A stretch of DNA of 30,493 nucleotides, from the NCBI GenBank assembly GCA_027065775.1, contig JAMONN010000062.1, forward strand, positions 1 through 30,493, read 5' to 3'. Below, in pieces: positions 1 through 30,493 of the stretch. The position numbers and the translations under genes are program-made. Within the stretch, counting starts at the first letter, position 1. The number at the start of each line of letters is the position of its first letter. The notes under the pieces are model-generated. The model did no database searches. It worked only from the letters and a program-made list of their open reading frames with translations, and had not been told where the DNA came from. The stretch is from Flavobacteriaceae bacterium. Its GTDB lineage: Bacteria > Bacteroidota > Bacteroidia > Flavobacteriales > Flavobacteriaceae.

Positions 1-155
1 CATTTTAAATTTACTCTAAATTCATCCGAAGTTAAAGATGTTAAAGCAAACATCTTATTTAGCACTTTAAAAACAAGTGTGTTTTCATCGAAAGGAAAAC
101 ACTCTGTCACGCCTTTTTTGGCAAGGCAATAATTTCTAAATTGTTCTATATTCAT
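1..155 (-). CDS. MmcQ/YjbR-family DNA-binding protein, N-terminal part only (runs off the left edge of the window)
   Basis: Translating the reverse complement from the ATG at 153-155 gives MNIEQFRNYCLAKKGVTECFPFDENTLVFKVLNKMFALTSLTSDEFRVNLK.... This matches the characteristic N-terminus of MmcQ/YjbR proteins. It is shorter than the ORF-track cutoff, so it is absent from the track. Confidence 0.5.
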   Translation of the reverse strand, partial: MNIEQFRNYCLAKKGVTECFPFDENTLVFKVLNKMFALTSLTSDEFRVNLK

Positions 156-222
156 TGTTTTTTTAATTTAGTTAGTCTTTCGCCTTACAGCGAAGCGGTC
201 TTATAGTCTTATGTCTTTTTCC

Positions 223-1323
223 TCAAACCACTTCAAATAACTTACCATGCAAAGGTTTCACAACAGCTTTTAATTCTAAATTTAACAAAACACTAGATGT
301 TTTATAAATTGGTAAATTACAATGTAGTGCAATGATGTCTAAAGTTTGTTTTCCTTCTTTCAGTAAATAATTATAGATTAGTTTTTCGGTTTCATCTAAC
401 TCAACAAATAGTTGTTTTTGTATTGCTTTTTCTTTAAAATCGGTTTCCCAATTTAAAATATACGCCAAATCTTTTGCTGAAGTCAAAATTGCAGCTTTAT
501 TGGTTTTTATTAAATTATTACAACCTTTAGAATACAAATCGGTTATTCTACCTGGCAAAGAAAATACATCGCGATTATAAGAATTTGCAATATCCGCAGT
601 TATTAATGAACCGCCTTTTGCCGCAGATTCTATAACAATGGTTGCTTGTGACAAACCAGCAACAATACGGTTTCTTTTAATGAAATTTTCCCTTTCTGGT
701 TTAGAACCTGACCAAAAATCGGTTAAAATTCCGCCATTTTCTTGCATTTTTGTTGCTTCTCTATGATGAGTTTTAGGATACATACTATCTAAACCATGCG
801 CTAAAACTGCCACAGTTTGCAAACCATTTTTTATAGCTAATTGATGAGCAAAAACATCAACACCATAAGCCAAACCACTAATTATTAACGGATCATATTT
901 TTTAATTTCCGCAATTAACTTTTCTAAAACCGACCGACCATAATTAGTCATATTACGAGTACCTACAATACTTAAAATATGACGTTGTTTAAAGTTAATA
1001 TTTCCTTTAGAGAAAAATAGAATAGGACTATCGGCACAATGTTTTAAATTTTCTGGATAATCAGCATCAATAAAAGTTGTGATTTTTATATTGTTTTTAG
1101 AAATAAAATTGAGTTCCTTTGCTGCTTTTTCTAGTAAACTTTTTTCTTTTAATCCTTTTAATTTAAAAGCACCAATACCATCAATTTTTAAAAGACTTTC
1201 ACGTTTTTCCGTAAAAACTGCTTTAGCACTTCCACAATGTTTTATTAATTTTTTAGCATTTAAATCGCCAATCCCTTTTGTTTTTTGGAGTGCTAAAAAA
1301 TAAATTTTTTCTTCATCATTCAT
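223..1323 (-). CDS. dprA: DNA processing protein DprA (Smf)
   Basis: 366 aa with the Rossmann-like DprA core (GLAYGVDVFAHQLAIKNGLQTVAVLAHGLDSMYP) and an N-terminal SAM-like segment. Coordinates include the stop codon. Confidence 0.85.
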   Translation of the reverse strand: MNDEEKIYFLALQKTKGIGDLNAKKLIKHCGSAKAVFTEKRESLLKIDGIGAFKLKGLKEKSLLEKAAKELNFISKNNIKITTFIDADYPENLKHCADSPILFFSKGNINFKQRHILSIVGTRNMTNYGRSVLEKLIAEIKKYDPLIISGLAYGVDVFAHQLAIKNGLQTVAVLAHGLDSMYPKTHHREATKMQENGGILTDFWSGSKPERENFIKRNRIVAGLSQATIVIESAAKGGSLITADIANSYNRDVFSLPGRITDLYSKGCNNLIKTNKAAILTSAKDLAYILNWETDFKEKAIQKQLFVELDETEKLIYNYLLKEGKQTLDIIALHCNLPIYKTSSVLLNLELKAVVKPLHGKLFEVV

Positions 1324-2266
1324 TTTTTTTATTTTTATCTACCGCAATATAAACAGGAAAATGGTCACTCATGCCACCTTGATACCAATGACCTCTATAA
1401 GTTCGTAAAGGGTTTTCAACATATTTACCATATTTATCTTTTAAAAAATGTTTATCATAAATATTCGCATTTTTAAAGGTATGTTTTCCTTGGTAAAATG
1501 TTTTAGAAAAAATAATTTGATCAAATAAATACCAATTACCTTTATGATTACCTGAACCATCGCCTTTGGCAAAAATAGATTCCATTGGGTTATAAAACTC
1601 CTCTGTTACCAAAAATTGTTTGATACTTTTATCTGTTGGGTTATCATTAAAATCACCCATTATAATAATTTTCGGATTTTCGGTTTCTTCTTTAATTTCT
1701 GAAATTATTTTTAAAACCAATTCCGCAGTTTTAATACGTTTATATTCACCACTTCTCCTAGAAGGCCAATGATTTACAATAAAATACATTAATTCACCAT
1801 TTAGTTTTCCTTTTACTAAAAGTATATCTCTTGTGTAATCTATATTACCTATTTCTTCTTCGAATTGAATATAATACGGACGAGATTCTAACAATTCAAA
1901 ATATTTTTTTCGATATAAAAGTGCCACTTCAATACCTCTTTCATCTGGCGAATCATAATGTACAATACCATAATTATATTCTTTTAAAGAACTAGAGTTT
2001 ATCAAATCAAAAACTACTTCATGATTTTCAACTTCAGCAATACCTAAAATTACTGGCGGATGACCTACATCATCATTACCTATGGTTCTTATTGCTTTAG
2101 ATAATCGTTTAATCTTTTTTTTATAGCGTCTTGGCGTCCATTTTTTACTACCTTCAGGTGTAAAATCATCATCATTTGTTTCAGGATCGTCTATGGTGTC
2201 AAATAGATTTTCAAGGTTATAAAATGCAATCGTAAATTCTTCTTTATGTTCTGTTGAGTTTTCCAA
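1316..2266 (-). CDS. endonuclease/exonuclease/phosphatase (EEP) family protein
   Basis: 316 aa. The N-terminal FTIAFYNLENLFD and C-terminal SDHFPV motifs are typical of the EEP fold. Overlaps the dprA start by 8 nt (operon). Confidence 0.7.
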   Translation of the reverse strand: MENSTEHKEEFTIAFYNLENLFDTIDDPETNDDDFTPEGSKKWTPRRYKKKIKRLSKAIRTIGNDDVGHPPVILGIAEVENHEVVFDLINSSSLKEYNYGIVHYDSPDERGIEVALLYRKKYFELLESRPYYIQFEEEIGNIDYTRDILLVKGKLNGELMYFIVNHWPSRRSGEYKRIKTAELVLKIISEIKEETENPKIIIMGDFNDNPTDKSIKQFLVTEEFYNPMESIFAKGDGSGNHKGNWYLFDQIIFSKTFYQGKHTFKNANIYDKHFLKDKYGKYVENPLRTYRGHWYQGGMSDHFPVYIAVDKNKKNE

Positions 2267-2501
2267 TAAATGATTTTTAAAAAGTTAAAATACAAAAATC
2301 TTTTCGATTTATTTAAAATAAAAGAGATTAAACCTCAAGGTAAATCTAGAGGTCCAATAATAGAAAACAACCATCATGCCAAAGACATGATAAAAAGGTT
2401 GAAGTATTTAAACCAATATCCTGCTAAAAATCAGTTAACTAAAAAATTGAAAATAATTTTTTAGAACCTCACTAATAAACTAAAAGCTTTACTTTTGCAG
2501 T

Positions 2502-3713
2502 ATGAATGAAAATGAAAATAATTTAGAAAAAGTTATTTTAGTTGGTGTTATTACACAGCAACAAAACGAAGAAAAAGCAAATGAATATCTAGATGAGTTA
2601 GAGTTTTTAGCTTTTACTGCTGGTGGAATTGTATCAAAACGATTCACGCAAAAAATGGGCATACCAAATACTAAAACCTATATTGGTAGTGGTAAATTAG
2701 ATGAAGTTTTTAATTATATCGAAAATCATAATATTGGTACCGTAATTTTTGATGATGAATTAAGTCCATCTCAATTACGAAATATAGAAAAGGTTTTAGA
2801 TTGTAAAATACTAGATAGAACCAATTTAATTTTAGACATTTTTGCACAAAGAGCACAAACATCTTACGCAAAAACTCAAGTAGAATTAGCACAATGTCAA
2901 TATTTACTACCTAGATTAACGAGACTTTGGACACATTTAGACAAGCAAAAAGGTGGTATTGGTATGCGTGGTCCTGGAGAAACAGAAATTGAAACCGATA
3001 GACGTATTATTAGAGATAAAATAACTGTGTTGCGTAAAAAACTGATTGTTATAGATAAACAAATGGCAGTACAACGTAAAAATAGAGGCAAAATGGTACG
3101 TGTTGCTTTGGTTGGTTATACCAATGTTGGCAAATCTACCTTAATGAATCTTATAAGTAAAAGTAGTGTTTTTGCCGAAAATAAGTTGTTTGCAACTTTA
3201 GATACAACAGTTAGAAAAGTAGTTATTAAAAATATTCCGTTTTTAATGACTGATACTGTTGGTTTTATTAGAAAATTACCAACGCAGTTAGTAGAATCGT
3301 TCAAATCTACTTTAGACGAAGTTAGAGAAGCCGATTTATTATTACATGTGGTAGATATTTCGCATAAAAATTTTGAAGATCATATAAATTCTGTAAATAC
3401 TATTTTAGGTGAAATTAAATGTAATGACAAGCCTACATTAATGGTTTTTAATAAAATTGACGCTTATACACATGAAACTATAGACGATGATGATTTAGAA
3501 ACCGAAAAAACAGCAATTCATTTTACCTTAGGAGAATTAAAAAACTCTTGGATGAGTAAAATGGAAAAAGAAAATACTACTTTTATATCTGCTATAAACA
3601 AAGAAAATATCGAAGAATTTAAATCTAAAACTTATGATGCTGTAAAGAAAATTCATAAAACCAGATTTCCGTACCACGATTATTTATACCAAGAATATGA
3701 TCACTTAACCTAA
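2502..3713 (+). CDS. hflX: GTPase HflX
   Basis: 403 aa with the HflX N-terminal domain plus G-domain motifs GYTNVGKSTLMN, DTVGFI and NKID. Confidence 0.9.
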   Translation: MNENENNLEKVILVGVITQQQNEEKANEYLDELEFLAFTAGGIVSKRFTQKMGIPNTKTYIGSGKLDEVFNYIENHNIGTVIFDDELSPSQLRNIEKVLDCKILDRTNLILDIFAQRAQTSYAKTQVELAQCQYLLPRLTRLWTHLDKQKGGIGMRGPGETEIETDRRIIRDKITVLRKKLIVIDKQMAVQRKNRGKMVRVALVGYTNVGKSTLMNLISKSSVFAENKLFATLDTTVRKVVIKNIPFLMTDTVGFIRKLPTQLVESFKSTLDEVREADLLLHVVDISHKNFEDHINSVNTILGEIKCNDKPTLMVFNKIDAYTHETIDDDDLETEKTAIHFTLGELKNSWMSKMEKENTTFISAINKENIEEFKSKTYDAVKKIHKTRFPYHDYLYQEYDHLT

Positions 3714-3717
3714 AGTT

Positions 3718-3936
3718 ATGAAAATTAAAATAATTACACTTTTATTCATTCTATTATCCCAAACAATATCGTCACAATGCGCTATGTGTAAAGCAGTTGT
3801 AGAGAATGGCGATGCAGATATGGCAGAAGGAATTAATTCTGGTATTACCTTTTTAATGCTGTTTCCGTATCTGTTTTTAGCAATAGGAATAATTATCTAT
3901 TATCGAAATAAAAAAAGAGACGCAAAAAAATTGTAA
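3718..3936 (+). CDS. small secreted or membrane protein (signal peptide, CxxC, C-terminal transmembrane segment)
   Basis: 72 aa with a hydrophobic N-terminus, a CAMCK motif and a C-terminal hydrophobic stretch followed by a basic tail. Lies 4 nt after hflX. Confidence 0.4.
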   Translation: MKIKIITLLFILLSQTISSQCAMCKAVVENGDADMAEGINSGITFLMLFPYLFLAIGIIIYYRNKKRDAKKL

Positions 3937-4062
3937 CATCTAAACAGATTAAACGTCATACAATTGTACAAAAGTTAACTTTAAATGCTAAAAAGTTTGT
4001 TACCTAAAAAATTAATTAATGGCGAACACCATATGTCCGCTAAAAACAATAAATATAAACAC

Positions 4063-5394
4063 ATGAAAGCAAAAATCACACTATTATTACTACTAATAAG
4101 TGTTAGTTTATCTTACTCTCAAAAAAAATGGTCTTTAGAAGAATGTGTTAATTACGCATTAGAACATAACTTAACTATTAAAAGAACTTTACAAACTAAT
4201 CTATTAGTAGATGAAGATGTTAATATTGCAAAAACTAATTGGTTGCCTTCTGTTTCTGGTTCGGCATCTCAAAATTTAAATTTTGGTTCAAATATTAATC
4301 CATCAACAAATTCAAGAATAAATACACAAAGTATATCGAATGGCTTTGGTGTAAATGCATCTATGGTTTTATTTGATGGTTTTAGAATTAAAAACGGTTT
4401 ATTAAGTGCCGAAAAAAATAGAGATATAAGTAAATTAGACTTAGAAAAATTAAAAAATGATATTTCTTTAAATATTGTTAATTCTTATTTAAATGTTCTA
4501 TTTCAAAAAGAAAGTTTAAAAGTTGCTCAAGCAAATTTAGAAATCACCGAAAAATCATTAAAGAGAACACAAGAATTAATTGATGCAGGAACACAACCAA
4601 GAGGTAATTTATTAGAAATTGAAGCAACAAAAGTAAACGACGAAAATGCGATTGTAATTGCGCAAAATAATATCGATTTAGCATTGTTAGACTTATCTTT
4701 AATATTACAATTACCTAATAAAGAGTTTGATGTAGAAACTATTGAAATAGAATTAAACGAAGTAAGTTTAAAATTAAATAATACAGAAGACATCTATAAT
4801 GTTGCTTTAACAAAACAACCAAATATTAAAAGTTCTGAATTAAGTGTTGAAAATGCAGCAACTAATATTGAAATTGCAAAGGCAAACTTTTTACCAAGCG
4901 TTACATTAAATAGTGGTTTAGATACGAGATATAGTCATATTAGTGGTATTGATAATTTTTCTAATGAGTCTTTTATAGATCAACTAGATGAGAATTTTGG
5001 TCAATTTATTGGTCTAAATATTCGCATACCTATATATAATAAAGGCCAAACAAAAATAAATGTTAATAGAGCGCGAATAAATCAAGAAATAGCAAAAACT
5101 AATTTAGAAGACCAAAAACGTGGTCTTAGAGAAAATATCGAAAGAGCTTATATTAGTGCTAAAGCAACCTTAAAAGAATATGAAGCCGCTACAAAATCTT
5201 TAGAAGCACAAGAATTAGCATTTAATTTTGCACAAGAACGTTATGCTTTAGGTGCGACTAACTCTTTTGATTTTGAACAAGTAAAAAACAGATTGATAAG
5301 TGCTAAATCCGCAGTAATTAGAGCCAAATATAATTACGTATTTAGAACAAAATTATTAGAATTCTATTATGGAATACCTATTGTAATAGACTAA
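4063..5394 (+). CDS. TolC-family outer-membrane efflux protein
   Basis: The likely true start is the third in-frame Met (MKAKITLLLLLISVSLSYSQ signal peptide). The typical TolC N-terminal motif LSLEECVNYALEHNLTIK and the two-repeat architecture are present. Confidence 0.8.
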   Translation: MKAKITLLLLLISVSLSYSQKKWSLEECVNYALEHNLTIKRTLQTNLLVDEDVNIAKTNWLPSVSGSASQNLNFGSNINPSTNSRINTQSISNGFGVNASMVLFDGFRIKNGLLSAEKNRDISKLDLEKLKNDISLNIVNSYLNVLFQKESLKVAQANLEITEKSLKRTQELIDAGTQPRGNLLEIEATKVNDENAIVIAQNNIDLALLDLSLILQLPNKEFDVETIEIELNEVSLKLNNTEDIYNVALTKQPNIKSSELSVENAATNIEIAKANFLPSVTLNSGLDTRYSHISGIDNFSNESFIDQLDENFGQFIGLNIRIPIYNKGQTKINVNRARINQEIAKTNLEDQKRGLRENIERAYISAKATLKEYEAATKSLEAQELAFNFAQERYALGATNSFDFEQVKNRLISAKSAVIRAKYNYVFRTKLLEFYYGIPIVID

Positions 5395-5405
5395 AAATTA
5401 TTTCA

Positions 5406-5440
5406 GTAAAGGTTTCACTTAAAGTGAAACCTTTACTTTT
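5406..5440 (+). terminator. intrinsic terminator after the tolC-like gene (perfect 13-bp stem, 5-nt loop, T4)
   Basis: gtaaaggtttcac / ttaaa / gtgaaacctttac followed by tttt. Confidence 0.6.
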
Positions 5441-5449
5441 TAGAATTAA

Positions 5450-5480
5450 TTCACGGCGTCATTTAAAGTGACACCGTGAA
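5450..5480 (+). promoter_or_regulatory. second palindromic hairpin related to the first one (shared TTAAAGTGA core)
   Basis: ttcacggcgtca / tttaaa / gtgacaccgtgaa. This is a 12-bp stem with one mismatch and has no T-run, so it may be an operator rather than a terminator. Confidence 0.35.
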
Positions 5481-5511
5481 TATTTAGTACCTTTGTCGTT
5501 AACTTAATTTA

Positions 5512-6204
5512 ATGCAAAACCCAACTTACATATTAAATCTAGAAACCTCGACTAAAAATTGTTCGGTTAGCATTTCATTAAACGGAAAAGTGTTAGCGTT
5601 AAAAGAAATTTGTGAAACAAATTTCTCTCACGCAGAAAAATTGACTCCTTTTATTAAGGATGTTTTAACAGAAGCAAAACTAACTTTAAAAAACTTATCC
5701 GCAATTGCAATAGGTAAAGGTCCAGGTTCTTTTACAGGTTTGCGTATTGGTGTTTCATCAGCAAAAGGACTTTGTTTTGGGTTGGATATTCCGTTAATTT
5801 CAATTCCTACTATGGAAATTTTAGCCAATGCAACAACCGTTAATGGTTATATTATTCCGGTATTAGATGCCAGAAGGCAAGAAGTTTACACGGCAGTTTT
5901 TAATAAAAATAAAAAAATTGTAAAAGAAACTTTTAATCATGTTTTAGAAGAAAATTCATTTTCAGAATATTTAGATAAAGATGAAGTTATTTTTTTAGGC
6001 GATGGCGTTACCAAAACAAAAGAAATAATTAAACATAAAAACGCAATTTTTTTAGATGATTTTCATCCTTCGGCAAAAGAAATGTGCAAACTAGCATTTG
6101 AAAAATTTAAAAATAAAGATTTTGAAGATGTTGCTTATTTTGAACCTTTTTACCTAAAAGACTTTTATGTTACGCCATCTAAGAAACAAAAAGTATTGTT
6201 GTAA
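5512..6204 (+). CDS. tsaB: tRNA threonylcarbamoyladenosine biosynthesis protein TsaB (YeaZ)
   Basis: 230 aa with the Kae1/YgjD-like fold lacking metal ligands and the motif AIAIGKGPGSFTGLRIGVSSAKGL. Confidence 0.85.
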   Translation: MQNPTYILNLETSTKNCSVSISLNGKVLALKEICETNFSHAEKLTPFIKDVLTEAKLTLKNLSAIAIGKGPGSFTGLRIGVSSAKGLCFGLDIPLISIPTMEILANATTVNGYIIPVLDARRQEVYTAVFNKNKKIVKETFNHVLEENSFSEYLDKDEVIFLGDGVTKTKEIIKHKNAIFLDDFHPSAKEMCKLAFEKFKNKDFEDVAYFEPFYLKDFYVTPSKKQKVLL

Positions 6205-6559
6205 AAAGAATTAGTACAATACACAGCACAATTAAAATTACACCTCTATTTTCTAAAGAAACTTTATTTAGTAAAGATATTTTATCTGTAGTTTCTTGAA
6301 ATAAAACAGCAAAACCCTCAGGCTCATTATGCTTATAAATTGTAACATCATACAATTTTAAAATTTCTAAAGATTTTTCAACATCTTTTTCAAACACCTG
6401 TAATTTTACGCCACCAATGGCATTAGATAAAAAATTATCCGTTTGTACCGTAAATTCATCTTTTAAAAAAACATAAATATCTTCAGATTCTAATTTACTT
6501 TTAATAATAAAAGATTCTTGTGGTAATTCAAAAGTAATTAATGTTATTAGGTTTTCCAT
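6179..6559 (-). CDS. DUF2007 (putative signal-transducing) domain protein with a C-terminal transmembrane anchor
   Basis: LESEDIYVFLKDEFTVQTDNFLSNAIGGVKLQVFEKDVEKSLEIL fits the DUF2007 consensus. There is a C-terminal hydrophobic helix. It starts 4 nt downstream of the WYL gene stop, which suggests co-transcription. Its 3' end overlaps the tsaB 3' end by 26 nt. Confidence 0.6.
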   Translation of the reverse strand: MENLITLITFELPQESFIIKSKLESEDIYVFLKDEFTVQTDNFLSNAIGGVKLQVFEKDVEKSLEILKLYDVTIYKHNEPEGFAVLFQETTDKISLLNKVSLENRGVILIVLCIVLILFTTILFVS

Positions 6560-6562
6560 AAA

Positions 6563-8143
6563 TTACAAGGTATAAAAAAGTTCTAAGACATCAATATTTT
6601 GTTGCTTGTTTTTAGAATGAAATTTCTGTAAAGTAGCGTTATCAATCAATTGAATGCCGCCAATACGAATGTGACAATTAAAAATACTACTATTTTTAAC
6701 CAATAAACCGATTTCATTTTGTGTGAATTTCTTGTTATGAGAGGATAAAATAATATCTAACCTATTTGTTTCAGTAGCTTCTTTTAAATGTATTTTTATT
6801 GAAAATCCTTTACTGTCTGTTTTTTGAAACCAGTTTTTTGTAATTAATCCTTCATTTGATTTCTTGTAAAAAACACTTTTTTCTAATTTGATTTTAGGAT
6901 TTAAAACTTTTAAAATGTTCAGAAAGTTATTATTAAATAAAATACTTTCTATTTTAGGAATTTCATCAAATAAATCAGTAATAAACTCCATTTTAGGAGT
7001 TTGAATTTTAAAATAAGCATTTAATAACTGATTCATTTTCTTAATCTCTCGCAAACTAAAAACCTGATTCAAAATTGCAGAACCTTTATATTTTAGTTTA
7101 TTAGACATATCTATTAATCCTTTTTCTGAAATTTCGGTTTGATAAGATTCTGTCGCATACTTTAAGCGCTGTTTGATTTTTCTTTTTAAAAAAGGTGGCG
7201 AAATTACCCGAATGCCATCACCTAAACCTAAAATCTCTTTTTCTAATTCAAAATTATGTTGCACATTTAAAGAAATAGTAATGCCAAAATTGTCTTTTTT
7301 AATCAGTTTTTGCGAAGCGTGAAAAGGTTTAGTTTGGACATAAGGCGCATGTTTATTATAAACAAAAAGTATGATTTCTTCGGTTTTTAAATCCGGATTT
7401 ATAGAAACGCCAATCGCCTTACTAAAATAATGTTCTAAGTCATATTTACTGTTGTATTTAAACTCAATTTCACTTTCTTGTAAGTCAATAATTCGATCTA
7501 AAGCTAAATTTACCAAATGCTCTTGCCCGTCTCTAATACCAATAACAAACCAACGATTTCTAAATTCTTTTAGTAGATAAGCATGAAAGTCAAAAGTTGC
7601 CGCTTGTCTTGCTTTAAAGGATTTGTAGGTTATTTTAATTGCTTTTTTAGTAATTATTGTTTGGTACAATGTGTCTAAAAAATTTAATCCTTTTAAGTTT
7701 TCATTCTTTTCAAATTCAATTACTGGTTTGGTTCTTGTCTGATTAGAATATACATGATCTTCCAATTTTTGAATAACACCATTTAAAGCATCAAAATGCG
7801 AAAAACCTTTAAATTGTTTTAAAAACGCAACGGATTCCGACAGTTTTTCTAAATCTTGACTACTAATTGGTAGATTGGTAATGCTATATTTTTCTTCTTC
7901 GTAGGTATAATATTTACGATCAACTACAATAATTGGTGCGTTGTAACCTAATTTGTCACTTCGCATATTTTGAATATCTAATTGAACAGTCCGTTTACTT
8001 ACATTACAATCTTTTCCTTCGTATTCGTATAAAGCGTCTGAACATTCTTCTATTAAATCGTCTAAAGTCCATTTTCTAAACCTGTTTTGCAAACATTTAT
8101 CAATGGTTTTATATCTAATTAATGCGTTTTTATTTAGTGCCAT
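6563..8143 (-). CDS. WYL-domain transcriptional regulator (HTH-WYL-WCX) with an extra ~190-aa C-terminal domain of unknown function
   Basis: The N-terminus MALNKNALIRYKTIDKCLQNRFRKWTLDDLIEECSDALYEY is the hallmark HTH start of Bacteroidetes WYL regulators. A WYL-like core (HAYLLKEFRNRWFVIGIRDGQEHLVNL) and a WCX-like segment (GLGDGIRVISPPFLKRKIKQRL) follow. At 526 aa it is much longer than typical ~320-aa members. Confidence 0.7.
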   Translation of the reverse strand: MALNKNALIRYKTIDKCLQNRFRKWTLDDLIEECSDALYEYEGKDCNVSKRTVQLDIQNMRSDKLGYNAPIIVVDRKYYTYEEEKYSITNLPISSQDLEKLSESVAFLKQFKGFSHFDALNGVIQKLEDHVYSNQTRTKPVIEFEKNENLKGLNFLDTLYQTIITKKAIKITYKSFKARQAATFDFHAYLLKEFRNRWFVIGIRDGQEHLVNLALDRIIDLQESEIEFKYNSKYDLEHYFSKAIGVSINPDLKTEEIILFVYNKHAPYVQTKPFHASQKLIKKDNFGITISLNVQHNFELEKEILGLGDGIRVISPPFLKRKIKQRLKYATESYQTEISEKGLIDMSNKLKYKGSAILNQVFSLREIKKMNQLLNAYFKIQTPKMEFITDLFDEIPKIESILFNNNFLNILKVLNPKIKLEKSVFYKKSNEGLITKNWFQKTDSKGFSIKIHLKEATETNRLDIILSSHNKKFTQNEIGLLVKNSSIFNCHIRIGGIQLIDNATLQKFHSKNKQQNIDVLELFYTL

Positions 8144-8233
8144 TTAAAAATTTTGCAAGTATTTATTGTATATTTATTTTGATTATCAGCAGTTTAACTG
8201 AATAGCACTTCAAAAATAAGTAATATTTTTTTA

Positions 8234-8254
8234 TTGCGCAAAAAGATTGCGTAC
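8234..8254. promoter_or_regulatory. operator-like inverted repeat TTGCGCAA-aaaga-TTGCGTAc, copy 1
   Basis: Lies in the divergent WYL / RtcB-like intergenic region. A near-identical site (TTACGCAA-aaaga-TTGCGTAA) recurs at 11943-11963 with conserved flanks. Confidence 0.45.
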
Positions 8255-8293
8255 TAGTTTAGAAATATTTGCAATGTAAATAATTCAAAGTAG

Positions 8294-9796
<1,503 letters not shown>

Positions 9797-9802
9797 TTTT
9801 AT

Positions 9803-9832
9803 ACCTGTTAATTAATTTAGCAGGTTTTTTTA
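9803..9832. terminator. intrinsic terminator between the convergent RtcB-like and toxin genes
   Basis: acctg / ttaattaatttag / caggt followed by ttttttt. Confidence 0.55.
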
Positions 9833-10120
9833 TTCCATTATTTTATTTGGATGTTGACTTGTATTAAAAACACGCATAATATAAATGATATCATCAGTAA
9901 TAAAATAAACCATTTTGAAACTCCATTTCACAATAAATCGAATATTATCATTATTAAAACTAGGCTCTTTTGGGTAAGCAAACGGAAAAATTTTAAGAGA
10001 ATTTGGTAACTCTAATAATGTATTTAAAACTTTAATTGCATTTTGAGGACTTTGTTTAGCAATATAACTTACATTATTATTTAAATCTTGATGTGCTTTT
10101 TTATCCCAAATTATTTTCAT
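9830..10120 (-). CDS. type II toxin, RelE/ParE family
   Basis: 96 aa. IIWDKKAHQDL ... IRFIVKWSFKMVYFITDDIIYIMRVFNTSQHP matches the RelE/ParE fold pattern. It overlaps the upstream small gene by 20 nt, as is classic for toxin-antitoxin operons. Confidence 0.65.
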   Translation of the reverse strand: MKIIWDKKAHQDLNNNVSYIAKQSPQNAIKVLNTLLELPNSLKIFPFAYPKEPSFNNDNIRFIVKWSFKMVYFITDDIIYIMRVFNTSQHPNKIME

Positions 10121-10355
10121 TCAAAATATTATTTCTAACTTCTTTGGTAGTATATAAAGTTGCTGTTCCGTTTTTTATTGCCATAATACTTTTATTCATT
10201 TCTTTAATATATTGACTTTCGTAAATGGGTTTGCCTTTAGCATATCCAACAATATTCTCGCTTTCTATAAGTGTTTTCAACTTATTTAATAGCAAATCAT
10301 CAGAAATTCCTAATATTTTTTGTGCTAATGAAATTTTTAAAGTTTCAGTACTCAT
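10101..10355 (-). CDS. putative cognate antitoxin
   Basis: 84 aa. It sits upstream of and overlaps the toxin gene. It is not clearly Phd/ParD-like, so the family is unassigned. Confidence 0.45.
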   Translation of the reverse strand: MSTETLKISLAQKILGISDDLLLNKLKTLIESENIVGYAKGKPIYESQYIKEMNKSIMAIKNGTATLYTTKEVRNNILNENNLG

Positions 10356-10403
10356 AACTATTCTTCAATTTTTATAAATGCAATATACAATAATAATTTT
10401 ATT

Positions 10404-10613
10404 ACATTTGCAAAAAATTACACAGTAATTCAATAATGAAAACAATATTAACACAAAGCAGCTTACTACACGGAAATTATCCGTGTGTTCGTTTTTCGAA
10501 TAGTTTCGAAAAAGGCAGATGCTTTGTGCTTAAAAAACGACAGATTTAATAAAATTTTTCTGTAAATAATATAAAAACACAAAGCATTCAATTAAATTGG
10601 ATGCTTTTTTTTG
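10404..10613 (+). ncRNA. candidate small RNA (~190 nt) with its own -7 box and an intrinsic terminator
   Basis: A TAcaTTTG box lies at 10404-10411. There is no ORF. Long-range complementarity links cacaaagca (10452-10460) with tgctttgtg (10519-10527). Internal hairpins include acacggaaattatccgtgt. The terminator is agcat / tcaattaaattgg / atgct followed by T8 at ~10578-10613. Confidence 0.3.
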
Positions 10614-10919
10614 GTCTAAATAGTAATAAAATAGTAGAAATAACGATAAAAAATTCCGAATCAAGTTCGGAATGACAATAATAAACAATAAATTTAAAAA
10701 TATTCTAAAAATTAAAAATAACTAAAATAAAATCTTGAACATAAAACCAATTGAGAGACAGACAGTTGAAAAAATGTAAAAATTCGCTAAAATGCGAAGA
10801 GGAAATCTATTGCCTAAATTTAATTTAACTGTTTGATTATCAATAAAATAAATTAATTTTTTCTTGTTTAGTAATATAATTTGTCTTTATATTTGCACCG
10901 GAAATAATTTATAAAAAAA

Positions 10920-11027
10920 ATGAAACAATTTAATTTACATATAGAACTGCCGAGTTTATCATTACAACGATTTTATAGTTGTGAAGAATCGCAAATAAAA
11001 GATATTGGAGAATGTTTATTAGAATAA
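10920..11027 (+). CDS. 35-aa small ORF (MKQFNLHIELPSLSLQRFYSCEESQIKDIGECLLE) with its own promoter and terminator; alternatively a non-coding sRNA
   Basis: A -7 box TAtaTTTG lies at 10888-10895 and the ATG at 10920. The TAA stop is followed by the terminator gcatctc / ctaacc / gagatgc plus a T-run (11051-11079). Confidence 0.25.
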   Translation: MKQFNLHIELPSLSLQRFYSCEESQIKDIGECLLE

Positions 11028-11092
11028 CTATGTAAAATACATATTTATAAAAGCATCTCCTAACCGAGATGCTTTTTTTATGCAATTAATTT

Positions 11093-11179
11093 GGAAGAGC
11101 AAGCCAATTGGTGGTGGCCGCAGTTTTGAACATTGTTAGGAGATAATGACTCGTGTGGGTTCGATTCCCACTTCTTCCG
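11093..11179 (+). tRNA. tRNA-like gene with a long variable arm (class II-like) and a defective anticodon stem; possible pseudo-tRNA
   Basis: The acceptor pair GGAAGAG / TTCTTCC, the D-stem GCCA / TGGC and the T-arm GTGGG-TTCGATT-CCCAC are intact. No 5-bp stem with a 7-nt loop can be drawn around ...cgcagttttgaacattg.... Coordinates are approximate to within 1 nt. Confidence 0.35.
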
Positions 11180-11189
11180 CAAAAAAAAT

Positions 11190-11276
11190 GGAGAGTAGGC
11201 AAATATTGGTTTGTTGCGCTTGTTTGCTAAACAAGTCTATGTAAAAGTAGTGAAGGTTCGATTCCTTTATTCTCCG
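11190..11276 (+). tRNA. tRNA-Ser (anticodon GCT)
   Basis: Acceptor GGAGAGT / ATTCTCC, D-stem GCAA / TTGC, anticodon stem CTTGT / ACAAG with loop ttGCTaa, a 16-nt variable arm and T-arm GAAGG-TTCGATT-CCTTT. It is AT-rich. Confidence 0.8.
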
Positions 11277-11288
11277 CAATTAAATTAA

Positions 11289-11371
11289 GGAAATGTTGAG
11301 CAATTGGTTGGCTCACCTGACTGTAAATCAGGTCTGTAAAAAGCATGTAGGTTCAAATCCTACCATTTCCA
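11289..11371 (+). tRNA. tRNA-Tyr (anticodon GTA)
   Basis: Acceptor GGAAATG / CATTTCC, D-stem GAGC / GCTC, anticodon stem CCTGA / TCAGG with loop ctGTAaa, a long variable arm, T-arm GTAGG-TTCAAAT-CCTAC and discriminator A. Confidence 0.85.
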
Positions 11372-11435
11372 CAAAGCACTGAAATAATTCAACTGTCTCT
11401 TGAGTTGTTTGTTTTAAATAATAATCAGTGCTAAA

Positions 11436-11507
11436 TCTGAGAAGATAACGTTGGTAGTTTACTCGCCTTGGACGCGAGAGGTTGCAAGTTCGATTCTTGC
11501 TTCTCAG
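11436..11507 (+). tRNA. tRNA-Pro (anticodon TGG)
   Basis: C1:G72 acceptor CTGAGAA / TTCTCAG (typical for bacterial tRNA-Pro), anticodon stem CTCGC / GCGAG with loop ctTGGac, T-arm GCAAG-TTCGATT-CTTGC and discriminator A. Confidence 0.75.
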
Positions 11508-11512
11508 ACAAA

Positions 11513-11585
11513 TGTTCCGTTAGTATAATGGTTAGTACGCTTGACTTTCTATCAAGATATAAGAGTTCGATTCTCTTACGGAATA
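11513..11585 (+). tRNA. tRNA-Glu (anticodon TTC), unusually AT-rich (~34% GC), with G1·U72 and a pyrimidine at position 37
   Basis: Acceptor GTTCCGT / ACGGAAT, D-stem GTAT / GTAC, anticodon stem CTTGA / TCAAG with loop ctTTCta and T-arm AAGAG-TTCGATT-CTCTT. Confidence 0.65.
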
Positions 11586-11590
11586 CAAAT

Positions 11591-11663
11591 GCAGCAATGG
11601 CGGAATGGTATACGCGTTGGTTTTAGAAACCAAATTTTGAAAGTTCGAGTCTTTCTTGCTGTA
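11591..11663 (+). tRNA. non-canonical class-I tRNA with anticodon TAG (a Leu anticodon but no long variable arm), with G1·U72
   Basis: Acceptor GCAGCAA / TTGCTGT, D-stem GCG / CGC, anticodon stem TTGGT / ACCAA with loop ttTAGaa, a 5-nt variable loop, T-arm GAAAG-TTCGAGT-CTTTC and discriminator A. Confidence 0.55.
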
Positions 11664-11668
11664 CAAAT

Positions 11669-11748
11669 TGACTTGTGATGTAATGGTTAGATATAAGAAT
11701 TTGACTCTTATTATAGAGGTTCTTCCAAATTTCGGACTTTCAAGTCAA
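11669..11748 (+). tRNA. tRNA-Gln-like (anticodon TTG, U1:A72 as in bacterial tRNA-Gln) with an aberrant, enlarged T-arm region; possible pseudogene or structural variant
   Basis: Acceptor TGACTTG / CAAGTCA, anticodon stem TAAGA / TCTTA with loop atTTGac. There are 30 nt between the anticodon arm and the 3' acceptor strand instead of ~22, and no canonical TTCGA T-loop (ggttcttcc instead). Confidence 0.4.
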
Positions 11749-11755
11749 TAAATAT

Positions 11756-11830
11756 GGTGTTATTGTTGAAACTGGTTTATCATAGAAGGTTGTGAACTTT
11801 CCGTTACGAGTTCGAGTCTCGTATAACACC
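11756..11830 (+). tRNA. tRNA-His (anticodon GTG), with the encoded G-1
   Basis: G-1 is followed by acceptor GTGTTAT / ATAACAC and discriminator C73. Anticodon stem GAAGG / CTTTC with loop ttGTGaa and T-arm ACGAG-TTCGAGT-CTCGT. Confidence 0.8.
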
Positions 11831-11942
11831 CAAAATAGAAATATAGTTTAATTAGATAAAACCTTGGTTTACGACATCAAAAATGCGAGTTCTCCCGAAG
11901 TTTCGGGATTGCTATTTCTACAAAAAATAAAAATAATTTTTA

Positions 11943-11963
11943 TTACGCAAAAAGATTGCGTAA
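11943..11963. promoter_or_regulatory. operator-like perfect inverted repeat TTACGCAA-aaaga-TTGCGTAA, copy 2
   Basis: Perfect 8-bp arms with a 5-bp spacer. The flanks (aataatttttatta...) match copy 1 at 8225-8254. Confidence 0.45.
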
Positions 11964-12006
11964 CAGATTAAGTTATTTGTATCATAATTAAATACAACTA
12001 GTAATT

Positions 12007-12036
12007 CTCTGATGTTTAGTGGATGAAACATCAGAG
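12007..12036 (+). promoter_or_regulatory. conserved leader hairpin, copy 2 (perfect 11-bp stem)
   Basis: ctctgatgttt / agtggatg / aaacatcagag. It lies at the same 44-45 nt distance from the palindrome as copy 1. Confidence 0.45.
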
Positions 12037-12238
12037 ATTGTTTGATAATTAATAAGTTCTTTAAAATATAATTTCAATTTGGTTTGAAATGTAAAATTTT
12101 TCCGTTAAAACGGAAAACAAGGTAGAAAAAAGTAATTAGAAAACCTGATACGTGTTTCTGAATAGCACTATGGTATTGTACTTAATAAGTAACAATATGC
12201 CGTTTCGGTTATTTTTGTTTTACCACACCTTGTAGGTC

Positions 12239-12404
12239 GAAGGTTCGATTCCTTCTCTAGTTTATTCTAGATAGTTCAGCGGTTAGAACAACAAGTTGCT
12301 TGTTACAGGTTCGAGTCCTGTTTCCAATACTTAACAATATTTGTTGGAATAACTCAATTGGTAGAGTAGCACTACACTTTCAATGTAGGTTCGAAGAAGA
12401 TCAC
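12239..12404 (+). pseudogene. cluster of degenerate tRNA remnants (T-arms and D-arms without functional acceptor or anticodon stems)
   Basis: (a) 12239-12255, gaaggttcgattccttc, has 16 bp identical to the tRNA-Ser T-arm at 11258-11273. (b) ~12266-12329 has a perfect D-arm (gttc-agcggtta-gaac) and T-arm (acagg-ttcgagt-cctgt), but its anticodon arm is 15 nt and the acceptor strands do not pair. (c) ~12346-12404 has a D-arm (actc-aattggta-gagt) and a truncated T-loop (ggttcgaag). Confidence 0.4.
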
Positions 12405-12736
12405 TTCTAAAAAGATCGATGAATTTAAGGTTCATTTAATGAAGTTGATTACTTCTAAAAATAATCAAAACCAAAAGAAATCTAAAACAAGTCGGTTATT
12501 ACGTTTACGCAATAACACTCTTAAAAAAACCTTGAAGTTTAAGGATTCCGTACTATTAATTAGTATTACTTTTTAAAAGAATTGTTTTGTACAACTACAA
12601 ACTTGTAGTTTTATAATTCACTTTTGTTTAATAACTAATATTAGGCAATGTTACTCAATTAAACTTCCGTATTTAAAAGAGGGTTTGTTTTAGATGTCTT
12701 TTACAAAAACGAATAATAAAATTAAATATAAATAAA

Positions 12737-13834
12737 ATGAAAAAAGTAAGAATTAACGAAGGTAAAATAGGTTTGGTTTTTAAAAACGGAAACTACAAAA
12801 GAGTATTAACTAGTGGTAACTATTGGTTATTGTTCTCTGAAAAAGTATACATATACAATTTAAGTACTGAGTTTTTTGCACCAGTAAAATTAGAATTATT
12901 GTTGCAAAATATTGATTTAGAGAATAAATTAAATATTATAGAGGTATTGGACAACGAAATTGTTTTAAAATATGAAAACAAGATTTTTAAAGGTGTTTTA
13001 AGAGCAGGTAAATATGCATTTTGGAAAAGTAAAATCAATAATTACACTTTTACAAAAGTAGATTTAAGTAAGGTTGAAATTACGGAAACTATTAGTAAAT
13101 CTGTTTTAAAAAAAGCAGAGTTATTGCAATATTTAAGAGTTTACGTTGTAGAATCTTACGAAAAAGCAATTTTGTTTTTAAATGGTAAAATACAAGAAGT
13201 TTTAAAAAGTGGTACATATTATTTTTGGAAAAACGATGTGAATATTAAAATTGAAAAAGTGGATTTAAGACAAATTCAGTTAGAAATTTCAGGTCAAGAA
13301 ATGTTAACCAAAGATAAAACCGCTTTAAGAATCAACTTTTATGCTCAATATAAAGTAGTTGATATCAATAAAGCTTTATTAGATAATAAAAATTTCGAGA
13401 AGCAATTGTATATTTTAATTCAATTAGTTTTAAGAGAATATATTAGTGCATTAACTTTAGATGAATTGTTAGAAAACAAAATAACTATTGCAAATAAAGT
13501 TTCTGATGATGTTGGCAAGAAAGCAATGACTTTAGGTGTTCAGATTTTAGATTCTGGTATTAGAGACGTTATTTTGCCTGGTGAGATTAAAGATATTATG
13601 AATCAAGTATTAATTGCTCAAAAGAAAGCACAAGCCAATGTGATTTCTAGAAGAGAAGAAACCGCAGCAACAAGAAGTTTGCTAAACACTGCAAAATTAA
13701 TGGAAGATAACGCGATGTTATTCAAATTAAAAGAAATGGAATATGTCGAAAAAATTGCAGATAAAATTGGTGAAATTACAGTTGCTGGTAGCGGAAATGT
13801 AGTGGAGCAATTAAAGACTATTTTTAGTAAGTAA
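12737..13834 (+). CDS. SPFH/band-7 (prohibitin/stomatin-like) protein with an N-terminal extension containing a repeated motif
   Basis: The C-terminal half carries the SPFH signature (GVQILDSGIRDVILPGEIKDIMNQVLIAQKKAQANVISRREETAATRSLLNTAKLMEDNA). The N-terminal ~135 aa contain three ~35-aa repeats of G.Y.FWK...KVDL. Confidence 0.75.
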   Translation: MKKVRINEGKIGLVFKNGNYKRVLTSGNYWLLFSEKVYIYNLSTEFFAPVKLELLLQNIDLENKLNIIEVLDNEIVLKYENKIFKGVLRAGKYAFWKSKINNYTFTKVDLSKVEITETISKSVLKKAELLQYLRVYVVESYEKAILFLNGKIQEVLKSGTYYFWKNDVNIKIEKVDLRQIQLEISGQEMLTKDKTALRINFYAQYKVVDINKALLDNKNFEKQLYILIQLVLREYISALTLDELLENKITIANKVSDDVGKKAMTLGVQILDSGIRDVILPGEIKDIMNQVLIAQKKAQANVISRREETAATRSLLNTAKLMEDNAMLFKLKEMEYVEKIADKIGEITVAGSGNVVEQLKTIFSK

Positions 13835-13884
13835 ATTTATTAAACTTCAAAAATAAAGAAGATTCTTTATTAGAAAGGTAATTA

Positions 13885-13915
13885 ATTCATACGATGATTT
13901 TAAATCATCGTATGA
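13885..13915. terminator. 31-nt perfect palindrome (15-bp stem), a probable bidirectional terminator between the convergent SPFH and mobA-like genes
   Basis: ttcatacgatgattt / a / aaatcatcgtatgaa. Confidence 0.5.
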
Positions 13916-13918
13916 ATA

Positions 13919-15055
13919 TTATAAAAATAATTTTGATGAAAATTTAGAATTTAATTTTATCAAATCTTCTTTAGTATTCACGTTTTGAATAATTTCATCA
14001 CTAATTTCTACAATTTCTACGTCATTATTTATCAATACTTTTCTAGGGCAAGAATAACCTTGTGCTAAATAATTTAGCAAAATAGGATATGCTTTTGGTT
14101 CCCAAATAGTAATTAATGGTTCTGGAAAATTTTTACTTTTACCTTTAAATGTGGTTGCAATTTTAGACGGATTTCTTTTAGATAATAATAAATTTATAAT
14201 CTCTTTACTTATAAATGGTAAATCGGTAGCTACAACTAGCCATGCTTTATTTGGGTTATGCATAAAAGCAGAACAAATGCCACTAAATGGTCCGAGATCT
14301 AAAAATTTATCCGTAATAATTTGTGTTTCATTTGCTAATTGATTTTCATCTCTAACCGAATAAAAAATATTATTTTCTGTAATAGAATCACCTAACACAT
14401 CTAACAAATATTCTCGTTGAGGTTTACCGTGGTAATCTAAATTACTTTTATCGGTTCCCATTCTTTTACTTTTTCCGCCAATAAGAATCAAACCATTTAC
14501 CGAAGCAATTTTTTCTTGAATTAAATTTTCTATATGATTAGAAATAGTATCTATTTCATCTATTTCATAACATTTTAAGTTTTTAATTGCGGGTTGCTTT
14601 TCCACTAAAAAATCGAAAAATTTAGCATCTTTAGTCGCTTTAATAATAAATTGAATATTATCTAACTGCTCTAAACGTTTTAAAACAGATGCTTCTTTTT
14701 CATTATCTAAAATAAGAATTTGTTGTGTTGCTTGATAATGATTTCCGTTTACAAAAACTAAATCATGCCCACTGAATTCAATTTTTAAATTATATGGATT
14801 TTCATCTTGAAGAGCCGTTTTTTCTACAAATCCGTTTTTATTAAAAGTAAGAACATCGATATTTGGCACTTGTTTTTCAAAATCATGTGACGCATCAAAA
14901 TAAGCGATTTTGTGCTTTTTTTGCAATTTTTCGCTAATATTCCGTACTAAATTAGCAATATTTGAACATTTTGATCCTAAAATAGCAATTTCGTTTGGAG
15001 CAAAATTACCGTTATTTCTTCTTTTTATGTTTTTGTGTTTTCCCATTTTTCCCAT
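13919..15055 (-). CDS. mobA: MobB-like (degenerate P-loop) / MobA-like nucleotidyltransferase fusion (molybdenum cofactor guanylyltransferase-like)
   Basis: The C-terminal half carries the MobA motifs LILIGGKSKRMGTDKSNLDYHGKPQ and WLVVATDLPFI. The N-terminal half resembles MobB (LVFVNGNHYQ...ILILDN), but the Walker A is degenerate (AILGSKCSNIANL). The track start at 15070 is a TTG; the first ATG is at 15053-15055 (MGKMGKHK...). Confidence 0.55.
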   Translation of the reverse strand: MGKMGKHKNIKRRNNGNFAPNEIAILGSKCSNIANLVRNISEKLQKKHKIAYFDASHDFEKQVPNIDVLTFNKNGFVEKTALQDENPYNLKIEFSGHDLVFVNGNHYQATQQILILDNEKEASVLKRLEQLDNIQFIIKATKDAKFFDFLVEKQPAIKNLKCYEIDEIDTISNHIENLIQEKIASVNGLILIGGKSKRMGTDKSNLDYHGKPQREYLLDVLGDSITENNIFYSVRDENQLANETQIITDKFLDLGPFSGICSAFMHNPNKAWLVVATDLPFISKEIINLLLSKRNPSKIATTFKGKSKNFPEPLITIWEPKAYPILLNYLAQGYSCPRKVLINNDVEIVEISDEIIQNVNTKEDLIKLNSKFSSKLFL

Positions 15056-15062
15056 CTTTTGT

Positions 15063-15079
15063 CTTCCCAAAGGGAAGAA
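15063..15079. promoter_or_regulatory. palindrome TCTTCCC-aaa-GGGAAGA just upstream of the mobA-like start
   Basis: Perfect 7-bp arms. A related copy lies at 15311-15327 with an extended flank match (cccatctttTGTCTTCCC versus GGGAAGACggaagatggg). Confidence 0.4.
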
Positions 15080-15310
15080 ATTGGTTTGTTATTTAATGCT
15101 GGATTTTTATACTTGGTTTATCTTTTATCACTACAAGTTTACTCTTATTGTTTGATTCGTGAGACTCTAAAAAATTATTTTCAATTTTTTAGTTAGTTAT
15201 GTCTTTGACTTGGCGAGTCGAACTAATCCCGATTTTTTAACGGGATATTGGTTTAATACCTTTTATTAAATTTATTAAGAACCGTTTTTTTACCTTGGTA
15301 CTTTTCAGTT

Positions 15311-15327
15311 TCTTCCCTTAGGGAAGA
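15311..15327. promoter_or_regulatory. palindrome TCTTCCC-tta-GGGAAGA just downstream of the proC stop
   Basis: Second copy of the 15063-15079 element. The pair brackets the ~230-bp mobA-proC spacer. Confidence 0.4.
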
Positions 15328-15341
15328 CGGAAGATGGGATT

Positions 15342-16118
15342 TTACAACTTCTTAATTTTATTATAACTTGCTTGAATACCTTGTATTAAAGCCGAACTAA
15401 ATCCTTCTTGTTCCATTTTATTAAGACCTGTAATAGTAATACCTAATGGTGTGGTTACTTTGTCAATTTCAGATTCTGGATGCGAATTGTTTTTTAAAAT
15501 TAAACTCGTAGCGCCTTTTATAGTTTGTGCTGCAATTTTTTTAGCGTCATCACTTTCAAAACCAATTTCAATGCCACCTTGCATTGCTGCTCTTAAATAA
15601 CGTAAGGCAAATGCAGTGCCGCTTGCTGCTAAAACAGTTGCCGAACCCATTAATTCATCTTCAATAAATAAGGTTTCACCTAAAGCATTAAATAATTTTT
15701 CTACGGTTTGTTTTTGTTCTTCTGTACCATTATTAGTAGCAATACAAGTCATCGATTCTTTTATCGCAATTGCTGTATTTGGCATTGCTCTAAACAATGT
15801 TGTTTTATTAATTTTAGTGGCTAAATCTGCTAAAGAAATTCCTGTTATGGTAGAAATAACCACACAGTTTTCTAATATTAAATCCGTTAGAACCTCATCT
15901 AATTTATGAGGTTGTACACATAAAAAAACCACATCTTTATGGTGAATTGCTTTCTTATTATCATTAGTAATTACAACACCAAGTTTTTTAAAATTTTCTA
16001 ACGATTTATAATTTCGTTTCGTTAAAGTTAAATTTTCTGGTTTCACTAATTTAGATTCTAATAGACCATTTGCTATTGCTTTTCCTAAATTACCTGTACC
16101 AATTATTGCTATTTTCAT
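15342..16118 (-). CDS. proC: pyrroline-5-carboxylate reductase
   Basis: 258 aa with the N-terminal Rossmann motif MKIAIIGTGNLGKAIANGL and the P5CR C-terminal dimerisation domain. Confidence 0.85.
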   Translation of the reverse strand: MKIAIIGTGNLGKAIANGLLESKLVKPENLTLTKRNYKSLENFKKLGVVITNDNKKAIHHKDVVFLCVQPHKLDEVLTDLILENCVVISTITGISLADLATKINKTTLFRAMPNTAIAIKESMTCIATNNGTEEQKQTVEKLFNALGETLFIEDELMGSATVLAASGTAFALRYLRAAMQGGIEIGFESDDAKKIAAQTIKGATSLILKNNSHPESEIDKVTTPLGITITGLNKMEQEGFSSALIQGIQASYNKIKKL

Positions 16119-16497
16119 ATTTATTAATTTTAAAACAAATCCTTCATTTTAATTTCATTCTATTTTACTTTATTTCAAAAATGATAATTAGGGTTAAATG
16201 TACGGTTTTATTTTTAGGTAAAACTTGTTGTAAATGCTTACTTTTTTACAACAATAAAATAGCAGTTCTTAGGGCAAATTCATACTTTATTTTTTCTTTA
16301 TATTTCCACTTATTTTGCCACGAATGCACGAATAAAAAATTTAAAGATTTTGAAAATTTCCATTCTTTCTTAAAAATAATGAGAAAATTCGTGTACTCTT
16401 GGCAAAATAATAAGTTATGACTCTGCCTTTTAGCAGTTTCCCTTTATGAATTTTTGTATTTTCTTTATGTATCTTTGTGGCATAATTAGTTATTTCT

Positions 16498-17640
16498 ATG
16501 AACTATTACTCATCAAATTTTAAATTAGGCATTTTAGGTGGCGGACAATTAGGTAGAATGTTACTTACCGAAACTCAAAAATTCGACATTCATACTTGTA
16601 TTTTAGAAAACTCTAAAGATGCGCCATGTGCACAAATTGCCAATGAATTTACAGTTGGTAATTGGTCTGATTATGATGCTGTTTACAATTTCGGAAAAAC
16701 GGTTGATTTACTAACCATCGAAATTGAACACATAAATATTAAAGCTTTATTACAATTAGAAAAAGAAGGTCTAACTATTTATCCGCAACCAAAAGTTTTG
16801 CAGATTATTCAAAATAAAGGATTTCAAAAAGATTTTTACGCTAAAAACGGAATTCCAACTGCAAACTATAAAAGATTTACGAATAAAGAAGCTTTACAAA
16901 AAGCAACTCTAAATTACCCATGTATTTGGAAAACCGATACTTTTGGTTATGATGGTACTGGCGTTAAGAAATTAAATTCTATACAAGATGTAGATTTATT
17001 GCCAAATGTAAGTTGTATTGTGGAAGAAATTATTCCGTTTAAAAACGAATTAGCCGTAATTGTTGCTAGAAATTCTTCGGGAGAAATAAAAACGTATCCT
17101 GTGGTAGAAATGGAATTTCATTCGGAAGCAAATCAAGTAGAATATGTTTTATGTCCTGCAAGAATTTCTAAAGAAGTTGCCGAAAAAGCACAAAAAGTTG
17201 CATTACAAGTTGCAAATGCATTCAAACATGTTGGTTTATTAGCTGTCGAACTTTTTCAGACAGAAAATGATGAAATATTAGTAAACGAAGTCGCTCCAAG
17301 ACCTCACAATAGCGGCCATTTTAGTATTGAAGGCAGTTATACCAATCAGTTTGAACAACACATTAGAGCAATTTTAAATTTACCTTTAGGTGATACCGAA
17401 AATAAAGTTGCTTCGGTTATGGTAAATCTTGTTGGTAAAGAAAATCATGTTGGCAATGTACATTATAAAAACATGAACGATATTCTAAAATTAAAAGGAG
17501 TTACACCACATATTTACGGTAAAAAAATAACAAAACCTTTTCGGAAAATGGGGCATGTTACTGTTGCAGATAAAGATATAAATCAAGCAAGAAAAATTGC
17601 GGAGATTGTTAAAAATACTATCTCGGTGATTAGTAAATAA
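16498..17640 (+). CDS. purK: N5-carboxyaminoimidazole ribonucleotide synthase (ATP-grasp)
   Basis: 380 aa with GILGGGQLGRML and an ATP-grasp core. A -7 box TAtcTTTG lies at 16470-16477. Confidence 0.9.
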   Translation: MNYYSSNFKLGILGGGQLGRMLLTETQKFDIHTCILENSKDAPCAQIANEFTVGNWSDYDAVYNFGKTVDLLTIEIEHINIKALLQLEKEGLTIYPQPKVLQIIQNKGFQKDFYAKNGIPTANYKRFTNKEALQKATLNYPCIWKTDTFGYDGTGVKKLNSIQDVDLLPNVSCIVEEIIPFKNELAVIVARNSSGEIKTYPVVEMEFHSEANQVEYVLCPARISKEVAEKAQKVALQVANAFKHVGLLAVELFQTENDEILVNEVAPRPHNSGHFSIEGSYTNQFEQHIRAILNLPLGDTENKVASVMVNLVGKENHVGNVHYKNMNDILKLKGVTPHIYGKKITKPFRKMGHVTVADKDINQARKIAEIVKNTISVISK

Positions 17641-17693
17641 TATATCACAGAAAAAACAGTTTTATTAAAGTAATCTTATAAAGCATTTCTAAA

Positions 17694-18077
17694 ATGAAAA
17701 CATTTTTCAATAACAAATACATCCAACTAATTCCTGAAATTTCTCTACTAATTATTACTTTAATTTATTGGAATTCTAGTAGATTAATGAATCCGATAGC
17801 TTTTGTTTTTACTGCGATACTAATTTATATTTTGGTAACTAAAAACAAAATTGTAAGTTTAATATTCGCTGGTATATTTTTAACCTTAAGCTTGTATATG
17901 GTTCTTGCTTTTTTATCCGATTTTCATAAAATTGAAACTTTTGATGCACAAGCAAACAAATTCGTTTTGTATGGTGTTTTGTTTTTATTCTTTAGTATTT
18001 TAATGTCTACATTACTTATCTTAAAAAATGTAACGAGTACAACACCAATTACACAATTAAACAAATCAACGACTTAA
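17694..18077 (+). CDS. hypothetical integral membrane protein (4 predicted transmembrane segments)
   Basis: 127 aa and hydrophobic. No recognisable family. Confidence 0.4.
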   Translation: MKTFFNNKYIQLIPEISLLIITLIYWNSSRLMNPIAFVFTAILIYILVTKNKIVSLIFAGIFLTLSLYMVLAFLSDFHKIETFDAQANKFVLYGVLFLFFSILMSTLLILKNVTSTTPITQLNKSTT

Positions 18078-18085
18078 CCAAGAGA

Positions 18086-18886
18086 ATGAAATACCAAGGA
18101 GTTTTAAAAAAAATGTTGACTGAATTTGGTTCGCCAATTCAATATTATTTAGAAATGGCTACTGATTTTGTAAATGTAAATCAGTTATTAGATAAAGAAA
18201 TAGAAATTACTTTTGAGCATTATCAATGTTTAAATTGCGGTAAAGACAAAAAAATATTTGCGCAAGGCAATTGTTCTACTTGTTTTTTTAACTCTGCTAA
18301 AGTTGGCGACTGGATTATGAAACCAGAACTAAGTACTGCACATTTAGGTATTGAAGATCGTGATTTAGCCTACGAAAAACGTGTGCAATTGCAACCACAC
18401 ATTGTATATTTAGCATTGAGTAGCAATGTAAAAGTTGGTGTAACACGTAAACCGCAAGTGCCAACTCGTTGGATTGATCAAGGTGCTACAAAAGCGATTG
18501 CGATGTTAGAAGTACCAAACAGATATTTAGCAGGAATTGCCGAAGTTGCACTAAAAGAATTTGTAGCAGACAAAACTTCGTGGCAAAAAATGTTGAAAAA
18601 TGATGTAGTAGATGCCGATTTACTTGCCGAAATGCATAAATTATCCAAACATTTACCAGAAGAAACAAAACCTTATTTTTTAGAAAATAACGAAACTGTT
18701 TACACAATGGAATTTCCTGTTTTACAATATCCAACCAAAGTTAAAAGTATTAATTTAACGAAAATTCCAGAATTTTCAGGAAAACTAAAAGGCATTAAAG
18801 GACAATATCTTATTTTTGAAGATAATCGTGTTTTTAATGTGCGTAATAATAGTGGAAATGTGGTTAGTTTAGAAGTAAGAAATTAA
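18086..18886 (+). CDS. DUF2797-like zinc-ribbon protein
   Basis: 266 aa with CLNCG...CSTC cysteine pairs. Overall resemblance to the DUF2797 family. The assignment is made from memory. Confidence 0.4.
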   Translation: MKYQGVLKKMLTEFGSPIQYYLEMATDFVNVNQLLDKEIEITFEHYQCLNCGKDKKIFAQGNCSTCFFNSAKVGDWIMKPELSTAHLGIEDRDLAYEKRVQLQPHIVYLALSSNVKVGVTRKPQVPTRWIDQGATKAIAMLEVPNRYLAGIAEVALKEFVADKTSWQKMLKNDVVDADLLAEMHKLSKHLPEETKPYFLENNETVYTMEFPVLQYPTKVKSINLTKIPEFSGKLKGIKGQYLIFEDNRVFNVRNNSGNVVSLEVRN

Positions 18887-18956
18887 ATCATTTTAAGGTC
18901 ATATAAGATATTCCGAAAATGTATAATTTTGATCTATATAACCTTAAAGATCTTAT

Positions 18957-19604
18957 ATGGTAAATAAAATGAAAATACTATCCGTAAACATAGCAGAAAA
19001 AAGAGAAATAACCAGAAATGGTAGAACTCGTTTTACAGGTATCTATAAAAACCCTGTTAAAACCTCTATATATTTAGGTGAACAAGATGTGAAAAATGAT
19101 GCTGTTGTAGATAGAAAATATCATGGTGGAGAAAATATGGCGGTTTACGCTTATGGAAAAAATAATTATCCGTTTTTTGAAGAATTACATCCAGATTTAA
19201 AATTTACTAACGGAATGTTTGGCGAAAATTTAACCTTAAGTAATCTAAACGAAACCGAAATTAAAATTGGCGATACTTTTCGAGTTGGTGAAGCAATTAT
19301 TCAAGTTTCACAACCAAGATTGCCATGCGCTACTTTAGGTGTGAGGTTTGGTAGTCAAAAAATTGTAAAACAGTTGTTAAACACCTCTTTTTCAGGAATT
19401 TATTTTAGGGTTTTACAAGAAGGAAATGTCCAAAAAGATGACGAATTAACTTTGATTAAATCCGATGAAGATAGTATGACATTAGCAGCGGTTTTTTCGC
19501 TTTTTACCACAAATAAAAAGAATGAAAAAATGATAAAAAAAGCATTAAGTTTAGACCTACTTTCTGAAAGATTAAAAGGTGATATTAGACGTAAATTAAA
19601 ATAA
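18957..19604 (+). CDS. MOSC-domain protein (YiiM/YcbX-like)
   Basis: 215 aa with YHGGENMAVYAY and the conserved Cys in RLPCATLGVRFG, as in the MOSC beta-barrel. Confidence 0.7.
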   Translation: MVNKMKILSVNIAEKREITRNGRTRFTGIYKNPVKTSIYLGEQDVKNDAVVDRKYHGGENMAVYAYGKNNYPFFEELHPDLKFTNGMFGENLTLSNLNETEIKIGDTFRVGEAIIQVSQPRLPCATLGVRFGSQKIVKQLLNTSFSGIYFRVLQEGNVQKDDELTLIKSDEDSMTLAAVFSLFTTNKKNEKMIKKALSLDLLSERLKGDIRRKLK

Positions 19605-19635
19605 CATTACCTTTGTAGTATTCAAAACTATAATA

Positions 19636-19905
19636 ATGACAACAATAAATATATTAAACTTAAAATGTAATGGCTGCGCAAGTACCATTAAAAAAGGATT
19701 ACTTTCTATAGAAGAAGTTACCGAAATTGAAGTAACCTTAGAAAATTCAGAAATAAAAATCAATACAGTTTCCGATGAAGTATTTGCAAAAGTAAAAGCA
19801 AAATTATCGAAAATGGGGTATCCAGAAGTTGGCGATGCAAATACTGTCTTACACAAAGCAAAGTCTTTTGTTAGTTGTGCAACAGGTAAAATGAGTGCAG
19901 AGTAA
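19636..19905 (+). CDS. heavy-metal-associated (HMA) domain protein, CopZ-like metallochaperone
   Basis: 89 aa with a CxxC metal-binding motif (LKCNGCASTIKKGL) at the HMA position. Preferred over the antisense ORF at 19596-19910. Confidence 0.65.
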   Translation: MTTINILNLKCNGCASTIKKGLLSIEEVTEIEVTLENSEIKINTVSDEVFAKVKAKLSKMGYPEVGDANTVLHKAKSFVSCATGKMSAE

Positions 19906-19920
19906 TTCAAAATTTATAAA

Positions 19921-20217
19921 ATGGCTTCATTTAAAGAAATAATCAACCAAGACAAACTAGTTTTGGTTGATTTTTTTGCAGTATGGTGCGGACCTTGTAA
20001 AACAATGTCGCCAATTTTAAAAGAAGCAAAAGCACTTTTAAAAGATACAGTAAAAATTATCAAAATCGACGTAGATAAAAACACTTCGGTAGCAACAACC
20101 TATCAAGTTAAAGGAGTACCAACTTTAATTTTGTTTAAAAACGGAAAACAAGTTTGGCGACAATCTGGTGTCGTTCCTACACAGCAACTTAAAAACATTA
20201 TTGAATCTCACGTTTAA
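19921..20217 (+). CDS. trxA: thioredoxin
   Basis: 98 aa with the WCGPCK active site. Confidence 0.9.
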
Positions 20218-20332
20218 ACAACAATACATTAAAGTTTTAAACCAAGGTAACTATTATTACTAATAAATTGCGAAACTGTGCCTATTTTTGCAGCAGTTAA
20301 TTAAACTACTACTACTAAAAAAAACTATAGAT

Positions 20333-21664
20333 ATGGAAGATATGATCTTTTATGATCGTCTGCAATTTGCATTCACCATAACTTTTCACTACATATTTCC
20401 GCAATTAACTATGGGTTTATCCTTGATAATTGTTTATTTTAAATGGAAATATTTACGCAACAAAACAGAAAAATATAACGATGCTGCAAAGTTTTTTATG
20501 AAAATATTTGCCATTAATTTTACCATGGGAGTTGTAACAGGAATACCAATGGAATTTCAATTCGGAACAAATTGGGCGAAATTTTCTGAACTTACAGGCG
20601 GAATTATAGGACAAACATTAGCCATGGAAGGCATGTTTTCGTTCTTTTTGGAATCTTCGTTTTTAGCATTGTTCCTTTTTGGAGAAAAATTAATGGGACA
20701 AAAATTACATTTCCTCACAGGATTTCTAGTCTTTTTAGGTTCTTGGGCAAGTGGCTATTTTATTTTAGCGACCAATGCTTGGATGCAACATCCTGTTGGA
20801 TACGAAATTTTAGATAACGGAAAATTTGTACTAACGCATTTTTCAGAATTATTTAAAAATCCGTGGTTATTACCTGCTTTTTTACATAATCAAGCAGCAT
20901 CTTTAGTAACTTCTTCTTTTGTGGTTGCTAGTATTGGTACATTTTATGTCTTAAGAAAAAAACATATTGAATTCGGTAAACTATTTTTAAAAACAGGTGT
21001 TATTTTTGGATTAATTTCAACATTAGCGGTAGCTTTTCCTACTGGAGATTGGAATGCAAAAAATGTTGCAAAATACCAACCAGCAACTTTTGCTGCAATG
21101 GAAGGTATTTTTGAAACAGAACACGCAGGTTCAGAAATAGTGTTGGTTGGACAACCAAACATGGTAGAAAAAAAATTAGATAATAAAATTGCAGTACCAA
21201 ATGTGTTGAGTTTTTTAACCTATCAAGAATGGGATAAACAAATTTTAGGAATGGATAAATTCAAAAAAGAAGAATTGCCAGATAATATTCCTGCATTATA
21301 TTATTCCTATCATATTATGGTTGGTTTAGGAACAATTTTTATCGGTATTATGGCCTTAGCAGTTTTCTTTTTATGGCGAAAAAAACTATTTACAATAAAA
21401 CCTTTACTTTGGACTATTATGTTTCTTGTACCATTTCCTTACATCGCAAATATCACAGGTTGGTACGTTGCAGAATTAGGTAGGCAACCTTATTTAGTAT
21501 ATGGTTTATTAAGAACCAAAGAAGGCATTTCGCCAACAGTATCTTCAGGAAATACATTATTTACCTTATTAGGCTTTGTCGCTTTATACATGTTACTTGG
21601 TTTGTTATTTTTAGTATTAGTAGGTAAAACAATTCACCAAGGACCAAAACCTCAAAATCATTAA
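20333..21664 (+). CDS. cydA: cytochrome bd ubiquinol oxidase subunit I
   Basis: Haem-ligand region and Q-loop (GQPNMVEKKLDNKIAVPNVLSF). The start is placed at MEDMIFYDRLQFAFTITFHY. A -7 box TAttTTTG lies at 20283-20290. Confidence 0.9.
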   Translation: MEDMIFYDRLQFAFTITFHYIFPQLTMGLSLIIVYFKWKYLRNKTEKYNDAAKFFMKIFAINFTMGVVTGIPMEFQFGTNWAKFSELTGGIIGQTLAMEGMFSFFLESSFLALFLFGEKLMGQKLHFLTGFLVFLGSWASGYFILATNAWMQHPVGYEILDNGKFVLTHFSELFKNPWLLPAFLHNQAASLVTSSFVVASIGTFYVLRKKHIEFGKLFLKTGVIFGLISTLAVAFPTGDWNAKNVAKYQPATFAAMEGIFETEHAGSEIVLVGQPNMVEKKLDNKIAVPNVLSFLTYQEWDKQILGMDKFKKEELPDNIPALYYSYHIMVGLGTIFIGIMALAVFFLWRKKLFTIKPLLWTIMFLVPFPYIANITGWYVAELGRQPYLVYGLLRTKEGISPTVSSGNTLFTLLGFVALYMLLGLLFLVLVGKTIHQGPKPQNH

Positions 21665-21666
21665 CT

Positions 21667-22740
21667 ATGGAAATCTTTTGGTATTTATTAATAACACTAG
21701 TGTTAATCATCTTTTTTATTTTAGATGGTTATGATTTTGGCACAGGAATCATTCATTTATTTTTAGCAAAAAAAGAAAAAGATAAAGAAGTTATCGCAAA
21801 AGCAGCAGGTTTGTTTTGGGATTCTAATGAAGTTTGGTTTGTTGCTGCTGGAGGAATGTTATTTATGGCTTTCCCTACATATTATGCATCGGTTTTTAGT
21901 GGTTTTTATTTGCCATTAATCATTGTTTTATGGTTAATTATTTTTAGAGCTATTGGTTTAGAATTAAGAGCACAATTTCCGTACGAAATGTGGAAAAATA
22001 TTTGGGATAAAGCCTTCGGCGTGTCCAGTTTATTATTAGCATTGTTTTTCGGAATTGCTTTAGGAAATATAGTTAGAGGTGTAAATTTAGGCGGTTTTGA
22101 AAATGGTGTTTCTGCCTACGAAGCACATTATTTTTTCTTACCATTATGGAATAGTAGTTTTAGTCCGTTAGCAGAAAACCCAGGAGTAATTGATTGGTTT
22201 ACCATAATTATAGGTATTATTTCGGTAGTTACATTATCGTTACATGGTGCAAATTGGATTATCTTAAAAACGAACGCTTCCATAAACCAACAACTAAAAA
22301 AACTTGTTTTTAAACTAAGTATTGTACAAGCAATATTAACTTTTTTCTCTCTATTTATTTGGTTTAAAGTAAATCCAAATTGTTTTAACAATTTTTTAGA
22401 CAAACCGTATTTAGTAGTTTTTCCACTCATTTATTTTACAGGTTTAGTAGGTTTAATTTTAGTGAAGAAACACCAAAATTTTTCTAGGAATTTTATATTT
22501 TCAAGTTTATTGATTTTTGGAGGAATTGCGTCATCATTAGCATCTATATTTCCCGTAATACTACCATCTACAAATAACGTAAACGCACCATTAACCATTT
22601 ACAATACAAGCACAACTAATTATGGTTTATCGGTTGCATTAAATTGGGCAATTGTAGGAATTATTTTAATGATTGCTTATTTTATTATCCAAAAAAGATT
22701 GCGAAAAGGAAAAATAGACGAGATGGATTACGGACATTAA
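21667..22740 (+). CDS. cydB: cytochrome bd ubiquinol oxidase subunit II
   Basis: 357 aa polytopic membrane protein directly after cydA (2-nt gap), with CydB-like topology. Confidence 0.85.
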   Translation: MEIFWYLLITLVLIIFFILDGYDFGTGIIHLFLAKKEKDKEVIAKAAGLFWDSNEVWFVAAGGMLFMAFPTYYASVFSGFYLPLIIVLWLIIFRAIGLELRAQFPYEMWKNIWDKAFGVSSLLLALFFGIALGNIVRGVNLGGFENGVSAYEAHYFFLPLWNSSFSPLAENPGVIDWFTIIIGIISVVTLSLHGANWIILKTNASINQQLKKLVFKLSIVQAILTFFSLFIWFKVNPNCFNNFLDKPYLVVFPLIYFTGLVGLILVKKHQNFSRNFIFSSLLIFGGIASSLASIFPVILPSTNNVNAPLTIYNTSTTNYGLSVALNWAIVGIILMIAYFIIQKRLRKGKIDEMDYGH

Positions 22741-22750
22741 ATTTATAAAA

Positions 22751-23059
22751 ATGACAGAAACATTAATCTCATTAATTAGTATATTTTTTGGAATAATTAG
22801 CGCAAATCTAATGGGTTTTTTCTTTAAAAAATATTCTTTCGGTTATACAGGAAATACCATTTCAGGAGTTTTTGGAAGTATCTTTTTAATTAAGTCTTTT
22901 GGTAGTTTAGGAATTAATCCAACCATAATAATGCAAAATGGTACTGTCAACATAAATTTATTAATTTTAAATATTATGGTTTCTATTTTAGGAGGAATTA
23001 TGGCGTTAATTATAATAAGAAAATTTAAATTAATAATGAAAGTAAGATCTAAAGTCTAA
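22751..23059 (+). CDS. small membrane protein following cydB (possible accessory subunit)
   Basis: 102 aa with 3 hydrophobic helices. It starts 10 nt after cydB. Confidence 0.35.
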   Translation: MTETLISLISIFFGIISANLMGFFFKKYSFGYTGNTISGVFGSIFLIKSFGSLGINPTIIMQNGTVNINLLILNIMVSILGGIMALIIIRKFKLIMKVRSKV

Positions 23060-23112
23060 TTTTTTTTATAATTTTATAGTGTCCGTAACTTTTTAACGAA
23101 CCATTTCTAATA

Positions 23113-23748
23113 ATGGAAGTAAATTCAATTTTAAAAAATCAATTTGAAACCTTATCAACCTCATTTCCTTTAATTAAGGAAATAGGGGAAATTGCTACAT
23201 TACATCATTTTAAAAAAGATACTACGATTTTAAAAGAAAATAGTTATGTAAAGGTTGTGCCATTGGTAGTTTCGGGTTTAGTAAAAGTATATAAAGAAGA
23301 AGAAAATGGCAATGAGGTTTTACTTTACTATATAAAACCTGGTGAAAGTTGTATTATGTCTATTATGGCTGCAGAAAAAAATTTAAAAGTAAACGTAAAA
23401 GCAGTTGTGGAAGAAGATGCAACAATTATTGTAATTCCATCAGATAAATTATATCACTTACGTAAAAATTTCCCAAAATGGAATTTATATGTTTACGAAT
23501 TATTCAATGAAAAATTTGAAGAAGTTGTAGAAATGGTTAAGATATTAACTTTTTCGAATAAAGAAAAACGCTTAGAAGATTATCTTAAAAGAAAAGCAAA
23601 ACTTAATAACTCAAATATTATTGCTAAGTCACATAAAGAAATAGCAAATGAATTAGGATCTTCTAGAGAAGTGATTTCTAGACTTTTAAAAAAATTGGAG
23701 AAAGAAAAAAAAGTAAAACTTTCACAAAGACAAATAATAATTTTGTAA
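23113..23748 (+). CDS. Crp/Fnr-family transcriptional regulator
   Basis: A cNMP-binding-like beta-roll plus a C-terminal HTH (EIANELGSSREVISRLLKKLEKEKKV). Confidence 0.8.
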   Translation: MEVNSILKNQFETLSTSFPLIKEIGEIATLHHFKKDTTILKENSYVKVVPLVVSGLVKVYKEEENGNEVLLYYIKPGESCIMSIMAAEKNLKVNVKAVVEEDATIIVIPSDKLYHLRKNFPKWNLYVYELFNEKFEEVVEMVKILTFSNKEKRLEDYLKRKAKLNNSNIIAKSHKEIANELGSSREVISRLLKKLEKEKKVKLSQRQIIIL

Positions 23749-23938
23749 TTTCACCCATGTTGTAACATATATCACATCATATTTATTGAAGACAATTGTA
23801 CTTTTGTACTACCTTACTTAAATAAATTAAATGAAAAAATATATTGGCAGCAATATCATATTCATTATTTTATTTATTGAAAACAGATTCTTTTAAAATA
23901 GATTTATAAATAATTAATTAACCATTAAATTAAACATC

Positions 23939-24139
23939 ATGAAAAAAAATGTAGGAAGTATTGACAAAATTATTAGAATCATTATTGCTATTGTAGCAGG
24001 ATATTTTGCTTATAATGTTGGTTTTGAAGCTACTTGGGTAAGTTATGTATTATATGCTGTAGCAGCAATTATGCTTTTGACTGCGGTTGTAGGCACTTGT
24101 CCAATATATACTGCCTTAGGAATGAAATCTAACAAATAA
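23939..24139 (+). CDS. DUF2892 (YgaP-like) small membrane protein
   Basis: 66 aa. GSIDKIIRIIIAIVAGYFA...VGTCPIYTALGMKS matches the DUF2892 pattern. Confidence 0.65.
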   Translation: MKKNVGSIDKIIRIIIAIVAGYFAYNVGFEATWVSYVLYAVAAIMLLTAVVGTCPIYTALGMKSNK

Positions 24140-24283
24140 TTAATACCTATTAATTCAAAAAAACACTCAATAATACGGGTGTTTTTTGTGTTATAAATAC
24201 AAATTTGTAACTTTTGTAACAGTTTTGTAATTATATCTTTATATCTTTTCAGTCCAAAATAATTAACTCAAAAACAAATAAAA

Positions 24284-25597
24284 ATGGTAAAACATCATCA
24301 AATACTAATTATTGGTGGAGGAACCGCTGGAATAATGGTTGCTGCTCAAATGCTCAAAAAAAATCCAAAAACAGATATTGGTTTATTAGAACCTGCAAAT
24401 ACACATTATTACCAACCCGCATGGACTTTGGTAGGTGCAAATACTTACGATTACGATAAAACAGCAAGAAGTATGGCGTCGGTTATGCCTTCTGGTGTAA
24501 ATTGGATAAAAGAATTCGCAGATAAATTTGATCCTAAAAATAATAAAGTAACTACAAAAGATGGTAACGAATTTACCTATGATTATTTAGTGGTTTGCCC
24601 TGGTTTAAGAATGGCACCAGAATTAGTTGATGGTTTGATAGAAGCAATGGATAAAGGGGTTGTTTGTTCTAATTATACAGATCCAAATCATACTTGGGAT
24701 GTTCTTAAAAACTTTAAAGGTGGTACTGCATTATTCACACAACCAACTACACCAATTAAATGTGGTGGAGCACCTCAAAAAATAATGTATCTAGCAGAAG
24801 ATTATTTTGTTAAATCTGGTGTAAGAAGCAAAACAGATGTAGTGTTTGCTACTGCAGGATCTGTAATATTTGGTGTAAAACCAATTGCAAAAACTTTAAT
24901 GGAAGTTATTGATCGTAAAGATATAAATTTACGTTTTCATCATAAATTAGTAGCTGTTGATGGTGATAAACAAATTGCTTGGTATGAATTAGCAAAAGAT
25001 GTAACCGCAGGCGGATGTGTTGTAATGTCTGGTGATAATGAAGGATTATCTTTAGACGAATCTATTCAATATAACTATAAAGATGTAAAAGTTACTAAAG
25101 AAGGTAATCGTTTTGGAATTCATTTTGATATGATGCACTTAGCACCACCACAAGCAGCACCAAAGTTTATTGCAGATTCAGAATTATCTAATGATGCAGG
25201 TTGGTTAACTGTAAGTGATAAAACCATGCAACATACTGCATTTAGTAATGTGTTTGGTTTAGGTGATGTTGCACAATTACCAACAGCAAAAACAGGAGCA
25301 GCAATACGTAAACAAGTACCTGTTGTTGTAGGAAATATTTTACATTTAATTAGCAATAATTCTTTAGCTAAAAAAGAATACGATGGTTATTCTTCGTGTC
25401 CGTTAGTTACAGGTTATGGTAAAATGGTTTTAGCAGAATTTGTTTATGGTAGTAAATTTCAACCAGATCCAAAATTAAAACAATTTCCTTTAATGATTAG
25501 TGATTCTTCTAAAGAACACTGGCGTTTATGGATTCTTAAAAAGTACTTATTACCTTATTTATATTGGAATAAAATGATGAAAGGTATCGAAGTATAA
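24284..25597 (+). CDS. sqr: sulfide:quinone oxidoreductase-like FAD-dependent oxidoreductase
   Basis: N-terminal FAD motif ILIIGGGTAGIMVA. Conserved cysteines in contexts resembling SQR (PIKCGGAPQK and YSSCPLVTGYG). 437 aa. Confidence 0.6.
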   Translation: MVKHHQILIIGGGTAGIMVAAQMLKKNPKTDIGLLEPANTHYYQPAWTLVGANTYDYDKTARSMASVMPSGVNWIKEFADKFDPKNNKVTTKDGNEFTYDYLVVCPGLRMAPELVDGLIEAMDKGVVCSNYTDPNHTWDVLKNFKGGTALFTQPTTPIKCGGAPQKIMYLAEDYFVKSGVRSKTDVVFATAGSVIFGVKPIAKTLMEVIDRKDINLRFHHKLVAVDGDKQIAWYELAKDVTAGGCVVMSGDNEGLSLDESIQYNYKDVKVTKEGNRFGIHFDMMHLAPPQAAPKFIADSELSNDAGWLTVSDKTMQHTAFSNVFGLGDVAQLPTAKTGAAIRKQVPVVVGNILHLISNNSLAKKEYDGYSSCPLVTGYGKMVLAEFVYGSKFQPDPKLKQFPLMISDSSKEHWRLWILKKYLLPYLYWNKMMKGIEV

Positions 25598-25622
25598 TAT
25601 ATTAAAATGTTATTATAAACAG

Positions 25623-25650
25623 AAACCATCGCTAAAAGTGATGGTTTTTT
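25623..25650 (+). terminator. intrinsic terminator after the sqr-like gene
   Basis: aaaccatc / gctaaaagt / gatggttt followed by ttt. Confidence 0.6.
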
Positions 25651-25906
25651 GCTGTTTAGGTTTTAAATACTAAAAAAAGATTAATGATTGTTGATTGGAG
25701 ATTGGAGATTGAAGAATTTTTAAATTCCTGCTTCAAAATCAAAAATAAGTAAACAATTACCTTTAATAAAATAAGTCGCTAAATGATTTTAAATTAAGTG
25801 AAATACTAATCTCTAATTTTTATAACTGATCTTTTATCAGTTACGATTGGTCTTACATCTTACGTCTTAAAGCGGTCTTAAATCTTTATCAGACAATAAT
25901 TTAACT

Positions 25907-27136
25907 CTAATACCAACGTTTCTTTTTCTTTTTACTAGCAACAGATTTTCTCCCTTTTTTATACTTGCGTTTTTTCTTTGGTTGGTTTTCTAAAACTTTT
26001 TTCTCTTTAATTAAATAAGGATGTTCTGTTTCTACAGGAATTGCTTTATTAATTAATTTCTGAATTGTTTTTACATAAGCATTCTCATCAGGTGAACAAA
26101 AAGCATAAGCATTACCAGTATTATTTGCACGACCAGTTCTACCAATTCTATGCACATAAATTTCTGGTACATTTGGCATATCAAATTGAATTACAGCATC
26201 TAAATTACTAATATCAATACCACGTGAAGCAACATCGGTTGCAATTAAGATATTTACCTCTTTATTTTTAAATTCCTGTAAAGCATTTTGCCTTGCAACT
26301 TGTGATTTGTCACCATGTAAACTAGTTACTTTATAGCCATTTCTTTTTATAGCTTTTTCTAATTTATCTACACCAAATTTTGTTCTTCTAAAAATTAAAA
26401 TACTTCCTTTTATGGTGTTTCTTAAAAGATGTAAACAGAGTTCCATTTTTTTCTGTTTAGGCACATAATACAATAATTGTGTAACCGTTTTTGCTGCCGA
26501 TGAAGTTTGTGCGACTTCTACTGTAATTGGTTCATTTAAAATAGTTTCGGCTAAATCAATAACTTTAGTTGGCATGGTTGCAGAAAACAATAAAATTTGT
26601 TTTTTTGGTGGACAAATTTTTACAACTTTTTTAATATCATCAATAAAACCCATGTCTAGCATTAAATCTGCTTCGTCTAAAACAAGTGTTTTTATGGTAT
26701 CTAAATTAATTTCTTGTCGTTTGTATAAATCTAATAACCTGCCTGGTGTGGCAATTAATATTTCTATTCCTTTTTTTAATTGCTCTATTTGTGGTTCCAT
26801 AGAAATACCACCAAAAACTACTGCAACTCTTAAGTTGGTATACTTTGCATACTCTTGAAAATCTTCTTTAATTTGAAATGCTAATTCTCTTGTTGGACTT
26901 AAAATTAAAGCTCTTATTTTTTTCTTTTTTGCATCCTGATCTATTAATAAATTCTGAATAATTGGTAATGCAAAAGCAGCAGTTTTACCAGTTCCTGTTT
27001 GTGCGGAACTAATAACATCTAAGTTAATTAATACTAACGGAATAGTTTTTTCTTGAACTTTAGTTGGTTCGTCATAACCTTTTTCGGCAATTGCACGTAA
27101 GATTGTTTTATTTAATTTCAGTTCTTTAAATGTCAT
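25907..27136 (-). CDS. DEAD-box ATP-dependent RNA helicase (RhlE-like) with a basic C-terminal tail
   Basis: Q-motif, AQTGTGKTAAFALP (motif I), DEAD, SAT, HRIGRTGR and a Lys/Arg-rich C-terminus. Confidence 0.9.
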   Translation of the reverse strand: MTFKELKLNKTILRAIAEKGYDEPTKVQEKTIPLVLINLDVISSAQTGTGKTAAFALPIIQNLLIDQDAKKKKIRALILSPTRELAFQIKEDFQEYAKYTNLRVAVVFGGISMEPQIEQLKKGIEILIATPGRLLDLYKRQEINLDTIKTLVLDEADLMLDMGFIDDIKKVVKICPPKKQILLFSATMPTKVIDLAETILNEPITVEVAQTSSAAKTVTQLLYYVPKQKKMELCLHLLRNTIKGSILIFRRTKFGVDKLEKAIKRNGYKVTSLHGDKSQVARQNALQEFKNKEVNILIATDVASRGIDISNLDAVIQFDMPNVPEIYVHRIGRTGRANNTGNAYAFCSPDENAYVKTIQKLINKAIPVETEHPYLIKEKKVLENQPKKKRKYKKGRKSVASKKKKKRWY

Positions 27137-27196
27137 TATTTTCTAGTAAAAAATAGAGGTCAAAGATAGTTATCTCCACTCTGTTTGAATAAAAAA

Positions 27197-29827
27197 CTAT
27201 AAATATTCTTTCGCTTTTTCTAAAGCTTCAGCAATTCCGTTAGGATTTCTTCCGCCTGCTGTAGCAAAAAATGGTTGTCCGCCGCCACCGCCATGAATTA
27301 ATTTTCCTAATTCTCTAACAACTTTACCTGCATCTAAACCTTTTTCAGCAACTAAGTTTTTAGAAATATAACAGGTTAGTAATGCTTTTTCTTCGTTTTT
27401 TGTGCCAGCAATAAAAAACAGATTGTCAATTTTATTTCCTAAATCAAACATTAAATTTTTAATTGCAGAAGCATCTAAATCTAAAGTGGTTGCTAAAAAA
27501 TTGACACCATTTATTATTTGAATATTTTTTTCTAAATCACTACCAACCGATTTTGCTTTTTCACGCATTAAACTTTCTATTTGCTTTTTAAGTTTTGCAT
27601 TTTCTTCTTGAATAGTAGCAACCGATTTTACCACACCAATAGGATTTTTTAACAGTTGTTTTAATTTTAAAAATTCTAAATCTTGATTGGTATAGTAATC
27701 TTTTGCAGCATCATTAGTTATCGCTTCAATACGTCTAATTCCACTAGCAACTGCACCTTCTTGTGTGATTTTAAAGTGCCAAATATCGCTTGTATTTTGT
27801 ACGTGTGTTCCTCCACAAAGTTCTTTAGATTTTCCGAATTCAATCATTCTAACTGTATCCCCATATTTTTCGCCAAAAAGAGCCATTGCGCCTTTTTCAA
27901 GAGCAGTATCCATAGTGATATTTCGGTGTTCTTTTAAATCAAGTTTTCCTCTAATTCTTGCATTTACAAAATCTTGAACTTCTTGTAATTCTTTTGGTGT
28001 TAATTTTGAAAAATGCGAAAAATCAAAACGTAAATATTTACTATGTACTGCAGAACCTTTTTGCTCTACATGTGTACCTAATATTTCTCGTAATCCTTGA
28101 TGTAATAAATGTGTTGCAGTATGATTACATTCCGTTCTAAAACGTTGTTTTTCATCTACAACTGTTTTAAAAGTATCCGTTACATTTTTAGGTAAATTTT
28201 TAGTAAAATGAATTATTAAATTATTTTCTTTCTTAGTATCTATAATATAAACTACGTTTCCGTTAGGAACTTCTAAATAACCTTTATCACCAACTTGTCC
28301 GCCACCTTCTGGATAAAAAGGCGTTAAATTGAAAACTAATTGGTACATATCTCCATCTTTTTTAGAAGAAATTTTACGGTATCTCGTAATTTTCACATTA
28401 CTTGACAATGCATCGTAACCAATAAATTCTTCTTCATTATCATCTACTAAAACAACCCAATCATCGGTATCTATTTTACTTGCAGAACGTGATCGTTCTT
28501 TTTGTTTTTGTAACTCTTCTTTAAATGTTTTTTCGTCTAAAGTATAACCTTGTTCACTTAAAATAAGCGCTGTTAAATCAATAGGGAAACCAAAAGTATC
28601 GTATAGTTCAAATGCTTTCTTTCCAGAAACTTCTTTTTCGTTTGTAGATTTAATTATTCCGTCTAATAGAATTAAACCTTGTTCTAAAGTTCTTAAAAAT
28701 GAATTTTCTTCCTCTTTAATAACGTTAGAAATTAATTGTCTTTGTGCGATTAACTCTGGAAATGCCTCACCCATTTGTTTAGAAAGTAAACCAACTAAAC
28801 GATACATAAATGGTTCTTTTTTATCTAAAAATGTAAAACCATAACGGATTGCTCTTCTTAAAATTCTTCGAATCACATAACCAGCACCATTATTAGAAGG
28901 TAATTGTCCATCGGCAATTGCAAAAGCAACCGCTCTAATATGATCTGCAATTACGCGTATGGCAATATCTTTTTCTTCACGTTTTTCTGGTGACAGTTTT
29001 TGATCTTCATAACGTGTTTGTGTAATTGTTTCCACTTCACGAATTAAAGGTGTAAACACATCGGTATCGTAATTAGATTGCACGCCTTGTATTACCATAC
29101 AAAGTCGTTCAAAACCCATACCAGTATCTACATGAGTTTCAGGTAAATTTTCTAAAGAACCGTCTGCTTTTCGGTTGTATTGCATGAAAACGAGATTCCA
29201 AATTTCGATAACTTGCGGATGATCCATATTCACTAATGATTTACCATCTACTTTTTCTTTGTCTTCTTTAGAACGAATATCTACATGGATTTCTGAGCAA
29301 GGTCCACAAGGTCCTTGTTTGCCCATTTCCCAAAAATTATCTGCTTTATTTCCGTTTATAATTCGGTTTTTGTCGATATATTTTGTCCAAATATCGAATG
29401 CTTCTTGATCAAAATCTAATTTATCTTTTTTATCACCTTCAAAAACAGTAACATAAATGGAGTTTTTATCAATTTTATAAACTTCCGTTAATAATTCCCA
29501 TGCCCAAGAAATTGCTTCTTCTTTAAAATATTCGCCAAAAGACCAATTACCTAACATTTCGAACATTGTATGATGGTACGTATCTTTACCAACTTCTTCT
29601 AAATCGTTATGTTTACCAGAAACACGCAAACATTTTTGAGAATCTGCTATACGTTTTACTTCGGCTTTTTTCTGACCTAAAAAATATTCTTTAAATGGTA
29701 CCATACCTGCATTAACAAACATTAATGTAGGGTCATTCTTTAAAACCATTGGTGCAGATGGCACAATTTTATGTTGTTTTTCTTTAAAAAAATCTAAAAA
29801 TTGCTGTCTTATTTCTGTTGCATTCAT
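27197..29827 (-). CDS. alaS: alanine--tRNA ligase
   Basis: 876 aa with class II aaRS motifs, the editing domain HxxxH...CGGTH and the C-terminal DHHA1-like region. Confidence 0.95.
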
Positions 29828-30126
29828 TGTGATTTAAACCTTAATTTCTAATTTAAAGGCAAAAGTAAGTTATTTTTTATTAGATGTGAAGTAGAAAAAG
29901 AATTCTTAGACACGGATTTCACAGATTACACGGATTTTGATGTTTATTTAGCCTCGAATTGTACTAATTTTCACAAATTTATTGCTGTGTGAATTTCACT
30001 GATATAGAGACTTTAAGTTTACCAAAATAAACTCTTAGACTTGTATTATACTTGTTTATGTAAAAGTGTAAAAACAGGAAGCCTGAGTATATAATGAGGA
30101 AGTAATAGCGTAAAATTTTTTATGGT

Positions 30127-30237
30127 TAGTGCAACAATAGGAAGGTTTAGTGCAGTTATTTTGGGGTCTAGTGCAAAATGAGGTATATAAAGTGTAGCAA
30201 TGTTAAGGTTTAGTGCGTAACTTTTTAGTGATAGTGC
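30127..30237. repeat. phased array of TAGTGC(A) sites with strict 21-bp periodicity
   Basis: TAGTGC occurs at 30127, 30148, 30169, 30211 and 30232, with a degenerate copy (gtgTAGCa) at ~30190. Most sites are preceded by GGTT(T). Confidence 0.5.
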
Positions 30238-30257
30238 CGTTTGTTTATGTTAAAGTA

Positions 30258-30291
30258 CAGTTTCTTGTGTTTACTGTTTCTTGTGTTTTTA
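30258..30291. repeat. tandem direct repeat (2 x ~16 bp), cagTTTCTTGTGTTTa / ctgTTTCTTGTGTTTtt
   Basis: Adjacent copies are visible directly. They lie next to the 21-bp phased array. Confidence 0.5.
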
Positions 30292-30493
30292 ACATATAAG
30301 GCATAAAAGAGCATATAAGTTTTGTTATTTGTTTTCTAGGTAGTTTATTTTATCTTTTAGTAGGTTCCTTAAATCCGCAAGTTAATTTAAAACTTCAGGA
30401 AAACCTTAAAATTTCATTTTTAGTTGTTCTTTACGGTAAATATATGTTGCATATTTTGTGTTTTTAATTACTTTTCGATTTCTTCTGTATATT

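Follow-up and report, generated by a model that had tools for sequence, protein, structure and literature searches.

Of the regulators that sense RNA damage and induce RtcB-type repair, RtcR of the Enterobacteria is, to our knowledge, the only one to have been studied, so that little is known of this response in other bacteria. RNA-repair modules combining SPFH/Band-7 proteins with RtcB and a tRNA-like RNA have reportedly been described by Burroughs & Aravind 2016 (NAR 44:8525). RtcR is activated by damaged tRNA fragments (PMC7790460). Transcription factors of the WYL and of the CARF type are thought to sense cyclic-phosphate RNAs, some of them regulating RNA repair (PMC9503650). Two WYL stress-response activators, DriD of Caulobacter crescentus and PafBC of Actinobacteria, are built from a winged helix-turn-helix (wHTH), a WYL and a WCX domain, an arrangement shared with the regulator described here.

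The DNA analyzed, referred to as the window, is a stretch of 30,493 nt from a Flavobacteriaceae bacterium (contig JAMONN010000062.1 of assembly GCA_027065775.1, forward strand). One of its genes (positions 6563-8143, minus strand) specifies a 526-aa one-component regulator which, on the basis of its open reading frame, Pfam matches, a full-length structural model and Foldseek searches, consists of a wHTH, linker helices, a WYL domain, a WCX domain and a degenerate PhyH-like domain. An initial sequence-only reading of the locus had called this protein an oversized WYL regulator, setting it against a norm of 300-330 aa for HTH-WYL-WCX regulators, and both statements hold: the PDB chains of DriD and PafBC comprise 317-330 residues, and the 526-aa product carries WYL and WCX domains according to Pfam with approximately 190 residues beyond them. 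The WYL domain (residues ~153-223; 7475-7687, minus strand) is recognized by Pfam PF13280 at residues 155-222 (E = 1.4e-8, 35 bits against a gathering score of 21.8) and by the PADLOC WYL model (E = 1.6e-22), and is followed by the WCX domain (residues ~254-335; 7139-7384, minus strand), which matches PF25583 at residues 255-328 (E = 1.8e-7, 31.9 bits against a gathering score of 23.9). The Pfam search of the 526-aa sequence gave no match for an HTH; an N-terminal wHTH (residues ~1-85; 7889-8143, minus strand) is nonetheless found in the model, being formed by helices 5-19, 27-42 and 50-61 and a beta-hairpin at 71-81, and it falls inside a 344-column structural alignment to DriD generated by Foldseek. 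For the full-length model (pLDDT 79.9) the best Foldseek matches are DriD and PafBC, with PhyH enzymes next. With a probability of about 0.7, we consider this protein to be a one-component transcription factor in which the wHTH-WYL-WCX unit is joined to a non-catalytic PhyH-type fold, which would control RNA-repair genes by means of an operator, and to which the adjoining DUF2007-like gene is incidental.

The genomic neighbourhood bears out the earlier proposal that the regulator is tied to an RNA-repair module. Its candidate target in the window, the divergently oriented gene for the RNA ligase RtcB (8369-9796, plus strand; Pfam RtcB, E = 3.8e-35), is located divergently upstream of the regulator in 50 of 82 loci, while an SPFH gene of the same cluster as that of the window lies upstream in 35 of the 82, each time divergent from the regulator; further recurring neighbours of the regulator family are TPR, PrfH-like, TROVE/Ro60 and metallophosphatase genes, and an operator motif is common to these loci (see below). 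The SPFH/Band-7 protein of the window is encoded at 12737-13834 on the plus strand (Pfam Band_7, E = 1.4e-31) and is preceded by a conserved, non-coding leader of ~790 nt (11963-12736, plus strand) which contains tRNA-like and YrlA-like elements and which, aligned with four relatives (77% mean column identity), shows T-arm and D-arm-like blocks. The YrlA match, at 12285-12396, scores 35.4 bits (E = 2e-5), below the gathering score of 69, and the leader also contains a hairpin at 12006-12037 (z -3.3). In the closest relatives the SPFH gene comes first, whereas in the window it is RtcB that adjoins the regulator, from which it follows that the window locus has been rearranged.

These genes form part of an island (6632-13936), delimited by blastn against a near-identical genome from which it is missing (L089, 88-93% identical to the window backbone): L089 positions 1698-3909 correspond to window positions 16130-13937, and 3943-6464 to 6631-4062; approximately 70 nt of the 3' end of the regulator gene are left as a remnant at the junction. 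Since this remnant is present in L089, and since the C-termini of the clade to which the window regulator belongs are mutually homologous, the difference is attributed to a deletion in L089 rather than to a fusion in the window. On the same grounds, the possibility that the regulator merely looks short at its C-terminus because of where the island ends was rejected.

Two exact matches to the inverted repeat TRCGCA-N7-TGCGYA are present in the window, where 0.09 would be expected: operator 1 (TGCGCA-AAAAGAT-TGCGTA, 8235-8253), between the regulator gene and RtcB, and operator 2 (TACGCA-AAAAGAT-TGCGTA, 11944-11962), upstream of the SPFH leader, the latter aligning with the operators of four related loci (L082, L084, L085 and L086). 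Of 88 loci, 77 contain the motif, whose sites precede the regulator, RtcB, SPFH, TROVE and PrfH genes; it is kept upstream of the regulator gene, the median distance to the ATG being 42 nt, and the orientation of its spacer is fixed across sites. Furthermore, a comparison of 125 sites shows a conserved CAAA sequence (TTTG on the operon strand) at a distance of 17 nt, and the corresponding element of the RtcB-ward promoter, AATATTTG (8264-8271, plus strand), is a candidate Bacteroidetes -7 box, assigned by eye from the consensus, which would position operator 1 at about -33. The 5' leader of RtcB additionally contains a hairpin (8299-8329, plus strand; loop AUUGGACGA, MFE -10.6 kcal/mol, z -1.2), and hairpins similar in sequence come after the operators of L081 and L084. 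A scan of positions 5400-8500 returned eight promoter-like sites against 17 expected under a sigma-70 model, the scope of which does not extend to Bacteroidota promoters, and a terminator scan of the same interval found none. That an inverted repeat is conserved just where an operator would be expected is strong comparative evidence for a putative operator of the adjacent genes, by way of which the regulator most likely governs the RNA-repair genes next to it.

In the mechanism that we propose, a dimer of the regulator would bind through its wHTH to the operator, the centre of which would fall at about -33 in the promoters of the repair operons; the WYL domain would sense a signal of nucleic-acid damage, for instance fragments of cleaved tRNA or rRNA, or ends bearing a 2',3'-cyclic phosphate, and the signal-bound protein would then switch on RtcB, the SPFH/tRNA-like-RNA module and its own gene. 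By analogy with DriD and PafBC, the role of an activator is favoured. The converse, namely that the protein is a repressor like CapW/BrxR which masks the region around -33 in the repair promoters as well as its own promoter until binding of the damage signal to the WYL domain releases it from the DNA, is possible, if on balance doubtful. It would agree with the overlap between the operator and the predicted -33 region and with the 42-nt median noted above, a geometry typical of autorepression, and also with PMC9503650, according to which the one-component WYL factors of conflict systems regulate negatively. However, structural comparison puts the activators DriD and PafBC first, structures of CapW/BrxR being absent from the Foldseek top 50, and the operator geometry, which fits a repressor equally well, does not discriminate between the two modes because the DriD and PafBC activators also occupy the -35 position.

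The segment following the WCX domain, for which the sequence-only reading saw no obvious family and suggested a second sensor or effector domain, could be assigned through homologues and structure only, as direct searches with its ~190-195 residues gave no Pfam match even at E ≤ 1 and no NCBIfam match. Full-length homologues of the regulator (~573 aa, 49-54% identity) are widespread in Bacteroidota, are named by NCBI either 'WYL domain-containing protein' or 'phytanoyl-CoA dioxygenase family protein', and have the same operator motif and RNA-repair neighbours as the window regulator. Most of them carry Pfam PhyH (PF05721) at the position of the extra C-terminal segment, an intact homologue (P0054) matching this profile at 3.8e-8. 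The homologues with PF05721, the alignment to them, the model and Foldseek together identify residues ~340-526 (6566-7126, minus strand) as a degenerate PhyH-type 2OG/Fe(II)-dioxygenase fold, a predicted pseudo-enzyme. The impression that the segment lacks a family is thus correct for the single sequence and incorrect once its homologues are considered, and the suggested second domain is real and folded, its identity being that of a PhyH-type dioxygenase predicted to be catalytically dead. Modelled alone with AlphaFold from a 26-sequence alignment, it is compact (pLDDT 89.2, pTM 0.86) rather than disordered or of low complexity, and a Foldseek search with this model retrieves GriE (E = 7e-12), then EctD, a proline hydroxylase and FtmOx1, with a probability of 1.00 and a TM of 0.77 for the first three.

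According to the alignment, the iron triad is gone from the window domain, the motif WHQD having become WFQK (F439, K441) and the distal histidine Q506, and so is the arginine which binds the C5 carboxylate of 2OG about 10 residues past the distal histidine (RRRV replaced by QNID); the domain also lacks a 31-aa loop and a C-terminal tail present in the homologues. The HxD...H...R residues are kept in 163 of 202 members of the HTH-WYL-WCX-PhyH family, whereas these, the loop and the tail are all gone in the window clade. The combined loss of these residues, the loop and the tail is the basis for regarding the domain as a pseudo-enzyme, and 2OG-dependent oxygenase activity is predicted to be absent from it. 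Selection on the coding sequence nevertheless appears relaxed yet purifying: omega is 0.25-0.53 for the C-terminal domain versus 0.05-0.12 for the N-terminal part, these being rough values as dS exceeds 1 and is saturated. Because dS is mostly not estimable in the intact clade, the ratio dN(C)/dN(N) was used for comparison, and amounts to 3.2-4.5 in the window clade, the intact clade having a median of 1.5. Such faster C-terminal evolution might reflect decay, not function.

Taken further, this would make the domain a functionless relic heading for loss in the window clade, only the HTH-WYL-WCX part being of consequence. We regard this as unlikely, even though the loss of all four catalytic residues together with the loop and tail, the 3-4.5-fold excess of non-synonymous change over the N-terminal part (1.5-fold in intact relatives) and the disappearance of the Pfam signal all point in that direction. 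None of the 12 clade members is truncated, their ORFs spanning 524-541 aa in spite of divergence down to 36% identity within the domain; omega is still below 1; AlphaFold predicts the compact fold with high confidence from the 26 sequences; and other lineages of the family which show comparable degeneration, without catalytic residues, still keep the domain of ~190 aa. The existence of HTH-PhyH proteins without WYL suggests, moreover, a regulatory role of the domain itself. A non-catalytic domain under selection is preferred to a relic, and the dead dioxygenase would be kept as a structural, oligomerisation or ligand-binding module instead of as an enzyme.

The HTH-PhyH proteins lacking WYL would also fit a sensory role for the PhyH domain in its own right. 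We tentatively suggest, and with more doubt than confidence, that HTH-WYL-WCX-PhyH proteins constitute an undescribed class of two-input RNA-repair regulators, in which an intact dioxygenase would add a signal dependent on O2, Fe(II) and 2OG, and in which this domain would repeatedly, as in the window, have been turned into a non-catalytic ligand-binding or allosteric module. The dioxygenase might oxidise or demodify an RNA fragment or nucleotide bound to the WYL domain, or might hydroxylate the regulator; were this so, the oxidative or iron status of the cell would feed into the induction of RtcB and SPFH. The literature searched, outside which Burroughs & Aravind 2016 stood, yielded no paper on the combination of WYL with a PhyH/2OG dioxygenase or on its link to RtcB/SPFH. 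With its dioxygenases on one scaffold, some intact and others dead by prediction, the family provides a natural series for learning what a transcription factor gains from an enzyme domain. Stand-alone PhyH relatives were also encountered (P0250 and P0255), on contigs of 1.7-2.4 kb.

Control of phage defence in place of RNA repair, as exerted by the WYL regulators of CBASS, BREX and CRISPR loci, is very unlikely. A ParE toxin-antitoxin pair does lie within the window island, and the PADLOC matches of the regulator are to generic Cas-associated WYL models only; however, the ParE pair is missing from relatives, PADLOC gives no match for RtcB, SPFH, DUF2007 or ParE, and the conserved neighbours are RNA-repair parts (RtcB, SPFH, PrfH-like, TROVE/Ro60 and metallophosphatase). 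Control of defence and control of repair do overlap, since the repair of RNA can also serve as counter-defence or as a response to toxins.

Immediately downstream of the regulator, as the sequence-only reading had noted, a gene (6179-6559, minus strand) encodes a 126-aa DUF2007-like protein with a C-terminal membrane anchor. It is co-directional and begins 3 nt past the regulator stop codon (TAA-TTT-ATG) with no terminator-like site between, and its product ends in a 21-residue hydrophobic stretch, GVILIVLCIVLILFTTILFVS, corresponding to a transmembrane helix. The family assignment stands indirectly: its own match to PF09413 is weak and below threshold (20.2 bits against a gathering score of 25.7, E = 6.7e-4), as is that to NCBIfam DUF2007_rel (16.1 against 55), but most of its homologues carry PF09413, some being named DUF2007 by NCBI, and by transitivity it is a divergent member. 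What fails is the supposed partnership: the view that the WYL regulator is paired in signalling with the tail-anchored protein, the two passing on signals from the envelope or from phage to the RNA-repair genes, draws on the tight, terminator-free spacing, the hydrophobic helix and the Pfam label 'putative signal transducing protein', and is scarcely credible, being largely refuted by lack of conservation, as a DUF2007 homologue occurs in none of 80 species-representative loci, adjoins the regulator in none of the five closest relatives, remains beside tsaB in a 76%-identical relative (L081), where ~1.9 kb and an intervening gene separate it from the regulator, is retained intact (92% aa identity) in L089 where regulator and island are deleted, and elsewhere has orthologues with unrelated neighbours (the regulator in 0 of 4 contexts). 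The comparison thus indicates a chromosomal backbone gene, outside the system, which abuts the island by accident and is no functional partner. Given the 3-nt spacing, co-transcription with the regulator is likely and some incidental co-regulation may result; as a lead it is false, and it should not be annotated within the system.

Of the known systems, DriD and PafBC are structurally closest to the regulator, the nearest solved structures retrieved by Foldseek being the DriD-ssDNA-DNA, DriD-RNAP and PafBC-RNAP activation complexes (E = 4e-14 over ~344 columns for DriD, 1e-11 for PafBC), whereas sequence similarity is marginal (profile E ~1e-3). They resemble it in having an inverted-repeat operator, a putative one in the case of the window regulator, close to the promoter core and, as predicted here, in the principle that a product of nucleic-acid damage bound to the WYL domain switches on a repair regulon. 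They differ in lacking the PhyH-type domain of ~190 aa, in sensing ssDNA and not RNA, and in governing a DNA-damage regulon in place of the predicted RNA-repair regulon (RtcB, SPFH); the Bacteroidota host of the window regulator also has a promoter type different from that of their hosts. The C-terminal domain shares its double-stranded beta-helix with the PhyH dioxygenases GriE, EctD, proline hydroxylase H11 and FtmOx1 (TM 0.71-0.77, query-normalised) at 10-16% identity; unlike these, it is devoid of the metal triad and the 2OG-binding arginine and is fused to a transcription factor, while enzymes of the GriE/EctD type act on small molecules. Like the SPFH/Band-7-RtcB modules, the island combines an SPFH protein with RtcB, and it has a conserved leader of tRNA-like/YrlA-like character. 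Finally, RtcR, the enterobacterial sigma-54 activator of rtcBA, is likewise a dedicated and divergently encoded regulator of an RtcB operon with tRNA-like Y RNAs, and on this account, and as it is activated by damaged tRNA fragments, may be regarded as a functional analogue; it belongs to an unrelated, sigma-54-dependent family (CARF, AAA+ and HTH) without WYL, WCX or dioxygenase domains. The locus offers a concrete and testable alternative to RtcR, in which a defined family of regulators, found widely in Bacteroidota, comes with the exact sequence of a putative operator and a defined candidate regulon comprising RtcB, the SPFH protein with its tRNA-like RNA, Ro60 and a PrfH-like protein.

The regulator ORF (6563-8143 (-), 526 aa) and the DUF2007-like ORF of 126 aa starting 3 nt past its stop codon (6179-6559 (-)) are both present as the sequence-only reading had them, in a window of low G+C content (23-34%). 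Pfam searches of the regulator returned WYL (residues 155-222, E 1.4e-8) and WCX (residues 255-328, E 1.8e-7), with no Pfam match past residue about 330, and an NCBIfam search gave no match. The full-length structural model (pLDDT 79.9) is composed of a winged HTH (residues 5-81), linker helices of low confidence, the WYL (residues 153-223) and WCX (residues 254-335) domains, and a PhyH-like fold (residues 340-526). The top PDB match retrieved by Foldseek was the C. crescentus WYL activator DriD in complex with ssDNA and its operator (8tpk/8tp8, E 4e-14 over about 344 columns), further best matches being DriD-RNAP activation complexes and RNA polymerase-bound PafBC; a sequence profile reached DriD only weakly (E about 4e-3). 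Judged by sequence and modelled structure together, the regulator is assigned to the HTH-WYL-WCX class, with predicted DNA and ligand binding. Its relatives all belong to the Bacteroidota, for the most part to the Flavobacteriaceae.

The gene divergent from the regulator encodes RtcB (8369-9796, Pfam E 3.8e-35). ORF clustering across 82 regulator loci placed RtcB at 50 of them, a 366-aa SPFH/Band-7 protein at 35 (including the window SPFH gene, 12737-13834), a TPR protein at 25, a PrfH-like RF-1 protein at nine, a TROVE/Ro60-vWA protein at seven and a metallophosphatase at six; these repair genes sit upstream of the regulator and always on the opposite strand, and the genes downstream of it are variable and on the other strand. 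A conserved inverted repeat with the pattern TRCGCA-N7-TGCGYA is found upstream of regulator genes, and the window contains two exact matches (8235-8253 and 11944-11962), the chance expectation being 0.09 sites with one mismatch allowed. This predicted operator was found in 77/88 loci, often in two or three copies; 118 sites were predicted across the 82 loci; 54 of these loci have a site at most 400 nt from the regulator ATG (median 42 nt), and other sites precede RtcB, SPFH, TPR, TROVE and PrfH genes. The proposed tie between the regulator and an RNA-repair module is thus upheld by divergent RtcB, SPFH and the common operator. In the 76%-identical relative L081, a gene for a 576-aa amidohydrolase (4256-5986 of that contig), co-directional with the regulator, is inserted so as to separate the RtcB-proximal operator from the regulator gene, which is therefore left without an operator immediately upstream.

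The 7-nt operator spacer (RTSTTTT) has a single fixed orientation, and a conserved TTTG is located 17 nt from the operator on the repair-operon side. By the TAnnTTTG consensus, we take this to be the Bacteroidetes -7 box, which would position the operator centre near -33. A regulator dimer would bind the operator, autoregulate and control RtcB and the SPFH unit, with the WYL domain sensing an RNA-damage product; cyclic-phosphate RNAs may be what transcription factors of the CARF and WYL types sense, and some of these factors regulate RNA repair (PMC9503650). The regulator would work as an activator; DriD and PafBC, its nearest solved relatives, are activators occupying the -35 position. Repression by occlusion, which the operator geometry fits equally well, is a possible if doubtful alternative to such activation.

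The stretch from RtcB to the SPFH leader holds seven tRNA genes (Ser-tga, Ser-gct, Tyr-gta, Pro-tgg, Glu-ttc, Leu-tag and His-gtg) at 11093-11831 (+). In relatives (L019, L024, L027, L040, L041 and L081), RtcB is immediately preceded on the operon strand by tRNA-Tyr(gta) and tRNA-Pro(tgg) or by larger arrays. These may be accessory "spare" tRNAs that accompany the repair genes and possibly stand in for those cleaved by anticodon nucleases. RtcB and the tRNA array are separated by an insertion on the opposite strand that encodes a ParE-family toxin (9830-10120 (-), Pfam E 2.3e-8) and, overlapping it, a putative antitoxin of 84 aa (10101-10355 (-)), a pair not present at the corresponding position in L081, the closest relative. 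The non-coding SPFH leader of about 790 nt (11963-12736 (+)) is conserved at 77% identity among relatives with only 62-67% identity in the regulator protein (L082 5158-5935, L084 5106-5940, L085 5170-5935 and L086 2400-3165 (-)); blocks resembling a T-arm (GGTTCGAATCC, CAGGTTCGATTCCTG) and a D-arm (TCAGTTGGTAGAGT) occur in it, as does, at 12285-12396, a full-length but sub-threshold YrlA (Y RNA-like) match (35.4 bits vs a gathering score of 69, E 2e-5). It is probably the tRNA-like RNA that Burroughs and Aravind reportedly described in 2016 for SPFH/Band-7 repair modules. In the window and in L081 and L084, two of the close relatives checked, a hairpin with the conserved loop (A/U)NUGGAYG follows operator-controlled promoters: after both window operators (8299-8329 and 12006-12037 (+)), the RtcB-proximal operator of L081 (about 4061) and the one exact operator in L084, which has a further hairpin copy at a distance of about 1.9 kb (L084 copies at about 3911 and 5797). 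Folding of the copy in the SPFH leader gives -16 kcal/mol (z -3.3), and the RtcB-leader copy is weaker (z -1.2); the hairpin could act as a 5' stabiliser or attenuator, or as an RNA ligand or decoy.

The full regulator sequence as query gave more than 7,600 matches; the 11 closest (59-100% identity) are 524-541 aa long, and nearly all others are about 573 aa, with PF05721 (PhyH, 2OG/Fe(II) dioxygenase family) C-terminal to WCX. The model of the C-terminal 195 residues, built from a 26-sequence alignment, is confident (pLDDT 89.2, pTM 0.86) and among PDB entries most closely resembles enzymes of the PhyH type, namely GriE (E 7e-12, TM 0.77), proline hydroxylase H11, EctD and FtmOx1; therefore, the domain is a folded PhyH homologue. 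The sequence-only reading was right about an extra domain on which single-sequence searches are blank, but with PF05721 homologues and a PhyH-like model it is neither family-less nor, as that reading had also considered, disordered. In the alignment, the window clade has WFQK/E/N in place of WHQD (HxD of the iron triad), a deletion of the 31 residues after this position, Gln (Q506, window protein) or Arg (other clade members) for the distal His of LLHAS, no 2OG-binding Arg of RRRV, and no C-terminal ~15 residues, whereas H, D, H and R are kept in 163/202 family members. With the fold but without the profile match, metal triad or 2OG-binding Arg, the regulator does not appear to be a functional PhyH dioxygenase, and its C-terminal domain is a predicted pseudo-enzyme unable to bind Fe(II)/2OG canonically.

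Within this clade, the C-terminal domain is 36-61% identical vs 69-89% for the N-terminal part, with omega of about 0.25-0.53 vs 0.05-0.12 and dN(C)/dN(N) of 3.2-4.5 vs a median of 1.5 in intact relatives, which argues for constraint that is relaxed yet still present. A decaying relic, the main alternative to a retained role, is unlikely, the domain being truncated in no clade member; most likely, the dead dioxygenase domain functions in structure, oligomerisation or ligand binding. Fitch parsimony on a neighbour-joining tree of the first 330 residues, a rough count, placed the intact state at the root with at least 13 state changes, roughly 6-8 of which hit several catalytic residues in separate lineages. 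The PhyH-like domain profile matched 2,200 representative proteins (E<=1e-3), among them many stand-alone enzymes (225-250 aa), and also some HTH-PhyH proteins that lack WYL. In L094 (587-1750; P0255, 387 aa), as in P0256, P0276, P0319 and P0349, the family HTH region (50% identity, 143 aa) is fused straight to this domain without WYL-WCX.

The membrane-tethered DUF2007 partner is refuted. The 126-aa protein ends in a 21-residue hydrophobic helix and scores 20.2 bits against DUF2007 (Pfam gathering score 25.7), its homologues being mostly PF09413 proteins. A tblastn search of 80 species-representative loci surrounding regulator relatives detected no homologue of it, so the proposed pairing does not recur, and in the five closest relatives the regulator is each time followed by a different gene, in no case DUF2007 (LigD prim-pol, SulP transporter, small ORFs on the other strand). 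In L081, DUF2007 is separated from the regulator by about 1.9 kb that includes a 493-aa gene, and is still convergent with tsaB; the 26-nt overlap of the convergent tsaB (5512-6204 (+)) and DUF2007 3' ends is an arrangement kept in L081 and the near-identical genome L089. The latter, 88-93% identical in backbone, has HflX, OEP, TsaB and DUF2007 joined directly to a MobA-like gene (window 13919-15070) and lacks segment 6632-13936 (about 7.3 kb), tRNA genes included, save a ~70-nt remnant of the regulator 3' end (junction L089 3909-3943). Closely related genomes thus differ by the presence or absence of the whole regulator-RtcB-ParE-tRNA-SPFH segment, and the remnant indicates loss by deletion in L089. 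DUF2007 (92% identical) persists there without the island, and other DUF2007 orthologues have unrelated contexts; by these comparisons, it is not a partner of the regulator.

In place of a membrane partner, the current work establishes a domain architecture with lost catalytic residues, conserved divergent repair genes and a common operator, giving a clear regulon together with recurrent enzyme-to-pseudo-enzyme conversion on a transcription factor. The WYL-PhyH architecture is already in public annotation, and a literature search whose scope did not extend to Burroughs & Aravind 2016 found no description of it. The regulator has a functional parallel in RtcR, which regulates rtcBA, is of the CARF/sigma-54 type and becomes active in response to damaged tRNAs (PMC7790460), although the two belong to unrelated protein families.

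Follow-up and report, generated by a model that had tools for sequence, protein, structure and literature searches.

A tRNA gene cassette with a putative leader-peptide attenuator in an RNA-repair island of a Flavobacteriaceae bacterium

The window analysed here, by which we mean a stretch of 30,493 nucleotides of contig JAMONN010000062.1 from a Flavobacteriaceae bacterium, is part of a low-GC Bacteroidota chromosome, and Pfam searches of its ORFs place dprA, hflX, tsaB, proC, purK, cydAB and alaS in the flanks. Between positions 11093 and 11831 of the plus strand, ARAGORN calls seven tRNA genes, all of which reach the gathering score of 29 in the Rfam model RF00005 (range 29.3 to 65.3 bits); neither ARAGORN nor Rfam finds other tRNAs in the 30.5-kb window. 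Together with two further genes that are probably disabled, these seven intact genes form an array within 0.83 kb:

11093–11180, plus strand: tRNA-Ser(UGA), class II (ARAGORN; Rfam tRNA 29.3 bits)
11190–11277, plus strand: tRNA-Ser(GCU) (ARAGORN; Rfam 43.1 bits)
11289–11372, plus strand: tRNA-Tyr(GUA), bacterial class II type (ARAGORN; Rfam 60.6 bits)
11373–11436, plus strand: structured Tyr–Pro spacer, outer stem GCACTGA/TCAGTGC around the hairpin CAACTGTCTCTTGAGTTG
11437–11509, plus strand: tRNA-Pro(UGG) (ARAGORN; Rfam 36.6 bits)
11514–11586, plus strand: tRNA-Glu(UUC) (ARAGORN; Rfam 64.2 bits)
11591–11664, plus strand: short tRNA-Leu(UAG), 74 nt, class-I length (ARAGORN; Rfam 65.3 bits)
11668–11748, plus strand: tRNA-Gln(UUG)-like gene with a 15-nt T-loop (alignment to sister Gln genes)
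11757–11831, plus strand: tRNA-His(GUG), encoded G-1 opposite C73 (ARAGORN; Rfam 46.3 bits)
11836–11921, plus strand: tRNA-Arg(ACG)-like gene (Rfam tRNA 17.9 bits)

A preliminary description of this DNA had reported a dense array of eight tRNA or tRNA-like genes. Such an array is indeed present, with seven members called by ARAGORN and Rfam and the Gln-like one recognized by alignment, and the Arg(ACG)-like gene, lying just beyond the range described, is a ninth member that had been missed. The spacers, put at 10–70 nt, measure 3–64 nt, and the GC content of the tRNAs is 36–50% (mean 42%, against 29% for the locus) instead of about 34–42%. The first gene had been taken for a tRNA-like element with a broken anticodon arm. 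Its anticodon stem is weak and G.U-rich, and it barely passes in the Rfam tRNA model at 29.3 bits, but it is a real tRNA-Ser(UGA), and the anticodon-stem changes in its L004 homologue are compensatory (locus numbers are our own). A tRNA-Sec identity was rejected, as the anticodon is UGA and not UCA and the score of 39.7 bits lies below the threshold of 47. The Gln(UUG)-like gene, correctly recognized before, is a tRNA-Gln with an enlarged T-loop: it is called by neither ARAGORN nor Rfam and aligns with the intact tRNA-Gln(UUG) genes of L127, L131 and L135 everywhere except in this loop. In the Arg(ACG)-like gene a hairpin, TCCCGAAGTTTCGGGA, is inserted within the T-loop; its aligned counterparts in L127, L131, L004 and L135 are intact, while the L133 gene has an insertion at the same site. 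Judging from these alignments, both genes are probably disabled. The idea that the TCCCGA..TCGGGA hairpin is an array-specific mobile element found no support, with few copies seen and similar hairpins elsewhere. The Tyr–Pro spacer has conserved counterparts in L003, L004, L131, L133, L135 and L014, and its outer stems covary.

Several of the array tRNAs have phage-like designs or designs otherwise atypical for bacteria, namely the short Leu(UAG), the Glu with U37, and A37 in Pro and Leu. tRNA-Pro(UGG) combines C1-G72, A73 and A37 with the loop CTTGGAC. tRNA-Glu(UUC) has U37, the pyrimidine noted earlier, together with G1.U72 and A73, and its loop CTTTCTA is common to the window, L127, L011 and the phage loci L022, L023 and L031. 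In tRNA-Leu(UAG) the D-arm is of Leu type, the variable loop measures 5 nt, and G1.U72, A73 and A37 are present. The G1·U72 closing pairs, earlier credited to several members, are thus present in two only, Glu and Leu(UAG). The cloverleaf of Leu(UAG) is 99.5% paired, with both sides changed in 11 of 20 pairs, a result reached by none of 500 shuffles; the array tRNAs are, from this pairing, under selection, and the seven intact ones are apparently functional, as far as can be judged from their sequences.

The arrays of T5-like and jumbo phages offset cleavage of host tRNAs or a mismatch in codon usage. Like the present array, they consist of dense head-to-tail genes of low GC without encoded CCA, and include tRNA-Leu with a short variable arm and tRNA-Glu with U37/G1.U72. 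Three designs are therefore common to both: the short Leu(UAG), the Glu with U37, G1.U72 and A73, and low GC. Leu genes of 74–77 nt occur in many IMG/VR arrays, and the Glu combination U37/G1.U72/A73 is seen in three of six phage Glu-UUC genes; near full-length similarity to phage tRNAs is restricted to Leu(UAG), which shares 85.7% identity with a tRNA of a Vibrio phage. Even here position 37 differs, being A in the cassette arrays and G in the phage copies. Low GC, proposed earlier as a phage-like trait, is common in phage arrays, but part of it tracks the AT-rich host: array tRNA GC, at 42–51% versus 57–64% for the two stand-alone Bacteroidota tRNAs compared, climbs from 42% to 51% along host GC from 29% to 37.5%. 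The earlier suggestion that the array resembles those of phages or mobile elements more than a core operon holds for its accessory character and its designs, but no phage or classical mobile element surrounds the genes. Unlike phage arrays, the cassette is located in a bacterial chromosome without phage genes: Pfam detected no phage gene families among the window ORFs, and the sole phage match outside the tRNAs is the rtcB of Tenacibaculum phage PTm1 (70.8% nucleotide identity). A phage or prophage origin of the window was rejected in view of its housekeeping genes and of an RtcB scan of IMG/VR that returned no matches.

The array lies in an island composed of a WYL regulator, an RtcB ligase, a tRNA-like non-coding RNA and an SPFH/Band-7 protein:

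6563–8143, minus strand: WYL + WCX domain protein, 526 aa (Pfam WYL E 1.4e-8, WCX E 1.8e-7)
8369–9796, plus strand: divergent RtcB-family 3'-phosphate/5'-OH RNA ligase, 475 aa (Pfam RtcB E 3.8e-35)
11944–11965, strand not assigned: inverted repeat TTACGCAA-aaaga-TTGCGTAA, ahead of the ncRNA–SPFH unit
12225–12400 (about), plus strand: two tandem permuted tRNA-like units (Rfam YrlA 35.4 bits, E 2e-5)
12737–13834, plus strand: SPFH/Band-7 protein, 365 aa (Pfam Band_7 E 1.4e-31)

Alignment of the ligase to the solved structures 2epg, 4dwr and 1uc2 shows that it retains the catalytic motifs DIxC, GNHF, HHGSRG, HAKGAT and HGAGR, including the metal-binding residues and the guanylylated histidine; more than 4900 homologues, mostly from Bacteroidota, are found at E<1e-100. 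The WYL + WCX gene, presumed to encode the regulator of the island, is divergent from rtcB, and a WYL gene occupies the equivalent position in 13 of the 15 other RtcB loci. The SPFH gene stands directly beside rtcB in L128 and L129/L130 and within the same island in L127; its product is a putative partner of RtcB and the tRNA-like RNA. The two permuted units, also missed in the preliminary description, each consist of a T-arm, a capped acceptor hairpin and a D-arm inside a conserved leader of about 700 nt preceding the SPFH gene. Over four loci this RNA has a mean column identity of 78%, with compensatory changes in the arms. Matches to YrlA in L127, L128 and L129 (33–40.6 bits), like the one in the window, lie below the RF02553 gathering threshold of 69 bits; those in the three related loci cover only the tRNA-like core of the model, and Pfam finds no TROVE (Ro60/Rsr) domain in the 27 window ORFs. 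We tentatively regard the RNA as a band-7-associated tRNA-like or YrlA-like RNA. The inverted repeat, kept in L127, L128, L131, L004, L133 and L135, is a candidate operator.

Homologous arrays are present in seven of 16 RtcB loci (the window, L127, L131, L003, L004, L133 and L135) and absent from the other nine (L128, L129, L134, L136, L001, L002, L005, L006 and L007), L128 and L129 lacking them despite RtcB proteins 82–85% identical. Pro, Tyr, Leu(UAG), Gln, His and Arg(ACG) make up the core set, whereas Ser, Cys, Asp, Glu and Phe vary. One of the carriers, Crocinitomix catalasitica (L135), is in culture. Because of this patchy presence, the variable gene content and the phage-type designs of several members, the evidence supports an accessory cassette rather than a core tRNA operon, with a distribution consistent with horizontal transfer and with redundancy to housekeeping tRNAs. 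An ordinary housekeeping operon would agree with the chromosomal setting among housekeeping neighbours, with the seven members that pass both Rfam and ARAGORN, and with a tRNA GC above that of the locus. It appears very improbable all the same: the array is missing at the equivalent loci of close relatives, several designs are non-canonical or of phage type, and a strong terminator 12 nt upstream leaves no room for a promoter. Moreover, since Gln and Arg are disrupted here and intact in L127, functional copies must exist elsewhere in the genome, so the array genes are probably not the sole, conserved copies for their anticodons, as a core operon would have required.

The region between rtcB and the array contains what appears to be a regulatory leader:

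10888–10895, plus strand: candidate Bacteroidota-type -7 promoter box TATATTTG
10920–11027, plus strand: leader ORF of 35 codons, MKQFNLHIELPSLSLQRFYSCEESQIKDIGECLLE
11006–11018, plus strand: putative 5' strand of the antiterminator, TGGAGAATGTTTA, made up of the final leader codons
11051–11080, plus strand: intrinsic terminator AAGCATCTC-ctaacc-GAGATGCTT followed by a T-run (hairpin dG -11.7)

We compared nine cassette loci, namely the seven RtcB array loci and two metagenome contigs. All nine have an ATG-initiated ORF of 35–44 codons that ends 23–28 nt before a terminator, an arrangement that shuffled sequences yield in about 1% of cases per locus; the window and L127 leaders differ by a 9-nt in-frame indel. 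Bacteroidota mRNAs lack Shine–Dalgarno sites. A ...TTTGCACC box occurs at the equivalent place in 9/9 loci, and the count of the -7 box motif shows no enrichment above chance. The terminator keeps its position before the first tRNA in 9/9 loci. The 11051–11080 hairpin is not listed by the built-in terminator scan. It aligns with the terminator part of the Rfam Phe_leader model, a weak match and the only one at E<=10 in a search of the leader that gave no T-box, riboswitch or other known RNA family. The same terminator sequence also stands behind unrelated genes in L010, L012 and L013. The upstream hairpin was rejected as a signature specific to the module, as a metagenome scan with AGCATCTCCnnnCCGAGATGCTTTTT mostly returned this terminator after unrelated genes, L011 and L014 being the only relevant loci. 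A 15-mer, CAACTGTCTCTTGAG, had 95 matches in viral contigs, about the chance expectation and some of them adapter-like at contig ends, and was disregarded.

The last leader codons (11006–11018) can pair with 11049–11060 (AAAGCATCTCCT) at a dG of -11.2 kcal/mol (shuffle P 0.0095), which would be exclusive with the terminator hairpin. Across the loci this duplex has a dG of -9.7 to -16.8, compared with -7.8 to -13.6 for the terminator, and the shuffle P ranges from 0.0005 to 0.077 per locus; Fisher's combined P of 4e-11 overstates the independence of loci that share ancestry. The leader strand covaries with both arms of the terminator. Leader strand and 5' arm read GGAG-ATG/CATCTCC in the window, GAAGATG/CATCTTC in L133, GCGGATG/CATCCGC in L135 and GGAG-GTG/CACCTCC in L131, so that the changes in the last three are compensatory; in L003 the antiterminator is weak.

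The codons of the leader mirror the tRNAs downstream. With codon sets drawn by generous wobble rules and with the disabled members counted in, 17 of 34 codons of the window leader are read by array tRNAs (background 0.268, P 0.003), and in 8/8 loci the own-array codons make up 28–58% of the leader as opposed to 17–29% of the background, an about twofold enrichment (P 1.7e-6 to 0.083). For L011 alone P is 0.08; its array comprises Phe, Asp and Glu, and its leader contains the run FFDECFDD. In the leaders of arrays bearing Arg(ACG), all 13 arginine codons are CGN. Three marks of an attenuator are present here: a short ORF before a terminator, a covarying exclusive helix (weak in L003) and an excess of reporting codons. 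As in the classical attenuators (trp, his, phe, leu, thr, ilv), a short ORF with regulatory codons and a terminator precede the regulated genes, and an alternative helix has a 5' strand that a ribosome finishing the ORF would mask. Here, however, the regulated genes are tRNAs and not enzymes of amino-acid biosynthesis, the regulatory codons are a mixture for 6–10 amino acids that mirrors the downstream tRNAs, a clear 1:2 'pause' hairpin was not identified, and a second similar unit lies upstream.

These conserved features also bear on the alternative of a relic, a tRNA cluster of phage or element origin that landed beside rtcB, has no function and is decaying, with the ORF and terminator as unrelated neighbours. 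Decay is ongoing, as shown by the two disabled window members (2/9) and by sister arrays with anticodon-loop insertions, truncated genes and tandem 3'-end repeats; the low Rfam scores of Ser(UGA), Pro and Ser(GCU) and the patchy presence among loci point the same way. Yet gene order and core composition are retained between loci whose RtcB proteins are only 69–77% identical, with compensatory changes in the stems, odd nucleotides in the loops, for example U37 in Glu, persist between otherwise divergent genes, and nine loci show conservation and covariation of leader ORF, terminator and antiterminator. We consider a relic quite improbable.

On balance, we interpret the array, with moderate confidence, as an accessory cassette of 'spare' tRNAs that resides in an RNA-repair island of the chromosome and is controlled by ribosome-mediated transcription attenuation. 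In this model a promoter near 10890 would drive the 35-codon leader (10920–11027), rich in codons read by the cassette. While translation is healthy, a ribosome would reach the stop codon and cover 11006–11018, the terminator at 11051–11080 would form, and transcription would end 12 nt before the first tRNA. Once depletion or cleavage removes the matching tRNAs of the cell, the ribosome would stall mid-leader, leaving 11006–11018 to pair with the 5' arm of the terminator as an antiterminator and letting RNA polymerase enter the array. The spare tRNAs would then restore decoding, and RtcB, with RlaP in sister loci, would mend the broken tRNAs. From the sequence we infer that the leader is translated, that read-through is conditional, that the tRNAs are aminoacylated and used, and that damage to tRNAs is the natural trigger. 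Such an attenuator could not separate tRNA loss from amino-acid starvation.

In another reading, the cassette supplements the rare codons (CUN, CCN, CGN and others) of an AT-rich host and is induced by an ordinary shortage of charged tRNA, as in amino-acid starvation or growth transitions, with no relation to RNA damage. The core tRNAs Leu(UAG), Pro(UGG), His, Gln and Arg(ACG) span the CNN row, little used at 29% GC, and the window leader includes the rare codons CTG, CCG, TCG and CGA; classical leader-peptide attenuators sense the supply of charged tRNA, and the cassette of L011 (leader and Phe/Asp/Glu genes) comes without rtcB, although that contig is only 6.4 kb in all. However, an extra tRNA is of no help under amino-acid limitation, simple dosage would not need designs that diverge from typical host tRNAs, and seven of the nine cassettes lie 1.3–9 kb from an RtcB/WYL (± RlaP) repair module. 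We therefore regard a mere rare-codon supplement as distinctly unlikely.

The island invites comparison with several known systems. As summarized in 10.1101/312249, a system of RtcB, a Band-7 protein and a tRNA-like RNA was predicted by Burroughs and Aravind in 2016, and its three components (ligase, linked Band-7 gene and adjacent ncRNA) are all found in the window. The systems described there are alike in the RtcB ligase with intact motifs, the Band-7 neighbour, the tRNA-mimic ncRNA (b7a-tRNA) directly 5' of the Band-7 gene, the patchy, laterally spread distribution and the WYL-type regulator. They differ in that the summary speaks of a single tRNA-like RNA and mentions neither a multi-tRNA array nor a leader/terminator region, and the window ncRNA fits the YrlA model better than a plain tRNA. 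The rsr-yrlBA-rtcBA operon of Salmonella, with Ro60, Y RNAs, RtcB and the regulator RtcR, which senses damaged tRNA, likewise joins RtcB to a tRNA-mimic ncRNA and is thought to respond to tRNA damage (PMC7790460); the window has a WYL regulator and SPFH instead of Ro60/TROVE, RtcA and RtcR/sigma-54. The long tRNA arrays (L-arrays) of cyanobacteria, such as the Anabaena trn operon, are horizontally spread, non-essential extra tRNAs linked to rtcB; normally silent, they are induced by translational stress, co-regulated with rtcB, and have been proposed to act as back-ups or sponges (PMC8421152, PMC10272220). Each contains 20–43 genes, with expression controlled at promoter level through direct repeats and the TrcR repressor (PMC8421152, PMC10272220), whereas the present cassettes have 7–11 genes, belong to Bacteroidota and apparently use a leader-peptide attenuator. 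The array has the density of at least 2 tRNA genes per kb but not the count of at least 20 that defines a tRNA array unit (PMC4758250).

Instead of taking part in translation, the array tRNAs might titrate tRNA-cleaving toxins in the manner of decoys or sponges, or serve as cofactors or scaffolds of RtcB/SPFH, as proposed for Y RNAs and the band-7-associated tRNA-like RNA. The array sits between rtcB and the unit of tRNA-mimic ncRNA and SPFH; U37 in Glu, A37 in Pro and Leu(UAG) and the T-loop insertions would be expected to impair decoding; a sponge role has been suggested for the cyanobacterial array tRNAs (PMC8421152), and tRNA-like cofactors of RNA ligation have been hypothesized (10.1101/312249). 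Nevertheless, elements of aminoacylation identity are retained (His G-1:C73, Pro C1-G72/A73, Ser G73), Ser and Tyr keep their long variable arms, and the anticodons are strictly conserved and matched by the leader codon bias, which fits decoding; the dedicated tRNA-mimic RNA is separate and much better conserved. A decoy or cofactor role is thus unlikely. The link to anticodon nucleases raised in the preliminary description is circumstantial, resting on the adjacent RtcB, WYL regulator and tRNA-like RNA and on RlaP in sister loci; no tRNA-targeting nuclease gene or target was identified, and PADLOC recognizes no known defence system, only a generic WYL domain.

Much of the conflict between bacteria and phages is fought over tRNAs, with anticodon nucleases that cut them, phages that carry replacements and RtcB-type ligases that repair them. 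To our knowledge, the sensing of particular missing tRNAs is understood in few cases only. It is possible, and we propose it tentatively, that a mixed-codon leader attenuator lets the ribosome sense directly when tRNAs are depleted or cleaved, and switches on diverged spare tRNAs, which may resist nucleases; this would form one arm of a response to tRNA damage based on WYL and RtcB in Bacteroidota. If true, this regulatory logic would be previously undescribed: a self-contained sensor and response, in which the ribosome tests a defined set of tRNAs and gates the transcription of their spare copies, would carry classical attenuation beyond amino-acid biosynthesis into tRNA homeostasis and provide a testable physiological output for the RtcB/Band-7 systems predicted by computation. 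The short Leu, the Glu with U37 and the Pro and Leu with A37, all atypical, would be candidate designs for evading tRNA-targeting toxins. With interrupted tRNAs lying beside a ligase gene in sister loci, protein-dependent splicing or reassembly of tRNAs is also conceivable in bacteria.

Two further elements lie upstream of the leader:

10436–10607, plus strand: Unit 1, an ORF of 37 codons (10436–10549) and an intrinsic terminator (10581–10607; terminator scan)
10748–10768, plus strand: hairpin CAATTG-AGAGACAGA-CAGTTG with a conserved GAGACAG loop

In Unit 1 the ORF can form an alternative 11-bp pairing with the 5' arm of the terminator (shuffle P 0.001), and an ORF plus terminator unit occupies this position in 8/9 array loci, none being detected in L133; it may be a first leader/attenuator. 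The GAGACAG-loop hairpin is located 170–215 nt upstream of the leader ATG in 9/9 array loci, and its loop is complementary to CTGTCTC at 11395–11401.

The window is bacterial chromosome rather than phage. The tRNA array is preceded by dprA, an endonuclease/exonuclease/phosphatase-family gene, hflX, a TolC-like gene and tsaB, and followed by proC, purK, cydAB, a DEAD-box helicase gene and alaS; the closest relatives of its RtcB come from Crocinitomicaceae, Fluviicola and other Bacteroidota. Between these neighbours lies an island:

6563–8143, minus strand: WYL/WCX protein
8369–9796, plus strand: RtcB RNA ligase, divergent yet catalytically complete
9830–10355, minus strand: ParE-family toxin/antitoxin pair
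10355–12736: non-coding stretch of 2.4 kb that holds the array
12737–13834, plus strand: SPFH/Band-7 protein

The island corresponds to the RtcB, Band-7 and tRNA-like RNA repair system predicted by Burroughs and Aravind in 2016, as that prediction is related in 10.1101/312249. The preliminary description of an accessory, phage-like array was largely right, but the setting is a chromosomal RtcB/WYL/SPFH RNA-repair island of an already predicted kind. No tRNase gene was identified, and PADLOC recognised nothing except a generic WYL domain. Just 5′ of the SPFH gene there is a sub-threshold Rfam match to the Y-RNA-like YrlA (12285–12396, 35.4 bits, E = 2e-5), and by eye 12225–12400 forms two tandem permuted tRNA-like units, each with a T-arm, a capped acceptor hairpin and a D-arm. 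Four loci share 78% identity over the ~700 nt preceding the SPFH gene, and compensatory substitutions occur in the tRNA-like arms. An inverted repeat 5′ of this unit (TTACGCAA-N5-TTGCGTAA, 11944–11965) is kept in L127, L128, L131, L004, L133 and L135, RtcB loci with and without arrays, and is a candidate operator of the WYL regulator. The ~200 C-terminal residues of the WYL protein have no Pfam match; its counterpart in locus L004 carries a PhyH-like dioxygenase domain in the C-terminal part, and several other loci have a short form of 340 aa. The pair between rtcB and the array, a ParE/RelE-family toxin of 96 aa with a putative antitoxin of 84 aa, is missing at the sister locus L127 and is therefore a separate mobile addition.

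Across the 30.5 kb of the window, ARAGORN, one of the checks suggested in the preliminary description, called seven tRNA genes and no more. They run head to tail on the plus strand (11093–11831) in the order Ser(tga), Ser(gct), Tyr(gta), Pro(tgg), Glu(ttc), a 74-nt 'Leu'(tag) and His(gtg). All seven are at or above the gathering score of the Rfam tRNA model, from 29.3 bits for Ser(tga) to 65.3 bits for Leu(tag). The first gene, previously taken for a tRNA-like gene with a broken anticodon arm, is Ser(tga), and its anticodon stem, which includes two G·U pairs, can form. The Gln(TTG)-like stretch (11668–11748) does align with the intact tRNA-Gln(ttg) of related loci except in the T-loop, enlarged to 15 nt from 7, and was called by neither ARAGORN nor the Rfam model. 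A ninth, Arg(acg)-like member (11836–11921, Rfam 17.9 bits) lies just outside the originally proposed extent of 11093–11830; alignment places the hairpin TCCCGAAGTTTCGGGA after the GTTC of its T-loop. Spacers measure 3–64 nt rather than 10–70 nt, and tRNA GC is 36–50% (locus, 29%) rather than ~34–42%. The G1·U72 pair, earlier ascribed to several genes, is present but confined to Glu and Leu(tag), and the pyrimidine noted at position 37 of Glu is a T. An encoded CCA was found in none of the genes of the window array.

A set of 15 additional RtcB loci, taken from assemblies and reference genomes, served for comparison with the window. The WYL gene and rtcB form a near-constant pair among the 16, and in the closest relatives the SPFH gene and the tRNA-like RNA go with them; L128 and L129/L130 have the order WYL, ncRNA, SPFH, RtcB and zero tRNA genes. 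Homologous arrays occur in 7 of the 16 (window, L127, L131, L003, L004, L133 and L135), with a recurring core of Pro, Tyr, Leu(tag), Gln, His and Arg(acg) and with Ser, Cys, Asp, Glu and Phe as variable extras. The array is accessory in its distribution and linked to an RNA-repair module. L001, L003 and L004 also carry two RlaP nucleotidyltransferase genes, and in the Crocinitomix-type loci a RING-domain protein of ~750 aa replaces SPFH.

RING-domain protein genes (NCBIfam NF041916, 127 bits, below cutoff)
L004: 16222–18465
L133: 14331–16583
L134: 11695–13944
L135: 13494–15737

The RING-domain gene is preceded by repeated tRNA-like modules of another set, among them a Lys(UUU)-like gene that carries an insertion of ~80–150 nt.

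L127 occupies the same chromosomal site as the window, has an RtcB that is 87% identical, and keeps Gln(ttg) and Arg(acg) intact at the positions of the two aberrant genes. tRNA-Gln(UUG) and tRNA-Arg(ACG) are indispensable, so working copies must exist elsewhere in the genome of the window, and the array is therefore redundant, the opposite of the sole conserved copies that the preliminary description had named as counting against its reading. An ordinary housekeeping tRNA operon is extremely improbable and in effect excluded, the array being redundant, absent from some close relatives and expressible only through read-through of the terminator considered below.

The array tRNAs exist and are under structural selection. 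Leu(tag) combines a tRNA-Leu-type D-arm and A73 with a variable loop of 5 nt; when seven array copies are aligned with four from phages, 99.5% of the cells of the cloverleaf are paired and 11 of 20 pairs have changed on both sides, a level reached by no shuffle, and G1·U72 is retained in 9 of the 11 sequences. Leu genes of 74–77 nt are frequent in IMG/VR phage arrays, and the window copy shares 85.7% identity with a tRNA from T5-like Vibrio phages. Glu with U37, G1·U72 and A73 recurs in L127, in the metagenome contig L011 and in three of six phage Glu(UUC) genes examined. Bacterial tRNAs decoding CCN and CUN normally have G37 (m1G37); the window Pro(UGG) (11437–11509) and Leu(UAG) (11591–11664) have A37, and at this position of Leu(UAG) all 7 bacterial array copies have A and all 4 phage copies G. 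The GC content of array tRNAs rises with that of the host, from 42% to 51%, below the 57–64% of two stand-alone Bacteroidota tRNAs, a small sample. On this evidence the cassette looks like an accessory set of long residence, phage-type in its designs, rather than a recent phage fragment. The atypical designs might confer nuclease resistance. It is also conceivable, though unlikely, that the array tRNAs serve as decoys or cofactors, which would fit the unusual nucleotides at position 37. Decoding is favoured by the anticodon-matched leader and by the identity elements retained in the window array: an encoded G-1 facing C73 in His, C1–G72/A73 in Pro, and G73 with long variable arms in the Ser tRNAs.

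The same layout precedes the first tRNA in nine cassette loci, namely the seven array loci and the metagenome contigs L011 and L014; in L014 the first tRNA persists only as a degraded remnant and ARAGORN called no tRNA. An ATG-started ORF of 35–44 codons ends 23–28 nt 5′ of a strong intrinsic terminator, a position in which an ORF is found in ~1% of shuffles per locus. The leaders of the window and L127 are set apart by a 9-nt indel that keeps the frame and by many amino-acid changes, as is typical of leader peptides. The terminator ends ~10–20 nt before the first tRNA across loci; in the window (11051–11080) the 12 nt left have no room for a promoter, so that the array could be expressed only via read-through. 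Folding the leader without the 3′ arm of the terminator lets the 5′ arm pair, at all loci, with the final codons of the ORF. This antiterminator duplex (ΔG −9.7 to −16.8 kcal/mol, against −7.8 to −13.6 for the terminator) is comparable or stronger in most loci and better than dinucleotide shuffles at each (P 0.0005–0.077; Fisher's combined P = 4e-11 for 8 loci, which are of common ancestry). The two partners change together across loci.

Covarying leader strands and terminator 5′ arms
Window: GGAG-ATG; CATCTCC
L133: GAAGATG; CATCTTC
L135: GCGGATG; CATCCGC
L131: GGAG-GTG; CACCTCC

Leader ORF, terminator and alternative helix are thus conserved and covarying. That the array is a functionless relic is very unlikely: disabled members in the window and insertions and 3′-end repeats in sister loci point that way, but the covariation and the conservation of gene order and control region argue against it.

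A 26-nt sequence of the terminator, AGCATCTCCnnnCCGAGATGCTTTTT (window 11052–11077), recurs after unrelated genes in different Bacteroidota contigs (L010 8050–8075, L012 1071–1096 and L013 1761–1786), which is unusual sequence-level conservation for a terminator.

The leader codons are biased to those read by the array. Of the leader codons, 28–58% are ones that the array of the same locus reads, against 17–29% in long ORFs of that locus, an enrichment seen in all eight testable loci (P from 1.7e-6 in L131 to 0.083 in L011) and located in mid-ORF, 5′ of the pairing strand. The clearest case is L011, where a Phe-Asp-Glu array follows a leader with the run FFDECFDD. Where the array bears Arg(ACG), 13 of 13 Arg codons in the leaders are CGN; the window leader uses CTG, CCG, TCG and CGA, each of them a rare codon at 29% genomic GC.

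Judged from sequence, this combination of leader, terminator, alternative helix and codon content bears the hallmarks of ribosome-mediated attenuation. In the window 9 nt separate the end of the antiterminator strand from the last base of the stop codon (1–13 nt across loci), so that a terminating ribosome would cover the strand. A ribosome that finishes the leader would thus mask the strand, let the terminator form and keep the array off, whereas one stalled for lack of the array-encoded tRNAs would leave it free and the array would be transcribed. Leader translation and conditional read-through are predicted on this scheme, and the array tRNAs are probably charged and used. RtcB seals 2′,3′-cyclic-phosphate/5′-OH breaks. 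RlaP, whose genes occur in sister loci, extends damaged RNA 3′ ends by one or two nucleotides (PMC12776372). Both enzymes fit a response to tRNA damage, and the natural trigger may be tRNA cleavage or depletion rather than amino-acid starvation. A rare-codon supplement triggered by ordinary starvation would be compatible with the attenuator; it is quite unlikely, however, as it leaves the linkage to repair genes and the diverged designs unexplained. We found no description of comparable attenuator control of tRNA genes in the searchable literature. The nearest concept is that of the cyanobacterial long tRNA arrays, which are induced by translational stress and co-regulated with rtcB (PMC8421152); their control is repressor-based, whereas that of the window array is read as an attenuator. 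What appears new here is a putative attenuator with a leader peptide whose codon content matches the tRNAs encoded downstream. Crocinitomix catalasitica (L135, GCA_000621625.1) is a cultured carrier, with its cassette on JHXV01000023 at L135 coordinates ~11550–13040; the complete genome OZ252050.1 carries the cassette as well.

Another small ORF, of 37 codons, is found 5′ of the leader and has a terminator of its own (unit 1, window 10436–10607). An 11-bp alternative pairing joins this ORF to the terminator 5′ arm (shuffle P 0.001 in the window, L127 and L011, 0.02 in L004, non-significant in four others); no unit 1 terminator was detected in L133, and an internal hairpin covaries among loci. 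Unit 1 may act as the first of two tandem attenuators or encode a small RNA. A hairpin with a conserved GAGACAG loop (window 10748–10768) stands 170–215 nt 5′ of the leader ATG in 9 of 9 array loci; the loop is the exact complement of CTGTCTC in a hairpin of the Tyr–Pro spacer (11392–11409), whose outer stem covaries. The two could make a long-range loop–loop contact in the primary transcript or represent one protein-binding site present in two inverted copies.

In sister arrays, but not in that of the window, several tRNAs (Tyr, Ser-UGA-like and Gln-like) carry insertions of 17–60 nt within the anticodon loop or next to it. Two of these insertions begin (C/A)CCGAGC right after the anticodon. 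The genes concerned adjoin that of RtcB, the ligase by which archaea and eukaryotes join tRNA halves, and the insertions may be spliced introns or junk. In sister arrays the 77-nt Pro(tgg) gene is followed by ~85-nt tandem repeats, each a hairpin with a copy of the tRNA-Pro 3′ end, which look like repeated 3′-end duplication as at integration sites. Palindromic hairpins TCCCGA..TCGGGA follow the GTTC in T-loops of Arg-like genes of the window and L133, and occur in a Ser-like gene and a Gln-like anticodon arm, with similar ones elsewhere in these genomes; they may represent a small palindromic element that invades and disables tRNA genes.

Insertions, repeats and hairpins
Anticodon-region insertions: L004 14992–15123 and 15299–15385; L131 15084–15218; L133 ~12150–12300; L003 20975–21095
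Pro 3′-end repeats: L004 14744–14985; L133 12583–12890; L131 15034–15080 and 15529–15550; L135 12257–12335
TCCCGA..TCGGGA hairpins: window 11893–11908 and 10653–10673; L133 12283 and ~13545; L004 1890 and 15330

Follow-up and report, generated by a model that had tools for sequence, protein, structure and literature searches.

An arm-less tRNA-Leu(UAG) of a Flavobacteriaceae bacterium in a tRNA array of what is apparently an RNA-repair locus turned on by stalled ribosomes

The stretch of 30,493 nucleotides analysed here (the window), from a Flavobacteriaceae bacterium, carries a genuine tRNA gene with a cloverleaf and the anticodon UAG, in which the long variable arm of class-II leucine tRNAs is missing. 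We consider it probable that this gene encodes a functional elongator tRNA, most likely leucylated by the host LeuRS, which derives from a class-II tRNA-Leu and belongs to a conserved RNA-damage or translational-stress locus.

11591-11663, plus strand: arm-less class-I tRNA-Leu with anticodon UAG (ARAGORN, Rfam, minimum-free-energy cloverleaf, covariation, collinearity)

ARAGORN calls a tRNA-Leu(tag) at 11591-11664, and 11591-11663 matches the Rfam family RF00005 over its full length with 65.3 bits (gathering score 29, E = 2.9e-12), which is the top Rfam tRNA score of the window; no non-canonical pairs are flagged in the covariance model (CM) alignment. According to this alignment and a manual parse, the acceptor stem GCAGCAA/UUGCUGU has 7 bp including G1·U72, and the discriminator is A73. 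The D-stem GCG/CGC has 3 bp with G13 opposite A22, the anticodon stem UUGGU/ACCAA has 5 bp and carries the loop UUUAGAA, which gives the anticodon UAG and A37, and the T-arm is GAAAG-UUCGAGU-CUUUC. The variable loop AUUUU has 5 nt in place of the long class-II arm, the pair A15:U48 is present, and CCA is not encoded. The initial annotation, made from the letters alone, had described a clean class-I cloverleaf with a UAG anticodon, a 5-nt variable loop and G1·U72, and all of this is borne out by ARAGORN, the Rfam score and the CM alignment. It had also allowed for a better-scoring fold in which the anticodon would differ or the arm would be long. We have found none: folded on its own, the RNA takes the cloverleaf as its minimum-free-energy structure (-19.1 kcal/mol), and no competing Rfam family or register appears on the plus strand at E <= 10.

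At the sequence level, the features of the tRNA are of the Leu type. Once the 10-13-nt arm is left aside, the gene lines up collinearly with leuW of E. coli, Leu1 of T5, the class-II Leu(UAG) of a Vibrio phage and the Leu(GAG) of a Flavobacterium. A14, A15, G18, G19, U48 and A73 are invariant across the alignment of the window gene and class-II Leu tRNAs, and T54, T55, C56 and A58 are likewise invariant in the family and class-II Leu alignments. That is, the tertiary core of a LeuRS substrate (A14, the A15:U48 Levitt pair, G18G19 and the D/T loop pairs) is present. In a set of 1753 distinct tRNAs, those closest to it beyond its own family are Leu tRNAs, and its D-arm scores 17/19 for Leu versus at most 11 for all other isotypes. 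With leuW it shares the acceptor/D/anticodon/T architecture, the D-arm UGGCG(A/G)AAU(U)GGUA-ACGC, A15, U48, A73 and UAG, while it differs in having no 10-13-nt variable arm, A37 instead of G37, and G1·U72 instead of G1-C72. Actually, G1·U72 is ruled out as a Leu-specific signal, since it also occurs in array Glu, Arg and Leu(UAA) tRNAs. In CUN-reading tRNAs, G37 (m1G37) is near-universal; the window tRNA has A37 3' of G36, and its frame maintenance could suffer from this replacement.

The E. coli LeuRS requires A73, A15-U48, G18G19 and the D/T tertiary pairs, but neither the arm nor the anticodon (PMC9976931). With these elements kept, and given the collinearity to class-II Leu tRNAs, the sequence is best read as that of a tRNA that accepts leucine. 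For animal mitochondrial class-I tRNA-Leu, too, recognition by LeuRS does without a long arm and depends on A73 and A14 (PMC9976931); these tRNAs are organellar, of other origin and with reduced D/T loops, whereas the core of the window tRNA is fully canonical. In the Anabaena trn operon (NC_003273.1:49999-52165, plasmid delta), 23 of 26 tRNAs are aminoacylated in vivo, and the tested ones are present in polysomes (PMC8421152). Because four genes of this operon are Leu genes, all of class-I size, at least one of the four arm-less Leu tRNAs must be charged in vivo with some amino acid. For the Aquifex LeuRS, removal of the arm chiefly reduces affinity (PMC2377443), and this affinity loss counts against our main reading.

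The initial annotation had weighed a structurally unorthodox Leu tRNA against a recoding tRNA for CUA/CUG that another synthetase would charge, and against a decoy for an anticodon-directed nuclease, which is taken up below. The first idea is supported by the class-II collinearity, the Leu-specific D-arm, the intact LeuRS identity set and the arm-less Anabaena homologues. We regard recoding as very improbable. Within the gene it is only the class-I shape that would suggest it, and although two other Anabaena operonic tRNAs (Phe and Ile) show aberrant acid-gel mobility, no mistranslation has been found there. There is no G3·U70 as for Ala, and neither the long arm nor G73 as for Ser; UAG is unsuited to synthetases that read the anticodon, both the D-arm and the tertiary set are specific to Leu, and the leader ORFs described below use CUN like the other array-cognate codons.

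The same annotation had held that all bacterial tRNA-Leu are class II. This is right for housekeeping genes; on phages and in tRNA arrays, however, arm-less genes are common. We have found arm-less Leu(UAG) in 34 bacterial genome loci, mostly of Bacteroidota (related array loci share ancestry, and counts over loci are not phylogenetically independent), on at least 120 viral contigs, on plasmids and in the Anabaena trn operon. It is thus not peculiar to the genome of the window, and is a widespread mobile family of phages and spare-tRNA arrays. Cultured carriers include Crocinitomix catalasitica ATCC 23190, Aquimarina mytili KCTC 23302 and A. sediminis w01. We found no paper treating arm-less exceptions to class-II bacterial tRNA-Leu. 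Identity between the window tRNA and tRNAs of T5-like Vibrio phages reaches 85 %. When the 73-nt tRNA was compared by blastn with all E. coli genomes, nothing matched, the query being too short for the database size. The phage tRNA-Leu of Vibrio VspSw_1 / vB_ValS_X1, Cronobacter S13 and Aeromonas BUCT695 are arm-less as in the window and share AUUUU, UUCGAGU, A37 and A73, while the Leu(UAG) of phage T5 is class II with 85 nt. A73 is found in 36 of 36 distinct family members and in the window copy. In addition, the Bacteroidota copies have a signature of their own, with U72 and no encoded CCA, versus G1-C72 and CCA in most viral copies.

The helices of tRNA-Leu(UAG) are under purifying selection with compensatory changes. 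Among 30 distinct homologues, 17 of the 20 pairs have changes on both sides, in a set for which the acceptor, D and anticodon 5' strands lie outside the homologue search pattern. Overall, 98.8 % of the alignment cells are paired, a level reached by none of 500 shuffles, and the slid controls give 38-58 %.

The gene is one member of a tRNA array, and neither this array, nor the RtcB/WYL neighbourhood, nor the leader had been remarked upon in the initial annotation.

11093-11831, plus strand: tRNA array holding tRNA-Leu(UAG) (ARAGORN and Rfam; homologous arrays)
11093-11180, plus strand: tRNA-Ser(UGA), intact (ARAGORN, Rfam)
11190-11277, plus strand: tRNA-Ser(GCU), intact (ARAGORN, Rfam)
11289-11372, plus strand: tRNA-Tyr(GUA), intact (ARAGORN, Rfam)
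11437-11509, plus strand: tRNA-Pro(UGG), intact (ARAGORN, Rfam)
11514-11586, plus strand: tRNA-Glu(UUC), intact (ARAGORN, Rfam)
11669-11748, plus strand: degenerate Gln(UUG)-like tRNA with extra T-loop nucleotides, probable pseudogene or variant (local alignment)
11757-11831, plus strand: tRNA-His(GUG), intact (ARAGORN, Rfam)
11837-11920, plus strand: Arg(ACG)-like tRNA with a 16-nt hairpin (11893-11908) inside the T-loop (alignment)

With 7 intact and 2 degenerate tRNAs on one strand within 830 bp, this is a dense run of the kind that has a mobile origin. Homologous arrays in the 34 genome loci hold 5-17 tRNAs in a partly conserved order, and there are arrays in phages too. An array unit in the sense of Tran et al. 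has at least 20 tRNA genes (PMC4758250), a size above that of the window array (9 at most) and of its fetched relatives (17 at most). The Gln(UUG)-like element aligns with the Gln(UUG) of the array at locus L017 with a score of 44.8, versus at most 23.8 for any non-Gln isotype; ARAGORN was negative on it even after trial excisions, and it has no Rfam match. The Arg(ACG)-like element, which reaches just 17.9 bits as an Rfam tRNA, was aligned with the intact Arg(ACG) of loci L033, L018 and L008 and with an insert-bearing copy in L038. An automatic survey of T-loop insertions gave many artefacts (an intact tRNA with a second copy of its 3' end behind it, or two neighbouring tRNAs taken as one), and the credible cases are confined to Ser, Gln, Gly, Leu(UAA) and Arg. 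For a 64-90-nt element after Asp, Cys and Pro tRNAs, a hammerhead ribozyme was rejected, since the core CUGANGA is unmatched by eye. The window array is partly decayed, with its two degenerate members, and this speaks against the main reading.

The array isotypes all carry canonical discriminators. On the other hand, position 37 is systematically non-canonical among array tRNAs, with A37 in Leu and Pro, U37 in Asp and Glu, and a change in Phe as well, which is a new observation of this work. As it is altered in many members, it suggests independence from host modification or nucleases. One paper on bacterial Schlafen and one on phage-tRNA anticodon loops offer nothing on class-II-specific cleavage or on arm-less Leu, so the idea that arm loss evades a class-II nuclease stays speculative.

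The neighbourhood of the array is conserved, with RtcB/WYL and SPFH genes on either side of the arrays at most loci.

6563-8143, minus strand: WYL and WCX domain protein, divergent from rtcB (Pfam; PADLOC WYL models)
8234-8254, plus strand: inverted-repeat candidate operator TTGCGCAAAAAGATTGCGTAC in the rtcB promoter (pattern search)
8369-9796, plus strand: divergent RtcB-family RNA ligase (Pfam PF01139, E = 3.8e-35)
9830-10120, minus strand: ParE-like toxin between rtcB and the array (Pfam PF05016, E = 2.3e-8)
10101-10355, minus strand: putative antitoxin between rtcB and the array, beside the ParE-like toxin
11943-11963, plus strand: second candidate operator copy TTACGCAAAAAGATTGCGTAA, 3' of the array and 5' of the tRNA-like RNA block and SPFH gene
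12228-12415, plus strand: conserved Y-RNA-like tRNA-mimic RNA block (T-arm, loop-closed acceptor-like stem and D-arm modules)
12737-13834, plus strand: SPFH/Band-7 (slipin-like) protein (Pfam)

The window RtcB scores under the NCBIfam cut-offs; in 14 loci an RtcB orthologue (71-76 % identity) or a 27-33 % paralogue lies beside the array. The WYL gene, whose product is presumed to be a ligand-sensing regulator, also adjoins rtcB in L020, L029, L032 and L041. SPFH orthologues of 48-64 % identity are located 3' of the arrays in 16 loci. Besides the conserved array-rtcB adjacency, rtcB and the region downstream of the array have matching candidate operators: the pattern TT(A/G)CGCAAAAAGATTGCGTA has 2 matches in the window versus 0.18 expected, and window positions 11923-11995 match the WYL-rtcB intergenic region of L020 and L041, with shorter stretches in six more loci. 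PADLOC detected no known defence system among the flanking proteins, with matches to generic WYL models only. Other proteins of the window include DprA, HflX, TolC-like, PurK, CydA and AlaRS.

These data bear on the view that the array is the remnant of a decaying phage tRNA cluster, in which the arm-less Leu gene would be silent or useless to the host. The 85 % identity to Vibrio phage tRNAs, the at least 120 viral contigs, the two degenerate neighbours and the ParE-type module inserted nearby, which is absent from the other array loci compared, would all suit such a relic. We nevertheless hold it to be quite unlikely. No phage proteins are found in the window, where only the tRNA itself has phage homologues, and in many genera the array is found in this same position between RtcB and SPFH. 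Moreover, every helix is maintained by compensatory substitutions in what is the best-scoring tRNA of the window, and the Bacteroidota signature sets these copies apart from the viral ones. A functional elongator tRNA is still the reading we prefer.

The tRNA-mimic block is conserved in at least 6 loci, with compensatory changes in 13 of 39 predicted pairs. As a member of the YrlA family (RF02553) it was rejected, with 35.4 bits against a gathering score of 69, and Rfam gave no YrlA match in 18 related loci, though the architecture of the window block is still similar. The Salmonella rsr-yrlBA-rtcBA RNA repair operon contains the Y-RNA-like YrlA and the regulator RtcR. As in that operon, RtcB is linked in the window with a tRNA-mimic RNA that has a loop-closed acceptor-like stem, while the regulator is WYL instead of RtcR and the RNA falls short of the gathering score for YrlA. 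Of the window proteins that were scanned, none proved to be an orthologue of Ro/Rsr.

With such non-decoding mimics in the locus, as well as tRNAs with T-loop insertions and the array-wide non-canonical position 37, one may ask if the tRNA is a decoy or sponge, that is, an RNA which distracts tRNA-targeting nucleases or serves as a damage sensor or substrate for RtcB/WYL, and not mainly for translation. The Anabaena authors have proposed operonic tRNAs as sponges for toxin RNases (PMC8421152), but those tRNAs carry amino acids and occur in polysomes. The complete LeuRS identity set, the canonical discriminators of all array isotypes, the strictly kept anticodon and 7-nt anticodon loop, and the codon-matched leader suit the requirements of decoding, whereas a decoy could do without some of them. 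The evidence does not call for a decoy; we judge this role unlikely, and a translating tRNA-Leu remains our main reading.

Upstream of the array there is a leader ORF followed by a terminator, with a bias towards array-cognate codons.

10660-10918, plus strand: conserved region, candidate promoter of the leader/array unit (blastn conservation; motifs read from the sequence)
10833-10843, plus strand: palindrome TTGATTATCAA in this region (read from the sequence)
10888-10895, plus strand: -7 box TAtaTTTG, Bacteroidetes-type (read from the sequence)
10920-11027, plus strand: leader ORF of 35 codons, MKQFNLHIELPSLSLQRFYSCEESQIKDIGECLLE (translation; equivalents elsewhere; codon enrichment)
11053-11079, plus strand: intrinsic terminator, putative attenuator (stem 11053-11059 / 11066-11072, T-run 11073-11079; read from the sequence and detected by script)

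By blastn, 10660-10918 has conserved counterparts of 68-86 % identity in about 20 loci, one of them from a gammaproteobacterium, and its likely role as a promoter is taken from the known Bacteroidetes consensus. An ORF plus terminator is present in 25 loci, where 24-34 nt separate the stop from the terminator, and in the window the terminator is 13 nt from the first tRNA. The window ORF is rich in array-cognate codons, including CUG for Leu(UAG). Codons that array tRNAs read number 203 in the leaders versus 131 or 146 expected (z = 7.5 and 5.7, respectively), and array-cognate codons make up 35.9 % in frame versus 24.2 % out of frame. The bias even separates synonymous codons: for Ser, AGY is enriched 2.6x and UCA/G 2.3x, but UCU/C stands at 0.35x, and for Arg, CGU/C/A stands at 2.3x versus 1.0x for AGR. 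CUN codons number 31 versus 15.8 expected. In the fold of the nascent window transcript, the terminator 5' arm pairs with ORF nucleotides -17 to -10 from the stop, a weak signal (dG -6.7, z -1.2). Pairing between this arm and the ORF 3' part is found in most loci, with moderate support (mean duplex z -1.75, 10 of 23 below -2). The Rfam Phe_leader model gives a weak match at the leader (29.6 bits versus a gathering score of 55).

A short ORF with regulatory codons and a terminator ahead of the regulated genes is the arrangement of an attenuator. As in trpL, hisL and pheL, the ORF is codon-enriched, and the terminator follows at a fixed distance, with a 5' arm able to pair with the 3' part of the ORF; those leaders serve biosynthetic enzymes and one amino acid, whereas the present one would serve tRNA genes and about 10 isoacceptors. 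We infer that this is a ribosome-stalling attenuator, new in this work, whose leader peptide would gate transcription into the array.

The locus appears to match the translational-stress regulon formed by the L-array, rtcB and slipin in cyanobacteria. The Anabaena repressor TrcR acts jointly on trn, rtcB and a slipin gene (PMC10272220). The L-array or trn operon of Anabaena sp. PCC 7120 (Santamaria-Gomez et al. 2021, PMC8421152) is, like the window array, a long array of extra tRNAs of mobile origin, and its Leu tRNAs share the class-I size, U72, A73 and A37. Both arrays are also linked with rtcB and a slipin/SPFH gene, by co-regulation in Anabaena and by physical adjacency in the window. The two differ in the tRNA count (26 versus 7 intact), in that the window locus is chromosomal and of Bacteroidota, and in the regulator (the RHH repressor TrcR versus a candidate WYL-domain protein). 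A leader ORF and terminator precede the window array, while none is described for Anabaena.

Based on the above analyses, an ordinary class-II tRNA-Leu would have lost its long variable arm and become the arm-less tRNA-Leu(UAG). The loss may have been tolerated because the arm is an identity element for SerRS but not for the bacterial LeuRS. The arm-less lineage is mobile and common to phages and to bacterial L-arrays of spare tRNAs. The tRNA would decode CUA/CUG and possibly all CUN. The array with its leader shares a conserved locus, probably one of RNA damage or translational stress, with the WYL regulator, the RtcB ligase, the Y-RNA-like mimic and the SPFH protein. When housekeeping tRNAs are depleted or cleaved, ribosomes would stall at the leader codons served by the array, an antiterminator would form and transcription would enter the array, which would probably provide the replacement tRNAs. 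More tentatively, the whole may be a self-contained tRNA-damage response, with the arm and position 37 re-tooled against modification or nucleases, a multi-codon attenuator that would keep the set silent and sense the depletion of just these isoacceptors, and RtcB, mimic and SPFH co-regulated. If so, arm loss would be adaptive and not neutral, for example through evasion of a class-II-recognising nuclease, and the attenuator would be of a new kind, in which tRNA genes are governed by the demand for the same tRNAs.

Overall, mobile tRNA arrays and phages hold a large, conserved group of exceptions to the class-II rule for bacterial tRNA-Leu, and these arm-less tRNAs would be a natural experiment showing that the arm is dispensable for bacterial LeuRS. 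The association of RtcB, spare tRNAs and slipin in cyanobacteria also exists in Bacteroidota, where it is physically linked. The wider locus may outweigh the tRNA itself, since a leader ORF made of array-served codons suggests its control logic. If this is true, it would explain when cells deploy back-up tRNAs under toxin, phage-defence and antibiotic stress, and the part of phage-type tRNAs in evading tRNA-targeting immunity would become open to experiment in cultured marine Bacteroidota.

The initial annotation read a class-I tRNA with the leucine anticodon UAG at 11591-11663, i.e., with a short variable loop in place of the long arm of class II. Within 11093-11831, ARAGORN calls seven + strand tRNA genes, including a tRNA-Leu(tag) at 11591-11664. 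Against the Rfam tRNA model, 11591-11663 gives a full-length match of 65.3 bits (gathering score 29, E = 2.9e-12), which is the top Rfam tRNA score in the window. The alignment to this model confirms the stems and loops as they had been described:

Elements of the tRNA-Leu(UAG) in the Rfam model alignment
Acceptor stem: 7 bp, with G1·U72
Discriminator: A73
Anticodon stem and loop: 5 bp; 7-nt loop UUUAGAA
Variable loop: 5 nt, AUUUU
T-loop: UUCGAGU

We also looked for a better fold, one that would give a different anticodon or a long arm, and found none. The cloverleaf is the minimum-energy structure of the isolated RNA, and when 10000-13000 was scanned with Rfam at a permissive cut-off (E <= 10), no rival family or register appeared on the same strand.

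Three readings had been offered for the missing arm: a structurally unorthodox but genuine tRNA-Leu, a recoding tRNA, and a decoy for a nuclease. The first is the best supported, by collinearity with class II, by the D-arm and by the identity set. We have aligned the class-I sequences with E. coli leuW, T5 Leu1, a Vibrio-phage class-II Leu(UAG) and a Flavobacterium housekeeping Leu(GAG). They are collinear end to end with these four class-II tRNAs, save for a gap of 10–13 nt at the variable arm, and A14, A15, G18, G19, U48 and A73 are invariant in both classes. We also compared the target, with its anticodon masked, to every isotype in the fetched loci (1753 distinct tRNAs). Leaving aside its own family, the closest sequences are Leu tRNAs of both classes, and the best four are without exception Leu. 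The D-arm of the target reaches 17/19 against a class-II Leu(UAA), and at most 11 against any other isotype.

In E. coli, leucine identity consists of A73, the A15-U48 Levitt pair, G18G19, A20a and the D/T tertiary pairs; it is independent of the anticodon and the long arm, and a minimal tRNA-Leu without both arms is still charged (PMC9976931). In Aquifex, removal of the arm chiefly reduces affinity, and deletion of U48 abolishes charging (PMC2377443). All the E. coli elements were found in the target, which carries every leucine determinant named for the two species. The determinants of the other anticodon-blind synthetases, i.e., G3·U70 for Ala, and G73 and the long arm for Ser, are absent from it. 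The literature on LeuRS determinants supports the reading that this tRNA should be chargeable with leucine. In addition, other array members retain canonical discriminators (His C73, Cys U73, Ser/Asp/Asn G73, Pro C1-G72 with A73), which speaks for a set designed throughout for normal charging.

The target is not unique. In blastn searches it is ~85% identical to tRNAs of T5-like Vibrio phages, which have 77 nt including CCA and are thus class I too; a class-I Leu(UAA) accompanies them. Leu genes of class-I size also occur in Cronobacter phage S13 and Aeromonas phage BUCT695; in phage T5 itself, Leu(UAG) is class II (85 nt). We further searched with a degenerate pattern built on the target's anticodon loop, V-loop and T-arm. 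In the species-representative genome collection 34 loci match, mostly in Bacteroidota (Aquimarina, Crocinitomix, Flavobacterium, Tenacibaculum, Kordia, Psychroserpens, Saprospiraceae, Pedobacter) and a few in Gammaproteobacteria, while the viral collection gives at least 120 matches. Among the viral matches listed, 115 of the 117 parsed copies have G1-C72, A73 and an encoded CCA. The same listed viral loci also hold arm-less forms with other anticodons (39 class-I-sized Leu(CAA) and 18 Leu(UAA)), and 47 class-II Leu(UAA) on the same contigs. Sequences similar to the target are found on plasmids and chromids as well.

Thirty distinct homologues aligned readily. Across them, 98.8% of the cloverleaf cells are paired, and 17 of the 20 pairs show changes on both sides; none of 500 shuffles matches this, and slid alignments pair 38–58%. 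In the pattern-derived set the V-loop, T-loop and A37/A38 are fixed by the search pattern itself. The acceptor stem, D-arm, 5' strand of the anticodon stem and discriminator were left free, and their conservation and covariation are informative because they lie outside the pattern.

An analogue exists in Anabaena PCC 7120, whose trn operon (NC_003273.1:49999-52165) has four Leu genes (UAA, GAG, UAG, CAA), all of 75–78 nt with U72 and A73; its Leu(UAG) has A37. After induction, 23 of 26 operonic tRNAs could be detected and were aminoacylated in vivo, and those tested were in polysomes (PMC8421152). Since three tRNAs were undetected and the arm-less Leu genes number four, at least one of the latter must yield a tRNA that carries an amino acid in vivo. 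The Anabaena trn array, rtcB and a slipin gene form one regulon induced by translational stress (PMC8421152; PMC10272220), and the present locus likewise combines a tRNA array with RtcB and SPFH genes. The missing arm is not mentioned in PMC8421152, in the tRNA-array survey PMC4758250 or in the other literature checked. Public annotation and one operon studied by experiment contain the family, yet as far as we have found it has not been discussed.

The window (G+C ~29%) is bacterial chromosome, not phage; it encodes DprA, HflX, a TolC-like protein, TsaB, PurK, ProC, CydA, an RhlE-type helicase and AlaRS. An identical contig on record comes from a metagenome assembly. The closest homologues of the window's RtcB are in Crocinitomicaceae, Flavobacteriales and other Bacteroidota.

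Features of the locus
6563-8143 (-): WYL/WCX gene
8234-8254: inverted repeat TT(A/G)CGCAAAAAGATTGCGTA then a Bacteroidetes-type -7 box, before rtcB; putative operator
8369-9796 (+): rtcB
10920-11027: leader ORF of 35 codons, its stop 25 nt from the terminator
11053-11079: strong terminator upstream of the array; its T-run ends 13 nt before the first tRNA
11093-11831 (+): tRNA array
11669-11748: degenerate Gln(UUG) homologue, array member
11837-11920: degenerate Arg(ACG) homologue with a T-loop hairpin insert, common to related locus L038 (1459-1545)
11943-11963: second copy of the inverted repeat with -7 box, just 3' of the array; putative operator
12228-12415: tRNA-mimic block
12737-13834 (+): SPFH gene

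In related genomes the class-I Leu(UAG) lies nearly always within an array of 5–17 tRNAs with a partly kept order, Ser-Ser-Asn-Cys-Tyr-Asp-Pro-Glu-Leu(UAG)-Leu(UAA)-Arg-Gln-His-Phe. Its Leu(UAA) partner is class I too, while Ser and Tyr retain long arms, a pattern that would follow if only those tRNAs lose the arm whose synthetase can do without it. According to tblastn with the window proteins, the arrays sit between an RtcB ligase gene and an SPFH/Band-7 gene (48–64% identical over many genera). The array-side RtcB of relatives is either a 71–76% orthologue or a 27–33% paralogue, often with a WYL/WCX protein alongside.

The inverted-repeat pattern has two sites in the window versus 0.18 by chance. 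The surroundings of 11943-11963 match the WYL-rtcB intergenic region of two related loci (L020, L041), with shorter matching stretches in six more. Given the common putative operator, the rtcB unit and the unit 3' of the array may both be under a single regulator, presumably the neighbouring WYL protein. The leader/array unit carries a palindrome, TTGATTATCAA (10833-10843), in its conserved promoter region, with a near copy TTGATTATCAG at about 8178-8188 between WYL and rtcB; similar ones stand 5' of the leaders in L018, L019, L031 and L040. A ParE-like toxin and a small putative antitoxin (9830-10355, -), absent from related loci, are inserted between rtcB and the array.

The 13 nt between T-run and first tRNA leave no space for a separate promoter. 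The same ORF and terminator arrangement was found automatically in 25 loci, gammaproteobacterial ones included (e.g., L008 2822-2990, L018, L020, L033), with a stop-to-stem gap of 24–34 nt and poorly conserved peptides. For 15 non-redundant leaders (566 codons), we counted as cognate the codons read by the locus's own array tRNAs. There are 203, versus 131 expected from local gene usage (z = 7.5) and 146 from the leaders' own base composition (z = 5.7); their share is 35.9% in frame versus 24.2% in the two other frames. The bias even distinguishes synonymous codons:

Codon enrichment in leaders, array-served versus unserved
Ser: AGY 2.6x and UCA/UCG 2.3x; UCU/UCC 0.35x
Pro: CCA/CCG 1.85x; CCU/CCC 0.67x
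Arg: CGU/C/A 2.3x; AGR 0.98x

Cys codons are enriched 3x, while Ala (0.12x), Gly (0.34x), Val (0.5x) and Trp (0), isotypes seldom in arrays, are depleted. CUN codons number 31 versus 15.8 expected; CUA or CUG occurs in 11 of the 15 leaders, with CUG in that of the window. In nascent-transcript folds, the 5' arm of the terminator pairs with the last 4–12 ORF codons in most loci; against shuffles this putative antiterminator duplex has a mean z of -1.75, below -2 in 10 of 23, and is weak in the window (z = -1.2). We infer that leader and terminator likely form a ribosome-mediated attenuator controlling the tRNA genes. A ribosome at the leader stop codon would mask the antiterminator, and transcription would end; one that stalls before it, where the tRNAs for a codon have become scarce or damaged, would leave the antiterminator free, and the array would be transcribed. 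We found no published description of a tRNA-array leader attenuator, and this proposed control, supported by the cross-locus statistics, would be the most novel element of the locus. A second leader-like ORF, MKTILTQSSLLHGNYPCVRFSNSFEKGRCFVLKKRQI, rich in Ser/Cys/His/Gln/Arg/Tyr/Pro codons, lies in 10436-10615, and 31 nt after it follows a terminator-like hairpin (10581-10607), upstream of the main leader's promoter region; it could be a tandem or relic attenuator.

Array tRNAs also depart systematically from the canonical base at position 37:

Position 37 in array tRNAs (canonical base in E. coli)
Leu(UAG), Pro(UGG): A37 (m1G37)
Asp: U37 in all 22 (m2A37)
Glu: U37 in 17/19 (m2A37)
Leu(UAA), half of the Phe genes: G37 ((ms2)i6A37)

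A pyrimidine at this position is, to our knowledge, very unusual in any tRNA. The window's Glu (11514-11586) and Pro (11437-11509) belong to this non-canonical set. Array tRNAs for Leu, Glu, Arg, Asp, Gln and Lys often have a weak pair (G·U or A-U) at 1:72, which makes the G1·U72 of the target an array-wide trait and not a leucine signal. Mobile tRNAs have been proposed to diverge in the anticodon loop and so escape tRNA-targeting nucleases (PMC10264068); the position-37 and 1:72 changes would fit this idea.

Several array tRNAs have insertions at a fixed T-loop site (window 11837-11920 and 11669-11748; L038; L019/L030/L034/L041). One type is a 12–16-nt hairpin, TC(C/T)CGA...TCGGGA, in Arg(ACG) of the window and L038; the other is a 47–52-nt element starting with ATGCTTTGCATTCAYGA after TTCGAA in Aquimarina Ser, Gln, Gly and Leu(UAA). 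Introns (RtcB being next door), mobile insertions or decay are candidate readings. Elsewhere, a 64–91-nt element stands after intact tRNAs for Asp, Cys and Pro, and behind it comes a duplicate of the tRNA's T-arm and acceptor 3' strands (L008 3617-3753 and 3354-3516, L019 4000-4136, L033 974-1112, L022 3317-3473, others). The Asp cases share the motif GAYGAGAAGTYTATSCTGAGC...CGAAGG, and the element looks like a T-loop insertion footprint or an alternative 3' end. Array Ser(UGA) tRNAs (window 11093-11180; L008 3091-3176, L033 404-490, L041 6597-6682) reach the tRNA-Sec model (39.7–49.5 bits, gathering score 47) or fit it better than the general tRNA model, although their anticodon is UGA (Ser), not UCA.

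Between array and SPFH gene, the block 12228-12415 is conserved in at least six loci (at least six genera). Its fold has tRNA-like modules and a loop-closed acceptor-like stem, with 13 compensated pairs. It scores 35.4 bits against Rfam YrlA, below the threshold of 69, and the modelled architecture appears Y-RNA/YrlA-like; no Ro/Rsr orthologue is among the window proteins scanned.

Overall, the tRNA-Leu(UAG) adds a new member to the widespread arm-less Leu tRNA family that phages and bacterial L-arrays (arrays of spare tRNAs) carry. Its locus adds to the interest, since it brings together RtcB and a WYL regulator, a leader with matching codons and its terminator, re-tooled tRNAs, an RNA that mimics tRNA in a Y-RNA-like way, and an SPFH gene.

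Follow-up and report, generated by a model that had tools for sequence, protein, structure and literature searches.

Upstream of the alaS gene of a member of the Flavobacteriaceae that is uncultured and low in GC (about 29%), we have found an array of ten same-orientation units phased strictly at 21 bp, in which one short contiguous word has been kept while the sequence between the words has diverged. We tentatively favor reading it as an iteron-like array for a DNA-binding protein, carried on lineage-specific and possibly acquired DNA that has been cut off by a mobile element. The window, by which we mean the whole stretch of DNA analysed (30,493 nucleotides), is chromosomal, and the nearest named AlaS is that of Lutibacter, with about 75% identity. 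If a protein does bind the array, the array would open a first way into a module for replication, partition or regulation in a low-GC marine flavobacterium that has not been cultured, and to our knowledge genetic tools and known origins are scarce for such organisms. As things stand the value of the finding is mostly cautionary, as it concerns an orphan array in a single genome at an edge that is explained by a multicopy mobile element, and the array bears on no long-standing open question.

An earlier note, made from the sequence alone, had described five TAGTGC cores in strict 21-bp register and a degenerate copy filling a sixth slot. All five cores have been confirmed (Table 1), and the slot at 30190 holds, in register, the degenerate word AAGTGT. 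What had been understated is the extent, as 10-11 slots rather than five to six follow the lattice, and the register does not disappear when it is extended, with zero insertions or deletions across 210 bp. The outermost units have been found to be the most degenerate. The autocorrelation of 30043-30273 peaks at lags 21, 42 and 63 only (z of 5.6, 6.8 and 5.4), and there is no signal at lags 20, 22, 10 or 11. The consensus of the units can be written as TAGTGCAAAAAT(A/T)GG(A/T)AGGTT, with a 42-bp higher-order pattern, and the array is bracketed by a 16-bp direct repeat, TTGTTTATGT[A/T]AAAGT, whose copies at 30052 and 30241 are 189 bp, i.e., 9 x 21 bp, apart. The worry that TAGTGC might be a common word with no preferred place has been removed: elsewhere in the 30.5-kb window 7 copies occur on both strands, against 7.7 expected genome-wide, and TAGTGC is a rare word that clusters at the array only.

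Table 1. Features of the alaS-proximal end of the window (coordinates in the window)
Feature	Position	Strand	Remarks
alaS (alanine-tRNA ligase), flanking gene	27197..29827	-	
alaS core-promoter -7 box TACTTTTG, Bacteroidetes type	29860..29867	-	260 bp from first exact core
Orphan non-coding segment carrying the array	29898..30366		Alignment with relatives, ORFs, composition
9-bp x 3 repeat ACACGGATT TCACAGATT ACACGGATT	29910..29936	+	Dispersed genome word motif, outside array
-7-like box TAAATTTG, exact TAnnTTTG	29974-29981	-	Between array and alaS
21-bp-phased array	30043..30273	+	11 slots x 21 bp; lattice listing, column statistics, autocorrelation
Array units, ten	30064 to 30253	+	Eleventh slot at 30043 weak
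Bracketing direct repeat, left copy TTGTTTATGTAAAAGT	30052..30067	+	94% identical to partner at 30241-30256
In-register degenerate cores AAGTGT, GAGTAT, TAGCGT	30064, 30085, 30106 (30064..30111)	+	Direct-repeat listing, lattice listing
Exact TAGTGC cores	30127, 30148, 30169, 30211, 30232	+	Within 30127..30237
Off-lattice extra copy TAGTGA	30226..30231	+	Abuts core at 30232; read from sequence
Bracketing direct repeat, right copy TTGTTTATGTTAAAGT	30241..30256	+	Direct-repeat family listing
Last in-register degenerate core AAGTAC	30253..30258	+	Lattice listing
16-bp tandem repeat TACWGTTTCTTGTGTT x 2	30256..30288	+	Overlaps last array unit
Motif CATATAAGGCATAAAAGAGCATATAAG, two CATATAAG words 19 bp apart	30293..30319	+	Dispersed; twice in contig L215, upstream of genes
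Multicopy mobile element terminus, begins CCTTAAATCCGCAAGTTAATTTAAAAC	30367..30493		Thirteen copies, sharp common boundary

The array has also been found to stand apart from its genomic background. A lattice score built from the core reaches 51.6 bits at the array and 10.7 bits at the next best place in 1.66 Mb of related Bacteroidota DNA. Over the same DNA we have searched for hexamers that recur between diverged spacers at a constant period in the range 12-40 bases, and no other array with five or more exact copies has been obtained; the smaller arrays that occur there have periods that are mostly multiples of 3. A second such array has been found neither in the organism itself nor in its relatives (about 1.7 Mb of related sequence). 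With units only about 50% alike, the array is missed by Tandem Repeats Finder.

The distribution of conservation within the unit carries the argument for binding. The mean pairwise identity amounts to 0.72 for the six core columns and to 0.40 for the fifteen spacer columns, and random sequence of the same composition gives 0.30. The conserved columns form a single contiguous core, WAGTGYA, in which the "AG" at positions 2-3 is present in all ten units, the next T in nine and the next G in eight, and such contiguity of the well-conserved columns is reached in cyclic column permutations with p = 0.0015. The autocorrelation of the spacers alone still exceeds chance (z of 3.9 at lag 42 and 2.3 at lag 21), and consequently the units share ancestry; since the spacer signal is stronger at lag 42 than at lag 21, the array has grown by tandem duplication, probably via a 42-bp double unit. 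A kept word between drifting spacers fits selection on a short binding word better than the neutral decay of a minisatellite, because neutral decay erodes core and spacers alike and unequal crossing-over keeps both alike; the statistical case for selection on the core is one of ten short units in one genome. The earlier proposal that bound proteins would line up along the same side of the helix, as they do in iterons and cooperative arrays, is sound in its geometry, and the contrast between the contiguous core and the diverged spacers has strengthened it.

On the reading that we favor, the array would provide about ten docking sites in the same orientation for one sequence-specific DNA-binding protein. 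In each site the 6-7-bp word W-AGTG-Y-A would be followed, at a distance of about 11-12 bp, by a second and weaker contact (AGG/AAGG), and the spacing of two helical turns would place the protomers on one face of the DNA, where cooperative binding becomes possible as in iterons and multi-site operators. The sites arose as tandem duplicates, probably of a 42-bp double unit, and the spacers would then have drifted while the word was kept. The DNA on which they lie, about 470 bp that are lineage-specific and possibly acquired, would have taken the place of the ancestral DNA immediately upstream of the alaS core promoter; its far side would later have been cut off by the insertion of the multicopy mobile element. 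The gene that the array serves, be it an initiator, a regulator, a recombinase or their target, would then reside outside the window. Protein binding, its cooperativity and the outside origin of the DNA are three points that we infer. Within the binding reading, replication iterons, a multi-site operator for a gene now hidden by the element, and sites for a recombinase or transposase are all candidates.

The main competitor is a functionless 21/42-bp minisatellite, which slippage or unequal crossing-over would have multiplied within intergenic junk and which would now be eroding, its conserved core being a sampling accident or a mutational cold spot. As the strongest rival it has to be taken seriously, and we regard it as possible, if rather doubtful. 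The residual spacer homology with its 42-bp pattern is typical of tandem amplification, the degeneracy of the outermost units agrees with it, and so do the absence of the array from relatives and the lack of an associated gene within the window. Moreover, the segment around the array is largely composed of short words that this lineage scatters in intergenic regions (the 9-bp x 3 repeat and CATATAAG recur in contig L215), and the DNA upstream of hflX in the closest relative contains a palindromic repeat element with TTAGTGT and TTAGTGG words. Bacterial minisatellites (VNTRs) and dispersed intergenic words indeed share with the array a tandem origin, a higher-order period, degenerate edge units, restriction to one lineage and the neighborhood of short dispersed repeat words. 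What a minisatellite leaves unexplained is the contiguity of the conserved columns, and the array differs further from this class by its near-random spacers and by a register without indels over 210 bp. The central units share identical cores but near-random spacers, where homogenisation would give the opposite, and the spacers have diverged almost fully although a close relative is devoid of the array, from which it follows that the array is old relative to its present location and that the core has outlasted the spacers.

The location of the array has been examined by comparison with related alaS loci. The alaS core promoter with its -7 box, for which TAnnTTTG is the Bacteroidetes consensus, is conserved by alignment between the window and the relatives L202 and L203, and the similarity of the region upstream of alaS to the relatives stops at about 29898-29912. 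What lies beyond varies: in L202 (AlaS 93% identical) a 418-bp spacer is followed by an exonuclease-family gene and dprA, in L203 (86%) recJ lies about 140 bp upstream, and in L219 and L220 (both 89%), L205 and L206 (both 87%) and L204 (84%) an M23 peptidase gene is located 140-180 bp upstream, which, judged from these sequences, looks like the ancestral arrangement. The exonuclease-family and dprA genes that adjoin alaS in L202 are situated at the opposite end of the window (223-2266), and the alaS neighborhood is a rearrangement hot spot in this lineage. The array is absent upstream of alaS in five relatives (AlaS 93, 89, 87, 86 and 84% identical) and from 80 further Bacteroidota alaS loci, mostly of Flavobacteriaceae. 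It has been seen in one genome only, which is present in two assemblies, and the protein collection holds no other AlaS more than 93% identical to that of the window. Hence the array is not a conserved control element of alaS; it is lineage-specific DNA at a rearrangement junction. A simple inversion relative to the closest relative has been considered and rejected: the segment should then match the DNA upstream of hflX there, and no significant similarity has been detected.

The segment itself (about 470 bp) is without counterpart in the relatives examined. Its plus strand is much richer in G than in C (skew 0.3-0.65), and its GC content varies between 23 and 37%, compared with about 29% for the genome, so that it is not markedly AT-richer; a composition scan across it has revealed neither a sharp AT-rich block nor a distinct unwinding region. 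Searching 29880-30493 with blastn against phage and plasmid collections has given zero matches. The repeats that had been described next to the array are real, both the 16-bp tandem and the 9-bp x 3 repeat, and the latter has a 97% identical copy in L215, a contig of the metagenome with other copies of the multicopy element. The region had further been described as a non-coding stretch of more than 650 bp. Its non-coding nature holds, with no ORF of at least 30 aa in the 666 bases to the right of alaS, while its unity does not, because the multicopy element already begins within it and takes up the final 127 bp (30367-30493).

This element has been recognized from a 24-mer (30427-30450) that is found at the extreme end of twelve contigs from a single JGI metagenome. 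The thirteen sequences are 100% identical from 30367 outward, over 91-127 bases per contig, and unrelated before 30367. The stretch 30367-30493 represents one end of a mobile element that occurs in many identical copies, at least 13, and the window and its contig end here because this element begins at 30367. Of the other copies (the contig ends L207-L218), some sit inside genes, some directly precede start codons and some are intergenic. A second assembly with an identical alaS (megahit, k = 141) ends 14 nt past the window; provided that the window derives from a k = 127 assembly, this offset equals 141 minus 127 and fits a repeat that starts about 126-140 bases before the contig ends. The sequence in front of the element reads ...TAGTAGGTT, a putative target-duplication sequence. 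No inverted copy of the terminus is present in the 13 contigs, and a 33-aa peptide from the terminus, in which a reading frame ends about 38 bases inside the element, has no match in plasmids or in the protein collection. The element is therefore not assignable to a named IS family, and no transposase is recognizable in its terminus.

The element begins 94 bp past the last array unit, and it had been suggested that the array belongs to an adjacent element beyond the window. This has not been borne out for the element that is visible: its other 12 copies carry no array, their flanks are unrelated up to the boundary and their lattice scores are at background, and consequently the array is not part of the multicopy element. 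Following the DNA past 30493, where rep, integrase or regulator genes had been envisaged, has yielded only the mobile-element terminus and 14 nt more, with no such gene. On the alaS side the array is adjoined by 30 kb of housekeeping genes, and Rep, integrase, ParB/partition and LytTR domains have been sought against Pfam in 20 window ORFs of at least 100 aa, none of which contains them; the other five ORFs of this size are alaS and a DEAD-box helicase (both next to the array) and three shorter ones. No candidate binding protein or dependent gene is visible on this side, and the region past the array is hidden behind the multicopy element.

If a protein does bind it, the array would probably be one more phased direct-repeat binding array of a kind already known. 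That marine Flavobacteriaceae use it as the working platform of a DNA-binding system not described before (with an initiator, a partition protein or a regulator encoded behind the element), characterized by a 7-bp word, a strict two-turn lattice and a four-turn (42-bp) higher-order unit and lacking sequence relatives in current phage, plasmid and genome collections, seems unlikely to us.

Among the specific forms that binding could take, an origin of replication with iterons, brought in by an integrated plasmid- or phage-like element and served by a rep gene behind the mobile element, is distinctly improbable. With at least three direct repeats of about 17-22 bp in helical phase as the hallmark of iterons, the 10-11 units at 21 bp correspond well, and the bipartite units are compatible with a two-domain protein that touches successive major grooves, as in iteron systems. 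Classical iterons are conserved over most of their length, though, and here conservation is limited to the short core (core 0.72, spacer 0.40, random 0.30). Theta-plasmid iterons and lambdoid phage origins likewise have several repeats that all point the same way and recur about every 21-22 bp, or two helical turns; in the array, by contrast, conservation covers only 6-7 bp of the unit, the units number ten and show a 42-bp higher-order pattern, and they sit on the chromosome beside a housekeeping gene, with no rep gene on the visible side and no DnaA box or distinct AT-rich region. In pMbo4.6, for instance, an AT-rich region and four 21/22-bp direct repeats lie upstream of repA (PMC3557383), and it is the number of repeats, their orientation and their two-turn spacing in which the array matches such iteron arrays (PMC3557383). 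The lineage-specific character of the DNA at a rearrangement junction would suit an integrated element as well, but the segment shows no similarity to any phage or plasmid record, and no comparable array occurs in IMG/VR contigs. There the phased TAGTGC pattern gives more than 120 matches, none of them relevant: all but one fall where one or more reading frames are open, mostly in Ala-rich heptad-type units with higher GC, and the exception is a plain 7-bp tandem repeat; a stricter phased pattern gives 10 matches in unrelated sequences. No DnaA box TTATCCACA with at most one mismatch lies within 1.5 kb of the array, and the ten near-matches in the window are scattered, equal in number to the chance expectation of 10.0, with none in 29828-30493. 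An oriC has been discarded as well, there being no DnaA-box cluster near the array.

Recombinase or transposase sites at the end of a larger element, which would extend to the right and would later have been hit by the multicopy element, are very unlikely. The models for such an end are the 22-bp TnsB sites of Tn7-like right ends, Mu ends and arm-type integrase sites. Tn7 right ends consist of same-orientation, closely packed sites of about 21-22 bp, and the packing of the array at about 21 bp reproduces this layout; the segment starts at a rearrangement junction, and a TGT is found at 30042-30044, at the start of the weakest outer slot. Sites of a terminus would be expected right at the tip of the element, yet the ancestral junction at about 29898-29912 precedes the first slot by roughly 130-145 bp. 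Tn7-like and Mu ends carry 3-4 sites that start from the very tip, whereas the array has ten, a number well above that of known ends; they start no closer than 130 bp to the junction, the best of them are internal instead of terminal, and no transposition genes are visible in the window.

An activator or repressor array acting on alaS, e.g., via a distal promoter, had been offered as the alternative in the earlier note and has to be regarded as extremely unlikely. The array does lie 240-450 bp upstream of alaS on the promoter side, with an exact TAnnTTTG box between array and gene. This distal box is not accompanied by a -33 TTG, and the five relatives, which retain the similarity upstream of alaS to about 29898-29912, keep the core promoter without the array, their ancestral neighbor being the M23 peptidase gene 140-180 bp away. 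A housekeeping tRNA ligase would moreover hardly need a ten-site array in one strain. LytTR-type sites have been weighed and rejected too: the consensus of this family is [TA][AC][CA]GTTN[AG][TG], and it has zero matches on either strand of 29898-30366. What is shared is geometry only, the direct orientation and a centre-to-centre spacing of about 21 bp: LytTR sites are direct repeats of about 9 bp set 12-13 bp apart, with a gap of 12 bp given in PMC6193735; the known sites (AgrA, ComE, HdrR/BrsR) are paired direct repeats just upstream of the -35 (PMC6193735, PMC4227749), whereas the array has ten in a row, with no promoter next to it and no LytTR domain in the window proteins scanned. On the plus strand between the array and the mobile element, no convincing promoter of the Bacteroidetes type has been found.

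A relic of a coding heptad repeat (a pseudogene) or a non-coding RNA with repeated modules is largely refuted and retains next to no likelihood: a minus frame is open for 67 codons (30049-30249) with AL-x5 heptads, and 21-nt-phased TAGTGC in viral contigs lies mostly in Ala-rich heptad-type open frames, but this frame as read from the sequence contains no ATG, GTG or TTG, its openness alone has a p of roughly 0.03-0.1 for the composition (a hand estimate), the column identities show by hand no 3-base periodicity of conservation, HMMER against 1.84 billion representative proteins returns repeat-against-repeat artefacts only, the plus-strand frames across the array carry stops, and for an RNA the folding is no better than that of shuffled sequence on both strands (z of +0.7 and +2.0), with no Rfam match at E <=1.

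Several further features of this genome and its relatives have been observed. Both dispersed motifs of the segment, including CATATAAGG-N-CATATAAG, recur in L215 at about 1833-1870, 3268-3298 and 3917-3956, each time upstream of a gene, one of which, read by eye, encodes an apparent sigma-54-type activator. A sigma-54 promoter in CATATAAGG has been dismissed, the GG-to-GC spacing being one base short and the other copies being devoid of GG and GC. A palindromic repeat element with the words TTAACCACAAGGTTCACAA and TTAGTGTCCTTAGTGGTTAA has been found in L230, the closest relative (HflX 98% identical), at 187-324, and at 2328-2466 of L210, a contig of the metagenome that carries other multicopy-element copies, with 83% identity between the two; its TTAGTG words resemble the core of the array, but they are spaced by about 9-10 bp and arranged palindromically.

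Directly upstream of hflX a hairpin-rich element of about 170 bases is located (window ~2315-2470, L230 ~540-690, L202 ~3460-3760), for which no Rfam match has been obtained and whose 3' part (AAAAAATT-GAAAAT-AATTTTTT) is also present at 15144-15195 of the window. The closest relative has two copies of it, which flank the whole hflX-to-alaS block. Comparison of the two genomes shows the exonuclease-dprA block on opposite sides and reversed in orientation, so that it has been rearranged between close relatives. About 7.3 kb of the window (~6560-13900) are absent from the closest relative. They contain genes for a WYL/WCX-domain regulator (6563-8143), an RtcB RNA ligase (8369-9796) and an SPFH/Band 7 protein (12737-13834), together with seven tRNA genes (Ser, Ser, Tyr, Pro, Glu, Leu and His; 11093-11831) in very AT-rich non-coding DNA, and this region looks like a strain-specific tRNA-repair or tRNA-supply island. 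Finally, cydA and cydB (cytochrome bd oxidase) and a 102-aa ORF occupy 20288-23059 of the window, between a MOSC-domain gene and a Crp-family regulator, and at this position the closest relative has only a small gene for a heavy-metal-associated protein.
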